Shown: positions 1-64,000 of the stretch, piece after piece
How the letters are laid out: each line of letters starts with the position of its first letter
Numbering within the stretch: the first letter of the stretch is position 1
Origin: Acidobacteria bacterium RIFCSPLOWO2_12_FULL_68_19
GTDB lineage: Bacteria; Acidobacteriota; Vicinamibacteria; Vicinamibacterales; UBA2999
NCBI GenBank assembly: GCA_001767525.1
Contig: MELF01000046.1
Location: forward strand, 22,811-86,810
Length of the DNA: 64,000 bases
Direction of reading: 5' to 3'
The notes under the pieces: generated by a model
Told to the model about the DNA's origin: nothing
Database searches by the model: none
The model's input: the letters and a program-made list of their open reading frames with translations, nothing else
Made by a program: the position numbers and the translations under genes

Positions 1-2
1 CG

Positions 3-917
3 GCGGGAGTCGACGAGGTCGACTGCCGCGCCGAATACGTCGATCACCTGCTTCGCATCCTGCCGCCCGACGATCGCCGCGCGCGAGTACCGATCGCCCT
101 CGACTGTGCGAACGGCGCAACGGCGACCGTGGCGCCGCAGCTCTTCGAGCGGCTGGGGTTCGACATCCGGCGGATCGGCTGCGACCCGAATGGGCGCAAC
201 ATCAACCTGGGATGCGGATCCACGGCGCCAGATCTGCTCGCGAGAACGGTGACCGAGACCGGGTGCCGCCTTGGCATCGCCTACGACGGCGACGGCGATC
301 GCGCCATCTTCGTCGATGATCGTGGAGGCATCGTCGATGGCGATGCCGTGTTGCTGATGTGCGCCAGGCAATTGAAGGCCGAAGGGCGGCTCAAGGGGAA
401 CGCGGTCGTCGCCACCGTGATGAGCAACATCGGTCTGGACATGGCGCTGCGGGAGGCGGACATCGAGATCGTTCGCTGTCCGGTGGGCGACAAGTACGTG
501 ATGGACGAGCTCCTCAGACGCGGTCTGTCACTGGGCGGCGAGCAGTCGGGGCACGTGATCTTTTCCGAGCATCTGTTCACCGGCGACGGTCTGGCGACCT
601 CGCTTCAGGTGCTGCGAACGATGGAGGTCACCGGGCGCGCGTTGAGCGACCTCGCCGCAGGGCTGAAGAAGTACCCCCAGGTGCTGCTCAACGTCCGCGT
701 GGATCGCAAGGTCGACCTGAAGACGATTGAGCCGGTGGCAGCCGTGATGGAAGGAGTCGAACGGCGTCTGGCGGGGCACGGCCGGCTGCTCGTGCGCTAC
801 TCGGGCACCGAGCCGCTGCTCCGCATCATGCTCGAAGGGCGCCAGGAGGGCGAGATCCAGCGGTGGGCGCAGGAGATCGCCGACGCGGTCACCGAACACC
901 TCGGGCGCGGGATGTAA
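3..917 (+). CDS. glmM: Phosphoglucosamine mutase (5' part outside window)
   Basis: Frame open from window start; DCANGA, DGDGDR metal loop, TVMSN, GGEQSGH and RYSGTEP motifs. Confidence 0.93.
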   Translation, partial: AGVDEVDCRAEYVDHLLRILPPDDRRARVPIALDCANGATATVAPQLFERLGFDIRRIGCDPNGRNINLGCGSTAPDLLARTVTETGCRLGIAYDGDGDRAIFVDDRGGIVDGDAVLLMCARQLKAEGRLKGNAVVATVMSNIGLDMALREADIEIVRCPVGDKYVMDELLRRGLSLGGEQSGHVIFSEHLFTGDGLATSLQVLRTMEVTGRALSDLAAGLKKYPQVLLNVRVDRKVDLKTIEPVAAVMEGVERRLAGHGRLLVRYSGTEPLLRIMLEGRQEGEIQRWAQEIADAVTEHLGRGM

Positions 918-1014
918 ACTCCCAAGACGCCAACGCCAAACGCCCAACGCGCTTGGGAGTTGGGTTGCTTGGGAGTTGGGACCTTGGGAGTTGGGGCCTT
1001 GGGAGTTGAGAGTT
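917..1014. repeat. Heptamer-based imperfect palindrome (AACTCCC-like arm / GGGAGTT arm)
   Basis: aactcccaagacgccaacgcc...ttgggagttggg repeated about 4 times; fills the glmM-pdxJ spacer. Confidence 0.8.
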
Positions 1015-1017
1015 CAG

Positions 1018-1758
1018 TTGGTCAGACTGTCCGTCAACGTCAACAAGGTAGCGACCGTGCGCAACTCTCGCGGCGGCGGCACCCCGTCGGTGCTCGACGC
1101 CGTGAAGGTGTGCATCGACGCGGGCGCGGCGGGCATCACCGTCCATCCACGCGCCGACGCGCGTCACATCACGACCGCTGACGTCTGGGAGATTGCGGCG
1201 CTCCTGGCGCCGCTCCGCGGCCGCGTGGAGTACAACATCGAAGGCGATCCGCGGCCCGATCTGCTCGAGATCGTCGGGCGCGTCAGGCCTGATCAGTGCA
1301 CGCTCGTGCCGGTCCGGCCCGGCGAGATCACGAGCCAGGCGGGCTGGCCGTCCGACACGCCGCGCACCGCCCTGGCCCCGGCGATCGCCGCTCTGCGGCG
1401 GGCCGGCATTCGCGTCAGCCTCTTTGTCGATCCGGAGGACGCGCCGATCCGGTGGGCCGCCGACCTCGGCGCCGACCGGGTGGAGCTCTACACGGAGCCG
1501 TACGCACGCGCGTTCGAGCGCGGCCGGGGCGAGGACGAGCGCTCGTATGCCGTCTACGCGCGCGTGGCCGAGCTGGCGCACTCGGTCGGTCTCGGCGTGA
1601 ATGCCGGTCACGACCTGAACCTCGAGAACCTGGGGGTGTTCCGGCGCCTGCCGCACCTCGACGAAGTGTCCATCGGGCACGCGCTCGTCAGCCACGCGCT
1701 CTTCGTCGGCTTGGCGCGGAGCGTGCGCGAGTATCTGGATGTGCTGGTGGGGGCATGA
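1018..1758 (+). CDS. pdxJ: Pyridoxine 5'-phosphate synthase
   Basis: LSVNVNKVATVRNSR, GITVHPR, VSLF, VELYTEPY, NAGHDL and EVSIGH motifs; TTG start at 1018 chosen because the upstream ORF extension is repeat-derived. Confidence 0.93.
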   Translation: MVRLSVNVNKVATVRNSRGGGTPSVLDAVKVCIDAGAAGITVHPRADARHITTADVWEIAALLAPLRGRVEYNIEGDPRPDLLEIVGRVRPDQCTLVPVRPGEITSQAGWPSDTPRTALAPAIAALRRAGIRVSLFVDPEDAPIRWAADLGADRVELYTEPYARAFERGRGEDERSYAVYARVAELAHSVGLGVNAGHDLNLENLGVFRRLPHLDEVSIGHALVSHALFVGLARSVREYLDVLVGA

Positions 1759-2531
1759 CGTCTTCGATGTCAACTCCCAACCCCCGACTTCCAATTCCCA
1801 AACGTCCTCGCGTGCCCTTGGGCGTTGAAAGTTGGACGTTGGGAGTTGTCGTCGCGGCGCTCGTGACCGCCGCGCCGCCGCTCGCCGCCGCCGGCCGGCC
1901 GGTCGCGATTCGCGCCGCCGATGGCCGCACCACGACCGGCCTGATGTTCGACGCCAGGACCCGTCCGGCCCCGGCGGTCGTCCTGGTGCCGATGCTGGGG
2001 CGGCCAAAGGAGGATTGGCAGATGGTGGCGCAGCAGTTGGCGGACGCCAATCTCAGCGCGCTCGCCATCGACTTGCCCGACACGACACTCCCCGCCGATC
2101 CGACAGAGCTTTTGCGGTGGCACGAGCCAATCGGCGCGGCGGTCGCGTACCTGGCCGGCCGCCCCGCCGACGTGCGGCCTGGCGCGGTCGGCGTGGCGGG
2201 TGCGTCCCTCGGCGCCAACCTGGCCGTGCTCGCCGCTGCGGCGGATACCGCGATCCGGGCAATCGCGCTGGTGTCGCCGTCGCTCGACTACCGCGGCGTC
2301 CGCATCGAGCTGCCGTTCGCCCAGTACGGCCCGCGGCCGGCGCTGCTGATGGCGAGCGTGCACGATGCGTTCGCGACGCGGTCGATCCGCACGCTCGCCC
2401 AGGACGCCTCCAGCGCGCGCGAGGTGCGGTGGTCGAACGTGCCGGCCCATGGCACGATCCTGCTGGCTCGCGACGCCGAGCTCGTGCGCGCGCTCGTCGA
2501 GTGGTTCCAGCGGACGCTCTCGGTGAACTAA
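1755..2531 (+). CDS. Exported alpha/beta-hydrolase
   Basis: GASLG nucleophile elbow, late HG; ATGA overlap with pdxJ; signal-peptide-like hydrophobic segment. Confidence 0.7.
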   Translation: MTSSMSTPNPRLPIPKRPRVPLGVESWTLGVVVAALVTAAPPLAAAGRPVAIRAADGRTTTGLMFDARTRPAPAVVLVPMLGRPKEDWQMVAQQLADANLSALAIDLPDTTLPADPTELLRWHEPIGAAVAYLAGRPADVRPGAVGVAGASLGANLAVLAAAADTAIRAIALVSPSLDYRGVRIELPFAQYGPRPALLMASVHDAFATRSIRTLAQDASSAREVRWSNVPAHGTILLARDAELVRALVEWFQRTLSVN

Positions 2532-2539
2532 GATCGGCT

Positions 2540-2634
2540 GTGGGCGTTGGGCGGCAGGCTCGAGGCAGCCCAAGGCCCAAGGCCCAACGCCCAAGGTCCA
2601 GCGCCCAAGGCCCTACGTCCAACGTCCAAGGCCC
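2540..2634. repeat. Heptamer repeat spacer (GGCGTTG / CCAAGGC-CCAACGC units)
   Basis: cccaaggcccaaggcccaacgcccaaggtccagcgcccaaggcc... ending at the next ATG. Confidence 0.7.
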
Positions 2635-3240
2635 ATGAAGGCTGAATCGATCGTCTTCGCCGTCGCCGGTATGTGCTTTGGCGTCATCCTCGGATGGGTC
2701 ATTGGCACACAGCAGGCCGCCCGTCCGGCCGCGCCGGCCACCGCTCAGGTCCCGCAAACGGGACAGGCGACGACGCGGCAGGCGCCGCCGCTCGATGAGG
2801 CGCGCGTGCAGGCGTTGATGACGGTCGTCAAGAACGACCCGAAGAACGCCGGGGCGGCCCTCCAGCTCGGCAACACCTACTTCGACGCCGAGCGGTACGA
2901 GGACGCCATCAAGTGGTACGAGGAAAGCATCCGGATCGATCCGAAGAATCCCGACGCGAGCACCGACCTCGGCATCAGCTACTACTACACCGGTCAGACC
3001 GATCGCGCGCTGCAGCGGTTCGAAGAGTCGCTGAAGCTCGATCCCCGTCACACGAAGACGATGTTGAACAAGGGCATCGTACTGGCGTTCGGAAAGCAGG
3101 ATCTCGCAGGAGCGGAGGCCGCGTGGAAGCAGGTGGTGGCGCTCGCGCCCGACAGCCAGGAAGGGCAGGCGGCCCGCCGCGCGCTCGATGGGATTGCCGC
3201 CGCCGGCCATCCTCGCCCCGGCGCCACGCCGGGCAGCTGA
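2635..3240 (+). CDS. Membrane-anchored TPR protein
   Basis: N-terminal TM helix; TPR repeats (LGNTYFDAERYEDAIKWYEE..DPKN, LGISYYY..DRAL). Confidence 0.8.
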   Translation: MKAESIVFAVAGMCFGVILGWVIGTQQAARPAAPATAQVPQTGQATTRQAPPLDEARVQALMTVVKNDPKNAGAALQLGNTYFDAERYEDAIKWYEESIRIDPKNPDASTDLGISYYYTGQTDRALQRFEESLKLDPRHTKTMLNKGIVLAFGKQDLAGAEAAWKQVVALAPDSQEGQAARRALDGIAAAGHPRPGATPGS

Positions 3241-3255
3241 CGCGGACGTGACGCG

Positions 3256-3507
3256 GTGGTCAGGTTCCTTCTCCTCACGATCCTGCTCGTTGTCGTCGCA
3301 CGCCTGTTCTGGCGATTGATGGACGCCGTGATGGCCGGCGCGCGCGGGGTTCCGGGCCCAGGCGGTCAGCGGCGCGAGCCCGTGAAGCTCGTTCGCGACC
3401 CGGTGTGCGGCACCTACGTGCCTCCGCGGTCGTCGCTCTCGCTGACCTCCGGCGGCAGCACGCATTACTTCTGTTCCGAGGCATGCAGGCAGAAGTTCAG
3501 GCGATGA
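3256..3507 (+). CDS. Small membrane protein with YHS/TRASH domain
   Basis: N-terminal TM helix; DPVCGTYV...YFCSEAC signature. Confidence 0.8.
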   Translation: MVRFLLLTILLVVVARLFWRLMDAVMAGARGVPGPGGQRREPVKLVRDPVCGTYVPPRSSLSLTSGGSTHYFCSEACRQKFRR

Positions 3508-4361
3508 CGAGAGTCGAGGAACAGATTCGCGCGGATATCGTCGAGGCTGGCCGGCGGCTCTACGCGCGCGCGTTGGTCGCCTCGAACGACGGCAACATCA
3601 CCGCGCGCCTCGACGACCGGCGGCTCCTCGCCACGCCCAAGAGCGTGTCGAAGGGGTTCATGACCCCCGACATGATGGTGATTGTCGACTACGACGGACA
3701 CAAGCTCGCGGGCGAGCGCGATCCGTCCACCGAGCTGCCGATGCACCTCGAAATCTACCGCAATCGGACCGACGTGAACGCGGTGGTGCACGCGCATCCG
3801 CCGATCGCAACCGGGTTCGCCGTTGCCGGCATTCCGCTGACCCGGGCCGTGCTGGCTGAAGTGATCACCACACTCGGGAGCATTCCCATTGCCGCCTACG
3901 GCACGCCGTCGACGAGCGAGCTTCCCGAAGCGGTCCGCAAGTACATCAAGGCGCACGACGGGATGCTGCTCGCCAACCACGGCGCCGTCACGTGCGGCAC
4001 GGACGTGCTCGGGGCGTACTACAAGATGGAGACGATCGAGCACTTCGCCAGGATCAGTCTGGTGGCGCGCCTGCTCGGGCGCGAGCACCTGATCTCGCGC
4101 GAGGAAGTCGAGCGCCTGCAGGGGCTGCGCGGCGTGTACGGCATTCCGGCTCCGGCGCCGCTCTGCGCCGATCCCGCCGATGCGGGCGGGGACCAGGTCG
4201 CCTGCCAGGCGCTCGAGGCGCCGGTGTCGCGGGATGGACGGCTGGTGCCCGATGTTCCCGCGCTCGATCGGGTGGAGTCGCGCCGGGACGGGGAAATTCG
4301 GCTAACATACGACGAACTGACGGCGCTGATCACAGAGGCGGTCAGAACCTTGAAGGACTGA
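3504..4361 (+). CDS. Class II aldolase/adducin family protein with C-terminal encapsulation-peptide-like helix
   Basis: NDGNITAR, PSTELPMH, VVHAHP, LLANHG (Zn ligands); Pro-rich linker then LTYDELTALITEAVRTL. Confidence 0.88.
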   Translation: MTRVEEQIRADIVEAGRRLYARALVASNDGNITARLDDRRLLATPKSVSKGFMTPDMMVIVDYDGHKLAGERDPSTELPMHLEIYRNRTDVNAVVHAHPPIATGFAVAGIPLTRAVLAEVITTLGSIPIAAYGTPSTSELPEAVRKYIKAHDGMLLANHGAVTCGTDVLGAYYKMETIEHFARISLVARLLGREHLISREEVERLQGLRGVYGIPAPAPLCADPADAGGDQVACQALEAPVSRDGRLVPDVPALDRVESRRDGEIRLTYDELTALITEAVRTLKD

Positions 4362-4431
4362 ACTCGCAAGCACCCCGCTCCCAAATTCCCAACTGCGTGT
4401 GGGCGTTGTGGAGTCGGGCGTTGAGAGTTGA
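4361..4431. repeat. Heptamer palindrome spacer
   Basis: aactcgcaag...ctcccaaattcccaac / gggcgttgtggagtcgggcgttgagagtt. Confidence 0.65.
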
Positions 4432-4443
4432 CAGGGAGACGAA

Positions 4444-4743
4444 ATGGGAGAGGCGCTGGGAATGGTCGAAACCAAGGGCCTGGTCGCCATGATCGAGGCG
4501 GCCGACGCGATGGTCAAGGCCGCGAAAGTGACGCTCGTCGGGTGGGAGAAGATCGGCGCCGGCTACGTGACGGCGATCGTTCGGGGCGACGTCGCCGCCG
4601 TCAAGGCGGCGACCGATGCTGGCGCCGCGGCGGCTCGGCGCGTGGGCGAGCTGGTGTCGGTCCACGTCATCCCGCGGCCGCACGCGAACCTCGAGGACGC
4701 GCTGCCCATCGGCAAGGCGACCGCCGGCGCCGCGAAGTCGTAG
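4444..4743 (+). CDS. BMC shell hexamer protein (BMC-H, EutM/PduA/CcmK-like)
   Basis: [36 protein letters not shown]; GGGAG RBS. Confidence 0.96.
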
Positions 4744-4758
4744 CCGAGGACGGCCCCG

Positions 4759-5034
4759 ATGATTCTGGCCCGCATCGTCGGGACTGTTGTCGCTACGCGC
4801 AAGGACCCGCGCCTCGTCAGCCACAAGCTGCTGGTGGCGCGTCCGGTGGACCCTCACGGCAAGAACGACGGCAACTACCTGGTCGCCGTCGACACCGTTG
4901 ACGCCGGCGTCGGCGAGACGGTGCTGATCGTCAGCGGCAGCTCCGCCCGCATGGCCGCCGGCATGAAGGACTGTCCGGTCGATGCGGCCATCGTCGGCAT
5001 CATCGATGCCGTCGAGATAGCGTCGGGGGATTGA
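4759..5034 (+). CDS. BMC vertex pentamer protein (BMC-P, EutN/CcmL family) 1
   Basis: ARIVGTVVATRK..KLLV..VAVDTVDAGVGETVL..GSSAR..DAAIVGIID. Confidence 0.95.
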   Translation: MILARIVGTVVATRKDPRLVSHKLLVARPVDPHGKNDGNYLVAVDTVDAGVGETVLIVSGSSARMAAGMKDCPVDAAIVGIIDAVEIASGD

Positions 5035-5039
5035 TCGGC

Positions 5040-5318
5040 ATGCAGCTCGCGCGCGTCATCGGCGACGTGGTCATCACGCGAAAGGACGAGAACCTCACGG
5101 GCCTCAAGCTGCTCGTGCTGCAGCCGATCGCCGCCGACGGCACCGCCGTGGGCCGCACGCTGGTTGCGGTGGATGCCGCCGGCGCCGGGGCGGGCGAAAC
5201 CGTGTTCTTCGTCCGTGGGAAGGAAGCCAGCTTTCCGTGGTACCCGACCGAGGTCCCTGCCGACGCCGGCATCGTCGGGATTGTCGATCACTGGGATGTG
5301 GAGCCGCCGCGTACGTAG
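5040..5318 (+). CDS. BMC-P (EutN/CcmL family) 2
   Basis: ARVIGDVVITRK..VAVDAAGAGAGETV..GKEA..DAGIVGIVD. Confidence 0.93.
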   Translation: MQLARVIGDVVITRKDENLTGLKLLVLQPIAADGTAVGRTLVAVDAAGAGAGETVFFVRGKEASFPWYPTEVPADAGIVGIVDHWDVEPPRT

Positions 5319-5342
5319 CGGGAGCCGGTCGGACCGGATGAT

Positions 5343-5615
5343 ATGCAAATCGCGCGCGTCGTCGGCACCGTCGTCGCCACGCAGAAGCACCGCGCGTTCG
5401 AGGGCGCGAAGCTGCTGCTCGTCCAGCCGCTGACGCTCGACGACAAGCCGCGCGGCACGGCGCTGCTGGCCGTGGACACACTCGGGGCCGGCGTGCACGA
5501 GAAGGTGCTCGTCGTCATGGAAGGGCGCGCCGCGGGCGAGGCGCTCGGCCGACGACTGGCGCCGGTCGACGCGGCGGTCGTCGGCATTATCGATACCGTG
5601 GACGTGGTCGCATGA
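5343..5615 (+). CDS. BMC-P (EutN/CcmL family) 3
   Basis: ARVVGTVVATQK..LAVDTLGAGVHEKVL..EGRAA..DAAVVGIID. Confidence 0.93.
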   Translation: MQIARVVGTVVATQKHRAFEGAKLLLVQPLTLDDKPRGTALLAVDTLGAGVHEKVLVVMEGRAAGEALGRRLAPVDAAVVGIIDTVDVVA

Positions 5616-5842
5616 CCGACGACGAACTGCGAGCGCTCGTGCGCGCGGCCATCGCGCAGTACGCTGGTGCCGCCCCCGTCCAGCCCGAGGGCGGCCGTCC
5701 GCACGGCGTTCCCGTCCGCCTGCACCCGAGCCACGGTCGATTCACGAGGCTCCCCGCCGGCTCCGACGCGGACGGCCCCTGCCTCATCGAGCCTGCCATC
5801 ACGTGCTACCGCTGTGGCTACTGCCAGTCGTACGGGCACTAG
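5612..5842 (+). CDS. Small protein: N-terminal encapsulation-peptide-like helix plus C-terminal Cys4-His metal motif
   Basis: MTDDELRALVRAAIAQY ... CLIEPAITCYRCGYCQSYGH; ATGA overlap with BMC-P3. Confidence 0.75.
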   Translation: MTDDELRALVRAAIAQYAGAAPVQPEGGRPHGVPVRLHPSHGRFTRLPAGSDADGPCLIEPAITCYRCGYCQSYGH

Positions 5843-6764
5843 GCCGGCCGTCCTCCTCACCCGCAAGCTCCCGGCGTCCGTGATGGCGCGCCTCGAGGCC
5901 TCGTGCGAGGTGGAGCAGTGCGAGGCCGACGGCGCGTCGGCGCGCCGTGAGCTCCTGGCCTGCGTGGCGGGCAAACAGGCGCTCGTCTCGATGGTGACCG
6001 ACATGGTGGACCGCCCGGTGATCGAGGCGGGCGGCACGCTGCGGATCATCGCGAACGTCGCCGTCGGCTACAACAACGTCGACGTGGCGGCGGCGCGTGA
6101 GCGCGGCATCGTTGTCACCAACACGCCCGACGTGCTGACAGACGCGACCGCGGACTTCACGCTGGCCCTCGTGCTGGCCGTGACCCGCCGCCTGGGCGAA
6201 GGAGAGCGCATGCTGCGCCGGGGCGACTGGAAGGGCTGGGCCTTCGACCAGCTCCTCGGGGCCGAGCTGCGCGGCAAGCAGCTCGGTATCGTCGGCTTCG
6301 GGCGGATCGGCCGCGCCGTCGCCGCGCGGGCGCAGGCGTTCGGCATGACGATCGCCCATGCGTCTCGGTCCGATGCCGGCATGCCGCTCGATCGCCTGCT
6401 CGCCACCTCGGACGTGGTGTCGCTGCACGTCCCGCTGACGCCGGAGACGCGGCACCTCGTCGGGCAGCCCGAACTGGCGCGGATGAAGCGCACCGCGTAT
6501 CTCGTCAACACCACCCGCGGGCCGGTCGTCGACGAGGCGGCCCTCGCGTGGGCGCTGAAGAACCGGCTGATCGCGGGCGCCGCGCTCGACGTCTACGAGC
6601 GGGAGCCGGAGGTGCACCCGGATCTCCTCGCGCTCGAGAATGTCGTGCTCGCGCCGCACCTCGGCAGCGCCACCACTGAAACGCGGACGGCCATGGCGGA
6701 CCTCGCCGTCCGCAACGTCGTGGCGGTGCTCGGCGGCGACCCGCCCCTGACGCCGGTCGCGTGA
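5814..6764 (+). CDS. D-isomer-specific 2-hydroxyacid dehydrogenase (glyoxylate/hydroxypyruvate reductase-like)
   Basis: VAVGYNNVD, VTNTPDVL, GFGRIG, NTTRG, ALDVYEREP, PHLGSAT; GTG 5814 is the nearest start upstream of the conserved LLTRKLP strand. Confidence 0.88.
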   Translation: MATASRTGTRPAVLLTRKLPASVMARLEASCEVEQCEADGASARRELLACVAGKQALVSMVTDMVDRPVIEAGGTLRIIANVAVGYNNVDVAAARERGIVVTNTPDVLTDATADFTLALVLAVTRRLGEGERMLRRGDWKGWAFDQLLGAELRGKQLGIVGFGRIGRAVAARAQAFGMTIAHASRSDAGMPLDRLLATSDVVSLHVPLTPETRHLVGQPELARMKRTAYLVNTTRGPVVDEAALAWALKNRLIAGAALDVYEREPEVHPDLLALENVVLAPHLGSATTETRTAMADLAVRNVVAVLGGDPPLTPVA

Positions 6765-6779
6765 TCCGGCCCGGTCGCG

Positions 6780-7577
6780 CTAGTCTGCAACGAGACGCCC
6801 GACGTCGACCTCGCGCTGCCAGAGCTGCACGATGACCGGCCGTACGTCGGCGGGTGTGCCGCTCGTCCAGAACCGCTCGGCGCCCTGGCGCTCCGGCGGG
6901 GCCAGCCGGTTGAGGGCCGCCAGGCGCCGGCCCACCTCGCGCGCGACGGCGACGGCGGGATCGATCACGCGCACCGATGAACCCGCCGCGGCCTGGATGG
7001 CGTCTTTCAGGAACGGGTAGTGCGTGCAGCCCAGGACCAGGATATCTGCGCCTCGCTCCACCAGCGGACGCACGTAGCGTTCGACGAGCGAGCGGGTCTC
7101 GGCGCCGGCGAGGTCGCCCTTCTCGACCTGTTCCACCAGTCCGGGGCACGGCTCCTGGAGCACGTCAACGTTGGCGCCGTAGCTGGAGACGAGCCGTTCG
7201 AATCGAGCGCTGGCGAGGGTCGGCGCCGTTGCGAGCACCCCGATCACGCCTGTCCTGGTGTCGAGTGCGGCCGGCTTGACGGCCGGTTCGATCGCCACAA
7301 TCGGTGTCTCGGTTTCAGCGCGCAGCGCGTCGATGGCGACGCCGGTGGCGGTGTTGCAGGCGACGACAACGAGCTTGACGCCCCGGCCGTCGAGCCAGCG
7401 GACGATCGCGGCGGCGCGTGCTCGGATTACTGCCGGCGGCTTGCCTCCGTAGGGCGCGAACGCCGAATCGGCCACGTACAGGAGATCTTCGGCCGGCAGC
7501 TCGCGCCGGATCTCGCGCAGCACCGACAGGCCTCCGACGCCAGAGTCGAACACGCCGATGGGTTGTTCCAGGACCAC
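6780..7577 (-). CDS. murI: Glutamate racemase
   Basis: FDSGVGGL, PYG, VACNTA, LGCTHYP. Confidence 0.95.
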   Translation of the reverse strand: MVLEQPIGVFDSGVGGLSVLREIRRELPAEDLLYVADSAFAPYGGKPPAVIRARAAAIVRWLDGRGVKLVVVACNTATGVAIDALRAETETPIVAIEPAVKPAALDTRTGVIGVLATAPTLASARFERLVSSYGANVDVLQEPCPGLVEQVEKGDLAGAETRSLVERYVRPLVERGADILVLGCTHYPFLKDAIQAAAGSSVRVIDPAVAVAREVGRRLAALNRLAPPERQGAERFWTSGTPADVRPVIVQLWQREVDVGRLVAD

Positions 7578-7618
7578 GTGCGGCGATGATCTTATGCTGA
7601 TAGTCTCGTGATCGCGGT

Positions 7619-8305
7619 ATGAGCGAGGCCCGGAGTCCCCACCCCCGCACCGTCGAGCGCGTGATGCGCCGGCTGGCGCGCGCCATGACCGGGCTCGAGC
7701 TGCCTGCCGTGGAGAAGATCTCCGAAGAGCAGGCCAAGGATCCCTTCCGGATTCTCATTTCGACGCTGCTGTCGGCGCGGACGCAGGACGCCACGACTCA
7801 TGCGGCGTCGACCCGGCTGTTCCGAGTCGCCCGCACGCCGCAGTCGATGGCGAGGCTGCCCGTCAGGGATCTCGCGCGGCTGATCTACCCGGTGAGCTTC
7901 TACCGGAACAAGGCGCGGCACGTGAAGGCGTGCTGCGAGATGCTCGTCGGCCGCTACGGCGGGCGGGTGCCGTCGACGATGGAGGAGCTGGTGACGCTGC
8001 CGGGGGTGGGCCGGAAGACGGCCAACCTCGTGATGATTCTCGGGTTCCGCAGCCCCGACAACATCTGCGTCGACACGCACGTTCACCGGATCTCGAACCG
8101 CCTGGGATGGGTCGCCACGCGGGCGCCGGACGAGACCGAGCAGGCGCTCTACCGCGCCACCGATCGCCGGTGGTGGCCCCACATCAACCTGTACCTCGTC
8201 ACCTGGGGGCAGAACGTCTGCCGTCCCGTCTACCCGCGCTGCGGAGATTGCGTTATCAGGCCTGAATGTCGAAGAATTGGCGTCGAACGGAGGAACGGCA
8301 CATGA
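7619..8305 (+). CDS. nth: Endonuclease III
   Basis: LLSARTQD, HhH LPGVGRKTA, VDTHV, C-x6-C-x2-C-x5-C FeS motif. Confidence 0.92.
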   Translation: MSEARSPHPRTVERVMRRLARAMTGLELPAVEKISEEQAKDPFRILISTLLSARTQDATTHAASTRLFRVARTPQSMARLPVRDLARLIYPVSFYRNKARHVKACCEMLVGRYGGRVPSTMEELVTLPGVGRKTANLVMILGFRSPDNICVDTHVHRISNRLGWVATRAPDETEQALYRATDRRWWPHINLYLVTWGQNVCRPVYPRCGDCVIRPECRRIGVERRNGT

Positions 8306-8889
8306 GGCGTGTACGCTGGGCATTGGTGATGGCGCTCGTGATGGCGCCGCTGGCAGGGGACATCGCCGGGCAGGAGACGGCGCCAAAGCCGGCGCCCGCG
8401 CCGAAACCGGAGGCGGCGCCAAAGCCCGCGGCGGCCGGTCCGGCACTGGTCGTCGAGACCACCAAAGGGACGATCGAGATCGAGATGTATGCGGCCGACG
8501 CGCCGAAGACCGTGGCGCAGATCACCGCGCTGGCCAAGCGGAACTTCTACAACGGCCTCCGGATCCATCGCGTGGAGCCGGGATTCGTGGTGCAGTTCGG
8601 CGATCCGCTCACCCGCGACATGACCAAGCGCTCGCTGTGGGGCACGGGCGGGAGCGGCCGAGTGATCGGCGCCGTCGAGACCAAGCGGACCCATCGGCTC
8701 GGCTCGGTCGCCATGGCGCATGCCGGCGATCCGGCCAAGGCCGATTCTCAGATGTACATCCTGCTCCGGAACTCGGCAACGGCGCTCGACGGCAAGTACG
8801 CCGTCTTCGGCCAGGTGGTGACGGGGATGGACGTGGTCCAGACGATCGCCGTCGGCGACATGATCCGGCGCGTCAGCGTGAAGCCCTGA
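8302..8889 (+). CDS. Exported cyclophilin-type peptidyl-prolyl isomerase
   Basis: APKTV, FYNGLRIHRVEPGFVVQFGDP, VAMAH, LDGKYAVFGQV; signal peptide. Confidence 0.9.
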   Translation: MRRVRWALVMALVMAPLAGDIAGQETAPKPAPAPKPEAAPKPAAAGPALVVETTKGTIEIEMYAADAPKTVAQITALAKRNFYNGLRIHRVEPGFVVQFGDPLTRDMTKRSLWGTGGSGRVIGAVETKRTHRLGSVAMAHAGDPAKADSQMYILLRNSATALDGKYAVFGQVVTGMDVVQTIAVGDMIRRVSVKP

Positions 8890-8890
8890 C

Positions 8891-9039
8891 GAAGTGGAAC
8901 AAGTGGAGAAGTGGAGAAGTGGAGAAGTGGAAAAGTAAGTTCCAAAGGCGTTGATGTAGGCGCTACATCAGACTGACTTCCTGCACTTCGTCCACTTCGT
9001 CTACTTTTCCACTTCTTCCACTTCGTCCACTTTTCCACG
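8891..9039. repeat. 8-9-mer repeat palindrome (GAAGTGGA / TCCACTTC) between convergent genes
   Basis: gaagtggaacaagtggagaagtggagaagtggagaagtggaa ... tccacttcgtctacttttccacttcttccacttcgtccacttttccac. Confidence 0.8.
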
Positions 9040-9985
9040 GTTTGGCGACCAGATCGCGGATCTCGGGATAACGATCCACGATCTCGGGCAGGTATTCGCC
9101 CTCGATCGGGTCTCCCAGCTGCGCCTTCAACATCACGGCGTTGACCACCGACCTGGCGGCGAAGTGATTGTTCGTATAGAGGTAGACCTTCTTGACGAGC
9201 GCCTTCGCCGCGGCCGCCGTCTCTGAGAACTCCTTCAGTTCTGCCGCGGAATACAGGTAGTTGTAGCGATCCTCCGCGCGCTCGTGCCGCCACCACGCCG
9301 CGGCGTTTCTCCCGTGCAGGCGCATGTAATAGAAGCCGGTGACGTTCGGCAGCGCATTCTGCCGGATCGAGAAGGGGAACTTCGGCTCGTCGATGTGCAC
9401 CCAGGCGGCCTGAAACGCATTGAGCAGCTGCAGCGTGTCCCCGACCCCGTCACTCCAGCTGCGATGGCGCAGCTCGACCGCCACCGGATAGTCGCCGAAC
9501 AACCGCAGCAGCCGCGCGAGATAGTCGCGCGACGCTGGAGTGCTCGTGAAGCTCGGCGGGAACTGCGCCAGCAGCGACCCGAGCTTGCCCGCTCGCGCGA
9601 TCGGCTCGATGCCGCCGCGGAAGTCGTCGACGTCGGAGCGGGTCACCTCGGCCAGCAGGTCGAGCAGCACGCCTTCCGATCCGGGCGCCGACGTGAGCGC
9701 CGCCTCGCGGAACATCTTCGGATGGGTGAACTTCTGATAGAGCTTCAGCGCGAAGCTGAAGCGCGCCGGCGTCCGTGCCGCCCAGCCGGCGGTCACCTCC
9801 GCCCGCGGCTGCCCGTAGAAGGTCGTGTTCACCTCGACCGTATCGAAGTGCTCCGCGTAGAAGCGCAGCTCGTCGAAGCCGGCCGTCCCGCGCCGCTTCG
9901 AGCGGGTTGCCGGATAGAACACACCGTTCCACGTGCCCTTGCCCGACCGATAGCTCCAGCCCGACGTGCCGACATGTACGCTCAT
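8963..9985 (-). CDS. DUF72 (YecE-like) protein
   Basis: VGTSGWSY, VEVNTTFY, LAQFPPSF, AVELRHRSW, YMRLHGRN, YTNNH. Confidence 0.88.
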   Translation of the reverse strand: MSVHVGTSGWSYRSGKGTWNGVFYPATRSKRRGTAGFDELRFYAEHFDTVEVNTTFYGQPRAEVTAGWAARTPARFSFALKLYQKFTHPKMFREAALTSAPGSEGVLLDLLAEVTRSDVDDFRGGIEPIARAGKLGSLLAQFPPSFTSTPASRDYLARLLRLFGDYPVAVELRHRSWSDGVGDTLQLLNAFQAAWVHIDEPKFPFSIRQNALPNVTGFYYMRLHGRNAAAWWRHERAEDRYNYLYSAAELKEFSETAAAAKALVKKVYLYTNNHFAARSVVNAVMLKAQLGDPIEGEYLPEIVDRYPEIRDLVAKPWKSGRSGRSGKVDEVDEVQEVSLM

Positions 9986-10011
9986 GGAGCCCGGGACCGA
10001 TAATAAGGGGA

Positions 10012-10653
10012 TTGCTGACGATCAACGAAATCTTCCATTCGATCCAGGGAGAGTCGACCTACGCCGGCCGGCGGTGCGTCTTCGTGCGCCTGACCGCGTG
10101 CGACCTGCGCTGCTCGTGGTGCGACACGCCGTATGCGTTCCACGAGGGGCGCAGGCTCTCGCTGGACGACGTGCTGGCCGAGGTCGAGCGCGCCGACTGC
10201 CCGCTCGTCGAGATCACGGGCGGCGAGCCGCTGCTGCAGGAAGACGTCTATCCGCTGATGCAGTCGCTCGTCCACCGCGGGAAGACCGTGCTGCTCGAGA
10301 CGGGCGGGCACCGCAGCACCGCCCGCGTCCCCGAGCCGGTGATCACCATTCTCGACGTGAAGTGCCCAGGGAGCGGCGAGTCGCACCGCAACGACTGGGG
10401 CAACCTGGAGCGGCTGCGGCCGCGCGACGAGGTGAAGTTCGTGGTCAAGGAGCGCGCCGACTACGAGTTCGCCCGTGACGTGATGGCCCGGTTCCGCCTG
10501 GCGGAGCGTGCCGCTGCCGTGCACCTCTCGCCCGTGCACGGGGTGCTCGCGCCGCGCGAACTGGCCGCCTGGGTGCTGGCCGATCGGCTGCCGGCGCGCG
10601 TCCAGCTGCAGCTCCACAAGTACATCTGGAGCCCGGACACCCGAGGGGTCTGA
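10012..10653 (+). CDS. queE: 7-carboxy-7-deazaguanine synthase (radical SAM)
   Basis: [30 protein letters not shown]; next to queC. Confidence 0.9.
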
Positions 10654-10654
10654 C

Positions 10655-11329
10655 GTGGCGGACGCGGTCGTCCTGCTGAGCGGCGGTCTCGACTCGTACA
10701 CGGCCGCCGCCATTGCCCGCGGTGAGGGGTATCGGCTCTTCGCGCTCACGGTCCGCTACGGCCAGCGCCACGCCCACGAACTCCAGGCGGCCCGGGTCGT
10801 CGCCGCCGCGCTCGGCGTGGCGCGCCATCTCGAAATCGACGTCGATCTCTCCGCGTTCGGCGGCTCCTCGCTCACCTCGACCGCGCCGGTGCCGAAGGAT
10901 CGGCCGCTCGACGGCACGGAGATTCCGTCGACCTACGTGCCGGCCCGCAACACGGTTTTCCTGGCGCTCGCGCTCGCCTGGGCCGAGACGCTCGGCGCCG
11001 ACGACGTCTTCATCGGCGTCAACGCCCTCGATTACTCGGGATATCCAGACTGTCGCCCGGAGTTCCTTGGTGCCTTCGAGCGGCTGGCGGCGCTCGCGAC
11101 CGCCAGAGGAGTCAGCGGCGCCGCATTTCGTGTGCACGCGCCGCTGCTGAACCTCACGAAGAGGGAAATCATCCGTCGGGGCGTGACCCTCGGCCTCGAT
11201 TACGGCCTTACGCACAGCTGCTACGACCCCGATCCTGCCGGGCGGCCGTGCGGCCGCTGCGACAGCTGCCGCCTGCGGGCGCTCGGCTTTGCACAGGCCG
11301 GTGTCGTCGACCCGCTGCTCGGCCGATAA
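10655..11329 (+). CDS. queC: 7-cyano-7-deazaguanine synthase
   Basis: [34 protein letters not shown]. Confidence 0.95.
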
Positions 11330-11354
11330 TCGCTGGTACCATTCGAGCGATCAC

Positions 11355-13157
11355 ATGAGGACCGCGCAGCCCAGTTCGATGCGGCGACAACTCCTGCTCG
11401 CCTTGCTGTTGTTCGTCGTCCCGGTGGTTGCGGCGGCGGTCCTGCTCGGCTACGTGGAGTTCCAGGAGGCGACCGAGGAGCTCGTCGATCGGACGCACGC
11501 AGCCGCGTTGCGGACGGCCGCCGCCATCGAGCGTGACATCACCGGATTGGACCGGATGGCGAGGAACCTGGTGAGCCATCCCGCCGTCCAGGAGCTCGAG
11601 CCCGAGGCGGTGGCGCTCCTCAGACCGCAGCGGGATCAGCGTCCGGCGCTCTTCGAGCTCGTGTTGATGGATCGCGAGGGGCGTGTGGTCGCGCGCGCGG
11701 ATCGGTCGGCCGAGATTCCTCCGCACCTGTCGGGGCTCGCGGCGCAGGTGGTCCGGCACGCCGCGCGTGTGGTGTCGCCGCTCGAAGTCGGGCGATCGGG
11801 GCGGCCGAGCGTGACGCTCGCATACCCGGTGCGCAACGGTGCAGGGACGATTACCGGCGTGCTCGCCTACTGCGTGAATACCCAACAGGTTCTGGACGAG
11901 GTCGCGCAGCCGCTCATGCCGGAGCAGTCCGTCATCGCGCTCATGGACCGCTCCGGTCGTGTGCTGGCGCACCGTCCCGATCCCGGGACGTTCGTGGGCC
12001 GGACGCTCGGGAACGGCTGGTTCGAGAACGGCCCGGCCGCGTCGCAGCAGGACCAGGGCGTCGAGGCCGTGCGGCGCGTCTACGGCCAGGCGCTCGTCTC
12101 CGACGGACTCTGGATGGTGACCGTCGGCATTCCGGCGTCGGTCGCGAGCGACCGCGCCGTGCTGTTGTGGCTGCGCACGCTTCCAGTGTTGCTGGTAATG
12201 CTCGGCGGCTTGGTCGCAATCACGCTGATGTTCTCGCGCCGATTGAGCCGCTCGGTGGCGCACCTCGATGCCGCTGCGCAGCGGATCGCCTCGGGCGACT
12301 TCAACCCACTCGAGCGGCGGGCGATGCCGACGCGTGAATTCGCCGACCTCCAGGATGCGTTCGACTCCATGCTGCGACGGTTCAACGAGACCCACGCCGC
12401 CCTCGATGCGCAGATGGCCGAGGAGCGGCGCATACGCCAGGAGGTCGAATCGCTCCAGCGGCAGGTCATCCGGCAGGAACGGCTTGCCGCCGTCGGCCAG
12501 CTCGTGTCCGGCGTGGCGCACGAGATCAACAACCCGCTGCAGGCGATCCTCGGATTCGCCGAGCTGCTGCAGATGCAGCACGAGCTGCCGGAGTCGGTCC
12601 GAACCGACCTCCTGCTCATCCAGAAGGAAAGCACCCGCGCCTGCGGCATCATCCGGAACCTCGCCTTGTTCGCGCGGCAACAGACCGGCGAAGCCGAGAC
12701 GGTCCGCCTCACCGATGTGATCCAGTCGGTGGCCGAGCTCAGGCAGCGGCGCCTCGAGACCGAGAACATCGAGCTGCGGATCGAAGACGCCTCCGAGCGG
12801 CCGGTGATGGCCGTGCTCACCGAGCTGCAGCAGGTCGTTCTCAATTTCGTGGTCAACGCCGAGCAGGCGATCGTGCTGTCCGGCCGGCAGCCCGGCCGGA
12901 TCACGATTCGATCGCGGGACGAGGGGCCTCGTGTGGTTCTCGAGGTCGAGGACACCGGCCCCGGCATCGCGCCGGAGCACGAGCCGCGGCTCTTCCAGCC
13001 TTTCTTCACGACCAAGCCGGTCGGGCAGGGCACGGGGCTCGGGCTGTCGGTGAGCTACGGCATCGTCGATTCGCTCGGCGGCGCCATCGGCTATCGCCGC
13101 GCCTCCGCCGGCGGCGCCATCTTCTACTTCGACCTTCCTGCAGCGCCGGTCCAGTGA
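11355..13157 (+). CDS. Sensor histidine kinase (periplasmic Cache-like, HAMP, HisKA, HATPase)
   Basis: Two TM helices; GVAHEINNPL H-box, QQVVLNFVVNA, DTGPGI, FFTTK, GTGLGL. Confidence 0.9.
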   Translation: MRTAQPSSMRRQLLLALLLFVVPVVAAAVLLGYVEFQEATEELVDRTHAAALRTAAAIERDITGLDRMARNLVSHPAVQELEPEAVALLRPQRDQRPALFELVLMDREGRVVARADRSAEIPPHLSGLAAQVVRHAARVVSPLEVGRSGRPSVTLAYPVRNGAGTITGVLAYCVNTQQVLDEVAQPLMPEQSVIALMDRSGRVLAHRPDPGTFVGRTLGNGWFENGPAASQQDQGVEAVRRVYGQALVSDGLWMVTVGIPASVASDRAVLLWLRTLPVLLVMLGGLVAITLMFSRRLSRSVAHLDAAAQRIASGDFNPLERRAMPTREFADLQDAFDSMLRRFNETHAALDAQMAEERRIRQEVESLQRQVIRQERLAAVGQLVSGVAHEINNPLQAILGFAELLQMQHELPESVRTDLLLIQKESTRACGIIRNLALFARQQTGEAETVRLTDVIQSVAELRQRRLETENIELRIEDASERPVMAVLTELQQVVLNFVVNAEQAIVLSGRQPGRITIRSRDEGPRVVLEVEDTGPGIAPEHEPRLFQPFFTTKPVGQGTGLGLSVSYGIVDSLGGAIGYRRASAGGAIFYFDLPAAPVQ

Positions 13158-13212
13158 CCGGCCGGATCTGTGTTTCTGTGTCTCTGTGGCCCGTCGGACC
13201 GGCCGCGGTGGA

Positions 13213-14745
13213 CTATGGGCGACGGCTGAACGTCGCCAGCCGCACGGCAATCCGGTCGATCGCCTCGACAGCGGCGTCGCCGGATCCCTCGAACGCATCG
13301 GCCATGATTGCGAAGGCGAGCGTCTCCTCGTCGCGCGTCCGGACGTAGCCGGCCAGCGTCCGGATGTTCGTCATCGTGCCTGTCTTCGCGCGGACGTTTC
13401 CCTCCGCGGCGGTTCCGCGCATGCGGGCCGCCAGTGTGCCGTCCCGTCCCGCCACCGGCAGCGCCGTCATCCACGGCGACTGCCCGGACGCGTCGTACAT
13501 GCGCCGCAGCACCGCCACGAGCACCTCGGGCGCTACGGCGTTTCGGCGCGATAGTCCAGAGCCGTCGACGATCTGCCACGCCTCGTCTGCGATGCCCCAG
13601 CTGCGAAGCCGGGTGCGAAGGCCCTCCAGCGCCGCATCGTTGGTGGGGAACACGCCCTTCGGCGCGTTGAGCCGCAGCACCGCCTCCCCGTAGAGATTGA
13701 TGCTTTCCTTCAACATGGGCTGGGCGAGCTGGGCGAGCGGGGGTGACCGGTGTTCGTAGATTCCGCTGCCCTTTCCACGATCGATGAGTGGCGGCACGTC
13801 ATCGACGTCGTACGCGTCCCCCGTCGTCTCGATGCCGGAGCTGATGAGCTCGTAGCGAAGCACGTTGGCGAACCAGAGCGTCGGGTTGCCCACCGAGACG
13901 GTCAGGCGCGCCGGTGGCGCACCTGCGGGGATGAATCCGGCGATCGTCAGCAACGGCTCGCCTGGCCGCTGTTCGGGCCACAGGAGCGGCATGGAGTCGG
14001 GCTCCCGTGTCACCGTCCTGTTGTCCAGCGGCCGCGCGGCGGCGTGCGGCTCCACGGTGAGCGTCGCCTGGCTTCCGGCGGTCTCGGCCGGGGCGACGGT
14101 CACCTCCATGCGATTCTCGGCGTAGTTCAACGCGCCGAACAGTGCGCCCGTCGCATGACCGAGATCGTCCCACGCCCACGCCAGTTGTGGCCGCGGCTCC
14201 TCGATGCCGTTGTCGTCGCCGATGATGCGGCCGTCGATGCGGTGGAGACCGCCCTTTCGCAGTGCCTGGATCCACGGCATCAGGTCGGTGCCGCCGCGTC
14301 CGGCAATGGACGGGTCGCCCGACCCGGTCACGATCATGTCGCCGTGGAGAACCCCGTCCAGGATGGGGCCCGTCACCCAAGCGGACGTCTCGAATTGATG
14401 TCCCCATCCCACGGCATCCACTGCGCCCGCCAGGCTCACCAGCTTCACCGTGGACGCGGGCACGAGCAGCGTGCCGGGATTCAGCTCGAACAGCCGCTCG
14501 CCGCGGTCGAGCGACTCGACGATGACGCCCCAGGCGGCGCGGCCGACGCCTGGCGCCGTGATCGTAGCTGTGATGTCGTCGCTGAGTTGCTGGAGGGGAT
14601 TGTCGGGGCGGGATGGAGTGACGGCGGCCGGCGCGCGGGCGCAGGAGGCGAGCTCGAGACTCAAGGCGCAGACCGCGAACCTCACGCAGCGCCGGAACCG
14701 AAGCCCTCCCGCGTCACGCGTCCTGCGCCTCGAGCCGCACGTCAT
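13213..14745 (-). CDS. dacB: D-Ala-D-Ala carboxypeptidase/endopeptidase (PBP4, peptidase S13)
   Basis: PASTVK (SxxK), SIN (SxN), DGSGLSR, AKTGT. Confidence 0.9.
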   Translation of the reverse strand: MTCGSRRRTRDAGGLRFRRCVRFAVCALSLELASCARAPAAVTPSRPDNPLQQLSDDITATITAPGVGRAAWGVIVESLDRGERLFELNPGTLLVPASTVKLVSLAGAVDAVGWGHQFETSAWVTGPILDGVLHGDMIVTGSGDPSIAGRGGTDLMPWIQALRKGGLHRIDGRIIGDDNGIEEPRPQLAWAWDDLGHATGALFGALNYAENRMEVTVAPAETAGSQATLTVEPHAAARPLDNRTVTREPDSMPLLWPEQRPGEPLLTIAGFIPAGAPPARLTVSVGNPTLWFANVLRYELISSGIETTGDAYDVDDVPPLIDRGKGSGIYEHRSPPLAQLAQPMLKESINLYGEAVLRLNAPKGVFPTNDAALEGLRTRLRSWGIADEAWQIVDGSGLSRRNAVAPEVLVAVLRRMYDASGQSPWMTALPVAGRDGTLAARMRGTAAEGNVRAKTGTMTNIRTLAGYVRTRDEETLAFAIMADAFEGSGDAAVEAIDRIAVRLATFSRRP

Positions 14746-16061
14746 TTCATGGCATCGACAGCCTTCATCGCCTCGTCAAAGGCCGCCGGGTCGACCCGTG
14801 CGGAACCCGGCTCGTCCGATCGGCTCGCGAACACGTCGTTTCCCGACCGGCCGAACGTGACGGTCTCGGTCTTGTTCTCGTCGAAGCGCACGGTCGCCGT
14901 GGCCACAGGGGTCTTGAGCGAGGCATGTGCGGTCTGCTGGAACGCCTGCGCCTGAAGGTTGGACAGGCGCATGACCGCGTCCTCCACCTTGGGGGCGTCG
15001 ATGGTTTGTCCAGATGCGTTCCGCCACGTCGTCTTGCCCCCCTCTTCCCGCTTCTCGAACACCATCGGGTCGGCGGCGCCGCGCCGCAGCTCGAGCCGGC
15101 TGGCGCTGAACGACCGCGCGTCGAACAGGTCCTTGCGCCGGAAATCGAACACGTCCTTGCCGAGGTCGGTGGCCAGGGCTTCCTCCACCGTGAACACCGT
15201 GGGTCTGGCGGCATCCTTCGCGAAGAAGCCGCCGTCTGCGGCCTTGCCGCCGAGCTGCAGCGTCGCCCGCGTGCTTCCCGCCATGACCGTCGCCGCGAGC
15301 GAGGGCCGGTCGAGGCCGTACTTGCGGAGGTCGGCCGCGTCCTCGTCCACCACCTTGAGCATGTGCGTGGACGAGAGGCGCGTCAGCAGCCCCTCGGCGG
15401 CAGCGTAGTCGGCACGCGCGGCGATCGGCTTGGCGATTCGCCACTCACTGCCGTTGCGCGTGAACTGGACCGCCGAGGTTCCCTCCGACAGCTCCACGCC
15501 GTCGACCTTGTCCCGCTCGAACTTCAGGATCACCTTGTCCCGCAGGTCGAACGGCGCCTTGTTGAAGATCGAATCGAGGTACGACGAAATGAGGAAGACC
15601 CTCGGCTCGTTCGGGCGCTTCGCGTACACGTCTCCACCGGTCGCCGTCTTGTCGCCGACCAGCAGGTGCTGGAATTCCTTCTGGTCCTTGAGCCGGAATC
15701 CCACGTCGATGCGCGCCGGCTCCAGCCCGTACTGCTTGAGGTCGGCCGGCTTCTCCTCGACGACGCGCTGCACCTCGAGCGACGCCAGGTTGCTCGTCAC
15801 CGTGCCCACGACGCCGTCGTCGGCATCTGCCTTGACGGGCTGGACGAGCTGCCAGTTGCCGTTGTCGAGCTGGGCTCGCGAAGTGTCGCCGTCGGCGTTC
15901 GTGATCTCGATCTCCTGGATGCTGTCGGACGAGAGCTGGTCGAACGCCCGCGGTTTGGCGTTGGGGTCGGCGGGCTCCCGCCGTGCCTCGTAGAAGAAGA
16001 TGTAGCCGGCGAGGCCCCCGAGGACGACCAGCAGCGCGATTGTCGTCTTCAGCCCACGCAT
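14742..16061 (-). CDS. DUF4340-type accessory protein of Gld-like ABC system
   Basis: N-terminal TM helix; repeated W-x-I/L-x-x-P..AD and YGL..P units; operon position. Confidence 0.7.
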   Translation of the reverse strand: MRGLKTTIALLVVLGGLAGYIFFYEARREPADPNAKPRAFDQLSSDSIQEIEITNADGDTSRAQLDNGNWQLVQPVKADADDGVVGTVTSNLASLEVQRVVEEKPADLKQYGLEPARIDVGFRLKDQKEFQHLLVGDKTATGGDVYAKRPNEPRVFLISSYLDSIFNKAPFDLRDKVILKFERDKVDGVELSEGTSAVQFTRNGSEWRIAKPIAARADYAAAEGLLTRLSSTHMLKVVDEDAADLRKYGLDRPSLAATVMAGSTRATLQLGGKAADGGFFAKDAARPTVFTVEEALATDLGKDVFDFRRKDLFDARSFSASRLELRRGAADPMVFEKREEGGKTTWRNASGQTIDAPKVEDAVMRLSNLQAQAFQQTAHASLKTPVATATVRFDENKTETVTFGRSGNDVFASRSDEPGSARVDPAAFDEAMKAVDAMK

Positions 16062-16062
16062 C

Positions 16063-17640
16063 CTATCTCCTCCGCCACCAGGTGAACACGCCCGCGGCAA
16101 AGACGAGCGCGGGGATGAACAGGATCGACGCCAGGAACGCCAGCGTCTGCTGCTGCGGCGTCATCGTCACCCGTCGATCGTCGGCTTGCTTGGGCCGGAT
16201 GGCGATGAGATTCTCCTGCTGCGCCAGCCAGTTGACGGCGTTCGCGAACAGGTTCGGGTTGCCCGGCACGCCGGCGTAGGCGTTGGTGGCGAAGTCCGAG
16301 TCGCCGAAGATGACCACGCGCGTCTCGGGCTTCGGCTCGTTGCCGCTCGGCGCGGAAGAGGGCGGCGGCGTGCTCGTGCCCGTGTCGGAGGCCGGCGCCG
16401 ACACGGCCACGGCGACCGACAGCGGCCCGGCCTTGTCCCCGCCCTCGGCGTCGAGCGCCACGCCGGTCGCAAGCGAGGCGAAATTCGATTCGGCCCAGCT
16501 CGCGCGGCTCGTCTCGACGATGGTCGTCGGCGTTCGCCCGCTCGTGCCGCCCGCCGCGGGCTCGACGGTTCGCGCCACCGGGTAGATCGTCAGTGTCGAG
16601 AACTGTTCCGTGATCGCGTGCAGCGGATAGGTCGCCGCCACGGCGATGCTCGGCTCGTTGGTGGCGCCGCTGACGTCGACGACGACGTTGGTACCGAGGG
16701 TGACGCCCCACTCCTTGATGAGCGCCTCGACGTTCGGCAGCGCCTTCGGCGCGTCGCCGAGCGGCGGATCGACGAGCACCATCAGCTTCCCGGCGCGGCC
16801 GAGATACGCCCGCAGCATGTCGAGCTCGGCGGGGAGGATGTCGCTCGTCGGGCCTCCAACCACGACGACGGTCGCATCGGCGGGGACGTCCTTCTGCTGC
16901 GCGAGGACCAGCCGCTCCACCAGGTAGTTGTCGCTCCGCAGCATGCCGCTCAGCGCGCTGTAGCCGTCGCGCTCGGTCCTGTTCGGCTCTTTCTCGCCGT
17001 GCCCCTGGAGGAAGTACACCTTCCGCTCCTTGTCGGAGAGCGCCTTGATCAGGCCGTTGGTCAGCTCCTGTTCGCCGTCGGCGGTGACGCGCTCGCGCTT
17101 GCCCATGTACTCGATCACGACCGTGCCGTACTGCTGGATCTCGTATTGCTTCGCGACGACCGGTCGAGTGTCCGGATCGACGTACTCGACTGTGACGTTC
17201 CGCGAGTGGTACGCGTACTCATTGAGGCGGTTGCGGAACCGGTCGAAGTCGGTCTGCCGGTCGAACACGGTGAACTTCACCGGGCCCTGCAGCCCCTGCA
17301 GTACCTTGACCGTCTGCTCCGAGAGGCTGTTCTGCCGGCTCGCCGTCAGATCCCACCGCTTGTTCTGGCGCGACCCCAGGTAGTTGACGCCGACGGTGAT
17401 GGCGAGTGCCGCGAGCACGCCGGTCGTGGCGAGCGCCCCGTACCGCGCCTGACGCCGCCGGAAGTAGTTCAGGATCTCCCGCCACTGTCCGAGCGTGTAG
17501 AGCACGACGAGCGCGAGGCCCCCCCACGCGCCCCACGTCGCATACTGGTTCCATTCGGGTCTGAGGAAACGAACGGCCACGGCGCCGAAGACGAGCGCCG
17601 TGCCGACCCAGCCGAGGATGTTCAGAATTCGCTGCAGCAT
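16063..17640 (-). CDS. GldG-like ABC transporter auxiliary/substrate-binding component
   Basis: RWDLT..SLSEQT, VYFLQGHGE, VIFGDSDF, N..LFANAVNWL, C-terminal TM plus WWRRR. Confidence 0.82.
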   Translation of the reverse strand: MLQRILNILGWVGTALVFGAVAVRFLRPEWNQYATWGAWGGLALVVLYTLGQWREILNYFRRRQARYGALATTGVLAALAITVGVNYLGSRQNKRWDLTASRQNSLSEQTVKVLQGLQGPVKFTVFDRQTDFDRFRNRLNEYAYHSRNVTVEYVDPDTRPVVAKQYEIQQYGTVVIEYMGKRERVTADGEQELTNGLIKALSDKERKVYFLQGHGEKEPNRTERDGYSALSGMLRSDNYLVERLVLAQQKDVPADATVVVVGGPTSDILPAELDMLRAYLGRAGKLMVLVDPPLGDAPKALPNVEALIKEWGVTLGTNVVVDVSGATNEPSIAVAATYPLHAITEQFSTLTIYPVARTVEPAAGGTSGRTPTTIVETSRASWAESNFASLATGVALDAEGGDKAGPLSVAVAVSAPASDTGTSTPPPSSAPSGNEPKPETRVVIFGDSDFATNAYAGVPGNPNLFANAVNWLAQQENLIAIRPKQADDRRVTMTPQQQTLAFLASILFIPALVFAAGVFTWWRRR

Positions 17641-17644
17641 GGCC

Positions 17645-18415
17645 CTATCCGCGCCAGCGCTCGCTGTCGACCGCCCGAACGGTCAGAAACAGGCTGAACG
17701 CGATGAATGAGACGTAGTAGACGAGGTGCTTGGTATCGACGACGCCCCGGGTGAAGTCGTTCAGGTGCTCGGTAATCGACAGGTAGTTCAGCACGCTCTG
17801 GGTCGTCGGGCCCATGAACGTCGCGATCCAGTTGATCACCCAGAAGAGGAGGAACAGCGCGAAGGTGACCATGCCCGCCACGATCTGGTTGCGGGTCAGG
17901 CTCGAGACGAACAGCCCGAGCGACAGGAAGCAGCCGCCCATCAGCAGCAGCCCCAGGTAGCCGCTCGCGACGGGCCGCCACTCCGGGTTGCCGAATGCGA
18001 AGAGGAACCCCATGTGGACGAGCGTCACCGCCAGCATCGCCCCGTACAGGATGAGCCCGCCGAGGAACTTGCCGAAGACGATCTGCGAATCGGTCAGCGG
18101 CGAGGTCAGCAGCAGCTCGATCGTGCCCGAGCGTTTTTCCTCGGAGTAGGTGCGCATCGTCACGAGCGGCAGCGTGAACAACAGGATGACGCTGACGTTC
18201 AGGAAGAGCGGCGAAATCAGCTGGTCGTTCACGTTCACCGACTGCGGCCCCTCGAAGCCGGCGCCCGCCTGCATCGAGATGCGGTCGAAGTAGTACAGCA
18301 GGTTGATGAAGAACCAGCCGTAGAGGATCGCCGAGAATCCGATCACGATGTACGCAATCGGCGAGGCGAAGTAGCCCTTCAGTTCCTTCTGCGCGATCGC
18401 CAGGATGTTACTCAT
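17645..18415 (-). CDS. GldF-like ABC-2 permease
   Basis: KELKGYFASPIAY, TMRTYSEEKRSGTIELLLTSP, SSLTRNQIVA. Confidence 0.85.
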   Translation of the reverse strand: MSNILAIAQKELKGYFASPIAYIVIGFSAILYGWFFINLLYYFDRISMQAGAGFEGPQSVNVNDQLISPLFLNVSVILLFTLPLVTMRTYSEEKRSGTIELLLTSPLTDSQIVFGKFLGGLILYGAMLAVTLVHMGFLFAFGNPEWRPVASGYLGLLLMGGCFLSLGLFVSSLTRNQIVAGMVTFALFLLFWVINWIATFMGPTTQSVLNYLSITEHLNDFTRGVVDTKHLVYYVSFIAFSLFLTVRAVDSERWRG

Positions 18416-19355
18416 GCGCCACGTCCTCGGTTGTCAGGTGCAGGAAGACTTCCTCGAGGCTCATTCTGAGCGGCCGGAGCTCGAGCAGTCCCCACCCGCG
18501 CGACACGACGGCCGAGGCGAGCTCGCGCCGCACGTCGCACCCCGTTTCGCTGTTCACCTCGTAGCTGGCGACGTTGCCGCGGGTGTCGGCGATCCCCACG
18601 TCGGTGACGCCCGGCACCGCCTGCAGCGCCGCCCTGACCTCCCCGATGACCGGGGCGTCCACCTGTACGTGCATCGTCTCCGAGCCGCGCAGGCGTGACG
18701 TCAGGTTCTCCGGCGTGTCGACCGCGACGACCCGCCCCTTGTTGATGATGACGACGCGCTGGCAGGTCTGGCTGACTTCGGGAAGGATGTGGGTGCTCAG
18801 GATGACCGTGTGATCGCCGCCGAGCTGCTTGACGAGCTGCCTCGTCTCGATGATCTGCTTCGGGTCGAGGCCGGCGGTCGGTTCGTCGAGGATCAGCACC
18901 TCGGGGTTGTGCAGCAGCGCCTGGGCGAGACCGACGCGCTGCCGGTACCCTTTTGACAGCTTGCCGCAGTGCCGGCCGGCGACGTCGGCGATGCGCGTTC
19001 GCTCCATCACCTCCCCGACTCGCGCCTTCCGCTCGCTGCGGGCGACGCCCTTGATCCGGGAGACGAACAGCAGGTAGTCGCGGACCGTCATCTCGGGGTA
19101 GAGCGGGGGAGTTTCCGGCAGGTACCCGGTGCGCCGCTTCGCCTCGATCGGCTGGTCGAAGACGTCGTAGCCGGCCACGATCGCCCGTCCCTCGGTCGGC
19201 GGCATGTAGCCCGTCAGCACGCGCATCGTGGTGGTCTTGCCGGCGCCGTTCGGCCCGAGAAAGCCGAGAATCTCGCCTTTTTCCACCCGGAAGCTGACGT
19301 CGTCGACGGCAGTGGTCGGGCCGTAGCGCTTGGTGAGGTGCTGCACCTCGATCAC
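18408..19355 (-). CDS. GldA-like ABC ATP-binding protein
   Basis: GPNGAGKTT, LSKGYRQR, ILDEPT, STH. Confidence 0.92.
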   Translation of the reverse strand: MIEVQHLTKRYGPTTAVDDVSFRVEKGEILGFLGPNGAGKTTTMRVLTGYMPPTEGRAIVAGYDVFDQPIEAKRRTGYLPETPPLYPEMTVRDYLLFVSRIKGVARSERKARVGEVMERTRIADVAGRHCGKLSKGYRQRVGLAQALLHNPEVLILDEPTAGLDPKQIIETRQLVKQLGGDHTVILSTHILPEVSQTCQRVVIINKGRVVAVDTPENLTSRLRGSETMHVQVDAPVIGEVRAALQAVPGVTDVGIADTRGNVASYEVNSETGCDVRRELASAVVSRGWGLLELRPLRMSLEEVFLHLTTEDVAHE

Positions 19356-19371
19356 GTGTCTGTTCCTCCTC

Positions 19372-19416
19372 GCCTCTCGACGGACGCTCGGGGTGCCCCG
19401 GGCGGCGCCGAAGGGC
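19372..19416. repeat. 45-nt REP-like palindrome (CCYTCGA...CGAAGGG family)
   Basis: gcctctcgacggacgctcggggtgccccgggcggcgccgaagggc; same layout as the 23706 and 39864 copies. Confidence 0.65.
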
Positions 19417-19579
19417 GTAACCTGTAGACCTGAAGTGGTTTACGCTGGTCGTCCAGCCCGTCATCCTAGCCCATCGGCACCCGTAGGGGCAACCGCCCGG
19501 CCCAGCCTGGCCGGGAGCCGTCGAATTTCGACGTTCGATTGCCCCCGCTGGCCGGGGTCGGTACTCTGAGGGCAGCAGC

Positions 19580-21736
<2,157 letters not shown>

Positions 21737-21765
21737 CCCGGTGGCGCCGCCGGTCGCCGGTGGCG

Positions 21766-22491
21766 TTACGCCTTGCGATTGCTGAAGAAATGCGCCCGAA
21801 CGAATTCGTCGATGGCGGATTGATCGACCAGTTCGATGCGTGTGAACTGCAGCCCCATGCCCACGCGGCGCTCGGCCCACGCCACCCGCGCCTCCGCGTC
21901 GATATCCCGTGTCGTGCCGGGCAGCCGGAAGCGCACCTTGACCACGGTGCCGGGATCGAGCGGGCTCGTGGTGCGGACGGCGAGGCCGCCGCGGCTGACG
22001 TTCAGCGTCACCGCCGCCGCAATCGTATTGCCGAGGCGGTAGGCGACCGAGATCCCGAGGACCGCCCGCGGGCTCGACCGCCGGTTGTACTGGTTCGGGA
22101 AGAGGTGCGGCGCGAGCGCCGGGACGATGTGCTGCACGGCGCTGTACTCGTTGACGTAGCCGGCGACGCCGAGGCGCGACAGTTCGCGCACTTCGTCGGC
22201 GTTGGCAATCGTGCCGCTGAAGACGACGATCGGGGCGTCGAATCCGTCGATCCCGCGAAGCGCGCACACCAGCGCGACGCCCTCCGCCGGCGGGAGCCGC
22301 AGGTCCAGCACGACCAGATCGACTCCGCGGCTGTCGCGGCCGACGAGCGCGAGCAGCTCCGAGGCGTTGGCCACCGCGCTCGCGCGATGCCCCGCCGCGT
22401 CGAGCGCCGTCTTGAACCGATCGCGGACAAACGCCGTGTCGTCGGCGATGATCACCGTCCTGGCGGCGGTTGCCTCCGCCGGCGCTGGCAT
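21766..22491 (-). CDS. Response regulator receiver domain fused to a PilZ domain
   Basis: IIADD..LVVLDLRLP REC domain; RRSSPR and NVSRGG c-di-GMP motifs, MGLQF; start could be 22530. Confidence 0.82.
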   Translation of the reverse strand: MPAPAEATAARTVIIADDTAFVRDRFKTALDAAGHRASAVANASELLALVGRDSRGVDLVVLDLRLPPAEGVALVCALRGIDGFDAPIVVFSGTIANADEVRELSRLGVAGYVNEYSAVQHIVPALAPHLFPNQYNRRSSPRAVLGISVAYRLGNTIAAAVTLNVSRGGLAVRTTSPLDPGTVVKVRFRLPGTTRDIDAEARVAWAERRVGMGLQFTRIELVDQSAIDEFVRAHFFSNRKA

Positions 22492-22546
22492 GTCCCATGT
22501 ATCGGAGAACGGCCGTCGGTTCCTTAGCACACGTTGCGAAATTACT

Positions 22547-22603
22547 GCAGGGCGGGTCCTCGTGGATCCGCCTCCCAGCCGGGTCCGAAAGGACCCGGCC
22601 TAC
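22547..22603. repeat. GTAG-type REP doublet (inverted pair)
   Basis: gcagggcgggtcctcgtggatccgcc and gccgggtccgaaaggacccggcctac. Confidence 0.7.
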
Positions 22604-22661
22604 GTGCTACGTGCCCGTCGGTCGTGAGTCAATTCGACCCACGACCGTTCTTGAGACTGCG

Positions 22662-22691
22662 TTGCGGAGGCTGCGCCGATCTCGCTATAAT
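22662..22691 (+). promoter_or_regulatory. Putative sigma70 promoter for the zinc-ribbon/larE operon
   Basis: TTGCGG-N18-TATAAT. Confidence 0.45.
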
Positions 22692-22783
22692 CCGACCTTA
22701 GGCGGGAAGTGCTGGATTTACTTGAGGATGCGTCCGTTCCGCCAACGCTTGCAGCTCGGCCGATCCGCTGCCGTGGAGCCAGT

Positions 22784-23032
22784 ATGGCGACCTGCCCGGA
22801 ATGTGAATTCGACGAGATCGATACGACCAACCGCGAGGAAGGCGATGAACTGAGCTGCCCCGAATGCGGTAAGAACCTCATACTTGCCGGTCCCGACGAC
22901 CTCGAAGTCGCCGACGACGACGAAGACGATCTCGACGACGACGACGAAGACGAGGATGAGGGCGAGGATCTCGAAGAAGACGAGGGCCTCTTCGACGACG
23001 AGGACGATTTCGAGGAAGAAGAGGAAGAGTGA
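22784..23032 (+). CDS. LysW-like zinc-ribbon protein with poly-acidic tail
   Basis: CPEC..EEGDELSCPECG, followed by about 40 residues that are mostly D/E; GGAG RBS. Confidence 0.75.
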   Translation: MATCPECEFDEIDTTNREEGDELSCPECGKNLILAGPDDLEVADDDEDDLDDDDEDEDEGEDLEEDEGLFDDEDDFEEEEEE

Positions 23033-23967
23033 CCGTTGCGGTCTGCAAGGTTCCTGAGGACGTACTGACCTCCCGCGAGAGGCGGCTGCGCGAAATCGTC
23101 GGTTCCTACGGGTCGGTTGTCGTGGCGTTCAGCGGCGGCGTCGACAGCGCCTATCTGGCATGGGCGGCGACGCAGGCGCTCGGATCCGCGGCGCTCTGCG
23201 TGACCGCCGACAGTCCCAGCTACCCCGATCACCACCGGCAGCTTGCGTTCGCCCTGGCGCGCGAGTTCGGCCTCCATCACGAGGTCATCCGTACCGCCGA
23301 GATCGAGCGTCCGGAGTACCGGGCGAATCCAGTCAACCGCTGCTACTACTGCAAGCAGGCGCTCTTCGCCGAGTTGACCCGGCTGGCCGCTGCGCGCGGT
23401 TTCGCGGTCGTCGCCGACGGCAACAACGCCGACGACAGGGGCGATTACCGCCCCGGACGCAGCGCGGCGCACGAGTTCGGCGTTCGCAGTCCGCTCGACG
23501 ACGCGGGCCTCACGAAGGCCGATATCCGAGAGCTGTCGCGCCGGGCGGGGCTGCCCACGTGGGACGAACCGGCCTCCGCATGTCTCTCGTCCCGCATTCC
23601 GTACAACTCCGAGGTCACCCCCGAGAAGCTGCGCATGATTGAGTGCGCCGAGACGGTGCTCCGCGATCTCGGTTTTCGCGTGTGCCGCGTGCGGCATCAC
23701 GAGATGCCCTTCGACGATCGCTCGCCCCTCGACGGTGCGCTGGGCGACCCTGAGCGCGCCGAAGGGTCAGGGCGCCCCGAGCGCGGTCGAGGGGCGCTCG
23801 CGCGGATCGAGATCGGCGGCGACGAGCTGGCGCGGGCCCTCGAGCCACAGGTCCGCGGGCGGATTGTCGAGGCGCTCCGGGCCATCGGGTACCGGCACGT
23901 CACGATCGATCTTCAGGGGTATAGGATGGGCAGCCTGAATGAAGGTGTCCGCCTCCGCCCGGCCTGA
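23029..23967 (+). CDS. larE: ATP-dependent sulfur transferase LarE (PP-loop) with 30-aa repeat-derived insertion
   Basis: AFSGGVDS, NRCYYCK, DGNNADD..RPG, SPL, ACLSSRIPY, RVRHH..ARIE, DLQGYRMGSLN. Confidence 0.9.
   Translation: MTVAVCKVPEDVLTSRERRLREIVGSYGSVVVAFSGGVDSAYLAWAATQALGSAALCVTADSPSYPDHHRQLAFALAREFGLHHEVIRTAEIERPEYRANPVNRCYYCKQALFAELTRLAAARGFAVVADGNNADDRGDYRPGRSAAHEFGVRSPLDDAGLTKADIRELSRRAGLPTWDEPASACLSSRIPYNSEVTPEKLRMIECAETVLRDLGFRVCRVRHHEMPFDDRSPLDGALGDPERAEGSGRPERGRGALARIEIGGDELARALEPQVRGRIVEALRAIGYRHVTIDLQGYRMGSLNEGVRLRPA
23706..23795. repeat. Two nested 45-nt REP-like palindromes inserted in frame in larE
   Basis: Outer gcccttcgacgatcgctc|agggcgccccgagcgcggtcgaggggc, inner 23724-23768; removing 90 nt restores RVRHHEMLARIE. 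Confidence 0.8.
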
Positions 23968-24044
23968 TCACGGGCCACAGAGGCACAGAAGCACAGAGTA
24001 TTCAAGATTCCTCCTCCGTGCCTCTGTGTCCCTGTGGCCCGTGA
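23968..24044. repeat. CACAGAG-family palindrome
   Basis: Perfect 13-bp terminal inverted repeat tcacgggccacag / ctgtggcccgtga; internal cacagag/ctctgtg units. Confidence 0.8.
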
Positions 24045-26278
24045 ACGTCATAGCCGCGGCGTATCTGGCGGCGCACCTGCCGTTTCTCGCTCCCTCCCTC
24101 GAAGACTACGATTCGATCAACTTCGCGCTCGGATTGCGCGATTTCGACCCGGCGCGTCACCAGCCGCACCCCCCCGGATCGCCCGTCTATATCGCGCTCG
24201 GCCGGCTGCTGCTGGCGCCGATCGCGGCCGTCTGGCCGTCGGCCCGCTCCGGGGCGGCCGAAGCGCTGACGCTGGCGCTCTGGTCGGCCGTCGCCGGCGC
24301 CGTGGCCATCATTGCGGTCGCCCGCGTGTTCGCCGCCGTGAACGATGAACCCCGAACCTCCGGGTCCCGGACCCCGGATCCCGGATCCCGGGCCACGTGG
24401 GCGGCCGCGCTGCTTGCGGCCGGTCCGCTCTTCTGGATGTCCGGGCTGCGCCCGATGAGCGACCTGCCGGGACTCGCGGCGGCGCTCGTCGCCCAGGCGG
24501 TCATCCTGGGAGGACGCTCCGACCCTCGGCGGCTTGCCCTGGGTGCCGCCGTGGCCGGAATGGCGGCGGGCATTCGCGTCCAGACGATCCTGCTGACGGC
24601 GCCGCTGCTCGCGCTCGCGTTGTGGCAGGCGCGGCGCTTCTGGCGGCCGGTCGGCGCCCTTGCCGCCGCCACCCTCGCCTGGGCCGTACCGCTCGTCGTC
24701 TCTAGCGGCGGCCTCGACGGCTACCTCCGCGCGCTCGGCTCGCAGGCGGGCGAGGATTTCGCCTGGGTGAACATGCTGTGGCTGGAGCCGACACCCCGCC
24801 GGCTGGCGTTCGCGCTGTATGAAACGTTCGTGCTGCCGTGGGGTTCCACGACGCTCGCGGCGGTGGTGGCGGTGGCCGCCGCTCTCGGCGGCGTGCTGAC
24901 GCTGGCGCGCGAACGGTCGTCGCTGGTGCTGCTGCTCGTCGCCTTCGCGCCCTACGCCGCCTTTCATCTGCTGCTTCAGGAGACGATCACGGTTCGGTAC
25001 GCGATTCCGACGCTCCCCGTGGTCGTCTGGCTGGCGATTCGCGGTGCAGGCGCGTTCGGCCGGTTCATGCCGGCGGCGGCGCTGCCGCTCGTCATCGGTG
25101 CACTCGTTGTGGTCGTGCCGGCAGGCGTGGCGTACGGTCGCGAGCCGCACCCGGCGTTTCGTGCCATCGCGGACGCGTCGAAGGCGATCGGGAGCGCTCC
25201 TCCCGGCGCCGTATTCGCGCACCATAGCGTGTGGCGGGCGCTTCAGGTGGGGAGCGCGCTGCCGCCCGTGGCCGAGCCGCCGCGGTTGTACGAATGGCTC
25301 GGGCCGGTCGGCTACTGGAAGAACGGCGGCACCGCTCCGGTCTGGTTCTTTGCCGACCCGAGGCGAACCGACCTCGCGCTCATCGATCCGCAGGCGCGGC
25401 TCGACGTCGATCGCTACCGCTGGGCTGTCGCCGACCGGCCGGAATTCGGCGGCTCACGCCCGGTTGGGGCGGACTGGTACCGCATCGCCGATCCCGGCTG
25501 GTTTGCCGGCGAAGGATGGGCGCTCACGCCCGAAACTGGCGGGCTCGCGCGCGCGCGCGGCGCCGGTCCGGACTTTCGACCCACCGAAGCGTGGGTGCGC
25601 CGACGGCCGGGACCGCTGCACCTTGTCGTCGGGGGGCGTCACCTGGGAGATGCCGGCGACCCGGCCGCGGAGTTCGAACTCGTCGTTGACGGCGTGGTAC
25701 GGGACCGGTGGAGGCTCTCGTTCGAGGAGCGGAATTTTCTGCGGTTCCTCGATCTGCCCGACGGCATTGCCGAGGGCGAGGGGCGCTATGCGCGCCTGAC
25801 GATTGCCTCGCGCGCGGTCGGCGGCGACAGCCGCCGTGCGCCCGTGGGCGTGCGGCAGTTCGATATTCAGTCCGTAAACCGCCTGTTGCACGCTTTTGCG
25901 GAGGGGTGGCACGAAGACGAGTACGACCCGGCCACCGGCCGGCGCTGGCGCTGGACGAGCGAGCGGGCGGTTGTCAGGGTGAAGGGCGCCTCAGGCGGCA
26001 TCCGGCTGATCGTGCGCGGCGAATCGCCGCTCCGCTACTTCGATGGGCCGCCGACCGTTCGGGTGACGGCGGGAGGGCGTGTCGTGGCCCAGTTCCAGCC
26101 GGCCGCCGATTTCGAATGGGCCGTTGTCGTCCCGGCCGCGGACGTGGCGCGCGCCGGCGGGGCGCTGGCAATCGAGACCGACCGCGTCTACCTGCCCGGC
26201 CAGGCCGAGGGCACGAGCGACGAGCGGCGCCTCGGGCTGCGCGTGTACGAGTGTCGCGTGTATCCGCTGTTGCCTTGA
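24041..26278 (+). CDS. Polytopic membrane protein, GT-C glycosyltransferase-like (DUF2723/PMT-like) with C-terminal beta domains
   Basis: LEDYDSINF..QPHPPGSP.Y motif, about 10 TM segments, WRWT in C-terminal domain. Confidence 0.62.
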   Translation: MNVIAAAYLAAHLPFLAPSLEDYDSINFALGLRDFDPARHQPHPPGSPVYIALGRLLLAPIAAVWPSARSGAAEALTLALWSAVAGAVAIIAVARVFAAVNDEPRTSGSRTPDPGSRATWAAALLAAGPLFWMSGLRPMSDLPGLAAALVAQAVILGGRSDPRRLALGAAVAGMAAGIRVQTILLTAPLLALALWQARRFWRPVGALAAATLAWAVPLVVSSGGLDGYLRALGSQAGEDFAWVNMLWLEPTPRRLAFALYETFVLPWGSTTLAAVVAVAAALGGVLTLARERSSLVLLLVAFAPYAAFHLLLQETITVRYAIPTLPVVVWLAIRGAGAFGRFMPAAALPLVIGALVVVVPAGVAYGREPHPAFRAIADASKAIGSAPPGAVFAHHSVWRALQVGSALPPVAEPPRLYEWLGPVGYWKNGGTAPVWFFADPRRTDLALIDPQARLDVDRYRWAVADRPEFGGSRPVGADWYRIADPGWFAGEGWALTPETGGLARARGAGPDFRPTEAWVRRRPGPLHLVVGGRHLGDAGDPAAEFELVVDGVVRDRWRLSFEERNFLRFLDLPDGIAEGEGRYARLTIASRAVGGDSRRAPVGVRQFDIQSVNRLLHAFAEGWHEDEYDPATGRRWRWTSERAVVRVKGASGGIRLIVRGESPLRYFDGPPTVRVTAGGRVVAQFQPAADFEWAVVVPAADVARAGGALAIETDRVYLPGQAEGTSDERRLGLRVYECRVYPLLP

Positions 26279-26308
26279 TTGACACGCCCCTGACGGCGGA
26301 CGTAAGCT
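26279..26308 (+). promoter_or_regulatory. Putative sigma70 promoter of pal
   Basis: TTGACA-N18-TAAGCT. Confidence 0.45.
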
Positions 26309-26351
26309 CGTGCGCACGAGAAACGAAAGGCAAACGCAGGAGAATCCGCTG

Positions 26352-26933
26352 ATGACGCTGCGCCGTTCGTTGCTGCTGTCCATTGTTACGCTGCTGGTCG
26401 TAGTCGTGCTCGCGAGCTGCTCGCGGCGCACTCCGCCGCCTGCGCCGCCTCCGCCTGCGCCGCCGCCGCCGGCCGCGACGCCGCCGCCCCCGCCCCCGCC
26501 CCCGCCCCCGCCGCCGCCGCCCGCGCCGCCGGCACCGAAGCCGCTGACCGAGGACGAGATCTTCGCGCGGAAGACGCTGGCCGAGTTGAACGCGGAACGG
26601 CCGCTCGGCGACGCGTTCTTCGATTTCGATATGTCGGTGATTCGGCCGGACGCGCAGGCGACGCTCGAACGGAACGCGGCATTTCTGCGCCGGTGGCCCT
26701 CGACGCGCGTGACGATCGAAGGGCACGCGGATTCGCGCGGGACCAACGAGTACAACCTCGGCCTCGGCGACCGGCGTGCCAACGCCGTGAAGGACTATCT
26801 GGTCAACCTGGGGATCGGCGGCGACAGAATGCTGGCGGTGACGCGGGGTGAGGAGAGCCCGCAGTGCACCGAGGAAAACGAAGACTGCTGGCAGCGAAAC
26901 CGCCGGGGGACATTCGTCTTTACGGCCAAGTAG
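26352..26933 (+). CDS. pal: Peptidoglycan-associated lipoprotein (OmpA-like domain)
   Basis: Lipobox LASC, polyproline linker, FFDFD, IEGHADSRGTNEYNLGLGDRRA, NRR. Confidence 0.88.
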   Translation: MTLRRSLLLSIVTLLVVVVLASCSRRTPPPAPPPPAPPPPAATPPPPPPPPPPPPPPAPPAPKPLTEDEIFARKTLAELNAERPLGDAFFDFDMSVIRPDAQATLERNAAFLRRWPSTRVTIEGHADSRGTNEYNLGLGDRRANAVKDYLVNLGIGGDRMLAVTRGEESPQCTEENEDCWQRNRRGTFVFTAK

Positions 26934-27041
26934 CCGGGACCCCGGGAGCCGGGATTCGGAGACGTTCGCGGGCGGGTCGTTCGACCCGCCCGCTTTCTAT
27001 CTTGCCTCGAGCTGCCGCAGCCCGGTCTGCGCCTGTTCGAG

Positions 27042-27749
27042 TCAGCGCAATTCTTCCACAATCGCCCGTGCCGCCGCCCGCGGGTCGGGCGCGGCGATGA
27101 TCGGTCGTCCGACGACAATGTAGCTGGCCCCGGCCCGGATCGCCTCGGCGGGCCCCATCGTCCTGACTTGATCGTTTCTGGCGCCGCCGGCCGCCGTGCC
27201 GCGAATGCCCGGCGTCACAATCGCGAAATCCGGGCCGCAGGCCTGTCGGATGGACGAGGTCTCGTGCGGCGACGCGACCACACCGTGGAGGCCGGCGTCC
27301 TTCGCCGTCCGGGCGAGCGTCACGACCTGCTCGAGGAGCGGCCGCTCGACGCCGGTCTCCCGCAGCGCCGCCTCATCCATGCTGGTGAGGACGGTGATGC
27401 CAACCAGGAGGGGCGCCGGGCGTCCCAGCCGCGCCGCCGTCTCGCGCCCCGCGCGAGCGGCGGCCTGCATCATGGCGGCGCCGCCCGAGGCGTGTACGTC
27501 GATCATCCACGCGCCGGTCTGCACCGCGGCCTCGACCGCCTGCGCCACCGTGTTCGGGATGTCATGGAACTTGAGGTCGAGGAAGACGCGCGCGCCCCGA
27601 TCGACGAGCGCGCCGACGAGCGCCGGCCCTTCCAGCGTGAACAGGCGGCTGCCGACCTTGAAGCCGCCGGCGAGGTCTTCGAGCGCGTCGGCCAGTTCGA
27701 GCGCACGCCGGCCGCTCTCGACGTCGAGCGCGACTAGGAGCTGATCCAC
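27042..27749 (-). CDS. pyrF: Orotidine-5'-phosphate decarboxylase
   Basis: VALD, FKVG, DLKFHDIPNT, TVLTS, TPGIR, DQVR, VVGRPI. Confidence 0.95.
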   Translation of the reverse strand: MDQLLVALDVESGRRALELADALEDLAGGFKVGSRLFTLEGPALVGALVDRGARVFLDLKFHDIPNTVAQAVEAAVQTGAWMIDVHASGGAAMMQAAARAGRETAARLGRPAPLLVGITVLTSMDEAALRETGVERPLLEQVVTLARTAKDAGLHGVVASPHETSSIRQACGPDFAIVTPGIRGTAAGGARNDQVRTMGPAEAIRAGASYIVVGRPIIAAPDPRAAARAIVEELR

Positions 27750-28678
27750 TCTTTCTCGCGGGCCGCAGTGTCGATGGTGCCAGTCAGATCCCGCACCCGC
27801 GCGACGTCGTGGCGGCGGAGGTAGTCGCCGATGCCGTCGATCAGCTTCGTCCAGATGAACGGATCGACGAAACTCGCCGTCCCAACCTGGACGGCGTCGG
27901 CGCCGGCAATCATGAACTCGAGCGCGTCCCTCGCCGACGCGATGCCCCCCATGCCGACGATCGGGATCTTCACGCTCCTGCGGCACTGGTAGACCATCCG
28001 CACCGCGATCGGCCGGATCGCCGGTCCGCTCAGGCCGCCGACGATGTTCGAGAGCTTCGGCCGGCGGGTCTCGACGTCGATCGCCATGGCGAGGAACGTG
28101 TTCACCAGCGACACGGCGTCGGCGCCGGCCTCCGCGGCGGCGCGGGCGAACGACGCCACGTCGGTGACGTTCGGCGTCAGTTTGGGAATCACCGGCAGGG
28201 AGGTCACCTTCTTCACGGCGCTGACGACGTCGTAGGTGCCCGTCAGGCTGCAGCCGAACGTGATGCCCCCTTCCTTGATATTGGGGCAGGAGATGTTCAG
28301 CTCGAGCGCCGCGACCCCTTCGGCATCCGACAGGATGCGCGCCAGTTCCACGTATTCCTCGAGCGTGCTGCCGCAGATGTTGACAATGACCGTGGCGCGG
28401 CGCTCGCGCAGCTCCGGCAGCTTCTCGCTGATGAAGCGGTGAACGCCGATCCCCTGCAGGCCGATGGCGTTGAGCATCCCGGCGGGTGTCTCGACGATGC
28501 GCTCGGGAGGATGGCCCTCGCGCGGGGCGAGGAACAAGCCCTTCACGGCCACGCCGCCGAGCAGCGACAGGTCGACCATGCCGGCGTATTCGACGCCGTA
28601 GCCGAAGCAGCCGCTGGCGGCAATCACCGGGTTCTTCAGCGTGAGCGGCCCGATCCGGACGGAGAGATCCGGGGTCAT
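27734..28678 (-). CDS. pyrD: Dihydroorotate dehydrogenase class 1B catalytic subunit
   Basis: NPVIAASG, MLNAIGLQ, ELNISCPN, KLTPN, GGLSGPAI. Confidence 0.93.
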   Translation of the reverse strand: MTPDLSVRIGPLTLKNPVIAASGCFGYGVEYAGMVDLSLLGGVAVKGLFLAPREGHPPERIVETPAGMLNAIGLQGIGVHRFISEKLPELRERRATVIVNICGSTLEEYVELARILSDAEGVAALELNISCPNIKEGGITFGCSLTGTYDVVSAVKKVTSLPVIPKLTPNVTDVASFARAAAEAGADAVSLVNTFLAMAIDVETRRPKLSNIVGGLSGPAIRPIAVRMVYQCRRSVKIPIVGMGGIASARDALEFMIAGADAVQVGTASFVDPFIWTKLIDGIGDYLRRHDVARVRDLTGTIDTAAREKEWISS

Positions 28679-29490
28679 CAGTGGGCGTCCCAGGCGATGT
28701 CGTCGCCGGCGAACACCGGTCCGCCGAGACACGATCGCACGTAGTGGTGGCCGTTCGGGCCGTCGCGCACCGGGACCACGCAGCTGTAGCAGCCGCCGAG
28801 GCCGCACCCCATCACGCGTTCGACCGACACTTCCGACCGGCGCCGATAGCTGGCCGCCATGCGCGCCACCGCTTCGAGCATCGGCTCCGGTCCGCAGGCG
28901 TACACCATCACCTCGCGGGCGGCGGCCCGCTGCAGCGCCCGCTCGAGCGGCAGCGTCACGCGCCCGCGGTCGCCCAGGCTCCCGTCCTCGGTGGCGAGCG
29001 CCAGACGAACCCCGCGGTCGCGGAACCAGTCGAGATAGAAGAGCTCGCCCGACGTGCGCGCGCCGTAGAAGAGCGTGACGCTCGTGCCGCGCGCGCGAAG
29101 GAGCTCGGCGAGCGCGGCAAACGGCGCCAGACCCACGCCGCCGGCCACCATCCACGCCTCCACCGGCGGATCGACGGCGGTGTAGGGACGTCCGAGCGGC
29201 CCGAGGCACGAGACGACGTCGCCTTCCACCGCCTCGAACAGCATCTCGGTCGTCACGCCTACGCGCTTGCTGAGCAGTGTCAGGCCGTCGGCGCGTCCGT
29301 TGGTTCGCAGCACCTCGAACACCGAGAAGGGACGGCGCAGCAGCGGCGTGCACCCGCGGCCCGGCTTCACCATGACGAACTGGCCCGGTGCGGCGGCGGC
29401 GGCAATGTCGGGAGCGGCGAGGGCGAGCACGTTGTAGTCGGAGGAGAGGCGGGTGTTGCGGATCACCCGTGCCTCGACGTCGACGGGCAT
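28678..29490 (-). CDS. pyrK: Dihydroorotate dehydrogenase electron transfer subunit
   Basis: PGQFV, RRPFS, GGVGLAP, ACGP, MGCGLGGCYSC..C. Confidence 0.92.
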   Translation of the reverse strand: MPVDVEARVIRNTRLSSDYNVLALAAPDIAAAAAPGQFVMVKPGRGCTPLLRRPFSVFEVLRTNGRADGLTLLSKRVGVTTEMLFEAVEGDVVSCLGPLGRPYTAVDPPVEAWMVAGGVGLAPFAALAELLRARGTSVTLFYGARTSGELFYLDWFRDRGVRLALATEDGSLGDRGRVTLPLERALQRAAAREVMVYACGPEPMLEAVARMAASYRRRSEVSVERVMGCGLGGCYSCVVPVRDGPNGHHYVRSCLGGPVFAGDDIAWDAH

Positions 29491-29568
29491 TGGGGTGAGT
29501 ATACCTTCAGGCCCCGGCTTCAGGACCGAGCCCATACCCCTCGACTTCGCTCGAGGAGCCCCGATGCC

Positions 29569-29673
29569 TGCTATACTCGGGTGAACTCTTTAACCGCGGC
29601 CCAGCGAGACCGCAAAGAGGACTCATGGAACGCCATTCGAACAAGAGACGGGCCGCTCCCCTGTGGCGGCCCG
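29569..29673 (+). promoter_or_regulatory. Extended -10 promoter plus PyrR-binding-loop leader
   Basis: TGcTATACT at 29569; CTCTTTAA-CCGCGG-CCCAGCGAGA-CCGC-AAAGAG hairpin resembling the PyrR site (UUUAA; CCNGNGAG loop); downstream hairpin gggccgc..gcggccc. Confidence 0.72.
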
Positions 29674-29732
29674 AAGAGCGCGCCCGGGGGCTCGATGCGA
29701 GCCCCACCTCCCCGGCGCGGACGGCCCGGTAG

Positions 29733-30281
29733 ATGCCGGTCGTCATGGATGCGGACCGGATCGGCCGCACCCTCACCCGCATCGCCCACGAAATCGTCGA
29801 ACGGAACCGCGGCCTCGAAGACCTCGCGCTCATCGGCGTGCGGACGCGCGGCGTCCCGCTCGCGCGGCGGATCGCGACGAGCCTCCGCGAGATCACCGGC
29901 CAGGAGGTGCCGACCGGCGCCCTCGACATCACGCTGTACCGCGACGACCTGATGCGCCAGTCGGTCGGGCCGCAGCCGCTCGTCCGCCGCACGGAGATCC
30001 CGTTCTCGATCGACGACAAGACGATCCTGCTCGTCGACGATGTGCTGTACACCGGGCGGACGACCAGGGCGGCGCTCGATGCGCTGATCGACTTCGGACG
30101 GCCGCGCGGCATCCAGCTCGTCGTGCTCGTCGACCGCGGCCACCGCGAGCTCCCAATCAAGGCCGACTACGTCGGCAAGAATCTGCCCACCTCGCTCGAG
30201 GAAAGCGTCCAGGTCTACCTGCAGGAGAGCGACGGACGCGATGAAGTGGTCCTGCAACAGGCGCCAGGAGGTGCCGTATGA
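29733..30281 (+). CDS. pyrR: Pyrimidine regulatory protein / uracil PRTase
   Basis: [41 protein letters not shown]. Confidence 0.96.
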
Positions 30282-31273
30282 GCGCACCGGCCGGGACCCA
30301 GGACGAGCCGCGGACCGATCGGATCCAGGCCGCGACGGCCCTGCGACGGAAGGATCTGCTGGGGATCGCCGAGCTGACGACCGAGGAGATCGCGCTCGTC
30401 CTCGATACCGCAGAAGCGATGAAGGAGGTGGGCGAGCGCCCGATCAAGAAGGTGCCGGCGCTGCGCGGAAAGACCGTCGTCAATCTCTTCTTCGAGCCGA
30501 GCACGCGCACCCGCACGTCGTTCGAGATTGCGGAGAAGCGGCTGAGCGCCGACACGCTCAACATCGCCGTCGGCACCTCCAGCGTCGTCAAGGGTGAGAC
30601 GCTGGCGGACACGGCGCTGAACCTGGAGGCGATGCGCCCGGACATGATCGTGCTGCGTCACTCCTCGTCCGGTGCGTGCCACCTGCTGTCACGCATCTGC
30701 CGCTCGGCGATTATCAACGCCGGCGACGGCATGCACGAGCACCCGACGCAGGCGCTCCTCGACGCCTTCACCATCCGCGAACACAAGAAGCGGCTGGCGG
30801 GGCTGAAGGTGGCGATCGTCGGCGACCTGCAGCACAGCCGCGTGCTGCGGTCGAACATCCACCTGCTGACGAAGATGGGGAGCGACGTCTGGGTCTGCGG
30901 CCCGCCGACGCTCATCCCGGCCGACATCGGCCGCTTCGGCGTGCGCGCCACCAGCGCGGTCGACGATGCGGTGACCGGCGCCGACGTCATCATGCTGCTG
31001 CGGATTCAGCTCGAGCGGATGGAAGGCGCCTACTTCCCCTCCCTGCGGGAGTACTTCAACGTGTTCGGCATGACCGAGGCGCGGCTCCGCCGGGCGAAAC
31101 CAGACGTGATAATCATGCATCCGGGTCCCATGAACCGCGGCGTCGAGATCGCCTCCGAGGTGGCCGACGGTCCGTATTCGGTGATTCTCGAACAGGTGGC
31201 CAACGGCGTCGCGGTGCGCATGGCGGTCCTGTATCTGCTGGCCGGCGGAACCGAGCATGAAGCGGCTGCTTAA
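30278..31273 (+). CDS. pyrB: Aspartate carbamoyltransferase
   Basis: [30 protein letters not shown]. Confidence 0.96.
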
Positions 31274-32573
31274 GGGCGGGCGCGTCGTCGACCCGGCAGG
31301 CGGGATCGACGGCGTGCGCGACGTGCTCGTCGAGGACGACCGCATCGCCGCCGTCGGCCGCGATCTTCCCGTCGCCGGCGCGAGGGTCGTCGAGATCCCC
31401 GCCGGGCTCGTCGTCTGCCCCGGCTTCATCGACATGCACGTCCACCTGCGCGAGCCTGGCCAGGAGCACAAGGAGACCGTCGCCACCGGCACCGCCGCGG
31501 CCGTCGCCGGCGGCTTCACGGCGGTGGCGTGCATGCCGAACACGAGTCCGGTCAACGACAACGCCAACGTCACCGCGTACATCCTGTCCAGGGCGGCCGA
31601 GGCCAGCCTGGCCCGTGTCTATCCGATCGGCGCGGTGTCGCGCGGGTCGAAGGGGGAGCTGCTCGCCGACATCGCGGAGCTCAGGCAGGCCGGATGCGTC
31701 GCCATTACCGACGACGGCCGTCCCGTCGCGACGGCGCTGCTGCTGCGGCGCGCGCTCGAGTACGCCGGCATGTTCGGCATACCCGTGATCGACCATTGCG
31801 AGGACCCGTCGCTCGAGGGCGACGCGGTGGCGCACGAGGGCTACCAGGCGGCGGCGCTCGGGCTGCGCGGCATGCCGGGCGCGGGCGAGGCGCTCGGGGT
31901 GGAGCGCGGCATCCTGCTGTCGGAGCTCACCGGCTCCGACTTCCACGTGGCCCACATGAGCGCGCGCGCCTCGCTCCGTTCGGTGCGCAGGGGCAAGGAG
32001 GCGGGGGTGCACGTGACGTGCGAGGTGGCGCCGCATCATTTCACACTCACCGACGAGGCGCTGGCGTCGCCCGTTCCCTACGACACCAACACGAAGATGA
32101 ACCCGCCGCTCAGAGAGGCGGCCGACCGCGACGCCATGCTGTCCGGCATAGCCGACGGCAGCATCGACGCCATTGCCACCGATCACGCACCGCATCATTA
32201 CGACGAGAAGAACGTGGAATTCGACCGGGCGCCGTTCGGCATCGTGGGGCTCGAAACGGCGGTGCCGCTGTCGCTCGATCGCCTGGTGCACGCCGGACTC
32301 ATCGGGCTGCCGCGCCTCGTCGAACTGCTCTCGGTCAATCCCGCGCGGATCCTGCGCGTGCCCGGCGGCACGCTCGCGCCGGGCGCGCCGGCCGATATCA
32401 CCATCCTGGCGCCGGACCGGACGGTGCGGATCGAGGCGGCCGCGCTGCGGTCGCGGTCGAAGAACACGCCGTTCGATGGTTGGGAACTGCGCGGCGGCGT
32501 GGCGGCGACGATCGTCGGCGGCCGGATCCTGTACGTGAACGCGGCCGTGGAGGCGTTGAAGGACATGCGATGA
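31257..32573 (+). CDS. pyrC: Dihydroorotase (type I)
   Basis: [37 protein letters not shown]. Confidence 0.95.
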
Positions 32574-32649
32574 AACTCCCAACTCCCAAGGTCCCAACTC
32601 ACGAATCGGTGGGGTTGGGAGTTGTGGGGTGTGGGCGTTGGGAATTGTG
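32574..32649. repeat. Heptamer palindrome spacer
   Basis: aactcccaactcccaaggtcccaactc / ggggttgggagttgtggggtgtgggcgttgggaatt. Confidence 0.8.
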
Positions 32650-33270
32650 ATGAGCCGACGAGCCGAGATTCGCGAGAAAGCGTTGAGGGACCTGCAGCAA
32701 TACGAAGTGCTGATGCTGAACGGACACTTCGACTTCGGCAACGGCTTCCATGGCCCCGTGTACCTCAACCCCCACCAGCTCTTCCGGTACCCGTCGACGA
32801 TCTGGCGTTTTGCCCAGGACCTGCTCGATCTGCTGCCCCCCACCATCGTCGAGGCGACGGAGGTCGTCACCGGGCCCGTGACGGGCGGCGCGCTCCTCGC
32901 GCACACGATCGCCGGGCTCCTCGACAGCAGGCGCGACATCTCTCGCCCACCGACGCTCTTCGCCCCCTTCACGCTCGACAAGGAGCGCGGGCACACGCTG
33001 ACGCGCTTCTATCAGCAGCTCGTCTCCGGCCGACGGGCGCTCGTCGTCGACGATGTGCGGAACACCGGCCAGACGCAGGCGCGGTGCGTCGATCTCGTGC
33101 AACGGGCCGGCGGCACCGTGCTGGCCACGGCCGAGATCTACGACCGCATGGAGGCCATCGTCAGCGCAGGTGTGCCGAATGTCGCGCTGGCCGAGTACCG
33201 GGCGCCCGACAACGTGCCTGCCGGGGAGTGCCCGCTCTGCAGGGCGGGTGTGCCGGTCACCGCCTTCTAG
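32650..33270 (+). CDS. Type I phosphoribosyltransferase, divergent PyrE-like
   Basis: GHF, PRPP loop LVVDDVRNTGQT, C-terminal CPLC. Confidence 0.8.
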   Translation: MSRRAEIREKALRDLQQYEVLMLNGHFDFGNGFHGPVYLNPHQLFRYPSTIWRFAQDLLDLLPPTIVEATEVVTGPVTGGALLAHTIAGLLDSRRDISRPPTLFAPFTLDKERGHTLTRFYQQLVSGRRALVVDDVRNTGQTQARCVDLVQRAGGTVLATAEIYDRMEAIVSAGVPNVALAEYRAPDNVPAGECPLCRAGVPVTAF

Positions 33271-33277
33271 CCCGCCC

Positions 33278-33677
33278 TATTCATGAATCAGTCGTTCACG
33301 CTTCTCGGTTCTCGCTTCTCGGTTCGTGTTCAGGGTTCGTGTTCGGGGTTCGCGGTTCACTGGTCGGCGGTCTCGCCCACAGTATTCATGAACGAAGCGG
33401 TCGAGGGGACACGCTCGCGGAGAGACGCGTTCGGAGCAGGCCGTTCCGATCACGAAAAACGCCGCGCAGGCCAGCGACACGGCGTGGGGATGGGGGCCCC
33501 CACGCCATGGCCGCCGACGAGAAGCCGGAGCGGCGTTTTTCCGGCCTGCGGAGCCGCGTTTCGGAGCGACCGTGTCTCCTCGACCCGGCTCGACGGGGAC
33601 CGAGGAACGGCAGCACCAAACCGGAACACGAACGGAGAAGGGAGCACCCAGCAGTGTGAACGACGGGTTCGTGAATA
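33278..33677. mobile_element. About 400-nt MITE-like nested palindromic element
   Basis: Terminal inverted repeats match 19/22 (tattcatgaatcagtcgttcac / gtgaacgacgggttcgtgaata); inner hairpin 33399-33585; outer part shared with 52279-52427. Confidence 0.7.
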
Positions 33678-33709
33678 ATCCAGACTAGGGGGCAAGGGGG
33701 TACGGGCAC

Positions 33710-34195
33710 GTGAACGCTGACGTTCGGATCGAGGCCGTGCGCGACAAGGATGTCGCGCTCCTGCTGCGTCTCGTCAACGCGCTGGCCGACTACGAGCGGT
33801 TGTCGGGAGAAGTGTTCGCCACCGAGGCGATGCTGCGCGACGCGCTCTTCGGTCCGAGGCCGAGCGCCGAAGCGGTGCTGGCGTGGGTCGGCCCGGACGC
33901 CGTCGGATTCGCCGTCTGGTTCTACAACTATTCCACCTTCGTCGGCCGTCCCGGGCTGTATCTCGAGGACATCTTCGTGCTGCCGGAGTGGCGCGGCCGC
34001 GGCGTCGGCCGGGCGCTCCTGCGCCATCTGGCCCGCATTGCGGTGGCCCGCGGCTGCGGGCGCATGGAGTGGGCGGTGCTCGACTGGAACGAACCGGCCA
34101 TCCGCTTCTACCGCAGCCTCGGCGCGCAGGCGATGGACGGGTGGACGGTGTACCGGCTGACCGGTGACGCGTTGAAGCGGCTTGGCGGTGATTGA
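33710..34195 (+). CDS. GNAT acetyltransferase (diamine acetyltransferase-like)
   Basis: LADYE, YSTF.G.PGLYLEDIFV, RGRGVG, EWAVLDWNEPAIRFY. Confidence 0.88.
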   Translation: MNADVRIEAVRDKDVALLLRLVNALADYERLSGEVFATEAMLRDALFGPRPSAEAVLAWVGPDAVGFAVWFYNYSTFVGRPGLYLEDIFVLPEWRGRGVGRALLRHLARIAVARGCGRMEWAVLDWNEPAIRFYRSLGAQAMDGWTVYRLTGDALKRLGGD

Positions 34196-35099
34196 GGCCC
34201 CGCGGGTGCCAGGGGTGCTGGGGGCGCGTCTCGAGCATCTCTATCGCACGTTCGACCACCTCGACTCCGCCAGCGATCCAGTCCATGTCGTCCGGCGCTA
34301 CCGCACGCCGGCCGATCGGGAGATCGCCGGCTTTTGCGCGGCAGGCCTCGCCTTCGGCCGGGTCGCCGGCGTGCTCGCCTCGATCGAGGCGCTGCTCACC
34401 GTCATGGGACCCTCGCCGGCGGCGTTCGTCCGCGGCTTCGACCCGGGGACCGACGGCCGCCGCCTGGCGGCGCTCGGCCACCGCTGGATCCGCGGGAAGG
34501 ATCTTGCCGCGCTCGTGCTGATCCTGCAGCGGATGCTGCGCGAGGCCGGATCGGTCGAGCGGTTTTTCGTGGCGGGCGACGACCCGTCCACGCCTGACGT
34601 CGGTCCGGCGCTCGACAGCTTCTCGGCGCGGGCGCTCGAGACGGACCTGCGGCCCGCGTATGGCGGGCGCAGGGCGGGTCCTTCCGGACCCGCCGGCCGA
34701 GGGCGGGCCGGCGTCCGCTTCTTCTTCCCGCGTCCGTCTGCCGGAAGCGCCTGCAAGCGGCTCAACCTGTTCCTGCGCTGGATGGTGCGGAAGGATGCGA
34801 TCGATCTCGGCGTCTGGTCCGGCGTGTCGCCCGCCCGGCTCATCGTGCCGCTCGACACGCACGTCATCCGGCTCGGGCGGTGCCTGCGGCTGACGCGCTA
34901 CGCCACCCCCGGCTGGAAGATGGCGGCGGAGATCACGGCCGCCCTGCGTGCGATCGATCCGGGCGATCCCGTGCGGTACGACTTCTCGCTCTGCCACGTC
35001 GGGATGATGAACGCGTGCGGCTACGGCCGGCCGCAACGTGATGCCCGCTGTCCGCTGCGCGGGTTGTGCCGGCCGGGCGCGGGGCGGCTCCTCAGGTAG
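34182..35099 (+). CDS. TIGR02757/DUF2400 family protein (HhH-like, C-terminal Cys cluster)
   Basis: LAFGRV, SACKRLNLFLRWMVR, VPLDTHV, DPVRYDFSLCH..C..CPL..C. Confidence 0.82.
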   Translation: MAVIEAPRVPGVLGARLEHLYRTFDHLDSASDPVHVVRRYRTPADREIAGFCAAGLAFGRVAGVLASIEALLTVMGPSPAAFVRGFDPGTDGRRLAALGHRWIRGKDLAALVLILQRMLREAGSVERFFVAGDDPSTPDVGPALDSFSARALETDLRPAYGGRRAGPSGPAGRGRAGVRFFFPRPSAGSACKRLNLFLRWMVRKDAIDLGVWSGVSPARLIVPLDTHVIRLGRCLRLTRYATPGWKMAAEITAALRAIDPGDPVRYDFSLCHVGMMNACGYGRPQRDARCPLRGLCRPGAGRLLR

Positions 35100-35236
35100 G
35101 CCAGGAGGCGTCATGACGAAGGTTCAGACCAGGGAACTGGCCTGGCGCACGCAGCTGAGCCGAGGGTGTCAAGCGCCTCTCCTTCATCCCGCCGGCATTG
35201 CACCGGCGAGCGTCAGAGAGAGTGCACCGGCAGCCG

Positions 35237-36007
35237 TCAGGGGGCTTGCACCCGGTTCGACCTTCCCCGCTGCAGTTCCCACAGTTTGGCGAACTTCAGG
35301 AAGACCGAGTAGGCGTTCATCAGCGAGATCGTGAGGCCCGCCGTGCCGTCGAGGATGCCGCGGCGCAGCACGTAGTTGCGGAGAAACGCCGCCGGCGGGT
35401 ACACCACCAGATCGAGCGCCCCCGCGCGGCGGCCCGCCTCGTGCATCTGTCGCGCCGCCAGCGTCGTGTAGTGATTGATGCGATCGAGCTGGTCGCGCAG
35501 GTCCCGGAAGGAATAGTGTTCCAGCTCGTGGCGCAGCCGGCCGACCGGACCGTCGACGACGACCGATTCATGCACGTGCGTCCCGCGCCAGTGGGCCGTG
35601 CGGCGGTCGTACAGCCGGGTCTGGAAGTCGGGATAGAAGTCGGTCGTCCGGACCCACCTGCCGAGGTGGTAGGTGACGCGCGGCACCCGGTACCCGCGCA
35701 TCGGCGGGTCGGTGGCGACGAGTGCACGGACCTCGCTGGCCAGCCCCGGTGTAATCCGCTCGTCGGCGTCGAGCGAGAAGATCCAGTCGTTGGCGGCCCG
35801 CTCGGCGGCGTAGTTCTTCTGATCGACGTAGCCCGACCACTCGCGGCACAGGACGGCCGCGCCTCTCGCGCGTGCGAGGTCGACCGTCCCGTCGGTGCTT
35901 CCGCAATCGACGACCATGATCTCGTCGGCCCAGGCGGCGCTCTCGATCGCGGCGCCGATGTGCTCGGCCTCGTTGAGCGTGATGATCGTGACCGAGATCT
36001 TCGGCAC
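35237..36007 (-). CDS. Glycosyltransferase family 2 (WaaE/KdtX-like)
   Basis: IITLNE, VVDCGSTD, QKNYA, LDADE, YPD.Q.RL, VHE. Confidence 0.88.
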   Translation of the reverse strand: MPKISVTIITLNEAEHIGAAIESAAWADEIMVVDCGSTDGTVDLARARGAAVLCREWSGYVDQKNYAAERAANDWIFSLDADERITPGLASEVRALVATDPPMRGYRVPRVTYHLGRWVRTTDFYPDFQTRLYDRRTAHWRGTHVHESVVVDGPVGRLRHELEHYSFRDLRDQLDRINHYTTLAARQMHEAGRRAGALDLVVYPPAAFLRNYVLRRGILDGTAGLTISLMNAYSVFLKFAKLWELQRGRSNRVQAP

Positions 36008-36016
36008 GAAGGAATC

Positions 36017-37555
36017 TTACCTGAGCGGTGCCTGCTGCACCGTCTCGAAGTCGACGACCGAGCGATGGTAGTCGAGCGTGGCACGTAGCTCCGTGTTGCG
36101 CGCCTGCGCCAGGTCGCGCTGCGCCTGGAAGACGACGAAGCTGGTGGACGTGCCGGCGGCGAACTTTCGTTCTTCCGCTTCGAGCCGGCGCTCGGCCAAC
36201 TGCCGCGACACGCGCGTCGTCTCGATCCGACGCTGGTTGGTGACCACCTGCCGCGCCGCCTCGCGCACCTCGGTCGTCACCCGCAGCTGCTGATTCCGCA
36301 GCTCGGTCTGCAATCGTATGTACTGCAGCCGCGCCCGGGCGAGTCCCGACTCCTGCGGTGTCGGCCCGAGGGGATAGCTGACGGTCAGCGACGCCGTCCA
36401 GCTCGGAAAATCATTGCCGAAGAGATCCCCGAGCACGTCGGCGAAGCCGCGGTTCGTGCGGCCGATGATGGGTCCGGGAAAGCCGGCGCCGCGGAGGAAC
36501 TCGGTCCCTCCAAGCCCGGTCAGCCCGTAATCGACGCTCGCGGTCACGTCCGGTAGCGTCTGATTCCGGACGTAACGCAGATTGACGTCAGCGGTCTCGA
36601 GGCTCTTCTGCGTCCGCCCGAGATCGGTGCGGCTGGTGAGCGCCGTCCGAACGGCGGCGTCCAGATCGATCGGCGTGGTCGCGAACGCCGGCGGCGACGC
36701 CGGCTCGATCCGGAGCGCCCAGAAGTCGGCGGCTGCGGGGTCGTAGACGAGCGCGCGCAGCGCGTCTTCGGAGGTGGCAATCTGGGCGTCCGCCACGATG
36801 ACGGCCTCTTCGCGCTGCGCCACTTCCGCCTCTGCCTCGACGATGTCGATGGGTGCGGTGGCGCCGACTTCGACGCGGGCGCGCGTCTCCCGGAGCCAGC
36901 TGCGCGCCAGGTCGAGCGACTGCCGCTGCACCTGCAGGCTGGCGATCGCGAAGGCAAGGTCCCAGTACGCGTGCCGGACCGCCCGCGCGGTCACCGCCAT
37001 CGACTGCCGCAGCGCCACGTCGGCGACCTCGCGGCTCTTCCGGCTGAGCTCGAGCTGCTGGCGGGCGGTGTCGATGCTGAAGCCGCGCAGGAGCGGCTGC
37101 CGGTAGCCGAGCGAGAGCGACGACCGGAGCTGCGGCGAGAAGTTCGTGAAGATGTTGGTGGTCGTCGCCCGCGAGCTGTCCCAGCCGACGCTGTAGGCGC
37201 CCCCCCACGGGAGCGTCTGCGCGACGCCGGCGTTGGTGTTGATGCGCTCGTCGGTCGTCTTGGGCCCCAGCGCGCCCGACAGGAAACTGGCGTTCGGCGT
37301 GTCGACGCGCGAGCCCTGGAGCGCGCTCGTGAACGTCGGAAACCACGCCGCCCGCGCCTGCGCCACCCCGAGATCCTCGATCTGGGGATCGATGCGCGCC
37401 ACCTGCACGCCGAGGTTGTGTTCGAGCGCGAGTCGTACCGCCTCGTCCACCGTCAGGCGCCGGATGTCGGCTTGCGCGCCGGCGCGCGACGGCGCCGCGA
37501 GGACGAGGCAGGAGACGGCGAGCATGAACGTCGATCGAAGCGGGGTGCTGCGCAT
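36017..37555 (-). CDS. TolC-family outer membrane protein
   Basis: Signal peptide; EAVRLALEHN, QPLLRGF, AYWDL, KFAAGTST..V..AQ two-repeat OEP pattern. Confidence 0.85.
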   Translation of the reverse strand: MRSTPLRSTFMLAVSCLVLAAPSRAGAQADIRRLTVDEAVRLALEHNLGVQVARIDPQIEDLGVAQARAAWFPTFTSALQGSRVDTPNASFLSGALGPKTTDERINTNAGVAQTLPWGGAYSVGWDSSRATTTNIFTNFSPQLRSSLSLGYRQPLLRGFSIDTARQQLELSRKSREVADVALRQSMAVTARAVRHAYWDLAFAIASLQVQRQSLDLARSWLRETRARVEVGATAPIDIVEAEAEVAQREEAVIVADAQIATSEDALRALVYDPAAADFWALRIEPASPPAFATTPIDLDAAVRTALTSRTDLGRTQKSLETADVNLRYVRNQTLPDVTASVDYGLTGLGGTEFLRGAGFPGPIIGRTNRGFADVLGDLFGNDFPSWTASLTVSYPLGPTPQESGLARARLQYIRLQTELRNQQLRVTTEVREAARQVVTNQRRIETTRVSRQLAERRLEAEERKFAAGTSTSFVVFQAQRDLAQARNTELRATLDYHRSVVDFETVQQAPLR

Positions 37556-37592
37556 GGTTGGTCACTCCACGTGAGAGACTATGATGACGCGA

Positions 37593-38162
37593 ATGGATGC
37601 CGCCGACGTCCTCAATCGCTTCCGCCGCGCGGGCGCGCTCCTCGAAGGGCACTTCCGCCTGACCTCGGGCCTGCACAGTTCCCTCTACCTGCAGTGTGCG
37701 CTCGTGCTGCAGCATCCGCGCGAGGCGGAGGCGCTCGGCGCCGCGCTGGCCGAGCTCGTTCGCGCCGCCGCGCCGCAGGCCGTACTCTCACCGGCGCTCG
37801 GCGGCATCGTCATCGGCCAGGAGGTCGGACGCGCCCTCGGCATCCGCGCGATCTTTGCCGAACGACAGGACGGGACGCTGACGCTGCGCCGCGGCTTCAC
37901 GTTCACACCCGGGGAGCGGGTCGCGGTCGTCGAGGACGTGGTGACGACCGGGGGGTCGACGCGCGAGACGATCGAGGTGGCGCACGCGGCGGGAGCGCAG
38001 GTGGTGTCGGCAGCCGCGATCATCGATCGCAGCGGCGGCGAGGGCCGGCTCGACGTGCCGTTTCATTGTCTGGCCTCCATCGCGCTGCCGACCTACGCGC
38101 CCGAGTCGTGCCCACTGTGCCTGGCGGGTCGGCCCGTGGTGAAGCCGGGATCGCGGACGTAA
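37593..38162 (+). CDS. pyrE: Orotate phosphoribosyltransferase
   Basis: LLEGHFRLTSGLHS..Y, FAER, LRRGF, VVEDVVTTGGST, CPLC, KPGSR; ATG 37593 is 7 nt after TATGAT. Confidence 0.92.
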   Translation: MDAADVLNRFRRAGALLEGHFRLTSGLHSSLYLQCALVLQHPREAEALGAALAELVRAAAPQAVLSPALGGIVIGQEVGRALGIRAIFAERQDGTLTLRRGFTFTPGERVAVVEDVVTTGGSTRETIEVAHAAGAQVVSAAAIIDRSGGEGRLDVPFHCLASIALPTYAPESCPLCLAGRPVVKPGSRT

Positions 38163-38247
38163 CTCCCAACTCCCAAAACGCCAACGCCCAACCGGAAGTG
38201 CTCCATCCATGGCGTATTGGGAGTTGGGAGTTGGGAGTTGGGAGTTG
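38161..38247. repeat. Heptamer palindrome spacer
   Basis: aactcccaactcccaaaacgccaacgcc / (gggagtt)x4; begins in the pyrE stop and ends in the truA TTG. Confidence 0.85.
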
Positions 38248-39063
38248 AAGCGGACCTTGAAGCTGACGCTCAGCTACGACGGCACACGATTCGTTGGCTG
38301 GCAGCGACAGGCCAGGGGCTCCCACGGCGCACGCCTGCGTCGTGGGGTGGAGGTGACCGGCGAGTCGATCCAGGGGCTGCTCGAAGACGCCTTGGCGCGG
38401 TTCGAGGGGGCGCCGGTCACGGTGCACGGCGCGGGACGCACCGACGCCGGCGTACACGCTCTCGGCCAGGTCGCCAGCGTCGAGGTCGCGTGCGGCCACG
38501 CCGTCGATGCCATGCTGCGCGGCTTGAACGCGAGCTTGCCGCCGGAGGTGCGGGTCACCGCCGTCGAGGAGGCCGCGCCCGGCTTTCACGCGCGCTTCGG
38601 CGCACGGTCGAAGACCTACCGCTATCTGCTGCGGAACGCGCGCGTGGTCAGTCCGTTCGAGCGTGCGTACGTCTGGCACGTGCCGGAGCCGCTCGATCTC
38701 GAGGCGATGCAGGAGGCCGCCGCCGCGCTCGTCGGCACGCACGACTTCGCCGCGTTCGGGAGCGCCGGCGGGGAGACGAAGGACACCATACGCACGATCA
38801 CCCGGTCGGAGATCTTCCCGCGCGACGCCGTCCTCCAACCATCAACCACCATCCAGCATCCGGGCCTGCTCGTTTACGAGGTCAGCGGGACCGGCTTTCT
38901 GCGCCACATGGTGCGCGCGATTGTCGGCACGCTCGTCGAGATCGGTCGGGGATGGCGTCCGGCGGCGTCGGTTCCGGCGCTGCTCGCCGGAGGCAGCCGT
39001 GCGGATGCGGGAGCCACGGCCCCGCCGTGCGGCCTGTTTCTGGTCCGCGTGGACTATGATTAA
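38245..39063 (+). CDS. truA: tRNA pseudouridine(38-40) synthase with 14-aa palindrome-derived insertion
   Basis: YDGT.F.GWQRQ, AGRTDAGVHA, FHARF, HDFAAF, FLRHMVR, TAPP.GL. Confidence 0.93.
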   Translation: MKRTLKLTLSYDGTRFVGWQRQARGSHGARLRRGVEVTGESIQGLLEDALARFEGAPVTVHGAGRTDAGVHALGQVASVEVACGHAVDAMLRGLNASLPPEVRVTAVEEAAPGFHARFGARSKTYRYLLRNARVVSPFERAYVWHVPEPLDLEAMQEAAAALVGTHDFAAFGSAGGETKDTIRTITRSEIFPRDAVLQPSTTIQHPGLLVYEVSGTGFLRHMVRAIVGTLVEIGRGWRPAASVPALLAGGSRADAGATAPPCGLFLVRVDYD

Positions 39064-39072
39064 CGGTTAGCC

Positions 39073-39864
39073 GTGTCCTTGGAAGAACTGCTGGCGTCGA
39101 TGCCGTCAGGGCATTCCGATGAAGCGCTCGCGCGACGGATCGACTTCACCCGCCTGCCCGCCCACGTCGCCATCATCATGGACGGCAACGGCCGCTGGGC
39201 CGCGCAGCGCCATCTGCCGCGCGTGGAGGGCCACCGGGCGGGCATCGACGCGGTGCGCGACACCGTCGAGACGGGCGCCCGCCTCGGCCTCGAGGTGCTG
39301 ACGCTCTACGCGTTCTCGGTCGAGAACTGGAAGCGACCGGCGTCCGAGATCAGCACGCTCATGCTCCTGCTCAAGCGGTATCTCCGCTCGGAGCTGAACA
39401 CGCTGCTGACCAACAACATCCGCTTCCGCGTGATCGGACGGATGGAGGATCTGGCCCCCGACATCCAGGGCGAGCTGAACACCGCGATCGAGCGGACCGC
39501 GCAGAGAAGCGGCATGCTCTTCAACGTGGCGCTGAACTATGGCGGGCGCGCGGAAATCGTCGACGCGGCGCGGCGCGCGATCGAGGCGGGCCTCCGTCCC
39601 GAAGCGCTCGACGAGGAACGCTTCGCGTCGTTCCTGTACACGGCCGGGCAGCCGGACCCGGATCTGCTGATCCGGACGAGCGGCGAGATGCGCGTGAGCA
39701 ACTACCTGCTGTGGCAGATCGCCTACGCCGAGATCTACGTGACCGAGACGCTCTGGCCCGATTTTCGCCGCCGGCACCTGCTCGAGGCGATCCTCGCCTT
39801 CCAGAAGCGCGAGCGCCGGTACGGCGGCATCACCCCGGCTCGGGCGGCCATCGGCGCAAAATGA
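39073..39864 (+). CDS. uppS: Undecaprenyl diphosphate synthase
   Basis: IIMDGNGRWA, YAFSVENW.R, NYGGR, IRTSGE.RVSN, RERRYG. Confidence 0.96.
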   Translation: MSLEELLASMPSGHSDEALARRIDFTRLPAHVAIIMDGNGRWAAQRHLPRVEGHRAGIDAVRDTVETGARLGLEVLTLYAFSVENWKRPASEISTLMLLLKRYLRSELNTLLTNNIRFRVIGRMEDLAPDIQGELNTAIERTAQRSGMLFNVALNYGGRAEIVDAARRAIEAGLRPEALDEERFASFLYTAGQPDPDLLIRTSGEMRVSNYLLWQIAYAEIYVTETLWPDFRRRHLLEAILAFQKRERRYGGITPARAAIGAK

Positions 39865-39908
39865 CCCTTCGATTCTCACTCAGGGTCATCCTGAGCGGAG
39901 TCGAAGGA
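39864..39908. repeat. 45-nt REP-like palindrome filling the uppS-cdsA spacer
   Basis: acccttcgattctcactcagggtcatcctgagcggagtcgaagga. Confidence 0.75.
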
Positions 39909-40675
39909 TGACCCGGCTCCTCAGCGGGGTGGGCCTCGGGGCCGGCGCGCTGGCGGCAATCCTCTTGCTCCCGCCGTTCGCGCTGCGGCTGCTCGCGTGT
40001 CTCGTGGCGGTCGTCGCCGCGCGGGAGTACCTCGGCGTGCTGCACCACGACGGGCGCCGCCCGCGAGCCCTCCCGGTGCTGCTGCTCGTCGTGTTGACGT
40101 GCTGGTGGATGTCGTCGCCCCTGCCGGGCGATCTCCTCGCGCTGCTGCTCGTCGGCCTCGTGTGGCTGGCGATCGAAGTGCTCTTCCACGGACTGACGGT
40201 CGACCGCGCGGCCGCGCGGTTCCTGGCGCTCTGGTACATCGGGATGCCCCTCGGGATGCTCGCCGCCGTCCAGGCGATCGGCGGCCGGATGGCGACGCTC
40301 CTGCTCGTCGCGGCCGTCGTGGTCAGCGACTCGGCGCAGTACTACACGGGACGGATGCTCGGCCGTCGGCCCCTCGCGCCGGCCATCAGCCCGAAGAAGA
40401 CGGTCGAAGGCGCCGTTGGCGGCGCGCTGTTCACGATGGTCTTCCTGGCGCTGGCGGGCCCGCGGGTGCTTCCGCCGGCCAGTGCGGTCTCGCTTGCGCT
40501 GCTCGGCCTGGCGATTGCCGCCCTCGGCATCTGCGGCGATCTGTTCGAGTCGCGCCTCAAACGGATTGCCGGCGTCAAGGACAGCGCCGCCCTGATCCCG
40601 GGACACGGCGGTATTCTCGACCGCATCGACGCCCTGCTGTTCGCGACGCCTGCGTTCTACCTGTACCTGGTGTGA
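39908..40675 (+). CDS. cdsA: Phosphatidate cytidylyltransferase
   Basis: SDSAQY..G, ISPKKTVEG, GDLFES..KR..GVKDS..IPGHGGILDRID. Confidence 0.93.
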   Translation: MTRLLSGVGLGAGALAAILLLPPFALRLLACLVAVVAAREYLGVLHHDGRRPRALPVLLLVVLTCWWMSSPLPGDLLALLLVGLVWLAIEVLFHGLTVDRAAARFLALWYIGMPLGMLAAVQAIGGRMATLLLVAAVVVSDSAQYYTGRMLGRRPLAPAISPKKTVEGAVGGALFTMVFLALAGPRVLPPASAVSLALLGLAIAALGICGDLFESRLKRIAGVKDSAALIPGHGGILDRIDALLFATPAFYLYLV

Positions 40676-41841
40676 AGCGCGTCGCCATTCTCGGCTCGAC
40701 CGGCTCCATCGGCCGCAGCGCGCTCGCGGTCGTCGACGCCCATCCGACGCGACTGAAGGTGGTCGCGCTCGCCGCGGGCGACAACGCGGCGCTCCTCTCC
40801 GAGCAGGTGGCGCGCTACGGGCCCGAGGTGGTCGCCATGGCCACCGGCGACGGCGCCGACCGGCTGAAGGCGATCTGCGGCGCGGGAGTGCCGCCGTCGG
40901 TCGGCGTGGGCGCGGCGGGTCTGGTCGGCGTGGCGACGCATCCCTCCGCCGACATCGTCATCTGCGCGTCGGCCGGCACCGCGGGACTCGAGGCGGTGCT
41001 GGCGGCGATCGAGGCCGGCAAGACGGTCGCCCTCGCCAACAAGGAAGTGCTCGTGATGGCCGGGTCCCTCGTGACCCGCGCCGCCGCGCGGCGCGGCGTC
41101 GGCATCCTGCCGGTCGACAGCGAGCACAACGCCATCCATCAGTGCCTGCACGGGCGCCCGCCGAGCGAGATCCGCCGCGTGATTCTCACCGCCTCGGGCG
41201 GCCCGTTCCGCGACTACGATGCCGGCGCCCTCGCGCGGGTGGATCCGGAGGCGGCGCTCCAGCACCCGACGTGGCAGATGGGGCGGAAGATCACCATCGA
41301 CTCGGCCACGCTGATGAACAAGGGCCTGGAGGTGATCGAAGCGCACTGGTTGTTCGGCGTCTCCGCCGACCAGATCGACGTCCTCATCCATCCGCAATCG
41401 ATCGTCCATTCGATGGTGGAGCTCATCGACGGCTCGGTCATCGCGCAGCTTGGCGTCACCGACATGCGGCTGCCGATTCAGTACGCCTGCTCGTATCCCG
41501 AGCGGTGGGGAGGGGCGCTGCCGTCGCTCGACCTGACGCGCGCCGGCCGCCTCGAGTTCCTGCCGCCGTCGCCGGACCGGTTTCCCTGCCTGGCGCTCGC
41601 CTACCGCGCGCTTCGGGCCGAAGGCACCCTCCCCGTGGTGGTCAATGCCGCGAACGAAGTCGCGGTCGACGCGTTCCTGCGGAAGAAGCTCGCCTTTACG
41701 GCCATTCCGCGCGTGATCGAAGAAACCATGAACGCGCACGTCGTGGAAGAGGTGTCGAGCCTGCCGGTGGTGCGGCGCGTAGACAGGTGGGCGCGGGAGT
41801 ACGCGGGTGAAATGGCCCGCGAGTTAGAATTGAACAGGTGA
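40672..41841 (+). CDS. dxr: 1-deoxy-D-xylulose-5-phosphate reductoisomerase
   Basis: ILGSTGSIG, LANKE, PVDSEH, TASGGPF, HPTWQMG.KI, NKGLE. Confidence 0.96.
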   Translation: MKRVAILGSTGSIGRSALAVVDAHPTRLKVVALAAGDNAALLSEQVARYGPEVVAMATGDGADRLKAICGAGVPPSVGVGAAGLVGVATHPSADIVICASAGTAGLEAVLAAIEAGKTVALANKEVLVMAGSLVTRAAARRGVGILPVDSEHNAIHQCLHGRPPSEIRRVILTASGGPFRDYDAGALARVDPEAALQHPTWQMGRKITIDSATLMNKGLEVIEAHWLFGVSADQIDVLIHPQSIVHSMVELIDGSVIAQLGVTDMRLPIQYACSYPERWGGALPSLDLTRAGRLEFLPPSPDRFPCLALAYRALRAEGTLPVVVNAANEVAVDAFLRKKLAFTAIPRVIEETMNAHVVEEVSSLPVVRRVDRWAREYAGEMARELELNR

Positions 41842-43157
41842 ATACGCTCCTCGCGTTCCTGTTCGTGCTCGGCGTGCTGGTCTTCGTCCATGAGTTCGGC
41901 CACTTCGTGGCGGCGCGCCGGCTCGGCGTGCGCGTCCTGACGTTTTCCCTGGGGTTCGGTCCCAAGCTCCTGAAGTTCCGCCGGGGCGACACGGAGTACT
42001 GCGTCAGCGTCATTCCGCTCGGCGGCTACGTGAAGATGGCGGGCGAAAGTCCGGACGATCCGCGGACCGGCCGCTCCGACGAGTTCCTCTCGCGCACGAA
42101 ATGGGAGCGATTCCAGGTTCTGATCATGGGGCCGGTCATGAACATCCTCCTGGCCATCGTCGTGATGGCGATCGTGCTGGCGCAGGGGGCCGAGGTGCCG
42201 ATCTACCAGGATCAGCCGCCGGTCGTCGGCGCCGTGATGCCGGGTTCCCCGGCGGAACAGGCGGGGATCGCCAGAGGCGATCGCATCATGACGGTGGCCG
42301 GCGACCAGGTGGAGACCTGGGAGGACCTGTTCCTGGCCGTTGGAACGCGGGCGAACCGCGATGTGGCGATCACGCTGCTGCGCGACGGCCAGCCGCAGAC
42401 AGTGACCGTCCGGCCCACGCCCGAAACCCGGTTCGAAGTCGGCAACATCGGCGTCCTTCCGGATATCAATCCGATTGTGGCGTCGGTGATCGCCGGCGAG
42501 CCCGCCGAGCGGGCTGGCCTCGAGGGCGGCGACGTGGTGCTCGCGGTCAACGGCGAGCGCATGGTCACGCGGGCGCAACTGATCGAGGCGATCTCCCGCA
42601 ACGGCGGACGCGAGATCGAGATCACCATCGAGCGGGGCGGACAGCAGTTGCGCCTCCAGGCGACCCCGGAGCAGCGCGGCGACCGCGGCATGCTCGGGCT
42701 CTACGTCACCGAGCCGACGCGGACCTTCCAGCCGGGACCGCTCGAGGCGATCCAGTTGAGCATCGAACGCAACGTCGAGTTCAGCGCGCTCATCTTCCGG
42801 ACGCTCGGCGGCCTGCTGGTCGGCGAGACGTCGCCGCGGCAGCTGATGGGCCCGGTGGCGATCGCGCAGCTCTCGGGCGAGTCGGCCCAGGCGGGCTGGA
42901 TTGCCCTCTTCACGCTGATGGCCTCCATCAGCCTGAACCTCGGTCTGCTGAACCTGCTCCCGATTCCGGTGCTCGACGGCGGGCACATCTTCATCATGGC
43001 CGTCGAGGGAATCGCCCGGCGCGATTTCAGCATGGCGGTGAAGGAGAAGATGCTCCTCGCCGGCTTCGTCCTGCTGATGATGCTGATGGTGACCGTCATC
43101 TACAACGACCTGACGCGCATCAGCTGGATCGAGCGGCTGATGCCGTGGAGGAACTAG
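41838..43157 (+). CDS. rseP: RIP metalloprotease with two PDZ domains
   Basis: HEFGH, PLGGYVKM, GPVMN, two PDZ domains, NLLPIPVLDGG. Confidence 0.95.
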   Translation: MNTLLAFLFVLGVLVFVHEFGHFVAARRLGVRVLTFSLGFGPKLLKFRRGDTEYCVSVIPLGGYVKMAGESPDDPRTGRSDEFLSRTKWERFQVLIMGPVMNILLAIVVMAIVLAQGAEVPIYQDQPPVVGAVMPGSPAEQAGIARGDRIMTVAGDQVETWEDLFLAVGTRANRDVAITLLRDGQPQTVTVRPTPETRFEVGNIGVLPDINPIVASVIAGEPAERAGLEGGDVVLAVNGERMVTRAQLIEAISRNGGREIEITIERGGQQLRLQATPEQRGDRGMLGLYVTEPTRTFQPGPLEAIQLSIERNVEFSALIFRTLGGLLVGETSPRQLMGPVAIAQLSGESAQAGWIALFTLMASISLNLGLLNLLPIPVLDGGHIFIMAVEGIARRDFSMAVKEKMLLAGFVLLMMLMVTVIYNDLTRISWIERLMPWRN

Positions 43158-44057
43158 ATGCGTCGTACGCAGCAGATGGTGTTGACGGTGCTGGTCGCAG
43201 GGTGCGTCGCCTCGTCCGCCGAGGCCCAGCAGGCGGTCACGCCGGCTGACATCCAGCGGCTCCAGGACAACGTGTATCAGGCGGGCACCGACGTCTCGCA
43301 GCTCCGCAGCCGCGACGCCGCCCGCGCCACCGAGCTCCAGACCGAGCTCGACGACCTGCGCGATGAAGTGACGTATCTCCGGGTCAAGCTGCGCAAGGAG
43401 GGGTCGCTGGCGCGCAGCGAGTACGCCGACGTGCGCGACCGCATCGAGGCGCTGCGCACGCGCGCCAGGAGCCAGACGCCTGCCGTGGCCTCGGCCGCGC
43501 CGGCCGCCGCTGCCGGCCAGCCCGCCGCGGCCCCGCCGGCCGCTGGCGCTGCGGTTGAGATTCCTTCCGGCGCGGAACTGGACGTCCGGCTCTCGGGACG
43601 CCTGAACTCCGGTACGGCCAACGTGGAGGACCGTTTCGAGGCGACGACGCTCCTCGATTTCACCATCGGCGGCCGCATGGCCGTGCCGGCCGGGTCGGTC
43701 ATGCGCGGGGTCGTCACCGACGTCGAGCCCGCGACGCGGACCAATCGGACCGCGCGCCTGACGCTCAGTTTCGACCAGCTCACCGTCAACGGACGCGCCT
43801 ACCCGATCCGCGGCACCGTGACGCTGGCGATTGAAGGAGAGGGGCTCAAGGGCGAGGCCGGACGCATCGGGACCGGCGCCGGCGTCGGCGCGGTCATCGG
43901 CGGGATCCTCGGCGGGTTCCGCGGCGCCCTGGCCGGCATCCTCATCGGCGCCGGCGGGACGATTGCGGCCACCGAGGGGAAGGAAGTGGAGCTGCCGCAG
44001 GGGTCCGTCCTGCGCGTGCGCATCGACTCGCCGGTGCAGATCAACACCGGTCGCTGA
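43158..44057 (+). CDS. Secreted protein: coiled coil plus TrbI/VirB10-like beta domain with glycine zipper
   Basis: Signal peptide; IPSGAELDVRL..LNS, VPAGSVMRG.V, GAGVGAVIGGILGG. Confidence 0.65.
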   Translation: MRRTQQMVLTVLVAGCVASSAEAQQAVTPADIQRLQDNVYQAGTDVSQLRSRDAARATELQTELDDLRDEVTYLRVKLRKEGSLARSEYADVRDRIEALRTRARSQTPAVASAAPAAAAGQPAAAPPAAGAAVEIPSGAELDVRLSGRLNSGTANVEDRFEATTLLDFTIGGRMAVPAGSVMRGVVTDVEPATRTNRTARLTLSFDQLTVNGRAYPIRGTVTLAIEGEGLKGEAGRIGTGAGVGAVIGGILGGFRGALAGILIGAGGTIAATEGKEVELPQGSVLRVRIDSPVQINTGR

Positions 44058-44080
44058 CCCCATCGACCAACACCACTCGA

Positions 44081-44138
44081 GAGTTACGACCGGCGCTCAG
44101 CCGCGCCGCGAAGCGGCGTCGGCTGCAGCGCCTTGGGC
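44081..44138 (-). mobile_element. Degenerate integron attC site
   Basis: Minus strand GCCCAAGGCGCTGCAGCCGACGCCGCTTCGCGGCGCGGCTGAGCGCCGGTCGTAAC; core resembles aadA-type attC; both R boxes damaged. Confidence 0.75.
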
Positions 44139-44190
44139 AGCCAATTCCATCAGTCGCCGGAGCGTCGGGTCGGAGATCTCCGCGGAGCGG

Positions 44191-44307
44191 AGCATCGGCC
44201 AGCATGTTCGCCTTGAGGATGCCCTCGGCCACAGAGCGGCGGGCCAGTTCCGCGGCCGCGGCAGTCAGCCGGACCACCTCGATATTGCCCGCAGGAACCG
44301 CCGCCAG
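44191..44307 (-). pseudogene. Remnant of a PIN-domain toxin cassette
   Basis: LAAVPAGNIEVVRLTAAAAELARRSVAEGILKANMLADA resembles the mid-region of PIN proteins; no intact ORF; lies between two attC sites. Confidence 0.4.
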
Positions 44308-44411
44308 CCCCTCGCCCGCCCGCAGCTTGTGTCGCTGCCGGCGCTTGCGTCCGGGATTCTGTGCGGCTGATTCGATCAGAATGATTCTTGCGTGGAGTGT
44401 GTTTCGTCTGA

Positions 44412-44482
44412 CCAGACCGTGCGCGATGAGCCGCGGTGCTCATGATCGCAGCGGCGCCGACGGCTCCATCGCGGGGTTGGGC
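44412..44482 (-). mobile_element. attC site downstream of mazF
   Basis: R'' GCCCAAC, 5-nt spacer, L'' GATGGAGC (8 nt), L' GCTCATC (7 nt), 6-nt spacer, R' degenerate (GGT instead of GTT). Confidence 0.78.
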
Positions 44483-44510
44483 GGCCACGCCGTCACCACC
44501 GTGTTGTGAG

Positions 44511-44855
44511 CTATCGTCCAAGGACCACATCGATACTGGCAAGTAACAGCTCGATTTTCGCTCGCGAAAGTTTCCCGACCCGGTCAGTGAGCAGCACCGT
44601 GTCGAGTGCGACGATCTGTGACGCTTTCGCCACCGAGTCCTTGGGAAGGTTTGTGCTTCGAGCCGACAAGCGGACATGACCGGGAGCCTCCGCCCATTGT
44701 AGGTTGCTGGTCAGGGGTAGGCAGACGACCGTCGCGAGTCGACTCCGGTTCAAGGGCTCGCCCTGAACGACCACGACCGGCCGACGAAATCCTGGCCCCG
44801 ACCCGGTCGGCGACGGTAGGCTCGCCCACCAGACCTCACCTTGGGAAATTACCAC
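44511..44855 (-). CDS. MazF/PemK-family toxin
   Basis: QGEVWWA.L..P.GS.PGFRRPVVVVQ, PLTSN, LPKDSVA..SQI. Confidence 0.9.
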   Translation of the reverse strand: MVISQGEVWWASLPSPTGSGPGFRRPVVVVQGEPLNRSRLATVVCLPLTSNLQWAEAPGHVRLSARSTNLPKDSVAKASQIVALDTVLLTDRVGKLSRAKIELLLASIDVVLGR

Positions 44856-45085
44856 TCGACCCGCTCCAGAACACGCCGACCAGCGGCTGTGACGAAATCG
44901 TCGCGCTCGTCGTTCACCGCCGCGCACACACGATCCATGGCTTCGGTCACTTCGTCCGGCGTGTGCCGCGCCACGTACTCCCGAAGCGCGGCACTGAACA
45001 CCTCGCTGCGAGACCGCCGCGCCCGTTTGGCGAGTCGCTCAACCTTCTCGAATACTTCGTCAGGAATAGAGACGGCCGTCTTCAT
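44849..45085 (-). CDS. Ribbon-helix-helix antitoxin (ChpI/MazE-like)
   Basis: MKTAVSIPDEVFEKVERLA..SRSEVFSAAL; overlaps the toxin start. Confidence 0.88.
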   Translation of the reverse strand: MKTAVSIPDEVFEKVERLAKRARRSRSEVFSAALREYVARHTPDEVTEAMDRVCAAVNDERDDFVTAAGRRVLERVEW

Positions 45086-45194
45086 ACCAGGAGTATAACT
45101 CACGTCCGCTGACCGGCAAGGATGGTGACCTGGCCCCGTTGTCGCATTGCACCGGAATGGGTTCGGGCACGATCATCGAATCGTCCGTGATCCG

Positions 45195-45278
45195 TGGGTC
45201 CGTTCCAAATGAGCCGCGCGCCGTGGCGACATGATCGCACGGACGGTCAGGCGCGACGGCTCCATTGGGTGGTTCGTT
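45195..45278 (-). mobile_element. Degenerate attC site upstream of the TA cassette
   Basis: ..GAAC CACCC AATGGAGC CGTCGCGCC...GGCGCGCG GCTCATT TGGAAC G; shares ATGATCGCA and CGACGGCTCCAT with the 44412 site. Confidence 0.7.
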
Positions 45279-45411
45279 GGGGCGAGTACAGCAAGGCTTG
45301 ATGCCCGATGATTGGAAGGCGATGACGACCGTGGGCTCCGGCGTGTATGAGATCCGGATACACACCGCACTCGAACACCGCGTGTGTCATGTCGCGAAGT
45401 ACGAAGACGCC
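45277..45411 (+). pseudogene. Fragment of RelE/HigB (Gp49-like) toxin
   Basis: L.RVQQGLMPDDWK.M.TVG.GVYEIRI..EHRV.HVAKYEDA; N- and C-termini missing. Confidence 0.7.
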
Positions 45412-45496
45412 GGGTCCACGTCACGCCATCGTCGCGCAACCGGGATCCGCCGCCAATGCTAGGATTGCAAGTCGTCACGCCGTCGAGGAGGCCTTC

Positions 45497-46060
45497 ATGC
45501 CCGATAACGACGCTCGCTCGCGCGAGGAAGAGTACTTTTGGAAGAAGGACCAGGAGCTCATCGAGAAAATGCGCCGCGCGGCCGCTGCCGAGCAGGCGAA
45601 GCGCGACATGGGCGCGAAAGCAGGTCTCGATGATCCTGAGATGATTCAAGAGCTCCAGGCGCTCGGACTCACGACCGACACGGTCGTGCTGCTTCCGCTG
45701 ATGCCGCTGGTCCAGATTGCCTGGGCCGAGGGCGGCGTGAGCGACGCCGAGCGGCAGCTGATCGTGAAGCTCGCGCGGTCGCGCGGCATCGTCGAGGGCA
45801 GCGCCGCGGATTGTCAGCTGTCGGCGTGGCTGGCCAGCCGTCCGGACGCGCAGGTGTTCGCGCGCGCGACACGTCTCATTCGCGCGATGCTGGCCTCGCC
45901 GTCGCCGGCGCAAACCGGACTCACGGCCGACGACCTCGTCACGTACTGCGAAAGCATTGCCGCCGCGTCGGGCGGCCTGTTCGGCATGAAACGCATTTCG
46001 GCCGAGGAGCGTGCGCTGATCTCGACGATTGCCTCCGAGTTGAAAGCACGAGACGCGTAG
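45497..46060 (+). CDS. Hypothetical protein, TerB-like fold
   Basis: EEEYF.KKDQELIEK, VQIAWAEGGVSDAER, IAAASGGLFG..ISAEE; GAGGAG RBS. Confidence 0.65.
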   Translation: MPDNDARSREEEYFWKKDQELIEKMRRAAAAEQAKRDMGAKAGLDDPEMIQELQALGLTTDTVVLLPLMPLVQIAWAEGGVSDAERQLIVKLARSRGIVEGSAADCQLSAWLASRPDAQVFARATRLIRAMLASPSPAQTGLTADDLVTYCESIAAASGGLFGMKRISAEERALISTIASELKARDA

Positions 46061-46242
46061 GGGCGGAGCTTGCTCCGCTCCCGGCCGACCAGCGACTGCC
46101 AACTGCGGACCACTGCTCACCCCCGGCCACACGGGACTCGATGTTCGAGATTCCGCGATTAAGGGGCGCTTCACGTGTTGTGGCGGCTGTCCACATCATC
46201 CGTAGATAGCGTGGAGCGATCGCCCGTCAACCTGGCCGGCGC

Positions 46243-46499
46243 CTATCGTTGTCGACTTGCCGCGGGCTTCAGGGTTCTGTCGTTGTCGCAGATGTTCCCG
46301 ACAAGATCGGTGTCGGGCAGCCGGCGGAACCGGATCGTCTGCGTTCTCCACGTTCGCGAAAACCTGCTGGGTCGTTCACGGTCACCTGCACCTGAAGGGT
46401 CCCGACGTTCGGTCGTCGAAACCGCTCCGTGGTCAGGAGCGACTCACTGTGTCTGAGGGGCGTCAGGTCGAGCCAGCCCTGGCTGTTGAACCCGGCCGT
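46243..46499 (-). pseudogene. Frameshifted 3' fragment of a conserved hypothetical protein
   Basis: TAGFNSQGWLD..HSESL.TTERFRRPNVGTLQVQVTVNDP, then a frameshift to SRTW..LPDTDLVGNICDND-stop; no start codon. Confidence 0.6.
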
Positions 46500-46542
46500 C
46501 CGCTGTCTTCAGCCGAATCACCGGATCCTCGCCGAGCGTTTG

Positions 46543-47436
46543 TCAGCCCGCGGCTTCGTCGAGCACCGGCACAGCGCCGCGCCGGTTGAGCACCCCCTCC
46601 GCCGTATAGACGACCAGGCCCACCCAGACGAGCGCGTAGCCGACCAGATGCACGCGGGTGAACGGCTCGTGGAAGGCAAGCGTGCCGAGCAGGAACTGCA
46701 TCGTCGGCGCGATGTACTGGAGAATGCCGAGGGCGGAGAGTGAAATGTGCCGCGCCGCCGAGGCGAACAGCACCAGCGGCAGGAGCGTCATGGGGCCGCC
46801 GCCGACCAGGAGCGCCTCGGTCAGCGTCGGCCTTTGCATGAACACGCCGGCTCCGGTGTACTCCGTGGCGGCCAGGTAGAGCATGGCGACTGGCGCCACC
46901 ACGCCCGTTTCGAGCGTCATGCCGTCGGTCGAACCAAGCGGCGCCCGCTTCTTGACCAGACCGTAGAACCCGAAGGTCACGGCGAGCACCAGCGCAATCC
47001 AGGGGATCTCGCCGTAGACATAGGTCAGTTGCAGCACGCCGGCCGCGGCGAGGGCGACCGCCAGCCACTGCCACGGCCGGAGCCGCTCGCCCAACACGGC
47101 GACGCCGAGGAGCACGTTGACGAGCGGGGTGATGAAGTATCCGAGGCTCGCTTCCAGCAGGAAGCCGGAGATCACGGCCCAGATGTAGACCAGCCAGTTG
47201 ATGGCGATGAGCGCCGCGGCGAGCGTGTAGACGGCGGTCACCCGGCCAGTCATGACCGACCAGAGCGCACCCCATCGCCGCGTGACCGCCAGCAGGACCA
47301 GAAGGACCGCGAAGGACCAGAGCACCCGGTGCGCCACGATCTGGACCGGCGGGACGTCGGAGAGCAGCTTCCAGTAGACCGCCAGCACGCCCCAGAGCAC
47401 GTACGCGCCAACGCCGTGCCAGAGGCCGGACGTCAT
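46543..47436 (-). CDS. rarD: EamA-family transporter RarD
   Basis: AYVLWG..YWK, AHRVLWS, NWLVYIWAV, EASLGYFITPL, QYIAPT. Confidence 0.9.
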   Translation of the reverse strand: MTSGLWHGVGAYVLWGVLAVYWKLLSDVPPVQIVAHRVLWSFAVLLVLLAVTRRWGALWSVMTGRVTAVYTLAAALIAINWLVYIWAVISGFLLEASLGYFITPLVNVLLGVAVLGERLRPWQWLAVALAAAGVLQLTYVYGEIPWIALVLAVTFGFYGLVKKRAPLGSTDGMTLETGVVAPVAMLYLAATEYTGAGVFMQRPTLTEALLVGGGPMTLLPLVLFASAARHISLSALGILQYIAPTMQFLLGTLAFHEPFTRVHLVGYALVWVGLVVYTAEGVLNRRGAVPVLDEAAG

Positions 47437-47440
47437 GGGA

Positions 47441-48736
47441 TCAGATCACCCGTGCCACTTCCTTCATCGCCGTGTGCGCAGCCCGAATCGTCTGCTGCAC
47501 GTGGCGATCGGTGTGCGCGGCCGACAGAAACCACGCCTCGAACTGCGAGGGAGGAGGATACACGCCTCGTGCGAGCATCGCCCGGAAGAACGTCGCGTAC
47601 GCGCCGGTGTTGGCCGTAAGGGCCGAGTCGTAGTCGCGCACCGGCACGTCGGTGAAGAACGGCGTCAGCACCGAGCCGAAGGCGTTGACCTGCAGACCGA
47701 CGCCGGCCGCGCGCGCGGCCTCCGCCAGCCCTCCCGCCAGCATCGTCCCGCGGCGCGCCAGGTCGCGGTAGAGTGCGGGCGTCAATCGCTTCAGGGCCCA
47801 GCGGCCCGCCGTCATCGCCACCGGATTTCCCGAGAGCGTGCCCGCCTGGTAGACAGGGCCCGCCGGCGCGACCAGTTCCATGATGTCGGCGCGCCCGCCG
47901 TACGCGCCCACCGGAAGGCCGCCGCCGATGATCTTGCCAAGGCAGGTCAGGTCTGGTGCGACGCCGAAGACCGCCTGGGCGCCGCCGGCGGACGCGCGGA
48001 ACCCCGAAATCACCTCGTCGAAGATGAGCAGCGCCCCGTGGCGGGTCGCCAGAGCGCGCAGTCCCTGCAGGAAGCCTCCGGACGGCGCCACGACGCCCAT
48101 GTTGCCGGCAATCGGCTCCACGATGACCGCGGCGATGCGTCCCGGATACGCGTCGAAGAGAGTCTCGACGGACACGAGATCGTTGTAGCGCGCGAGCAGC
48201 GTATCCGCGGCCACCGGGCCCGGCACACCGGGGCTCGTGGGAACGCCGAGCGTGGTCGCGCCGGATCCGGCCTTGACGAGGAACGCGTCGCCGTGGCCGT
48301 GGTAGCAGCCGGCGAACTTCACGATCGTGTCGCGCCCGGTGAACGCCCGGGCGACGCGAACGGCGCTCATGGTCGCCTCGGTGCCGGAGCTGACGAAACG
48401 GACGCGCTCGAGCGACGGCATGAGCGCCCGGACGCGCTCGCCCAGCTCGTGCTCGAGGGCGGTTGGGGCTCCGAAGCTCGTGCCGAGGCGCGCGGCGGCG
48501 GCGATCGCCCGCACGAGGCCGTCCGGAGCATGGCCGTGGATGAGCGGCCCCCACGACATGACGTAGTCGATGAAACGGTTGCCGTCGACGTCCTCGAGGA
48601 GCGCGCCGCGCGCGCGCCGGACGAACAGCGGCACGCCCCCGACCGCGTGAAACGCGCGCACGGGACTGTCGACGCCGCCGGGCAGGATCTGCCTGGCGCG
48701 CTCGAAGAGCGTCCGGCTGCGAACGGGCCGTTTCAT
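47441..48736 (-). CDS. hemL: Glutamate-1-semialdehyde 2,1-aminomutase
   Basis: [49 protein letters not shown]. Confidence 0.96.
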
Positions 48737-49731
48737 CGCGAGGCGAGCAGACGCGCGGCCTCGCGGGCGTAGTAGGTGATGATGATGTCGGCGCCCGCCC
48801 GGCGGATCGCCGTCAGCGTCTCCATCATCGCGCGCCGTTCATCGATCCAGCCGTTGGCCGCCGCGGCCTTCAGCATGGCGTACTCGCCGCTCACGTGGTA
48901 GGCGGCGGTCGGCTGATTGAAGCGCTGCTTCACCCGGGTGATGACGTCGAGGTAGGTGAGGGCAGGCTTCACCATGACGATGTCGGCCCCCTCGGCCAGA
49001 TCCAGCTCCACCTCGCGGAGCGCCTCGTCCACATTGGCGGGATCCATCTGGTGGCTCCGTCGATCGCCGAACTGCGGCGCCGAATCGGCGGCCTCGCGAA
49101 ACGGACCATAGAACGCCGAGCAGTACTTCGCGGCATACGACATGATGCCGACGCGTTCGAAGCCGCGCTCGTCGAGCCCCTGCCGGATCGCCGCCACGCG
49201 GCCGTCCATCATATCCGACGGTGCGACGAAGTCGGCTCCAGCCACCGCGTGCGACAGCGCGACCTGCACGAGCTCGGCGACCGTCGCGTCGTTGACGATC
49301 TCCTCGCCGTCGAGAATCCCGCAGTGGCCGTGCGAGGTGTACTCACACAGGCACACGTCGGTGACGACGACGGCCGTCGGCACCTCCCGTTTGATGCCGC
49401 GGGCGGCGCTCTGCACCGGCCCCTCGGGGTCGGAGGCGAGCGTCCCCGTCGCGTCCTTCGTCGGCGGCAGGCCGAAGAGCAGCACGCCCGGCACGCCGTC
49501 GCCGTGCGCGGCCGCCGCCTCCCTGATCGCCTCGTCCACCGACAGCTGCTGCACGCCCGGCATCGACGGGATATCGCGGCGTACGCCGCGCCCGTCGCAG
49601 ACGAACAGTGGATAGATGAAGCAGTCGGGGCGGAGGTGCGTCTCGCGCACGAAGCCGCGGATGGCCTCCGTGCGCCGCAGCCGCCGCGGCCGGCGGGCCA
49701 GCGTCAGGCGGGTCGCGGTCTTTACGGCCAT
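48733..49731 (-). CDS. hemB: Porphobilinogen synthase
   Basis: [42 protein letters not shown]. Confidence 0.96.
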
Positions 49732-49768
49732 GGGTGTGATCTTGCCATGGAAGGACACGAAAGATGCG

Positions 49769-51319
49769 CTAGTCGGTCTTCGTACTCTCGAGCGTGCTGC
49801 AATGCGCGGCAATCGCGTCCACCAGCGCCGGGATCGTCGATTCCGGCGGCTGCACCGCGACCGGGACGCCCATCTGCCGGACCGCCTCCGCCGTCGTCGG
49901 GCCGATGACGGCCACGACGGTATGTGTCAGCAGATCGGCCGCCTGTTCCGCCCCGTAGATCCGCGCGAAGCCGCGCACGGCCGACGCGCTCGTGAACGTT
50001 ACGACATCGATGCCCCCCTGGAGGAGCATCCCGTAGACGTCCGGTCCCTGCTCCGGCAGTGCGTCCTCGAGCACCGTGCGATACGCCACGACATCGGTCA
50101 CGATCGCGCCGGCGCGGCGGAGTTCGTCGGCGATCACCTCGCGCCCGATGTCGGCGCGCGGCAGCAGCACTCGCAGTCCCTCCAATCGTCCCGTCCCGGC
50201 GAGCGCCCTGACGACTCCCTCCGCGCGGAACTCGTCCGGAATCAGATCGACCCTGACGCCGTACCGCGCCAGCTTGTCCGCGGTGGCCGGTCCCACCGTG
50301 CAGAGCCTCGGTCCGCTGAGCGCGCGCACGTCGCGGCCGCCCTCGAGCACCGCCTGCATGAACGCATCGACCGCGTTGGCGCTGGTCAAGACGATCCAAT
50401 CGAACGCGGCGGGCGTCGCGGCAGCCGCGAGCAGCGGCCCGCGGTCCTCCGGCGGCACGATCCGGATGACCGGCGCCTCGATCGGCTCGGCCCCGAGCGC
50501 CGCGAGCCGATCGACCAGCTCGCCCGCCTGCTCGCGCGTCCTGGTGACGAGCACGCGCCGGCCGAACAGCGGCCGCGCGTCGAACCAGCGGAGGTGCTCG
50601 CGCAGGGCGGTGACGCGCCCGACGACCAGCATGGCGGCGGCGCGCCGGCGGGCGTCGTGGACGACGCGGGCAAGCTCCGCGATCGTGCCGGAGAGCGTCT
50701 CCTGGTTCGGAAGCGTGCCGTTGTAGATGACGACGGCCTGCGTATCGGCAGGCCAGCCGCCGGCGCGCATGGCGTCGAGAATCCGGGGCAGCTGGTGGGC
50801 GCCGGCGTAGCACACGACGGTTCCATCGAGCCGCGCGAGGCTCGCCCAGTCGATCGTGGGCGGCGTGCGGCTCTCGTCCTCGTAGCCGCGAACGAGCGTG
50901 ATGGTGTCGCCCGCCCCCGGATAGCTCACCGGCACGCCGGCGTATGCGGGAACCCCCGTGCCGGCCGGAATGCCGGGAACGACCTCGAACGGGACGCGCT
51001 GCTCGTGGAGCAACAGCGCCTCTTCGCCGGCCCGGTCGAACACGAACGGGTCGCCCCACTTGAGGCGCGCGACCATCCGGCCCTCACGCGCCTTCTCGAC
51101 GAGCAGATAGCTGATCGCGTCCTGCGCCATCGGCTGCGGCGCAGCCGTGCCGACGTCGATGAGCTCGGCGCCTGCGCGCGCGTAGGAGAGCAGCCGCCGC
51201 GGAATCAGGTGGTCGTAGACGACGACGTCGGCGGCGCGGAGACATTCGAGCCCGTAGACGGTGATGAGGCGCGGATCGCCCGGGCCGGCGCCGATGATGT
51301 AGACGGCCGGGCGTTTCAT
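49769..51319 (-). CDS. Uroporphyrinogen-III methyltransferase / synthase fusion (CobA-HemD)
   Basis: [22 protein letters not shown]; then [28 protein letters not shown]. Confidence 0.9.
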
Positions 51320-52287
51320 GGCTGGAGGCCTTCGACGGCGGCACGCGCCCGCTCCACCTCGGACAGGATGTCGGCGGCGCCGCCTGTGAGGAGCCGTTCG
51401 GCCGCCCGTGCACCGACGCGCCAGGCGTCCGCCATCGGCCCGGCCGCTTCGGCGCGCACCGCCCGCGCCCCGTCGAGCGAGACGACAATCGCGGTGAGCG
51501 ACAACCGGTCGCCAGCCGCCGTGGCGTGCGCCCCGATTGGCATCTGGCACCCGCCGCCCAGGCGGGTGACCACGGCCCGTTCGGCCGTCAGGGCGGCCGA
51601 GGCGGCAGGGTCGTCAATCCGATGGACGAGGTCTCGAACGGCGGCATCGCTCGTCCGGATCTCGACGGCGATGATCCCCTGTCCCGGCGCCGGCACGCAC
51701 GCTTCCGGCGGCAGCGGCGTCGAGATGCGGTCCGCGTGTCCGAGCCGCCGGAGGCCGGCAGAGGCCAGCACGAGTGCGTCGAAATCGCCGCCATCGAGCT
51801 TCCGCAGACGCGTGTCGAGGTTTCCGCGGACCGGTTCGAACCGTGCGGTCGGAAAGAGGCGCGAGAGCTGCGCGGTGCGCCGCACGCTGCTCGTGCCGAT
51901 CCGCGGCGCGTCGCCGAGGCGGCGTGCGGCCTCATCGAGCGAGGCGCTGGTGCCCGAAGGGAGGACGATCGCGTCGCGGGCGTCCTCGCGTGGCAGGACG
52001 GCGCCGACGGTCAGCCCCGCCGGCAGCTCGGCTGGCATGTCCTTGCTGCTGTGTACCGCGAAATCGATCGAGCCGGCGAGCAGCGCATCCTCGATTTCCT
52101 TGACGAAGAGCCGTTTGCCACCGATCCGTGCCAGCCGAACCTCGGCGAGCCGATCACCGGAGGTCCTGATGACGACGATCTCGCACGACACGCCGGCGCG
52201 CGCCCGGAGCAAGTCGGCGACGGCGTTGGCCTGAAAGAGCGCGAGCGGGCTGCCGCGCGTGCCGAGCCGCAGAGATCGGTCGTTCAC
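51316..52287 (-). CDS. hemC: Hydroxymethylbilane synthase
   Basis: GTRGSPLAL.Q, LFVKEIE, AVHSSKD, GTSSVRR, RGNLDTRL, PAPGQG, GGGCQ. Confidence 0.96.
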   Translation of the reverse strand: MNDRSLRLGTRGSPLALFQANAVADLLRARAGVSCEIVVIRTSGDRLAEVRLARIGGKRLFVKEIEDALLAGSIDFAVHSSKDMPAELPAGLTVGAVLPREDARDAIVLPSGTSASLDEAARRLGDAPRIGTSSVRRTAQLSRLFPTARFEPVRGNLDTRLRKLDGGDFDALVLASAGLRRLGHADRISTPLPPEACVPAPGQGIIAVEIRTSDAAVRDLVHRIDDPAASAALTAERAVVTRLGGGCQMPIGAHATAAGDRLSLTAIVVSLDGARAVRAEAAGPMADAWRVGARAAERLLTGGAADILSEVERARAAVEGLQP

Positions 52288-52427
52288 GCTTCTATGTTCT
52301 CACTTCTTGGTTCGTGTTCTGGTTCGGCGTTCCCTGTTCGGAGTTCTGGGTTCGGAACTCTCGAGTACGGAACGCAAGGCGAACCGGAACACGAACCGAA
52401 ACGAGAGAAGGCAGGAGGGTGAACGCC
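52279..52427. mobile_element. MITE-like palindromic element (short form of the 33278 element)
   Basis: Starts gtcgttcacgcttct...ggttcgtgttc and ends gaacacgaac...gtgaacg, as at 33291/33664. Confidence 0.7.
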
Positions 52428-52430
52428 GGC

Positions 52431-53768
52431 CTACTTCGACCGCGACCGGTCGGTCGGAAACGGCTCGGCGGCGGGAGCGGCGCTGGCGGCGGCGTCGTCC
52501 GGCGTCTGGCTGAGGCGGAAGAGGCGGTTGACGGCTTCGGTGTAGGCGGCCTGGGTCTCCTCGTCCGGCAAGGCCTTCAGCTGCTCGGTGGGCTCGAGCA
52601 GCAGCTTCTCGACGATGAGGCGCGTCACCTCTTCGACGCGCGTGCGCGCTTCGGGCGTCAGCCCCGAGAGCCTCGGGTCGAGGCGCTGCAGCTCCGAGCG
52701 GCGGATCTCGTCGAATCGCTGCCGGAGGGCCACCACGGTCGGAACGGCGCGGCGAGACCGCTGCCAGGCGGTGAACCGCGCGAGCTCCTCGGCGACGATC
52801 GTTTCGGCGCGGGCGATTTCGGCTGTGCGGCGTGCGAGGTTCTCCTGAACGATGTTCTGGAGGTCGTCGACGTTGTAGAGAAAGACCTGTTCAATCTCGC
52901 CGACCGACGCATCGACGTCGCGCGGGACGGCGATGTCGATGATGAACAGCGGGTAGGGGCGCCGGCGCCCGGTGGCCGCCTCGACGTCGGCGCGCGTGAT
53001 GATTGGCCGCTGCGACCCGGTCGCCGTGATGACGATGTCGGCGTGGACGATCGCCGTGGTCATGTCGCCCCACGGCACGGCGCGCCCGCCGACCTCGCCC
53101 GCGAGCGCGGCCGCATGGGCTGCCGTGCGGCTGGTGATGACGATTTCGGCCACGCCGTGGGTTCGCAGGTGCTGCGCGGTCAGCGCGCTGATCTCGCCGG
53201 CCCCGACCACCAGCACGTGGCGTCCCTGCAGCCGGCCGAAGATCTTCCGCGCCAGGGCGACCGCGGCGAAGCTGACCGACACCGCGCCCTCGCCGAGCGC
53301 CGTTTCGGTGCGCACGCGCTTGCCGACGCCGAACGCCGAGTGGAACGTCTTGTTCAGGAGCGGCCCCGTGCAGTGCCGCTCCGCCGCCACCTGGAACGCG
53401 TCCTTGACCTGTCCGAGAATCTGCGGCTCACCGACGACGAGCGAGTCGAGGCCGGCGGCCACGCGGAACAGGTGATGCGCGGCCGCGGCGTCGTCGTAGG
53501 TGAAGACGTGCGGGAGGAAGGCGTCGCGGGGCAGCTCGTGGTAGTCGCTGAGGAACGCGACGAGTTCCCCGCGCACCCGGGTCGGATCCGCGGTGGCGGC
53601 GTAGATCTCGGACCGGTTGCACGTCGAGAGGACGACCGATTCGGCAGCCGACGACCGGGCGGCCAGCGCCTCGACGGCCGCGCCGACGTCGCGGCTGGAG
53701 AAGTCGAGCCGCTCCCGCATGTCGACGGGCGCCGTCCGATGACTCACGCCAAGGAGGAAGAGGTGCAC
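52431..53768 (-). CDS. hemA: Glutamyl-tRNA reductase
   Basis: GVSHRTAPV, STCNRSE, HLFRVAAGLDS.VVGEPQILGQ, GAGE, DIAVPRD. Confidence 0.96.
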   Translation of the reverse strand: MHLFLLGVSHRTAPVDMRERLDFSSRDVGAAVEALAARSSAAESVVLSTCNRSEIYAATADPTRVRGELVAFLSDYHELPRDAFLPHVFTYDDAAAAHHLFRVAAGLDSLVVGEPQILGQVKDAFQVAAERHCTGPLLNKTFHSAFGVGKRVRTETALGEGAVSVSFAAVALARKIFGRLQGRHVLVVGAGEISALTAQHLRTHGVAEIVITSRTAAHAAALAGEVGGRAVPWGDMTTAIVHADIVITATGSQRPIITRADVEAATGRRRPYPLFIIDIAVPRDVDASVGEIEQVFLYNVDDLQNIVQENLARRTAEIARAETIVAEELARFTAWQRSRRAVPTVVALRQRFDEIRRSELQRLDPRLSGLTPEARTRVEEVTRLIVEKLLLEPTEQLKALPDEETQAAYTEAVNRLFRLSQTPDDAAASAAPAAEPFPTDRSRSK

Positions 53769-53798
53769 GACCGGTGCCTCACGCCCCTTTGTCCGCGC

Positions 53799-53868
53799 CG
53801 GGCCACGGAGACGTGGAGATCCAGAGGCCCGATAACTGCGCTCTGTCTCTCTGTCTCTCCTGCGCCCG
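53799..53868. repeat. CACAGAG-family degenerate palindrome
   Basis: cgggccacggagacgtggagatccagag...ctctgtctctctgtctctcctgcgcccg; related to 23968 and to the half copy at 13168. Confidence 0.55.
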
Positions 53869-53894
53869 TGGAGGTGAAGCACGCATCGTCGTTC

Positions 53895-54719
53895 CTAGAA
53901 CGTGTGGCTCGTGGTCACGAAGTAATTGATCGGCAGGAAATTGAGCAGCACGATCGCGAAGCCGAGCGCCGAGAGCCGCGCCGCGCGCCGTCCGCCCCAG
54001 CCCATCGCGCGCCGCGCGACGATGGCGAACGAGTAGACGCCCCATGTCAGGACCGCGAAGAAGATCTTCGGGTCGTTCAGCGCCATCGCCTGCAAGTTGG
54101 GGTCGTTCGGGACGAGGGCGCGCACCTGCGCGGTCCACGTCGCGCCGACGACGACCCCGACCGTCAGGCACAGCCAGCCGATCGCGACGGCGCGCTCGTT
54201 CATCACGTCGAGCGTCTGCAGCGAGGGCAGCCGGGTGTAGAAGTAGCCGAGGTGCTTCTTCTTGATCTCCTTGAACTGGACGATGTAGGTGAGGCCCAGC
54301 ACGCTGGCCAGCGCGAAGCTCGCGTATGCGAAGAGGAGGGAGGAGACGTGCACCCAGAACCACGGGCTGTCGAGCAGCGGATCGATGCGTTCGACGCCCG
54401 GCGACACCGTCGGTATCGTCTGCAGGCCGACGAGCATCGGCACGATGAAGACGCCCATCGCGCGCTCGTCCGTCGTGATCTCGAGGTACAGGTACGAGAG
54501 CGCGAGCAGCCACACGAATGTCGAGGTGGCGCTCGAGGCGTTGGCGAACGGCACGTGCCGCACTTCCATCGTCTGCATCCCGATGACGAAGGTGTGGGAG
54601 AGCGCCGCGAACACCAGCAGCGTCGTGGCGAGGCGGCCCGCCTGCGGCTGCCGCCGCGCGAAGTGCGCGGCGTAGGCGACGGCCGCCGCGGCGTACAGGA
54701 TCAGGGGAAGGAGGTTCAA
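53895..54719 (-). CDS. Cytochrome c assembly-family membrane protein (CcsA/HemX-like)
   Basis: 8 TM segments; WVHV, LPSLQTLD, DPK, GWGGRRAA; upstream of hemA. Confidence 0.85.
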   Translation of the reverse strand: MNLLPLILYAAAAVAYAAHFARRQPQAGRLATTLLVFAALSHTFVIGMQTMEVRHVPFANASSATSTFVWLLALSYLYLEITTDERAMGVFIVPMLVGLQTIPTVSPGVERIDPLLDSPWFWVHVSSLLFAYASFALASVLGLTYIVQFKEIKKKHLGYFYTRLPSLQTLDVMNERAVAIGWLCLTVGVVVGATWTAQVRALVPNDPNLQAMALNDPKIFFAVLTWGVYSFAIVARRAMGWGGRRAARLSALGFAIVLLNFLPINYFVTTSHTF

Positions 54720-55639
54720 CGGCCTGGGGCGTAGTAGCCCCTCTTGGTTCGCGCCATCGTGCCGGCCCGCGCCACCTGCACGACAATCCGACGGAACGCG
54801 CCGTCGCTGCGCGGGTTCTTCGACGTGTAGCCGATCGTGTACTGGCTCGCGAGCTCGTCCGCGATCTGCCCGTAGACGCCGTTCAGGTCCTCGATTCGCA
54901 ACGGGAAGAACGCCCGCCCGCCCGTCTCCTGTGCCAGCTGCCGCATGACGAACTCCGCCTCCCGGAAGCCGCGCGAGCTGGAATCGCTGCCGCGGAGCGC
55001 GATCGTGTAGATGGAGGTTTCCGACCGCTTCGCGAGCTCGAGCACTTCCTCGAACGAGACGAGGCTCGAGGTGTCCTCCCCGTCCGAAAAGACGATGAGC
55101 GCCTGGCGGCGGACGTCCTCTTCGTGCAGCGCCTTGACCTTGCCGAGCTCCTTGAGCGACACGTAGATCGCGTTGTGGAGCGACGTGGAGCCGCCGGAGA
55201 CGGTCTGGAGGATCGCGGTCTGCAGCTCGGTTTGGTTCGACGTGAACGTCTGCCGGATCGAGACGCGGCTGTCGAAGTCGATGATCTGCGCCAGGTCGTT
55301 CGGCTTGAGCCGCTTGACGAAGTTCCCGGCGGCCGCCTGCAGCAGCTGCAGCTTGTCCTCCATGCTCGCGCTGCTGTCGAGCAGCAGCGACAGCGCGATC
55401 GGCTGCGGCCGACGCGTGAAGAAGACAAGCTCCTGCTTGACGCCGTCTTCGAAGACCGAGAAGTCGGACTGTTCCAGGTCCGTGACGTAGCGGCTCGTCC
55501 CGTCGACGACCGTGACGTTCAGCGACACGATGTCGATGGTCGACCGGAACTGCGGCCTCTGCTGCGCGCCCGACGACGCCGGCGCCGCCAGGGCGTACGC
55601 CAGCAGACCGATCGCCGTGACGAGGACCACTCGCTTCAC
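54716..55639 (-). CDS. VWA-domain protein (acidobacterial VWFA type)
   Basis: DFSVFEDG, LLLDSSASM MIDAS motif, GSTSL, SDGED, ETGG, QYTIGY, GYYA. Confidence 0.88.
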   Translation of the reverse strand: MKRVVLVTAIGLLAYALAAPASSGAQQRPQFRSTIDIVSLNVTVVDGTSRYVTDLEQSDFSVFEDGVKQELVFFTRRPQPIALSLLLDSSASMEDKLQLLQAAAGNFVKRLKPNDLAQIIDFDSRVSIRQTFTSNQTELQTAILQTVSGGSTSLHNAIYVSLKELGKVKALHEEDVRRQALIVFSDGEDTSSLVSFEEVLELAKRSETSIYTIALRGSDSSSRGFREAEFVMRQLAQETGGRAFFPLRIEDLNGVYGQIADELASQYTIGYTSKNPRSDGAFRRIVVQVARAGTMARTKRGYYAPGR

Positions 55640-55640
55640 T

Positions 55641-56540
55641 TCACGCTCCTGTCTGTCCGCGCATCGGCGTCCCCCGCATCGTCACCGCGGGGCGGGCCGA
55701 CCGTACCTCGATCTTATCCGGTGGGATGAGCGATTCAGGCCGACCGTAGACCACCTTGTACTGGGAGGTCAGCTCCCGGGCAAGCCTCAGCAGGGCCTGC
55801 TCGACGGCCGTTTCGGCCAGCAGGGTGACGTGCTGCCCACCGGTGTCGCGCGTCCCGGCGTCGAGGACGATGGCGCGCTCCCGCTCCTCGGTGGTGCCGA
55901 TCGGGAGCTGCCCGACCACGACGGCGTGCAGCGCCGCGCCGGCGCCGCGAAGGGCGGTAATCACGTCCCGAGCGTAGCGGTTCGTGAACTCGACTCCGTT
56001 GGTGACGACCGGGACGACCACGGCCCGCGGCGCCTCGCGCCGGCGCAGCCCGGTCGAGACCTCCAGGAGCGCGTCGAGCAGCGTCATGCCGCTGTCGTTC
56101 ATGGCGAACAGGCGGCCCGTGCCCTGCACGAGCCGCTCGGCGCTCGAGGTGTAGTCGACGAGGATCGTCGGCCGGTCGGCGAGCGTGACGAGGGCAATCT
56201 GGTTGCCCACCGCCATCTGCGTGACGAAGCGGCGCACGCCGTCGCGGATGGACGAGATCGCCCGCTCGGCCGACGCGCTGTTGTCGATGAGCAGCGCGAT
56301 GTCGATCGGCTCGATCGCCGGCGAGACGCGCAGCACCTCCCGGCGCCGGCCGTCCTCGCTCACGATGAAATCCGACGGGCCGAGGCCGTCGACCGGGTTG
56401 CCGCGGGTGTCGACGGCGCTGACGAAGATCGTCCGCTCGCGAACGCCGGCCTGCGCGAGGAGATCGCGCGCGCCGGAGGCGACAGCCAACGCCGCCAGAG
56501 CCGGTACGAGCGCCAGGCGGAACGAGAAGGCGGCGCGCAT
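55641..56540 (-). CDS. VWA-like protein
   Basis: DFIVSEDG, LIDNSAS, TGG, QYKVVY; signal peptide. Confidence 0.75.
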   Translation of the reverse strand: MRAAFSFRLALVPALAALAVASGARDLLAQAGVRERTIFVSAVDTRGNPVDGLGPSDFIVSEDGRRREVLRVSPAIEPIDIALLIDNSASAERAISSIRDGVRRFVTQMAVGNQIALVTLADRPTILVDYTSSAERLVQGTGRLFAMNDSGMTLLDALLEVSTGLRRREAPRAVVVPVVTNGVEFTNRYARDVITALRGAGAALHAVVVGQLPIGTTEERERAIVLDAGTRDTGGQHVTLLAETAVEQALLRLARELTSQYKVVYGRPESLIPPDKIEVRSARPAVTMRGTPMRGQTGA

Positions 56541-56612
56541 GGTCCCTCCTGGGCGGGAGTATAGTCCCCCGCGCATTGCCACTGTCAATCTACGTCTGCT
56601 ACGATTGATTGT

Positions 56613-56882
56613 TTGTTTGGGTCCAGGAAAGACCGGCGTGCGGCGCCTCCGCCAAGCCTCGTGTCGGCCAGCAGCCTGAAGGCGCTGCAGACGAACATCG
56701 TCAAGTCGGGGCCGGCGGCGACGGTCAGCTACACGCTCATTGGTGCCATCGTCCTGCTCGGCGGCATCGGGTACGTGATCGACGAGTGGCGCGGCACCTC
56801 TCCCTGGTTTCTGATCGGGGGTCTGTTGCTCGGGCTCATCGTCGGCTTCTACGAGCTGGCGAAGGCGCTGTGGCGGTCATGA
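56613..56882 (+). CDS. AtpZ/AtpQ-like small ATP synthase accessory protein
   Basis: GGIGYVIDEWRGTSPWFLIGGLLLG motif; first gene of the atp cluster; TACGAT 7 nt upstream of the TTG. Confidence 0.78.
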   Translation: MFGSRKDRRAAPPPSLVSASSLKALQTNIVKSGPAATVSYTLIGAIVLLGGIGYVIDEWRGTSPWFLIGGLLLGLIVGFYELAKALWRS

Positions 56883-57313
56883 GGCCGCTCTGGTGGATGG
56901 CGGGCGCCGCGCTGCTGTCGTCACTGGCGGTCGCCGCCGCGCCCGGCGTCGAGAGCGATCGTGAAGTGCTGCTGGGCATGCTGGCGCCGCTCGGGGGCGC
57001 GGCAGCGACGTGGATCCTCGTGGTGCGGACCTACGCCGCCCGTCCGAACGCGCTGACCCAGGCGATGATCGCGGCGTTCGGCGGCAAGCTGGTGTTCTTC
57101 GGAGCGTACGTAACGATCGTGCTGAAGGTCCTCGAGGCCCGGCCGCTGCCGTTCGTCATCAGCTTCACCACGTATTTCATCGGGTTGCACCTGGCCGAGG
57201 CGCTGTCGCTGCAGCGCTTCTTCGCCGGGAAGACGCCGGGTCCGCTCCGCGGAAGCCGGCCCACGACGGGGTCCCCATCGCGCCTGCGCGACGGGGTGTC
57301 ATACGACGGGTGA
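56879..57313 (+). CDS. AtpI-like membrane protein
   Basis: 4 TM helices between atpZ and atpB; repeat-derived C-terminal tail. Confidence 0.68.
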   Translation: MRPLWWMAGAALLSSLAVAAAPGVESDREVLLGMLAPLGGAAATWILVVRTYAARPNALTQAMIAAFGGKLVFFGAYVTIVLKVLEARPLPFVISFTTYFIGLHLAEALSLQRFFAGKTPGPLRGSRPTTGSPSRLRDGVSYDG

Positions 57314-58242
57314 ACGTGCAGACCGAGATTCAGGAACACGCGGCCGAGGCGGCGGCGGAGGGGTTCAACGCCGGCGCGGTGATCATCGAGCACGTCGCCA
57401 ACAGCCCGATCGCTCACCCGCTCGTCCATCTGCCCACGATCGCGGGCATCGACTTCTCGATCACCAAGCATGTCTTCATGCTCTGGGTGGTGGCTGCGAT
57501 CGTGTTCGTCGTCGTCACCACGGCCGTGCGGCGCTACCTCGGGCAGGACCGGCTCGTGCCGTCGGGCTTCATGAACGCGCTCGAGGCGACCGTCGAGTTC
57601 ATCCGCGACAACGTCGTCCGGCCGAGTGTCGGCGACAGATGGACTCCCACGTGGATGCCGCTGGTGCTGACGCTCTTCGTCTTCATCCTCACGGCCAATG
57701 CGATCGGGCTCGTTCCGGTGTTCGAGGTGCTGGGGCTCTTCAACCACTGGGTGCTGCATGCGGGCGAGGAGTCGTTCTTCGCGCGGCTGCTGCACGGCGG
57801 CTCGACGGCGACGTCGAACTTCAACGTGACCGCGGCGCTCGCGGTGATCACGTTCTTCGCGATCATCGTGGCCGGCTCGAAGGCGCACGGCGCGGTGCAG
57901 CACTGGAAGAACATGGTGCCGCACGGCGTGTCGCCCTTTCTCGCCGTGGCGCTCATCCCGATCGAGATTCTCGGCATGCTCGTGCGTCCCTTCGCGCTGA
58001 CGATGCGACTGGCGGCGAACATGACGGGCGGCCACATCGCGATTCTGGCGATCCTGTCGTTCGTCTTCATCTTCACGGAGATGGCGGGTTCGCTCGTCGG
58101 GATGGGCGTCGGTGTCGTCTTCGCCGTGCCGCTCGCGGTCGGGATCACGGCGCTCGAGATCATCGTGGTCCTGGTTCAGGCATACGTCTTCACGCTCTTG
58201 ACGGCCGTGTTCATCGGCATGGCCATTCACGCGCACCACTAA
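57310..58242 (+). CDS. atpB: ATP synthase Fo subunit a
   Basis: SITKHV, ATSNFNVT, RPFALTMRLAANM..GH, VQAYVF. Confidence 0.94.
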   Translation: MNVQTEIQEHAAEAAAEGFNAGAVIIEHVANSPIAHPLVHLPTIAGIDFSITKHVFMLWVVAAIVFVVVTTAVRRYLGQDRLVPSGFMNALEATVEFIRDNVVRPSVGDRWTPTWMPLVLTLFVFILTANAIGLVPVFEVLGLFNHWVLHAGEESFFARLLHGGSTATSNFNVTAALAVITFFAIIVAGSKAHGAVQHWKNMVPHGVSPFLAVALIPIEILGMLVRPFALTMRLAANMTGGHIAILAILSFVFIFTEMAGSLVGMGVGVVFAVPLAVGITALEIIVVLVQAYVFTLLTAVFIGMAIHAHH

Positions 58243-58269
58243 AACGACACGCTTACAGAGGAGAACGGA

Positions 58270-58497
58270 ATGGAATTTCTTCTGCACTACATGGGTGCCG
58301 GCATCGGCCTCGGACTGGCCGTCATCGGTGCCGGGCTCGGGATCGGCCGCCTTGCGGCGGGCATGGCGGAGGGGATCGCCCGGCAGCCGAGCGCCGTGGC
58401 GCAGATCACCGGCGCGGTGAACCTCCCCCTCTTCCTGCTCGAAGGCGTTGCGATTCTGGCCGAGGTGTTCTGCCTGCTGATCGTTCTCCTGAGGTAG
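58270..58497 (+). CDS. atpE: ATP synthase Fo subunit c
   Basis: GxGxG stripe, ARQP loop, conserved Glu (LLEGV). Confidence 0.92.
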   Translation: MEFLLHYMGAGIGLGLAVIGAGLGIGRLAAGMAEGIARQPSAVAQITGAVNLPLFLLEGVAILAEVFCLLIVLLR

Positions 58498-58500
58498 GCG

Positions 58501-59007
58501 ATGGACAACCCGCTCGTCCAGCCCGATCCCGGCCTCTTCATCTGGACGATTCTGACTTTCCTCGTGCTGGTGGGGCTGCTCGCGCGCTTCGCGTGGCGCC
58601 CGCTGATGGAGGCGCTCGAGCGGCGGCACGAGACGATCGCCAGGTCGCTCGAGGACGCGCGGCGCGCCCAGCAGGAGCTCGAGCGCCTGCAGCGGGAGTC
58701 GGCGCAGATGATGGCGAGCGCCCGGGCGGAGGCCGAGTCGATCGTCTCGAGGAGCCGGTCCGACGCCGAGGCGCTCCGGGAGGAGCTGAAACAGAAGGCG
58801 CGGACCGAGGCGGCCGCCATCGTCCGCAACGCCGAGCGGCAGATCCAGCTCGAGACCGCGCGCGCCGTGCAGCAGATCCGCCAGGAGGCCGTCGATCTGT
58901 CGGTGGCGATCGCCTCGAAGATCCTGCAACGGCAGGTGTCGAAGGAAGACAACGAAGGACTGATTGAAGAGACGCTGAAACAGGTCGAGACCCGCCGCCA
59001 CGTGTGA
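58501..59007 (+). CDS. atpF: ATP synthase Fo subunit b
   Basis: PGLFIWT..F TM helix, AWRPL..LERR, coiled coil. Confidence 0.92.
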   Translation: MDNPLVQPDPGLFIWTILTFLVLVGLLARFAWRPLMEALERRHETIARSLEDARRAQQELERLQRESAQMMASARAEAESIVSRSRSDAEALREELKQKARTEAAAIVRNAERQIQLETARAVQQIRQEAVDLSVAIASKILQRQVSKEDNEGLIEETLKQVETRRHV

Positions 59008-59981
59008 CGACTGCCGCACGCCGCCCTCAGCTTGCCGAAGGCCGCCATCTCCTGACGGCGGCGTACACGGCCGGCGGCGCGGCGCTCTTCGTGTACGTCG
59101 TGCGGCGCGCCGGCGTGGCGGAGATCGCCGCCGGCATCGAGCGCGTCGGCTGGGGCCTGGCGGCGATTCTCGGGCTCGCCGGCCTCCGCTTCCTCGTCCG
59201 CGCGGCCTGCTGGCGGCTCTGCATGCCGCCGGCGGCGCCGCTCACCCCGGGGCGTGCCTTCAGCGCTTTCCTCGCCGGCGATGCTGTCGGCAGCATCACC
59301 CCGTTCGGGCTGCTGGCGAGCGAACCCGCCAAGGTGTTCCTCACCCGGCACGATCTCGCCACCCGCGACTCGGTCGCGTCGCTGGCGACCGAGAACCTGG
59401 TCTACGGCGCCTCGATTCTCGTGATGCTCGCGGCAGCGGTCGGCGTCGTGCTCGCCACGGTGCCGCTCGCGCCGGCGTGGCGCCAGGGGATCGCCGTCGC
59501 CCTCCTTGCGGCGTTGGTCACCGCGTTCGCGCTGTCGCGCCTGCTGCGCGGCACCTGGGACGAGCGGCGCGGCCCCCGTCCCAGGTGGCGCGCGCGCCTG
59601 GCGGAGATCCGCCTGGCGGTCCTCGGGTTCTCGACCCTCCACTCGAACCGGCTCTGGCGGGCGTTCGCGCTGGAGATGGTGTTCCACGTGCTGAGCACGC
59701 TGGAGGTGTTCTTCACGCTGCAGTGGCTCGTCCCTGACCGCCCGCCGACGCTGGCGCAGGCGGTCGCCTTCGAGGGCCTCAACCGCCTGGTGATCGTGGC
59801 GTTCAAGTTCGTGCCGTTCCGCATCGGCATAGACGAGGCGCTGTCGGGTGCGGTGGCGCCGGTCCTCGCCGTAGCGCCGGCCGCCGGCGTGGCGCTGGCG
59901 GTGGTGCGGAAGGTGCGCAACCTGTTCTGGAGCGGGATCGGCCTGGCGATCATCGCCGCGCACCCGGCTAGAAGCCGCTGA
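59004..59981 (+). CDS. Lysylphosphatidylglycerol synthase TM-domain (flippase-like) membrane protein
   Basis: Polytopic; RAACW, ITP..SEPAK, FVPFRIGIDE, RKVR. Confidence 0.7.
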   Translation: MTTAARRPQLAEGRHLLTAAYTAGGAALFVYVVRRAGVAEIAAGIERVGWGLAAILGLAGLRFLVRAACWRLCMPPAAPLTPGRAFSAFLAGDAVGSITPFGLLASEPAKVFLTRHDLATRDSVASLATENLVYGASILVMLAAAVGVVLATVPLAPAWRQGIAVALLAALVTAFALSRLLRGTWDERRGPRPRWRARLAEIRLAVLGFSTLHSNRLWRAFALEMVFHVLSTLEVFFTLQWLVPDRPPTLAQAVAFEGLNRLVIVAFKFVPFRIGIDEALSGAVAPVLAVAPAAGVALAVVRKVRNLFWSGIGLAIIAAHPARSR

Positions 59982-59986
59982 CGCGG

Positions 59987-60150
59987 GACGGGGCAGGAGC
60001 CCTCTTCGCTGGTCAGTGCGAGACCCCTCGAGGGTGTCGGTGCACGCCATCCGTGCGCCGCCGGTGAGGTCCTGGTGTCAGCGGCGCTTGCTGCTGCCCG
60101 CCGACGAGAGCTTGCACCGACAATCGAAAGGGGGGCTCCCTCCGCCCGTC
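59987..60150. repeat. Long imperfect hairpin between convergent genes
   Basis: gacggggcaggagccctcttcg / cgaaaggggggctccctccgcccgtc; tgtcggtgca / tgcaccgaca. Confidence 0.6.
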
Positions 60151-62245
60151 AGCGCCGGAAGCGTTTGCGCGCTTCGTTCCTGAGCGCGGCGGCGCGGGCC
60201 GGTTCGCGGACGATCGTCCAGAGCCGCGCGGCCGTTTCGTAGCCCTCGGGTGTCTCGGTGGCGCCGACGAGCGTGTCGAGCACCTCCTCCACGGCGCTCG
60301 CGCGATTCGAGGCGCTGTAGAGGAGCGCCAGGCTGGAGTAGGCGCGCAGGCTGCGGGGGAAGACGCGCAGCTCGGCGCGAAACTGCTCCTCCGCCTCGGT
60401 GAAGCGCTCGAGGCGGGCCAGCGTCTCGCCGAGGCTCAGGTGCAGCTCTTCCAGGGTGCCCCCGCTCTCGTCCAACTGCTCGGCGGCTGCCTGGAACGCG
60501 GCGCGCGCCTCCTCGTACTGCCCTTCCCCAGCCAGGAGCCGCCCGCGCACGAACTGCTGCATCGGCACGCGCGGATCGTCCCGCTCGGCGGCTTCGGCGT
60601 GCGCCTCCGCGGCGGGGCCGTCCTCGAGCGCAAGCGCGACCCGCGCCGCGACCTCGTGTGCCGCCGCGCGCGAGCGGCCGTCGTGGCGCTCGGCCAAGGC
60701 CACGGCGAGCGCCGCCGCTTCGCGAGCCGTCTCCGGGCGTCCCGTCCGCAGCCGCAGCCGCGAGAGCGCGATCGGCACGTAGGGTGTATCCGGATCCACG
60801 GCGGCGGCGGCGCGGAGCGCCCGCTCGGCCTCGTCCCGGCGTCCAGTCCGTTCGAGGATCGTTCCGAGCTGATACTGGACCACCGCCAGGCGGGGGTGTG
60901 CCTTCACGATCGCCCGGAGCTGGCTGGCGGCGGCGGCGTACTGCTTCTGCGCGGCGAGCATCGCCGCCGCGCGGTGCGCGGCGGCCACACGAGCCTCTTC
61001 CTCCGCGTCGAGCGGCGTCGGCTCGGCGCCGGCCAGCATCGATCCGCCAAGGTAGCCGAGCATCGCGAAACGATCCTCGTCGGCCGCGGGGATGTCCTCG
61101 GGAACGGGACGCATGTCGTGTTCGAGGAGCCGATCCAGCTCCTCTCGCAGTCCGAGGGGGTGCGCCGCCGCTGGTGCGGGTGCGCCCGTGGTGGCCGCCG
61201 CCGGCGCGGGTGCCGGCTCGCCGGCCCGGACGTAGCGCTCCTCCGCGGTGCCGAGCGCGAACCTGGCGGCGCCGCCAAACCGGAAGCGCGGTGCGAGCGA
61301 TTCGGCATAGATGAGTGGATCAGCAAACTCTTCATCGTCGCCCTCGAGCACCGTCCGCAGCGATCGGCCGTGGAGCCCGGACGGGATCGGCGCCCGCACG
61401 AGATCCAGGATCGTGGGGAGCAGATCGATGTGCTGCACGGGCGTCGCGACCCGCCGGCCCGCGCCCTCACCGTCGGGCTGCTTGACGACGAGCGGCACGT
61501 GAAGCGTGTCTTCGTCGAGCGAGAGGCCGCCGCCGCCCGCGTGGTCCGCCGTGATCACGATCGTCGACTGATCATAGAGGTTGCGCGCCCTGAGCTCGCC
61601 GACCAGTCGCGCCACCGTCGGCTCTGCCGCGGCCTCGGCCACCTGGACGAACAGGAAGAACCGATGCCCCCGGCGAGCGTGCAGCCAGCGTTCGGCGGCT
61701 TCCGTGGTGCGCGCGCCGTCGCGCTCGACGACAGGCCGTTCCTCGGAGTCCTCCTCCGGGAGCTCGGCGTCGAAGAAGGAGAAGCCCTGCGCCACTCCCG
61801 ACGCGGGACGGAGGAGAAACGACGAAACCGCCGCGCCGGTGTCGAAGCCGCGGTTCCGCAGCAGCTCCGCCATCGACTGCGCGTCCTCGTCGAGGACGAA
61901 GCCCGCCTCGTCACGGACGCCGTGCTCGAAAGGCGGCTGACCGGCCAGCATCGAGGCGTGCGCGGGGAGAGTCATGGGCGAATGCGAATAGGCGCGCTCG
62001 AAGACGATGGCTTCCGCCGAGAGCGCGTCGAGGGTGGGAACGCGGCTCGCCGTGGCTCCGTACGCCTGCAAATCGGCTGGGCGAAGCCCGTCGATGGAGA
62101 TGAGGACCACCGGGCCCTGATGCGGAGTCGATTCGCGGGCGTACCACCAGCCGGCGCCCGCGGCTGCCACGACGGCTGCGCCGAATACCGTGAGAATGAC
62201 CGTGGCCTGCCATCGGCGGGCGGCCGCAGTCGGATGCCGTCGCAT
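60149..62245 (-). CDS. Sulfatase-like (alkaline phosphatase superfamily) domain plus TPR repeats
   Basis: VLISIDGLR, SPMTLPAHAS, ITADH, VPLVVK, IDLLPTIL; C-terminal TPRs. Confidence 0.82.
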   Translation of the reverse strand: MRRHPTAAARRWQATVILTVFGAAVVAAAGAGWWYARESTPHQGPVVLISIDGLRPADLQAYGATASRVPTLDALSAEAIVFERAYSHSPMTLPAHASMLAGQPPFEHGVRDEAGFVLDEDAQSMAELLRNRGFDTGAAVSSFLLRPASGVAQGFSFFDAELPEEDSEERPVVERDGARTTEAAERWLHARRGHRFFLFVQVAEAAAEPTVARLVGELRARNLYDQSTIVITADHAGGGGLSLDEDTLHVPLVVKQPDGEGAGRRVATPVQHIDLLPTILDLVRAPIPSGLHGRSLRTVLEGDDEEFADPLIYAESLAPRFRFGGAARFALGTAEERYVRAGEPAPAPAAATTGAPAPAAAHPLGLREELDRLLEHDMRPVPEDIPAADEDRFAMLGYLGGSMLAGAEPTPLDAEEEARVAAAHRAAAMLAAQKQYAAAASQLRAIVKAHPRLAVVQYQLGTILERTGRRDEAERALRAAAAVDPDTPYVPIALSRLRLRTGRPETAREAAALAVALAERHDGRSRAAAHEVAARVALALEDGPAAEAHAEAAERDDPRVPMQQFVRGRLLAGEGQYEEARAAFQAAAEQLDESGGTLEELHLSLGETLARLERFTEAEEQFRAELRVFPRSLRAYSSLALLYSASNRASAVEEVLDTLVGATETPEGYETAARLWTIVREPARAAALRNEARKRFRR

Positions 62246-62342
62246 GCGTCGGTTTCTTATTCTAGTGCACCGGTTCGAGGTGCGTCCCGGAGTTTGTCGT
62301 CATACCGAGGTGGCTGGCGCTGTTCTCCAATAGTCACTGGTC

Positions 62343-62370
62343 CGGCGCCGACGACTCCAGCGCGTTCTGC
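62343..62370 (-). mobile_element. Half attC remnant
   Basis: Minus strand GCAGAAC GCGCTGGAGTCGTCGGCGCCG, matching the left halves of the 44412 and 63601 sites. Confidence 0.5.
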
Positions 62371-62408
62371 GGCCAGCCCGGACCCCACACCCATCCTGGT
62401 TCCGTCAC

Positions 62409-63520
62409 TCAGGCTCCAGTCCTGGACCCGTCACTCTCCGTCATGCGCTCACCGACATCGATCACGACGAGCGTGACATCGTCCTGCAGCGGTGTGTCTG
62501 AGCCGACCCAGCGACGCACTTCGGCGACGATCTCTTCGACGCACTGCTCGGGAGTGATGGCTGCACTCGCCGCCACACACTGTTCGAGGCGTGCGTCGCC
62601 GAAGAACTCGTCGCTGCCATTGCAGGCTTCAACGAGCCCATCGGAGAAGCAGACGAGACGATCGCCAGGGTGCAAGGCCGCTTCAGCGGTCGCGTACTGG
62701 GCATGGGCATCGAACGCGAGCAGGAGGCCGCGCTGCTGCAGCTGCTCCACCCGCCCATCCCTCCGGCGCAGGAGCGGCGCAGGATGTCCAGCGCTCGAGT
62801 AGGTCAGCTTGCCTGTGAGCGTGTCTATGAAACCGCAGCACGCCGTTACATACGCGCCCTGGAAGCGGCCGCAGAGCGTACGGTTGATGTTCATGAGCGC
62901 CAGGCCGGAATCGTCGAGCCGCTCGGCTTCGGCAGCGAATGCGATCTTCACCATTGACGCCACCAGCGCAGCCGGAACGCCGTGACCGGAAACATCCGCC
63001 ACGATGACTCCGAGCCGGTTCGCCTGTTCGGTGTTGAAGTCGTAGAAGTCGCCACCGATCGCGCTCATGGGAATGTAGCGTGCGGCGACGCTGAGGCCAG
63101 CCACATGCGGCAGTTCGCGAGGCAGGATGGACTGCTGGATCTTGCGGGCGAGCTCGAGTTCGCGGGATACAGCCACCAGCTGGCGCTCCGAGGCGAGCAT
63201 GCGCTGGGCCACGAGGTATCCCACCGACAGCATGAACGCCAACATCGCGAAGGACTCCAGTTCGAGGGTGCCGCCGAGGGTCTCGTACGTGGCGACACCG
63301 ACGAACGCGAGTCCGCCCACCGCGGCGACGCGGTACTCTCGCGGCCACCTGTCCCGCCACCAGTGGCCGAGCACGTGAGCCGTCGCGATACCGCCGATTG
63401 TCAGCACCACCGGTGCGTTCAGCCAGAGCGTCGCGCCCGGCTGGCGACGGGCGAGGTCGTGCGCCATCGCAAGCAGTGCGTAGGCTGCGGCCGCCTGCCA
63501 CGTCCGGTATTCGCTATTGG
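62409..63520 (-). pseudogene. Membrane PP2C/SpoIIE (RsbU-like) phosphatase, apparently 5'-truncated
   Basis: ARKIQQSILP, GGDFYD, ADVSGHG, AGHP, SDGLVE, DDVT; upstream frame runs into attC/higA with no credible start. Confidence 0.68.
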
Positions 63521-63600
63521 CGAGACAGCGCGCCCGGCAACTCGAGCGCCATGAAGACACTGTTCGGATCCTCGACATAGCTGCCAAATGGTGGGTATCA

Positions 63601-63642
63601 CGGCGCCGACGGCTCCAGCGCGGGGTTATGGCGGGGTTATGC
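63601..63642 (-). mobile_element. Truncated attC site overlapping the higA stop codon
   Basis: GCATAAC (contains the TAA), 11-bp tandem duplication CATAACCCCGC, GCTGGAGC CGTCGGCGCCG; right half missing. Confidence 0.68.
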
Positions 63643-63942
63643 TGCTCCGCGTTTTCCATGAAGCGCCGCCGCGACCGCATCCGGATTCTTCTCAGCGACC
63701 CGCAACAACGCCAGCGCCGGGCCGTCAGGTGTACGACGACCTTGTTCCCAATTGCGAAGAGTCGAGACACTCACACCGATCATGAGGGCGAACTCAGATT
63801 GGGAGGCCCCAAGCTTCGCCCGCACCGTCTTGACGTCCCCAGGTCGGAACTCCCGGGCGCGCGACGGCTTCAACTGGCCGCGGCGAATGCGACCGGCTTG
63901 CCGAATGCTCGTGACCAACTCCTGCAATGCCGCGTCTTTCAT
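63637..63942 (-). CDS. HigA/NadS-like HTH antitoxin
   Basis: VRAKLGASQSEFALMIGVSVSTLRNWEQGRRTPDGPA.ALL. Confidence 0.9.
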   Translation of the reverse strand: MKDAALQELVTSIRQAGRIRRGQLKPSRAREFRPGDVKTVRAKLGASQSEFALMIGVSVSTLRNWEQGRRTPDGPALALLRVAEKNPDAVAAALHGKRGAA

Positions 63943-64000
63943 CTGAATTCTTCCCGAACGAGCTGGCCGAGCGACCGAGCCTGTGCCCGTATCAGGTCCC
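63939..64000 (-). CDS. 3' end of probable HigB/RelE toxin (partial)
   Basis: ..DLIRAQARSLGQLVREEFR-stop, ATGA overlap with the antitoxin. Confidence 0.6.
   Translation of the reverse strand, partial: DLIRAQARSLGQLVREEFR

Follow-up and report, generated by a model that had tools for sequence, protein, structure and literature searches.

A nested 90-nt insert kept in frame in larE of an Acidobacteriota bacterium and the dispersed family of short REP-like repeats to which it is related

Palindromic repeats carried in frame are classically represented by the Rickettsia palindromic elements (RPEs), which are AT-rich, measure about 100–150 bp and are found in obligate intracellular alpha-proteobacteria; Ogata et al. 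(2000) reportedly described them as lying in frame in many unrelated genes. REPINs, for their part, are reportedly mobilised by RAYTs (Bertels and Rainey 2011). Members of the IS200/IS605 family have subterminal hairpins, give no true target duplication and recognise a short target by pairing with internal bases. The single-strand transposition of this family, which includes IS608 and ISDra2, is treated in PMC6006769, and RPEs are mentioned in PMC3733652 and PMC10969869. According to Di Nocera et al. (2013, PMC3733652), REP units have a stem of 5–13 bp and a loop of 2–20 nt and are grouped into GTAG- and CGTC-tagged superfamilies; both superfamilies have intragenic units in Table 1 of that paper, and the CGTC superfamily is given as being without any linked transposase.

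The window analysed here is the whole 64,000-nt stretch corresponding to C46:22811-86810 of a 4.21-Mb genome (52 contigs, 68% G+C). It contains the gene larE (Table 1), whose product matched the NCBIfam equivalog model TIGR00268 with 307.6 bits, above the curated cut-off of 150, and did so in two stretches with a break at residue 225, where an insert is located. For this insert a sequence-only reading had proposed two nested 45-nt repeats at 23706–23795, with the second copy at 23724–23768, and had claimed that their deletion restores the LarE pattern. The sequence is as it had been read, and the boundaries given by the family anatomy agree within 1–2 nt. The core of the outer copy is formed by positions 23707–23723 plus 23769–23794 (43 nt), flanked by TG (23705–23706) and CG (23795–23796). 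The inner copy sits between the CTC and the AGGG of the outer one, and its TC at 23767–23768 repeats the TC at 23722–23723, giving an inner insert of 45 nt. It was matched on the minus strand by the covariance model (E 8.5e-9) and is therefore inverted relative to the outer copy; nhmmer gave it 27.1 bits. After the removal in silico of 23724–23768, the outer copy matched the full nhmmer profile with 39.0 bits, the best copy of the genome reaching 39.6. Deletion of the complete 90 nt leaves RVRHHEM/LARIE. Since the 45+45 nt make up 30 codons without a stop in that frame, larE stays open. We consider it very likely that a small non-autonomous mobile element of the REP/REPIN/RPE kind makes up the 90 nt in two copies, the second being inverted inside the first and the frame being kept.

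Table 1. Location and support of larE, of the repeat copies in the window and of the in-frame copies in other genes of the genome.
Feature	Position in window	Strand	Insert or structure	Evidence or state in relatives
larE (ATP-dependent sulfur transferase LarE), 312 aa	23029..23967	+	30 inserted codons	intact frame including the 30 inserted codons
Outer copy, left part	23705..23723	+	flank TG (23705-06), then CCCT-TCGA-spacer-CTC	sequence; 39.0 bits without the inner copy
Inner copy	23724..23768	-	43-nt core 23724-23766 + TC (23767-68)	covariance model 44.3 bits
Outer copy, right part	23769..23796	+	AGGG-CG-CCCC-GAG-spacer-TCGA-GGGG, then flank CG (23795-96)	nhmmer, half alone 21.4 bits
Stand-alone copy	19367..19419	+		nhmmer 30.9 bits; classed as intergenic from frames and GC3
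Stand-alone copy, upstream of a plus-strand gene	39862..39916	+		nhmmer 34.3 bits; spanning-frame analysis; DNA fold z-score -3.2
Possible half-copy, weak	29535..29564	.	one hairpin only	nhmmer 9.9 bits, E 3.3
DinG-like helicase			in-frame copy, 45 nt	empty in G003, G001
Amidase			in-frame copy, 45 nt	filled in all 4 genus genomes; empty in G007, G005
AddB-like PD-(D/E)XK nuclease			in-frame copy, 42 nt	empty in G003, G005
Ddl (D-Ala-D-Ala ligase), inside Dala_Dala_lig_N			90 nt, two adjacent copies	empty in G002, G003, G007

Two rounds of nhmmer identified 34 non-overlapping copies (E<0.05) in the 4.2-Mb genome. Both stand-alone copies previously noticed in the window, at 19372–19416 and 39864–39908, were recovered among them, and the partial copy suggested at about 29536 gave a weak match that is at best a possible half-copy. 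When a loose half-element pattern was used in the window, 5 matches were obtained versus 1.6 ± 1.2 in shuffled sequences (1 of 100 shuffles reached 5); taken alone this excess is weak, and the argument is carried by the genome-wide family and by the empty sites of the relatives. Only 2 of this genome's own copies fitted the strict pattern and, as consequence, the family looks old and decaying here, where its activity may have ceased; the relatives hold many intact copies.

Intragenic copies were called from open frames, Pfam and the third-position G+C to either side of them, and the view that this is a dispersed repeat family inserting in frame was borne out by larE and by the genes of the DinG-like helicase, the amidase, Ddl and the AddB-like nuclease (Table 1). 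At the place of the two ddl copies, the genome G001 has a 24-nt remnant. Further copies occupy the final codons of dnaE and kdsA, and another lies in a variable loop of an alpha/beta-hydrolase-like gene (C42:52763), in which about 17 extra residues are indicated by the protein alignment alone. Both orientations occur inside genes, and 5 of 40 copies sampled in three same-genus genomes (G001–G003) also look intragenic. A 42-nt insert in pheS, absent from the same-genus genomes, was not counted as a sure member in view of its score of only 16.1 bits and of a central motif lying out of register.

The core of the element measures 43 nt (40–44 nt in other subfamilies) and has the form [CCCY]-TCGA-spacer-CTC-[RGGG]-NN-[CCCY]-GAG-spacer-TCGA-[RGGG]. 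When 60 copies of diverse genomic origin were oriented alike, their consensus was nnCGCCCT-TCGAC-nnn-GCTC-AGGGCG-CCCC-GAGC-nnn-GTCGA-GGGGCG, the two spacers being mutually non-complementary. Each flank plus CCCY can pair with RGGG plus the centre, which gives two adjacent 6-bp hairpins with loops of 12–14 nt that compete for the central dinucleotide. Under this two-hairpin model (flank+CCCT/AGGG+centre and centre+CCCC/GGGG+flank), 97.8% of the cells of the 60-copy alignment were paired, and changes on both sides were found in 58 cells versus 12 ± 2.7 after shuffling, a value that none of 500 shuffles reached; slid controls collapsed. For the single long hairpin, covariation was no better than that of shuffles (363 of 500), and it would contain an A-C mismatch and a G-T wobble, both of them fixed. 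The alignment had been selected by a pattern fixing TCGA, CTCRGG and CCYGAG and oriented by the Y/R closing pairs; the columns so fixed are not independent, and the covariation signal consequently rests on four freely varying pairs. A separate count with 68 copies agreed on two hairpins and showed that the element has a direction, one hairpin being closed by a T-A pair and the other by C-G. Covariation thus supports two adjacent 6-bp hairpins sharing the central dinucleotide and not the simple 45-nt palindrome first proposed, although single copies, when folded as DNA for minimum energy, give the long hairpin. Both folds may be relevant to the element.

The sequences around the copies follow a rule, according to which the same dinucleotide stands at either flank and is the reverse complement of the central one. 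This holds in 55 of 59 copies among the wide-scan matches listed and in all 37 copies of G001–G003; the central dinucleotides were CG, CA or TG, and rarely AG. Forty high-scoring copies of these three same-genus genomes were compared with the genome under study, where 27 had both flanks on one contig; 13 of these were aligned. Four of the aligned sites gave clean junctions (L313, L325, L318 and L294), L321 had a substitution, and the other 8 were too diverged. Together with C17:94598 and the amidase, six clean empty sites are available, in all of which the dinucleotide is present exactly once; the filled sites are longer by 45 nt (42 nt at L318). The outer larE copy, the DinG copy and L321 fit the rule only if one substitution is allowed, and at ten sites (C10, AddB and the 8 mentioned above) the junction was too diverged to be placed. 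Within larE, the inner copy obeys the rule, with TC at both flanks. The outer one has TG and CG around a CG centre, and an ancestral ACG as the preceding codon, later changed to ATG, would make its flank exact; several relatives have ACG there. With respect to MITEs, which combine terminal inverted repeats with a target-site duplication of fixed length, the arms are inverted repeats and the 2-nt direct repeat is single at the six clean empty sites; a duplicated and a carried dinucleotide would look alike there.

The implied length of the insert was obtained by adding 10 nt to the TCGA-to-TCGA span (32, 33, 34, 35 or 36 nt), a calculation that agreed with the actual insert in 5 of the 6 copies compared, the inner larE copy needing 11 nt. 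Among the 66 family-like wide-scan matches listed, lengths of 42, 43, 44, 45 and 46 nt were implied for 15, 10, 12, 28 and 1, respectively, so 43 of the 66 would be 42 or 45 nt. The usual type in this genus is 45 nt. In the present genome, spans of 34 and 35 nt were about equally frequent (7 and 8), and the subfamily that underwent a burst in G019 measures 44 nt. The 15-codon length, which had been taken as a trait of the element, could not be maintained in this sample, and whole-codon length was likewise rejected as a property of the entire family, since the 43- and 44-nt types are common. It is a property of some subfamilies, and selection keeps only inserts of 3n nucleotides inside genes; an adaptation of the element to coding regions is not established.

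The distribution of the family was studied by two approaches. With the covariance model, copies were detected in 23 of 41 related genomes and none in the other 18. As 146 candidates per genome were scored under strict filters, the counts are rough: 30 in this genome, 101, 75 and 22 in those of the same genus, and 96, 83 and 58 elsewhere. In G019, at least 11 copies had identical scores, each within a composite repeat of about 125 nt. The second approach, in which one genome of each species was scanned with a pattern, gave at least 120 loci. Of the 80 with titles, most belonged to Acidobacteriota or Vicinamibacterales metagenome-assembled genomes, and 16 look like chance matches (e.g., in Streptomyces), the paired flanks being missing in them. 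Copies with the full anatomy were also found in contigs labelled as Nitrospirota/Nitrospira, Daviesbacteria (about 40% G+C by the name of the record), Spechtbacterales, Peribacteraceae, a gammaproteobacterium and Bifidobacteriaceae, some of which may be mis-binned.

A mobilising enzyme was searched for around 40 distinct Y1_Tnp (Y1/RAYT) loci, comprising the 30 best of the order, this genome's own and 9 from five high-copy genomes. No copy lay within about 1.5 kb of any of them, and no linked mobilising enzyme was found there. The RAYT- or IS200-like transposase flanked by the element that had been anticipated did not appear at these 40 loci. The sole Y1/RAYT of this genome, at C5:36744-37079, has another hairpin on its flanks, GGGTCAGACCC n GGGTCTGACCC, and the same GGGTCAGACCC hairpin flanks the RAYT of G002.

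This result has to be considered together with the possibility that the repeat is a functional motif selected by the host, such as a protein-binding site, a terminator or an RNA element, which would have been spread by recombination and whose genic copies would be by-products. The lack of a linked transposase at the 40 Y1 loci would agree with it, and so would the amidase copy kept in frame in the four genomes of the genus; moreover, the loop TCGA and the CTC/GAG hardly vary between genomes or even between phyla, which suggests a conserved recognition factor. However, inside one family of genomes the copy number ranges between 0 and about 100, with no copy in 18 of the 41, which argues against a general host function. 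In addition, the copies inside genes lie in both orientations, the insertions are precise (42–45 nt) with an exact signature of flanking dinucleotides, and identical copies are present in G019. For all these reasons we regard a host motif as improbable.

The comparison of larE with that of the relatives, which had been put forward as a check, indicated that the insert is derived. A genome search found larE in 40 of 41 related genomes and, for the majority, no genomic gap separates the match to residues 1–225 from that to residues 256–312. The 42-nt stretch encoding CRVRHH..LAR.E was uninterrupted in 15 of the 19 larE loci of relatives read at this site, including those of the three same-genus genomes (81–84% identity). 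The larE of L018 has one extra codon at the insert site, and extra codons at exactly the same site were also present in L002 (15), L003 (11) and L011 (6). The last three were not recognisable as the element by the covariance model, the best of them being L002 with 6.4 bits (E 2.3); therefore the site tolerates either insertions of other origin or those of copies decayed past recognition. The 90 nt of larE are a derived insertion, and a real one.

The structures of L. plantarum LarE could be aligned to residues 27–225 and 276–306 of the protein encoded in the window. Its PP-loop SGGxDS (S35 G36 G37 V38 D39 S40) is invariant in an alignment of 18 sequences, as are C105, C108 and C185. The AF2 model obtained with this alignment as input had a mean pLDDT of 79.5 and placed strands 219–227 and 254–262 on either side of the insert, and the two 10-residue blocks covering 231–250 averaged a pLDDT of 52–53, which is low confidence. 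In the model, the insert thus lengthens a beta-hairpin at its tip, in the C-terminal part of the protein.

The extra codons of L002, L003 and L011 could also be read as a sign that the 30 residues are an ordinary lineage-specific expansion of a LarE loop at a variable site, with an incidental resemblance to the repeat. This explanation is highly improbable, given that both halves of the insert match the genome-wide repeat profile with 27–39 bits, that the same element is found at intergenic sites and in unrelated genes, and that the same-genus genomes are without the insert. An assembly or chimera artefact of the metagenome-assembled genome, which its 52 contigs and the frequent misassembly of repeats might bring to mind, is scarcely credible and is excluded by the Logan contigs of four out of four runs from four studies, which cover the whole insert (23400 to at least 23903) with 0 differences, 0 gaps and no joints, the reading frame of larE being moreover intact. 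The source sample may be among these runs, but it cannot account for all of them.

The reading of the 90 nt as two copies of a mobile element is supported by the presence/absence polymorphism among close relatives, the fixed length of the insert, the flanking signature and the bursts in copy number. According to it, a first 45-nt copy would have entered the tip of the beta-hairpin of LarE and a second one, in the opposite orientation, would later have entered the first, the additional 30-residue peptide being carried, as predicted, as a floppy surface loop. Concerning the original proposal of a mobile palindrome nested in frame, the mobile repeat, the frame and the two nested copies were upheld, and the plain palindrome and the fixed length of 15 codons had to be abandoned. 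The suggestion that the element may target itself has in its favour this one nested case, that of larE, and the adjacent pairs in ddl and at C33:46523/46576.

With regard to the mechanism, the element would move via a structured single-strand or mini-circle intermediate and would enter only at a dinucleotide matching its own centre, by means of a putative enzyme acting in trans. Two candidate logics may be envisaged. One is that of an IS200/IS605-type HUH enzyme, in which internal bases would recognise both the target and the site of right-end cleavage by pairing, without any duplication; the other is a serine-recombinase-like exchange with the same 2-nt crossover in element and target. The orientation of the copies of this genome relative to the local GC skew (12 versus 8, with crude orientation calls on 52 contigs) gave no visible bias and speaks neither for nor against them. 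A more complete proposal is that of a minimal single-strand or mini-circle transposon, whose centre would be a two-base guide for the target and for right-end cleavage, moved in trans by a broad-host-range enzyme and with the 42- and 45-nt types favoured in genes; as a whole we hold this to be unlikely and advance it only tentatively. If true, the guide, acting through pairing or crossover match, would explain the agreement between flank, centre and flank, the broad-host-range enzyme would account for the copies in Nitrospirota and in low-GC candidate phyla, and the survival of whole-codon copies inside genes would be part of the reason for the success of the 42- and 45-nt subfamilies.

In-frame palindromic insertions are selfish DNA that adds loops to essential proteins without destroying them, and the genes affected here include those of a cofactor-maturation enzyme, a cell-wall ligase and DNA-repair enzymes, with the amidase copy retained over the whole life of the genus. 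The family constitutes a compact and countable system in abundant, little-studied soil bacteria, with 45 nt, a signature that is clear at filled as well as at empty sites, and copy numbers of 0–100 in close relatives, and the agreement of flank, centre and flank provides a direct and testable clue to the mechanism of insertion. There are also consequences for annotation, in the form of spurious peptides and split domain matches, as in LarE at residue 225. A REP/RPE-like mobile element is a phenomenon already known in Rickettsia and other bacteria. The repeat family and its dinucleotide rule appear new and the anatomy appears unusual and undescribed: no description of the family or of the rule was found in the literature searched, which lay outside subscription journals, and no such complementarity rule in the part of the REP literature examined (PMC3733652).

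Comparison with the known systems places the element at different distances from each of them. Its likeness to IS200/IS605 is in logic only and not one of membership: the recognised sequence would be of only 2 nt, common to both ends, and no strand bias was seen here. As in REPINs, a non-autonomous unit is made of two REP-like units in inverted arrangement, able together to form one long hairpin; unlike REPINs, the element measures only 45 nt in total and has no RAYT associated (0 of 40 loci). Judged by Di Nocera et al. (PMC3733652), it resembles REPs in having a short stem-loop (here a 6-bp stem and a 12–14-nt loop), mostly as inverted dimers, and in its tens to hundreds of copies, uneven among species and in part intragenic; it further resembles the CGTC REPs described there in having no linked transposase at the 40 Y1 loci. 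It differs from the GTAG and CGTC REPs in that the 60-copy consensus has no conserved tetranucleotide tag outside the stems (in G019 a GTAG lies about 35 nt from the element, inside the longer composite repeat), and from REPs in general in that its two units overlap and share the central dinucleotide, with flanks following the complementarity rule. The element therefore fits the general description of a REP dimer, without the defining tags or the RAYT link. Finally, like RPEs, it is a palindromic mobile repeat lying in frame in unrelated genes and read, as predicted, as an extra surface peptide; unlike them, it is 42–45 nt long, GC-rich and hosted by free-living soil Acidobacteriota, being set apart by its length.

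The tip of the LarE hairpin, where two nested copies of the element (a mobile hairpin repeat of 42-45 nt) lie in frame in the genome under study (G000), also carries extra codons at exactly the same position in the larE genes of three other genera, represented by the related genomes G020, G022 and G023. These genomes contain 37, 4 and 20 copies of the element, respectively, and none of the three larE inserts was recognisable as a copy when compared with it. At a second site, the ddl gene, alignment of G000 with the same-genus relative G001 (L046) revealed in the latter a remnant of 24 nt that looks like one half of the element. As this remnant coincides with the site occupied by two copies in the ddl of G000, the comparison suggests either that both genomes share an old insertion that later underwent deletions, or that the element struck this one site more than once.

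Features of the larE neighbourhood and of related loci
Feature	Location	Strand	Context
Small open frame	window 22709-23032	+	upstream of larE, ending at its start
Palindromic repeat unrelated to the element	window 23964-24040		directly past the larE stop
15 extra codons at LarE hairpin tip	L002 2131-2217		larE of G020
11 extra codons at LarE hairpin tip	L003 2119-2193		larE of G022
6 extra codons at LarE hairpin tip	L011 2128-2187		larE of G023
RAYT-like Y1 transposase, 215 aa	G000:C5:36744-37079 (L021 1219-1866)	minus	G000
Different dispersed repeat family	L269 ~435-570 = G000:C8:47110-47245		adjoins the C8:46975 copy of the element
Repeat of ~125 nt, the element at its centre	L225-L235 (eleven loci)		G019

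The product of the small open frame preceding larE has a CPEC...CPEC motif that resembles a zinc ribbon and, after it, a long tail of acidic D/E residues. On the other side of larE, the arms of the unrelated palindrome are made up of words similar to CACAGAGGCACAGA / TCTGTGCCTCTGTG, and the repeat overlaps the 5' end of the next open frame, which begins at 23939. In the four metagenome runs covering the larE insert, summed contig depth was about 15-380 at 23967-24000 versus 4-12 over larE, and numerous contigs aligned to the palindrome stretch alone; this repeat is therefore highly abundant in the sampled communities.

The dispersed repeat on contig C8 by itself matched dozens of places in the same-genus genomes G001-G003, with 75-97% identity. 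The RAYT-like transposase is the single one in G000 and is flanked on either side by perfect GGGTCAGACCC n GGGTCTGACCC hairpins, with the same flanks at its G002 counterpart. These hairpins constitute a REP family separate from the element, with its own RAYT. In the related genome G019, the longer repeat has GTAGTGTCCGGCTTTAGCCGGAC at its start and GGCGGACACTACGTAC at its end. This composite joins a GTAG-tagged hairpin repeat, GTAG being the end tag of one REP superfamily, with the element, and the two move or were amplified jointly in this genome.
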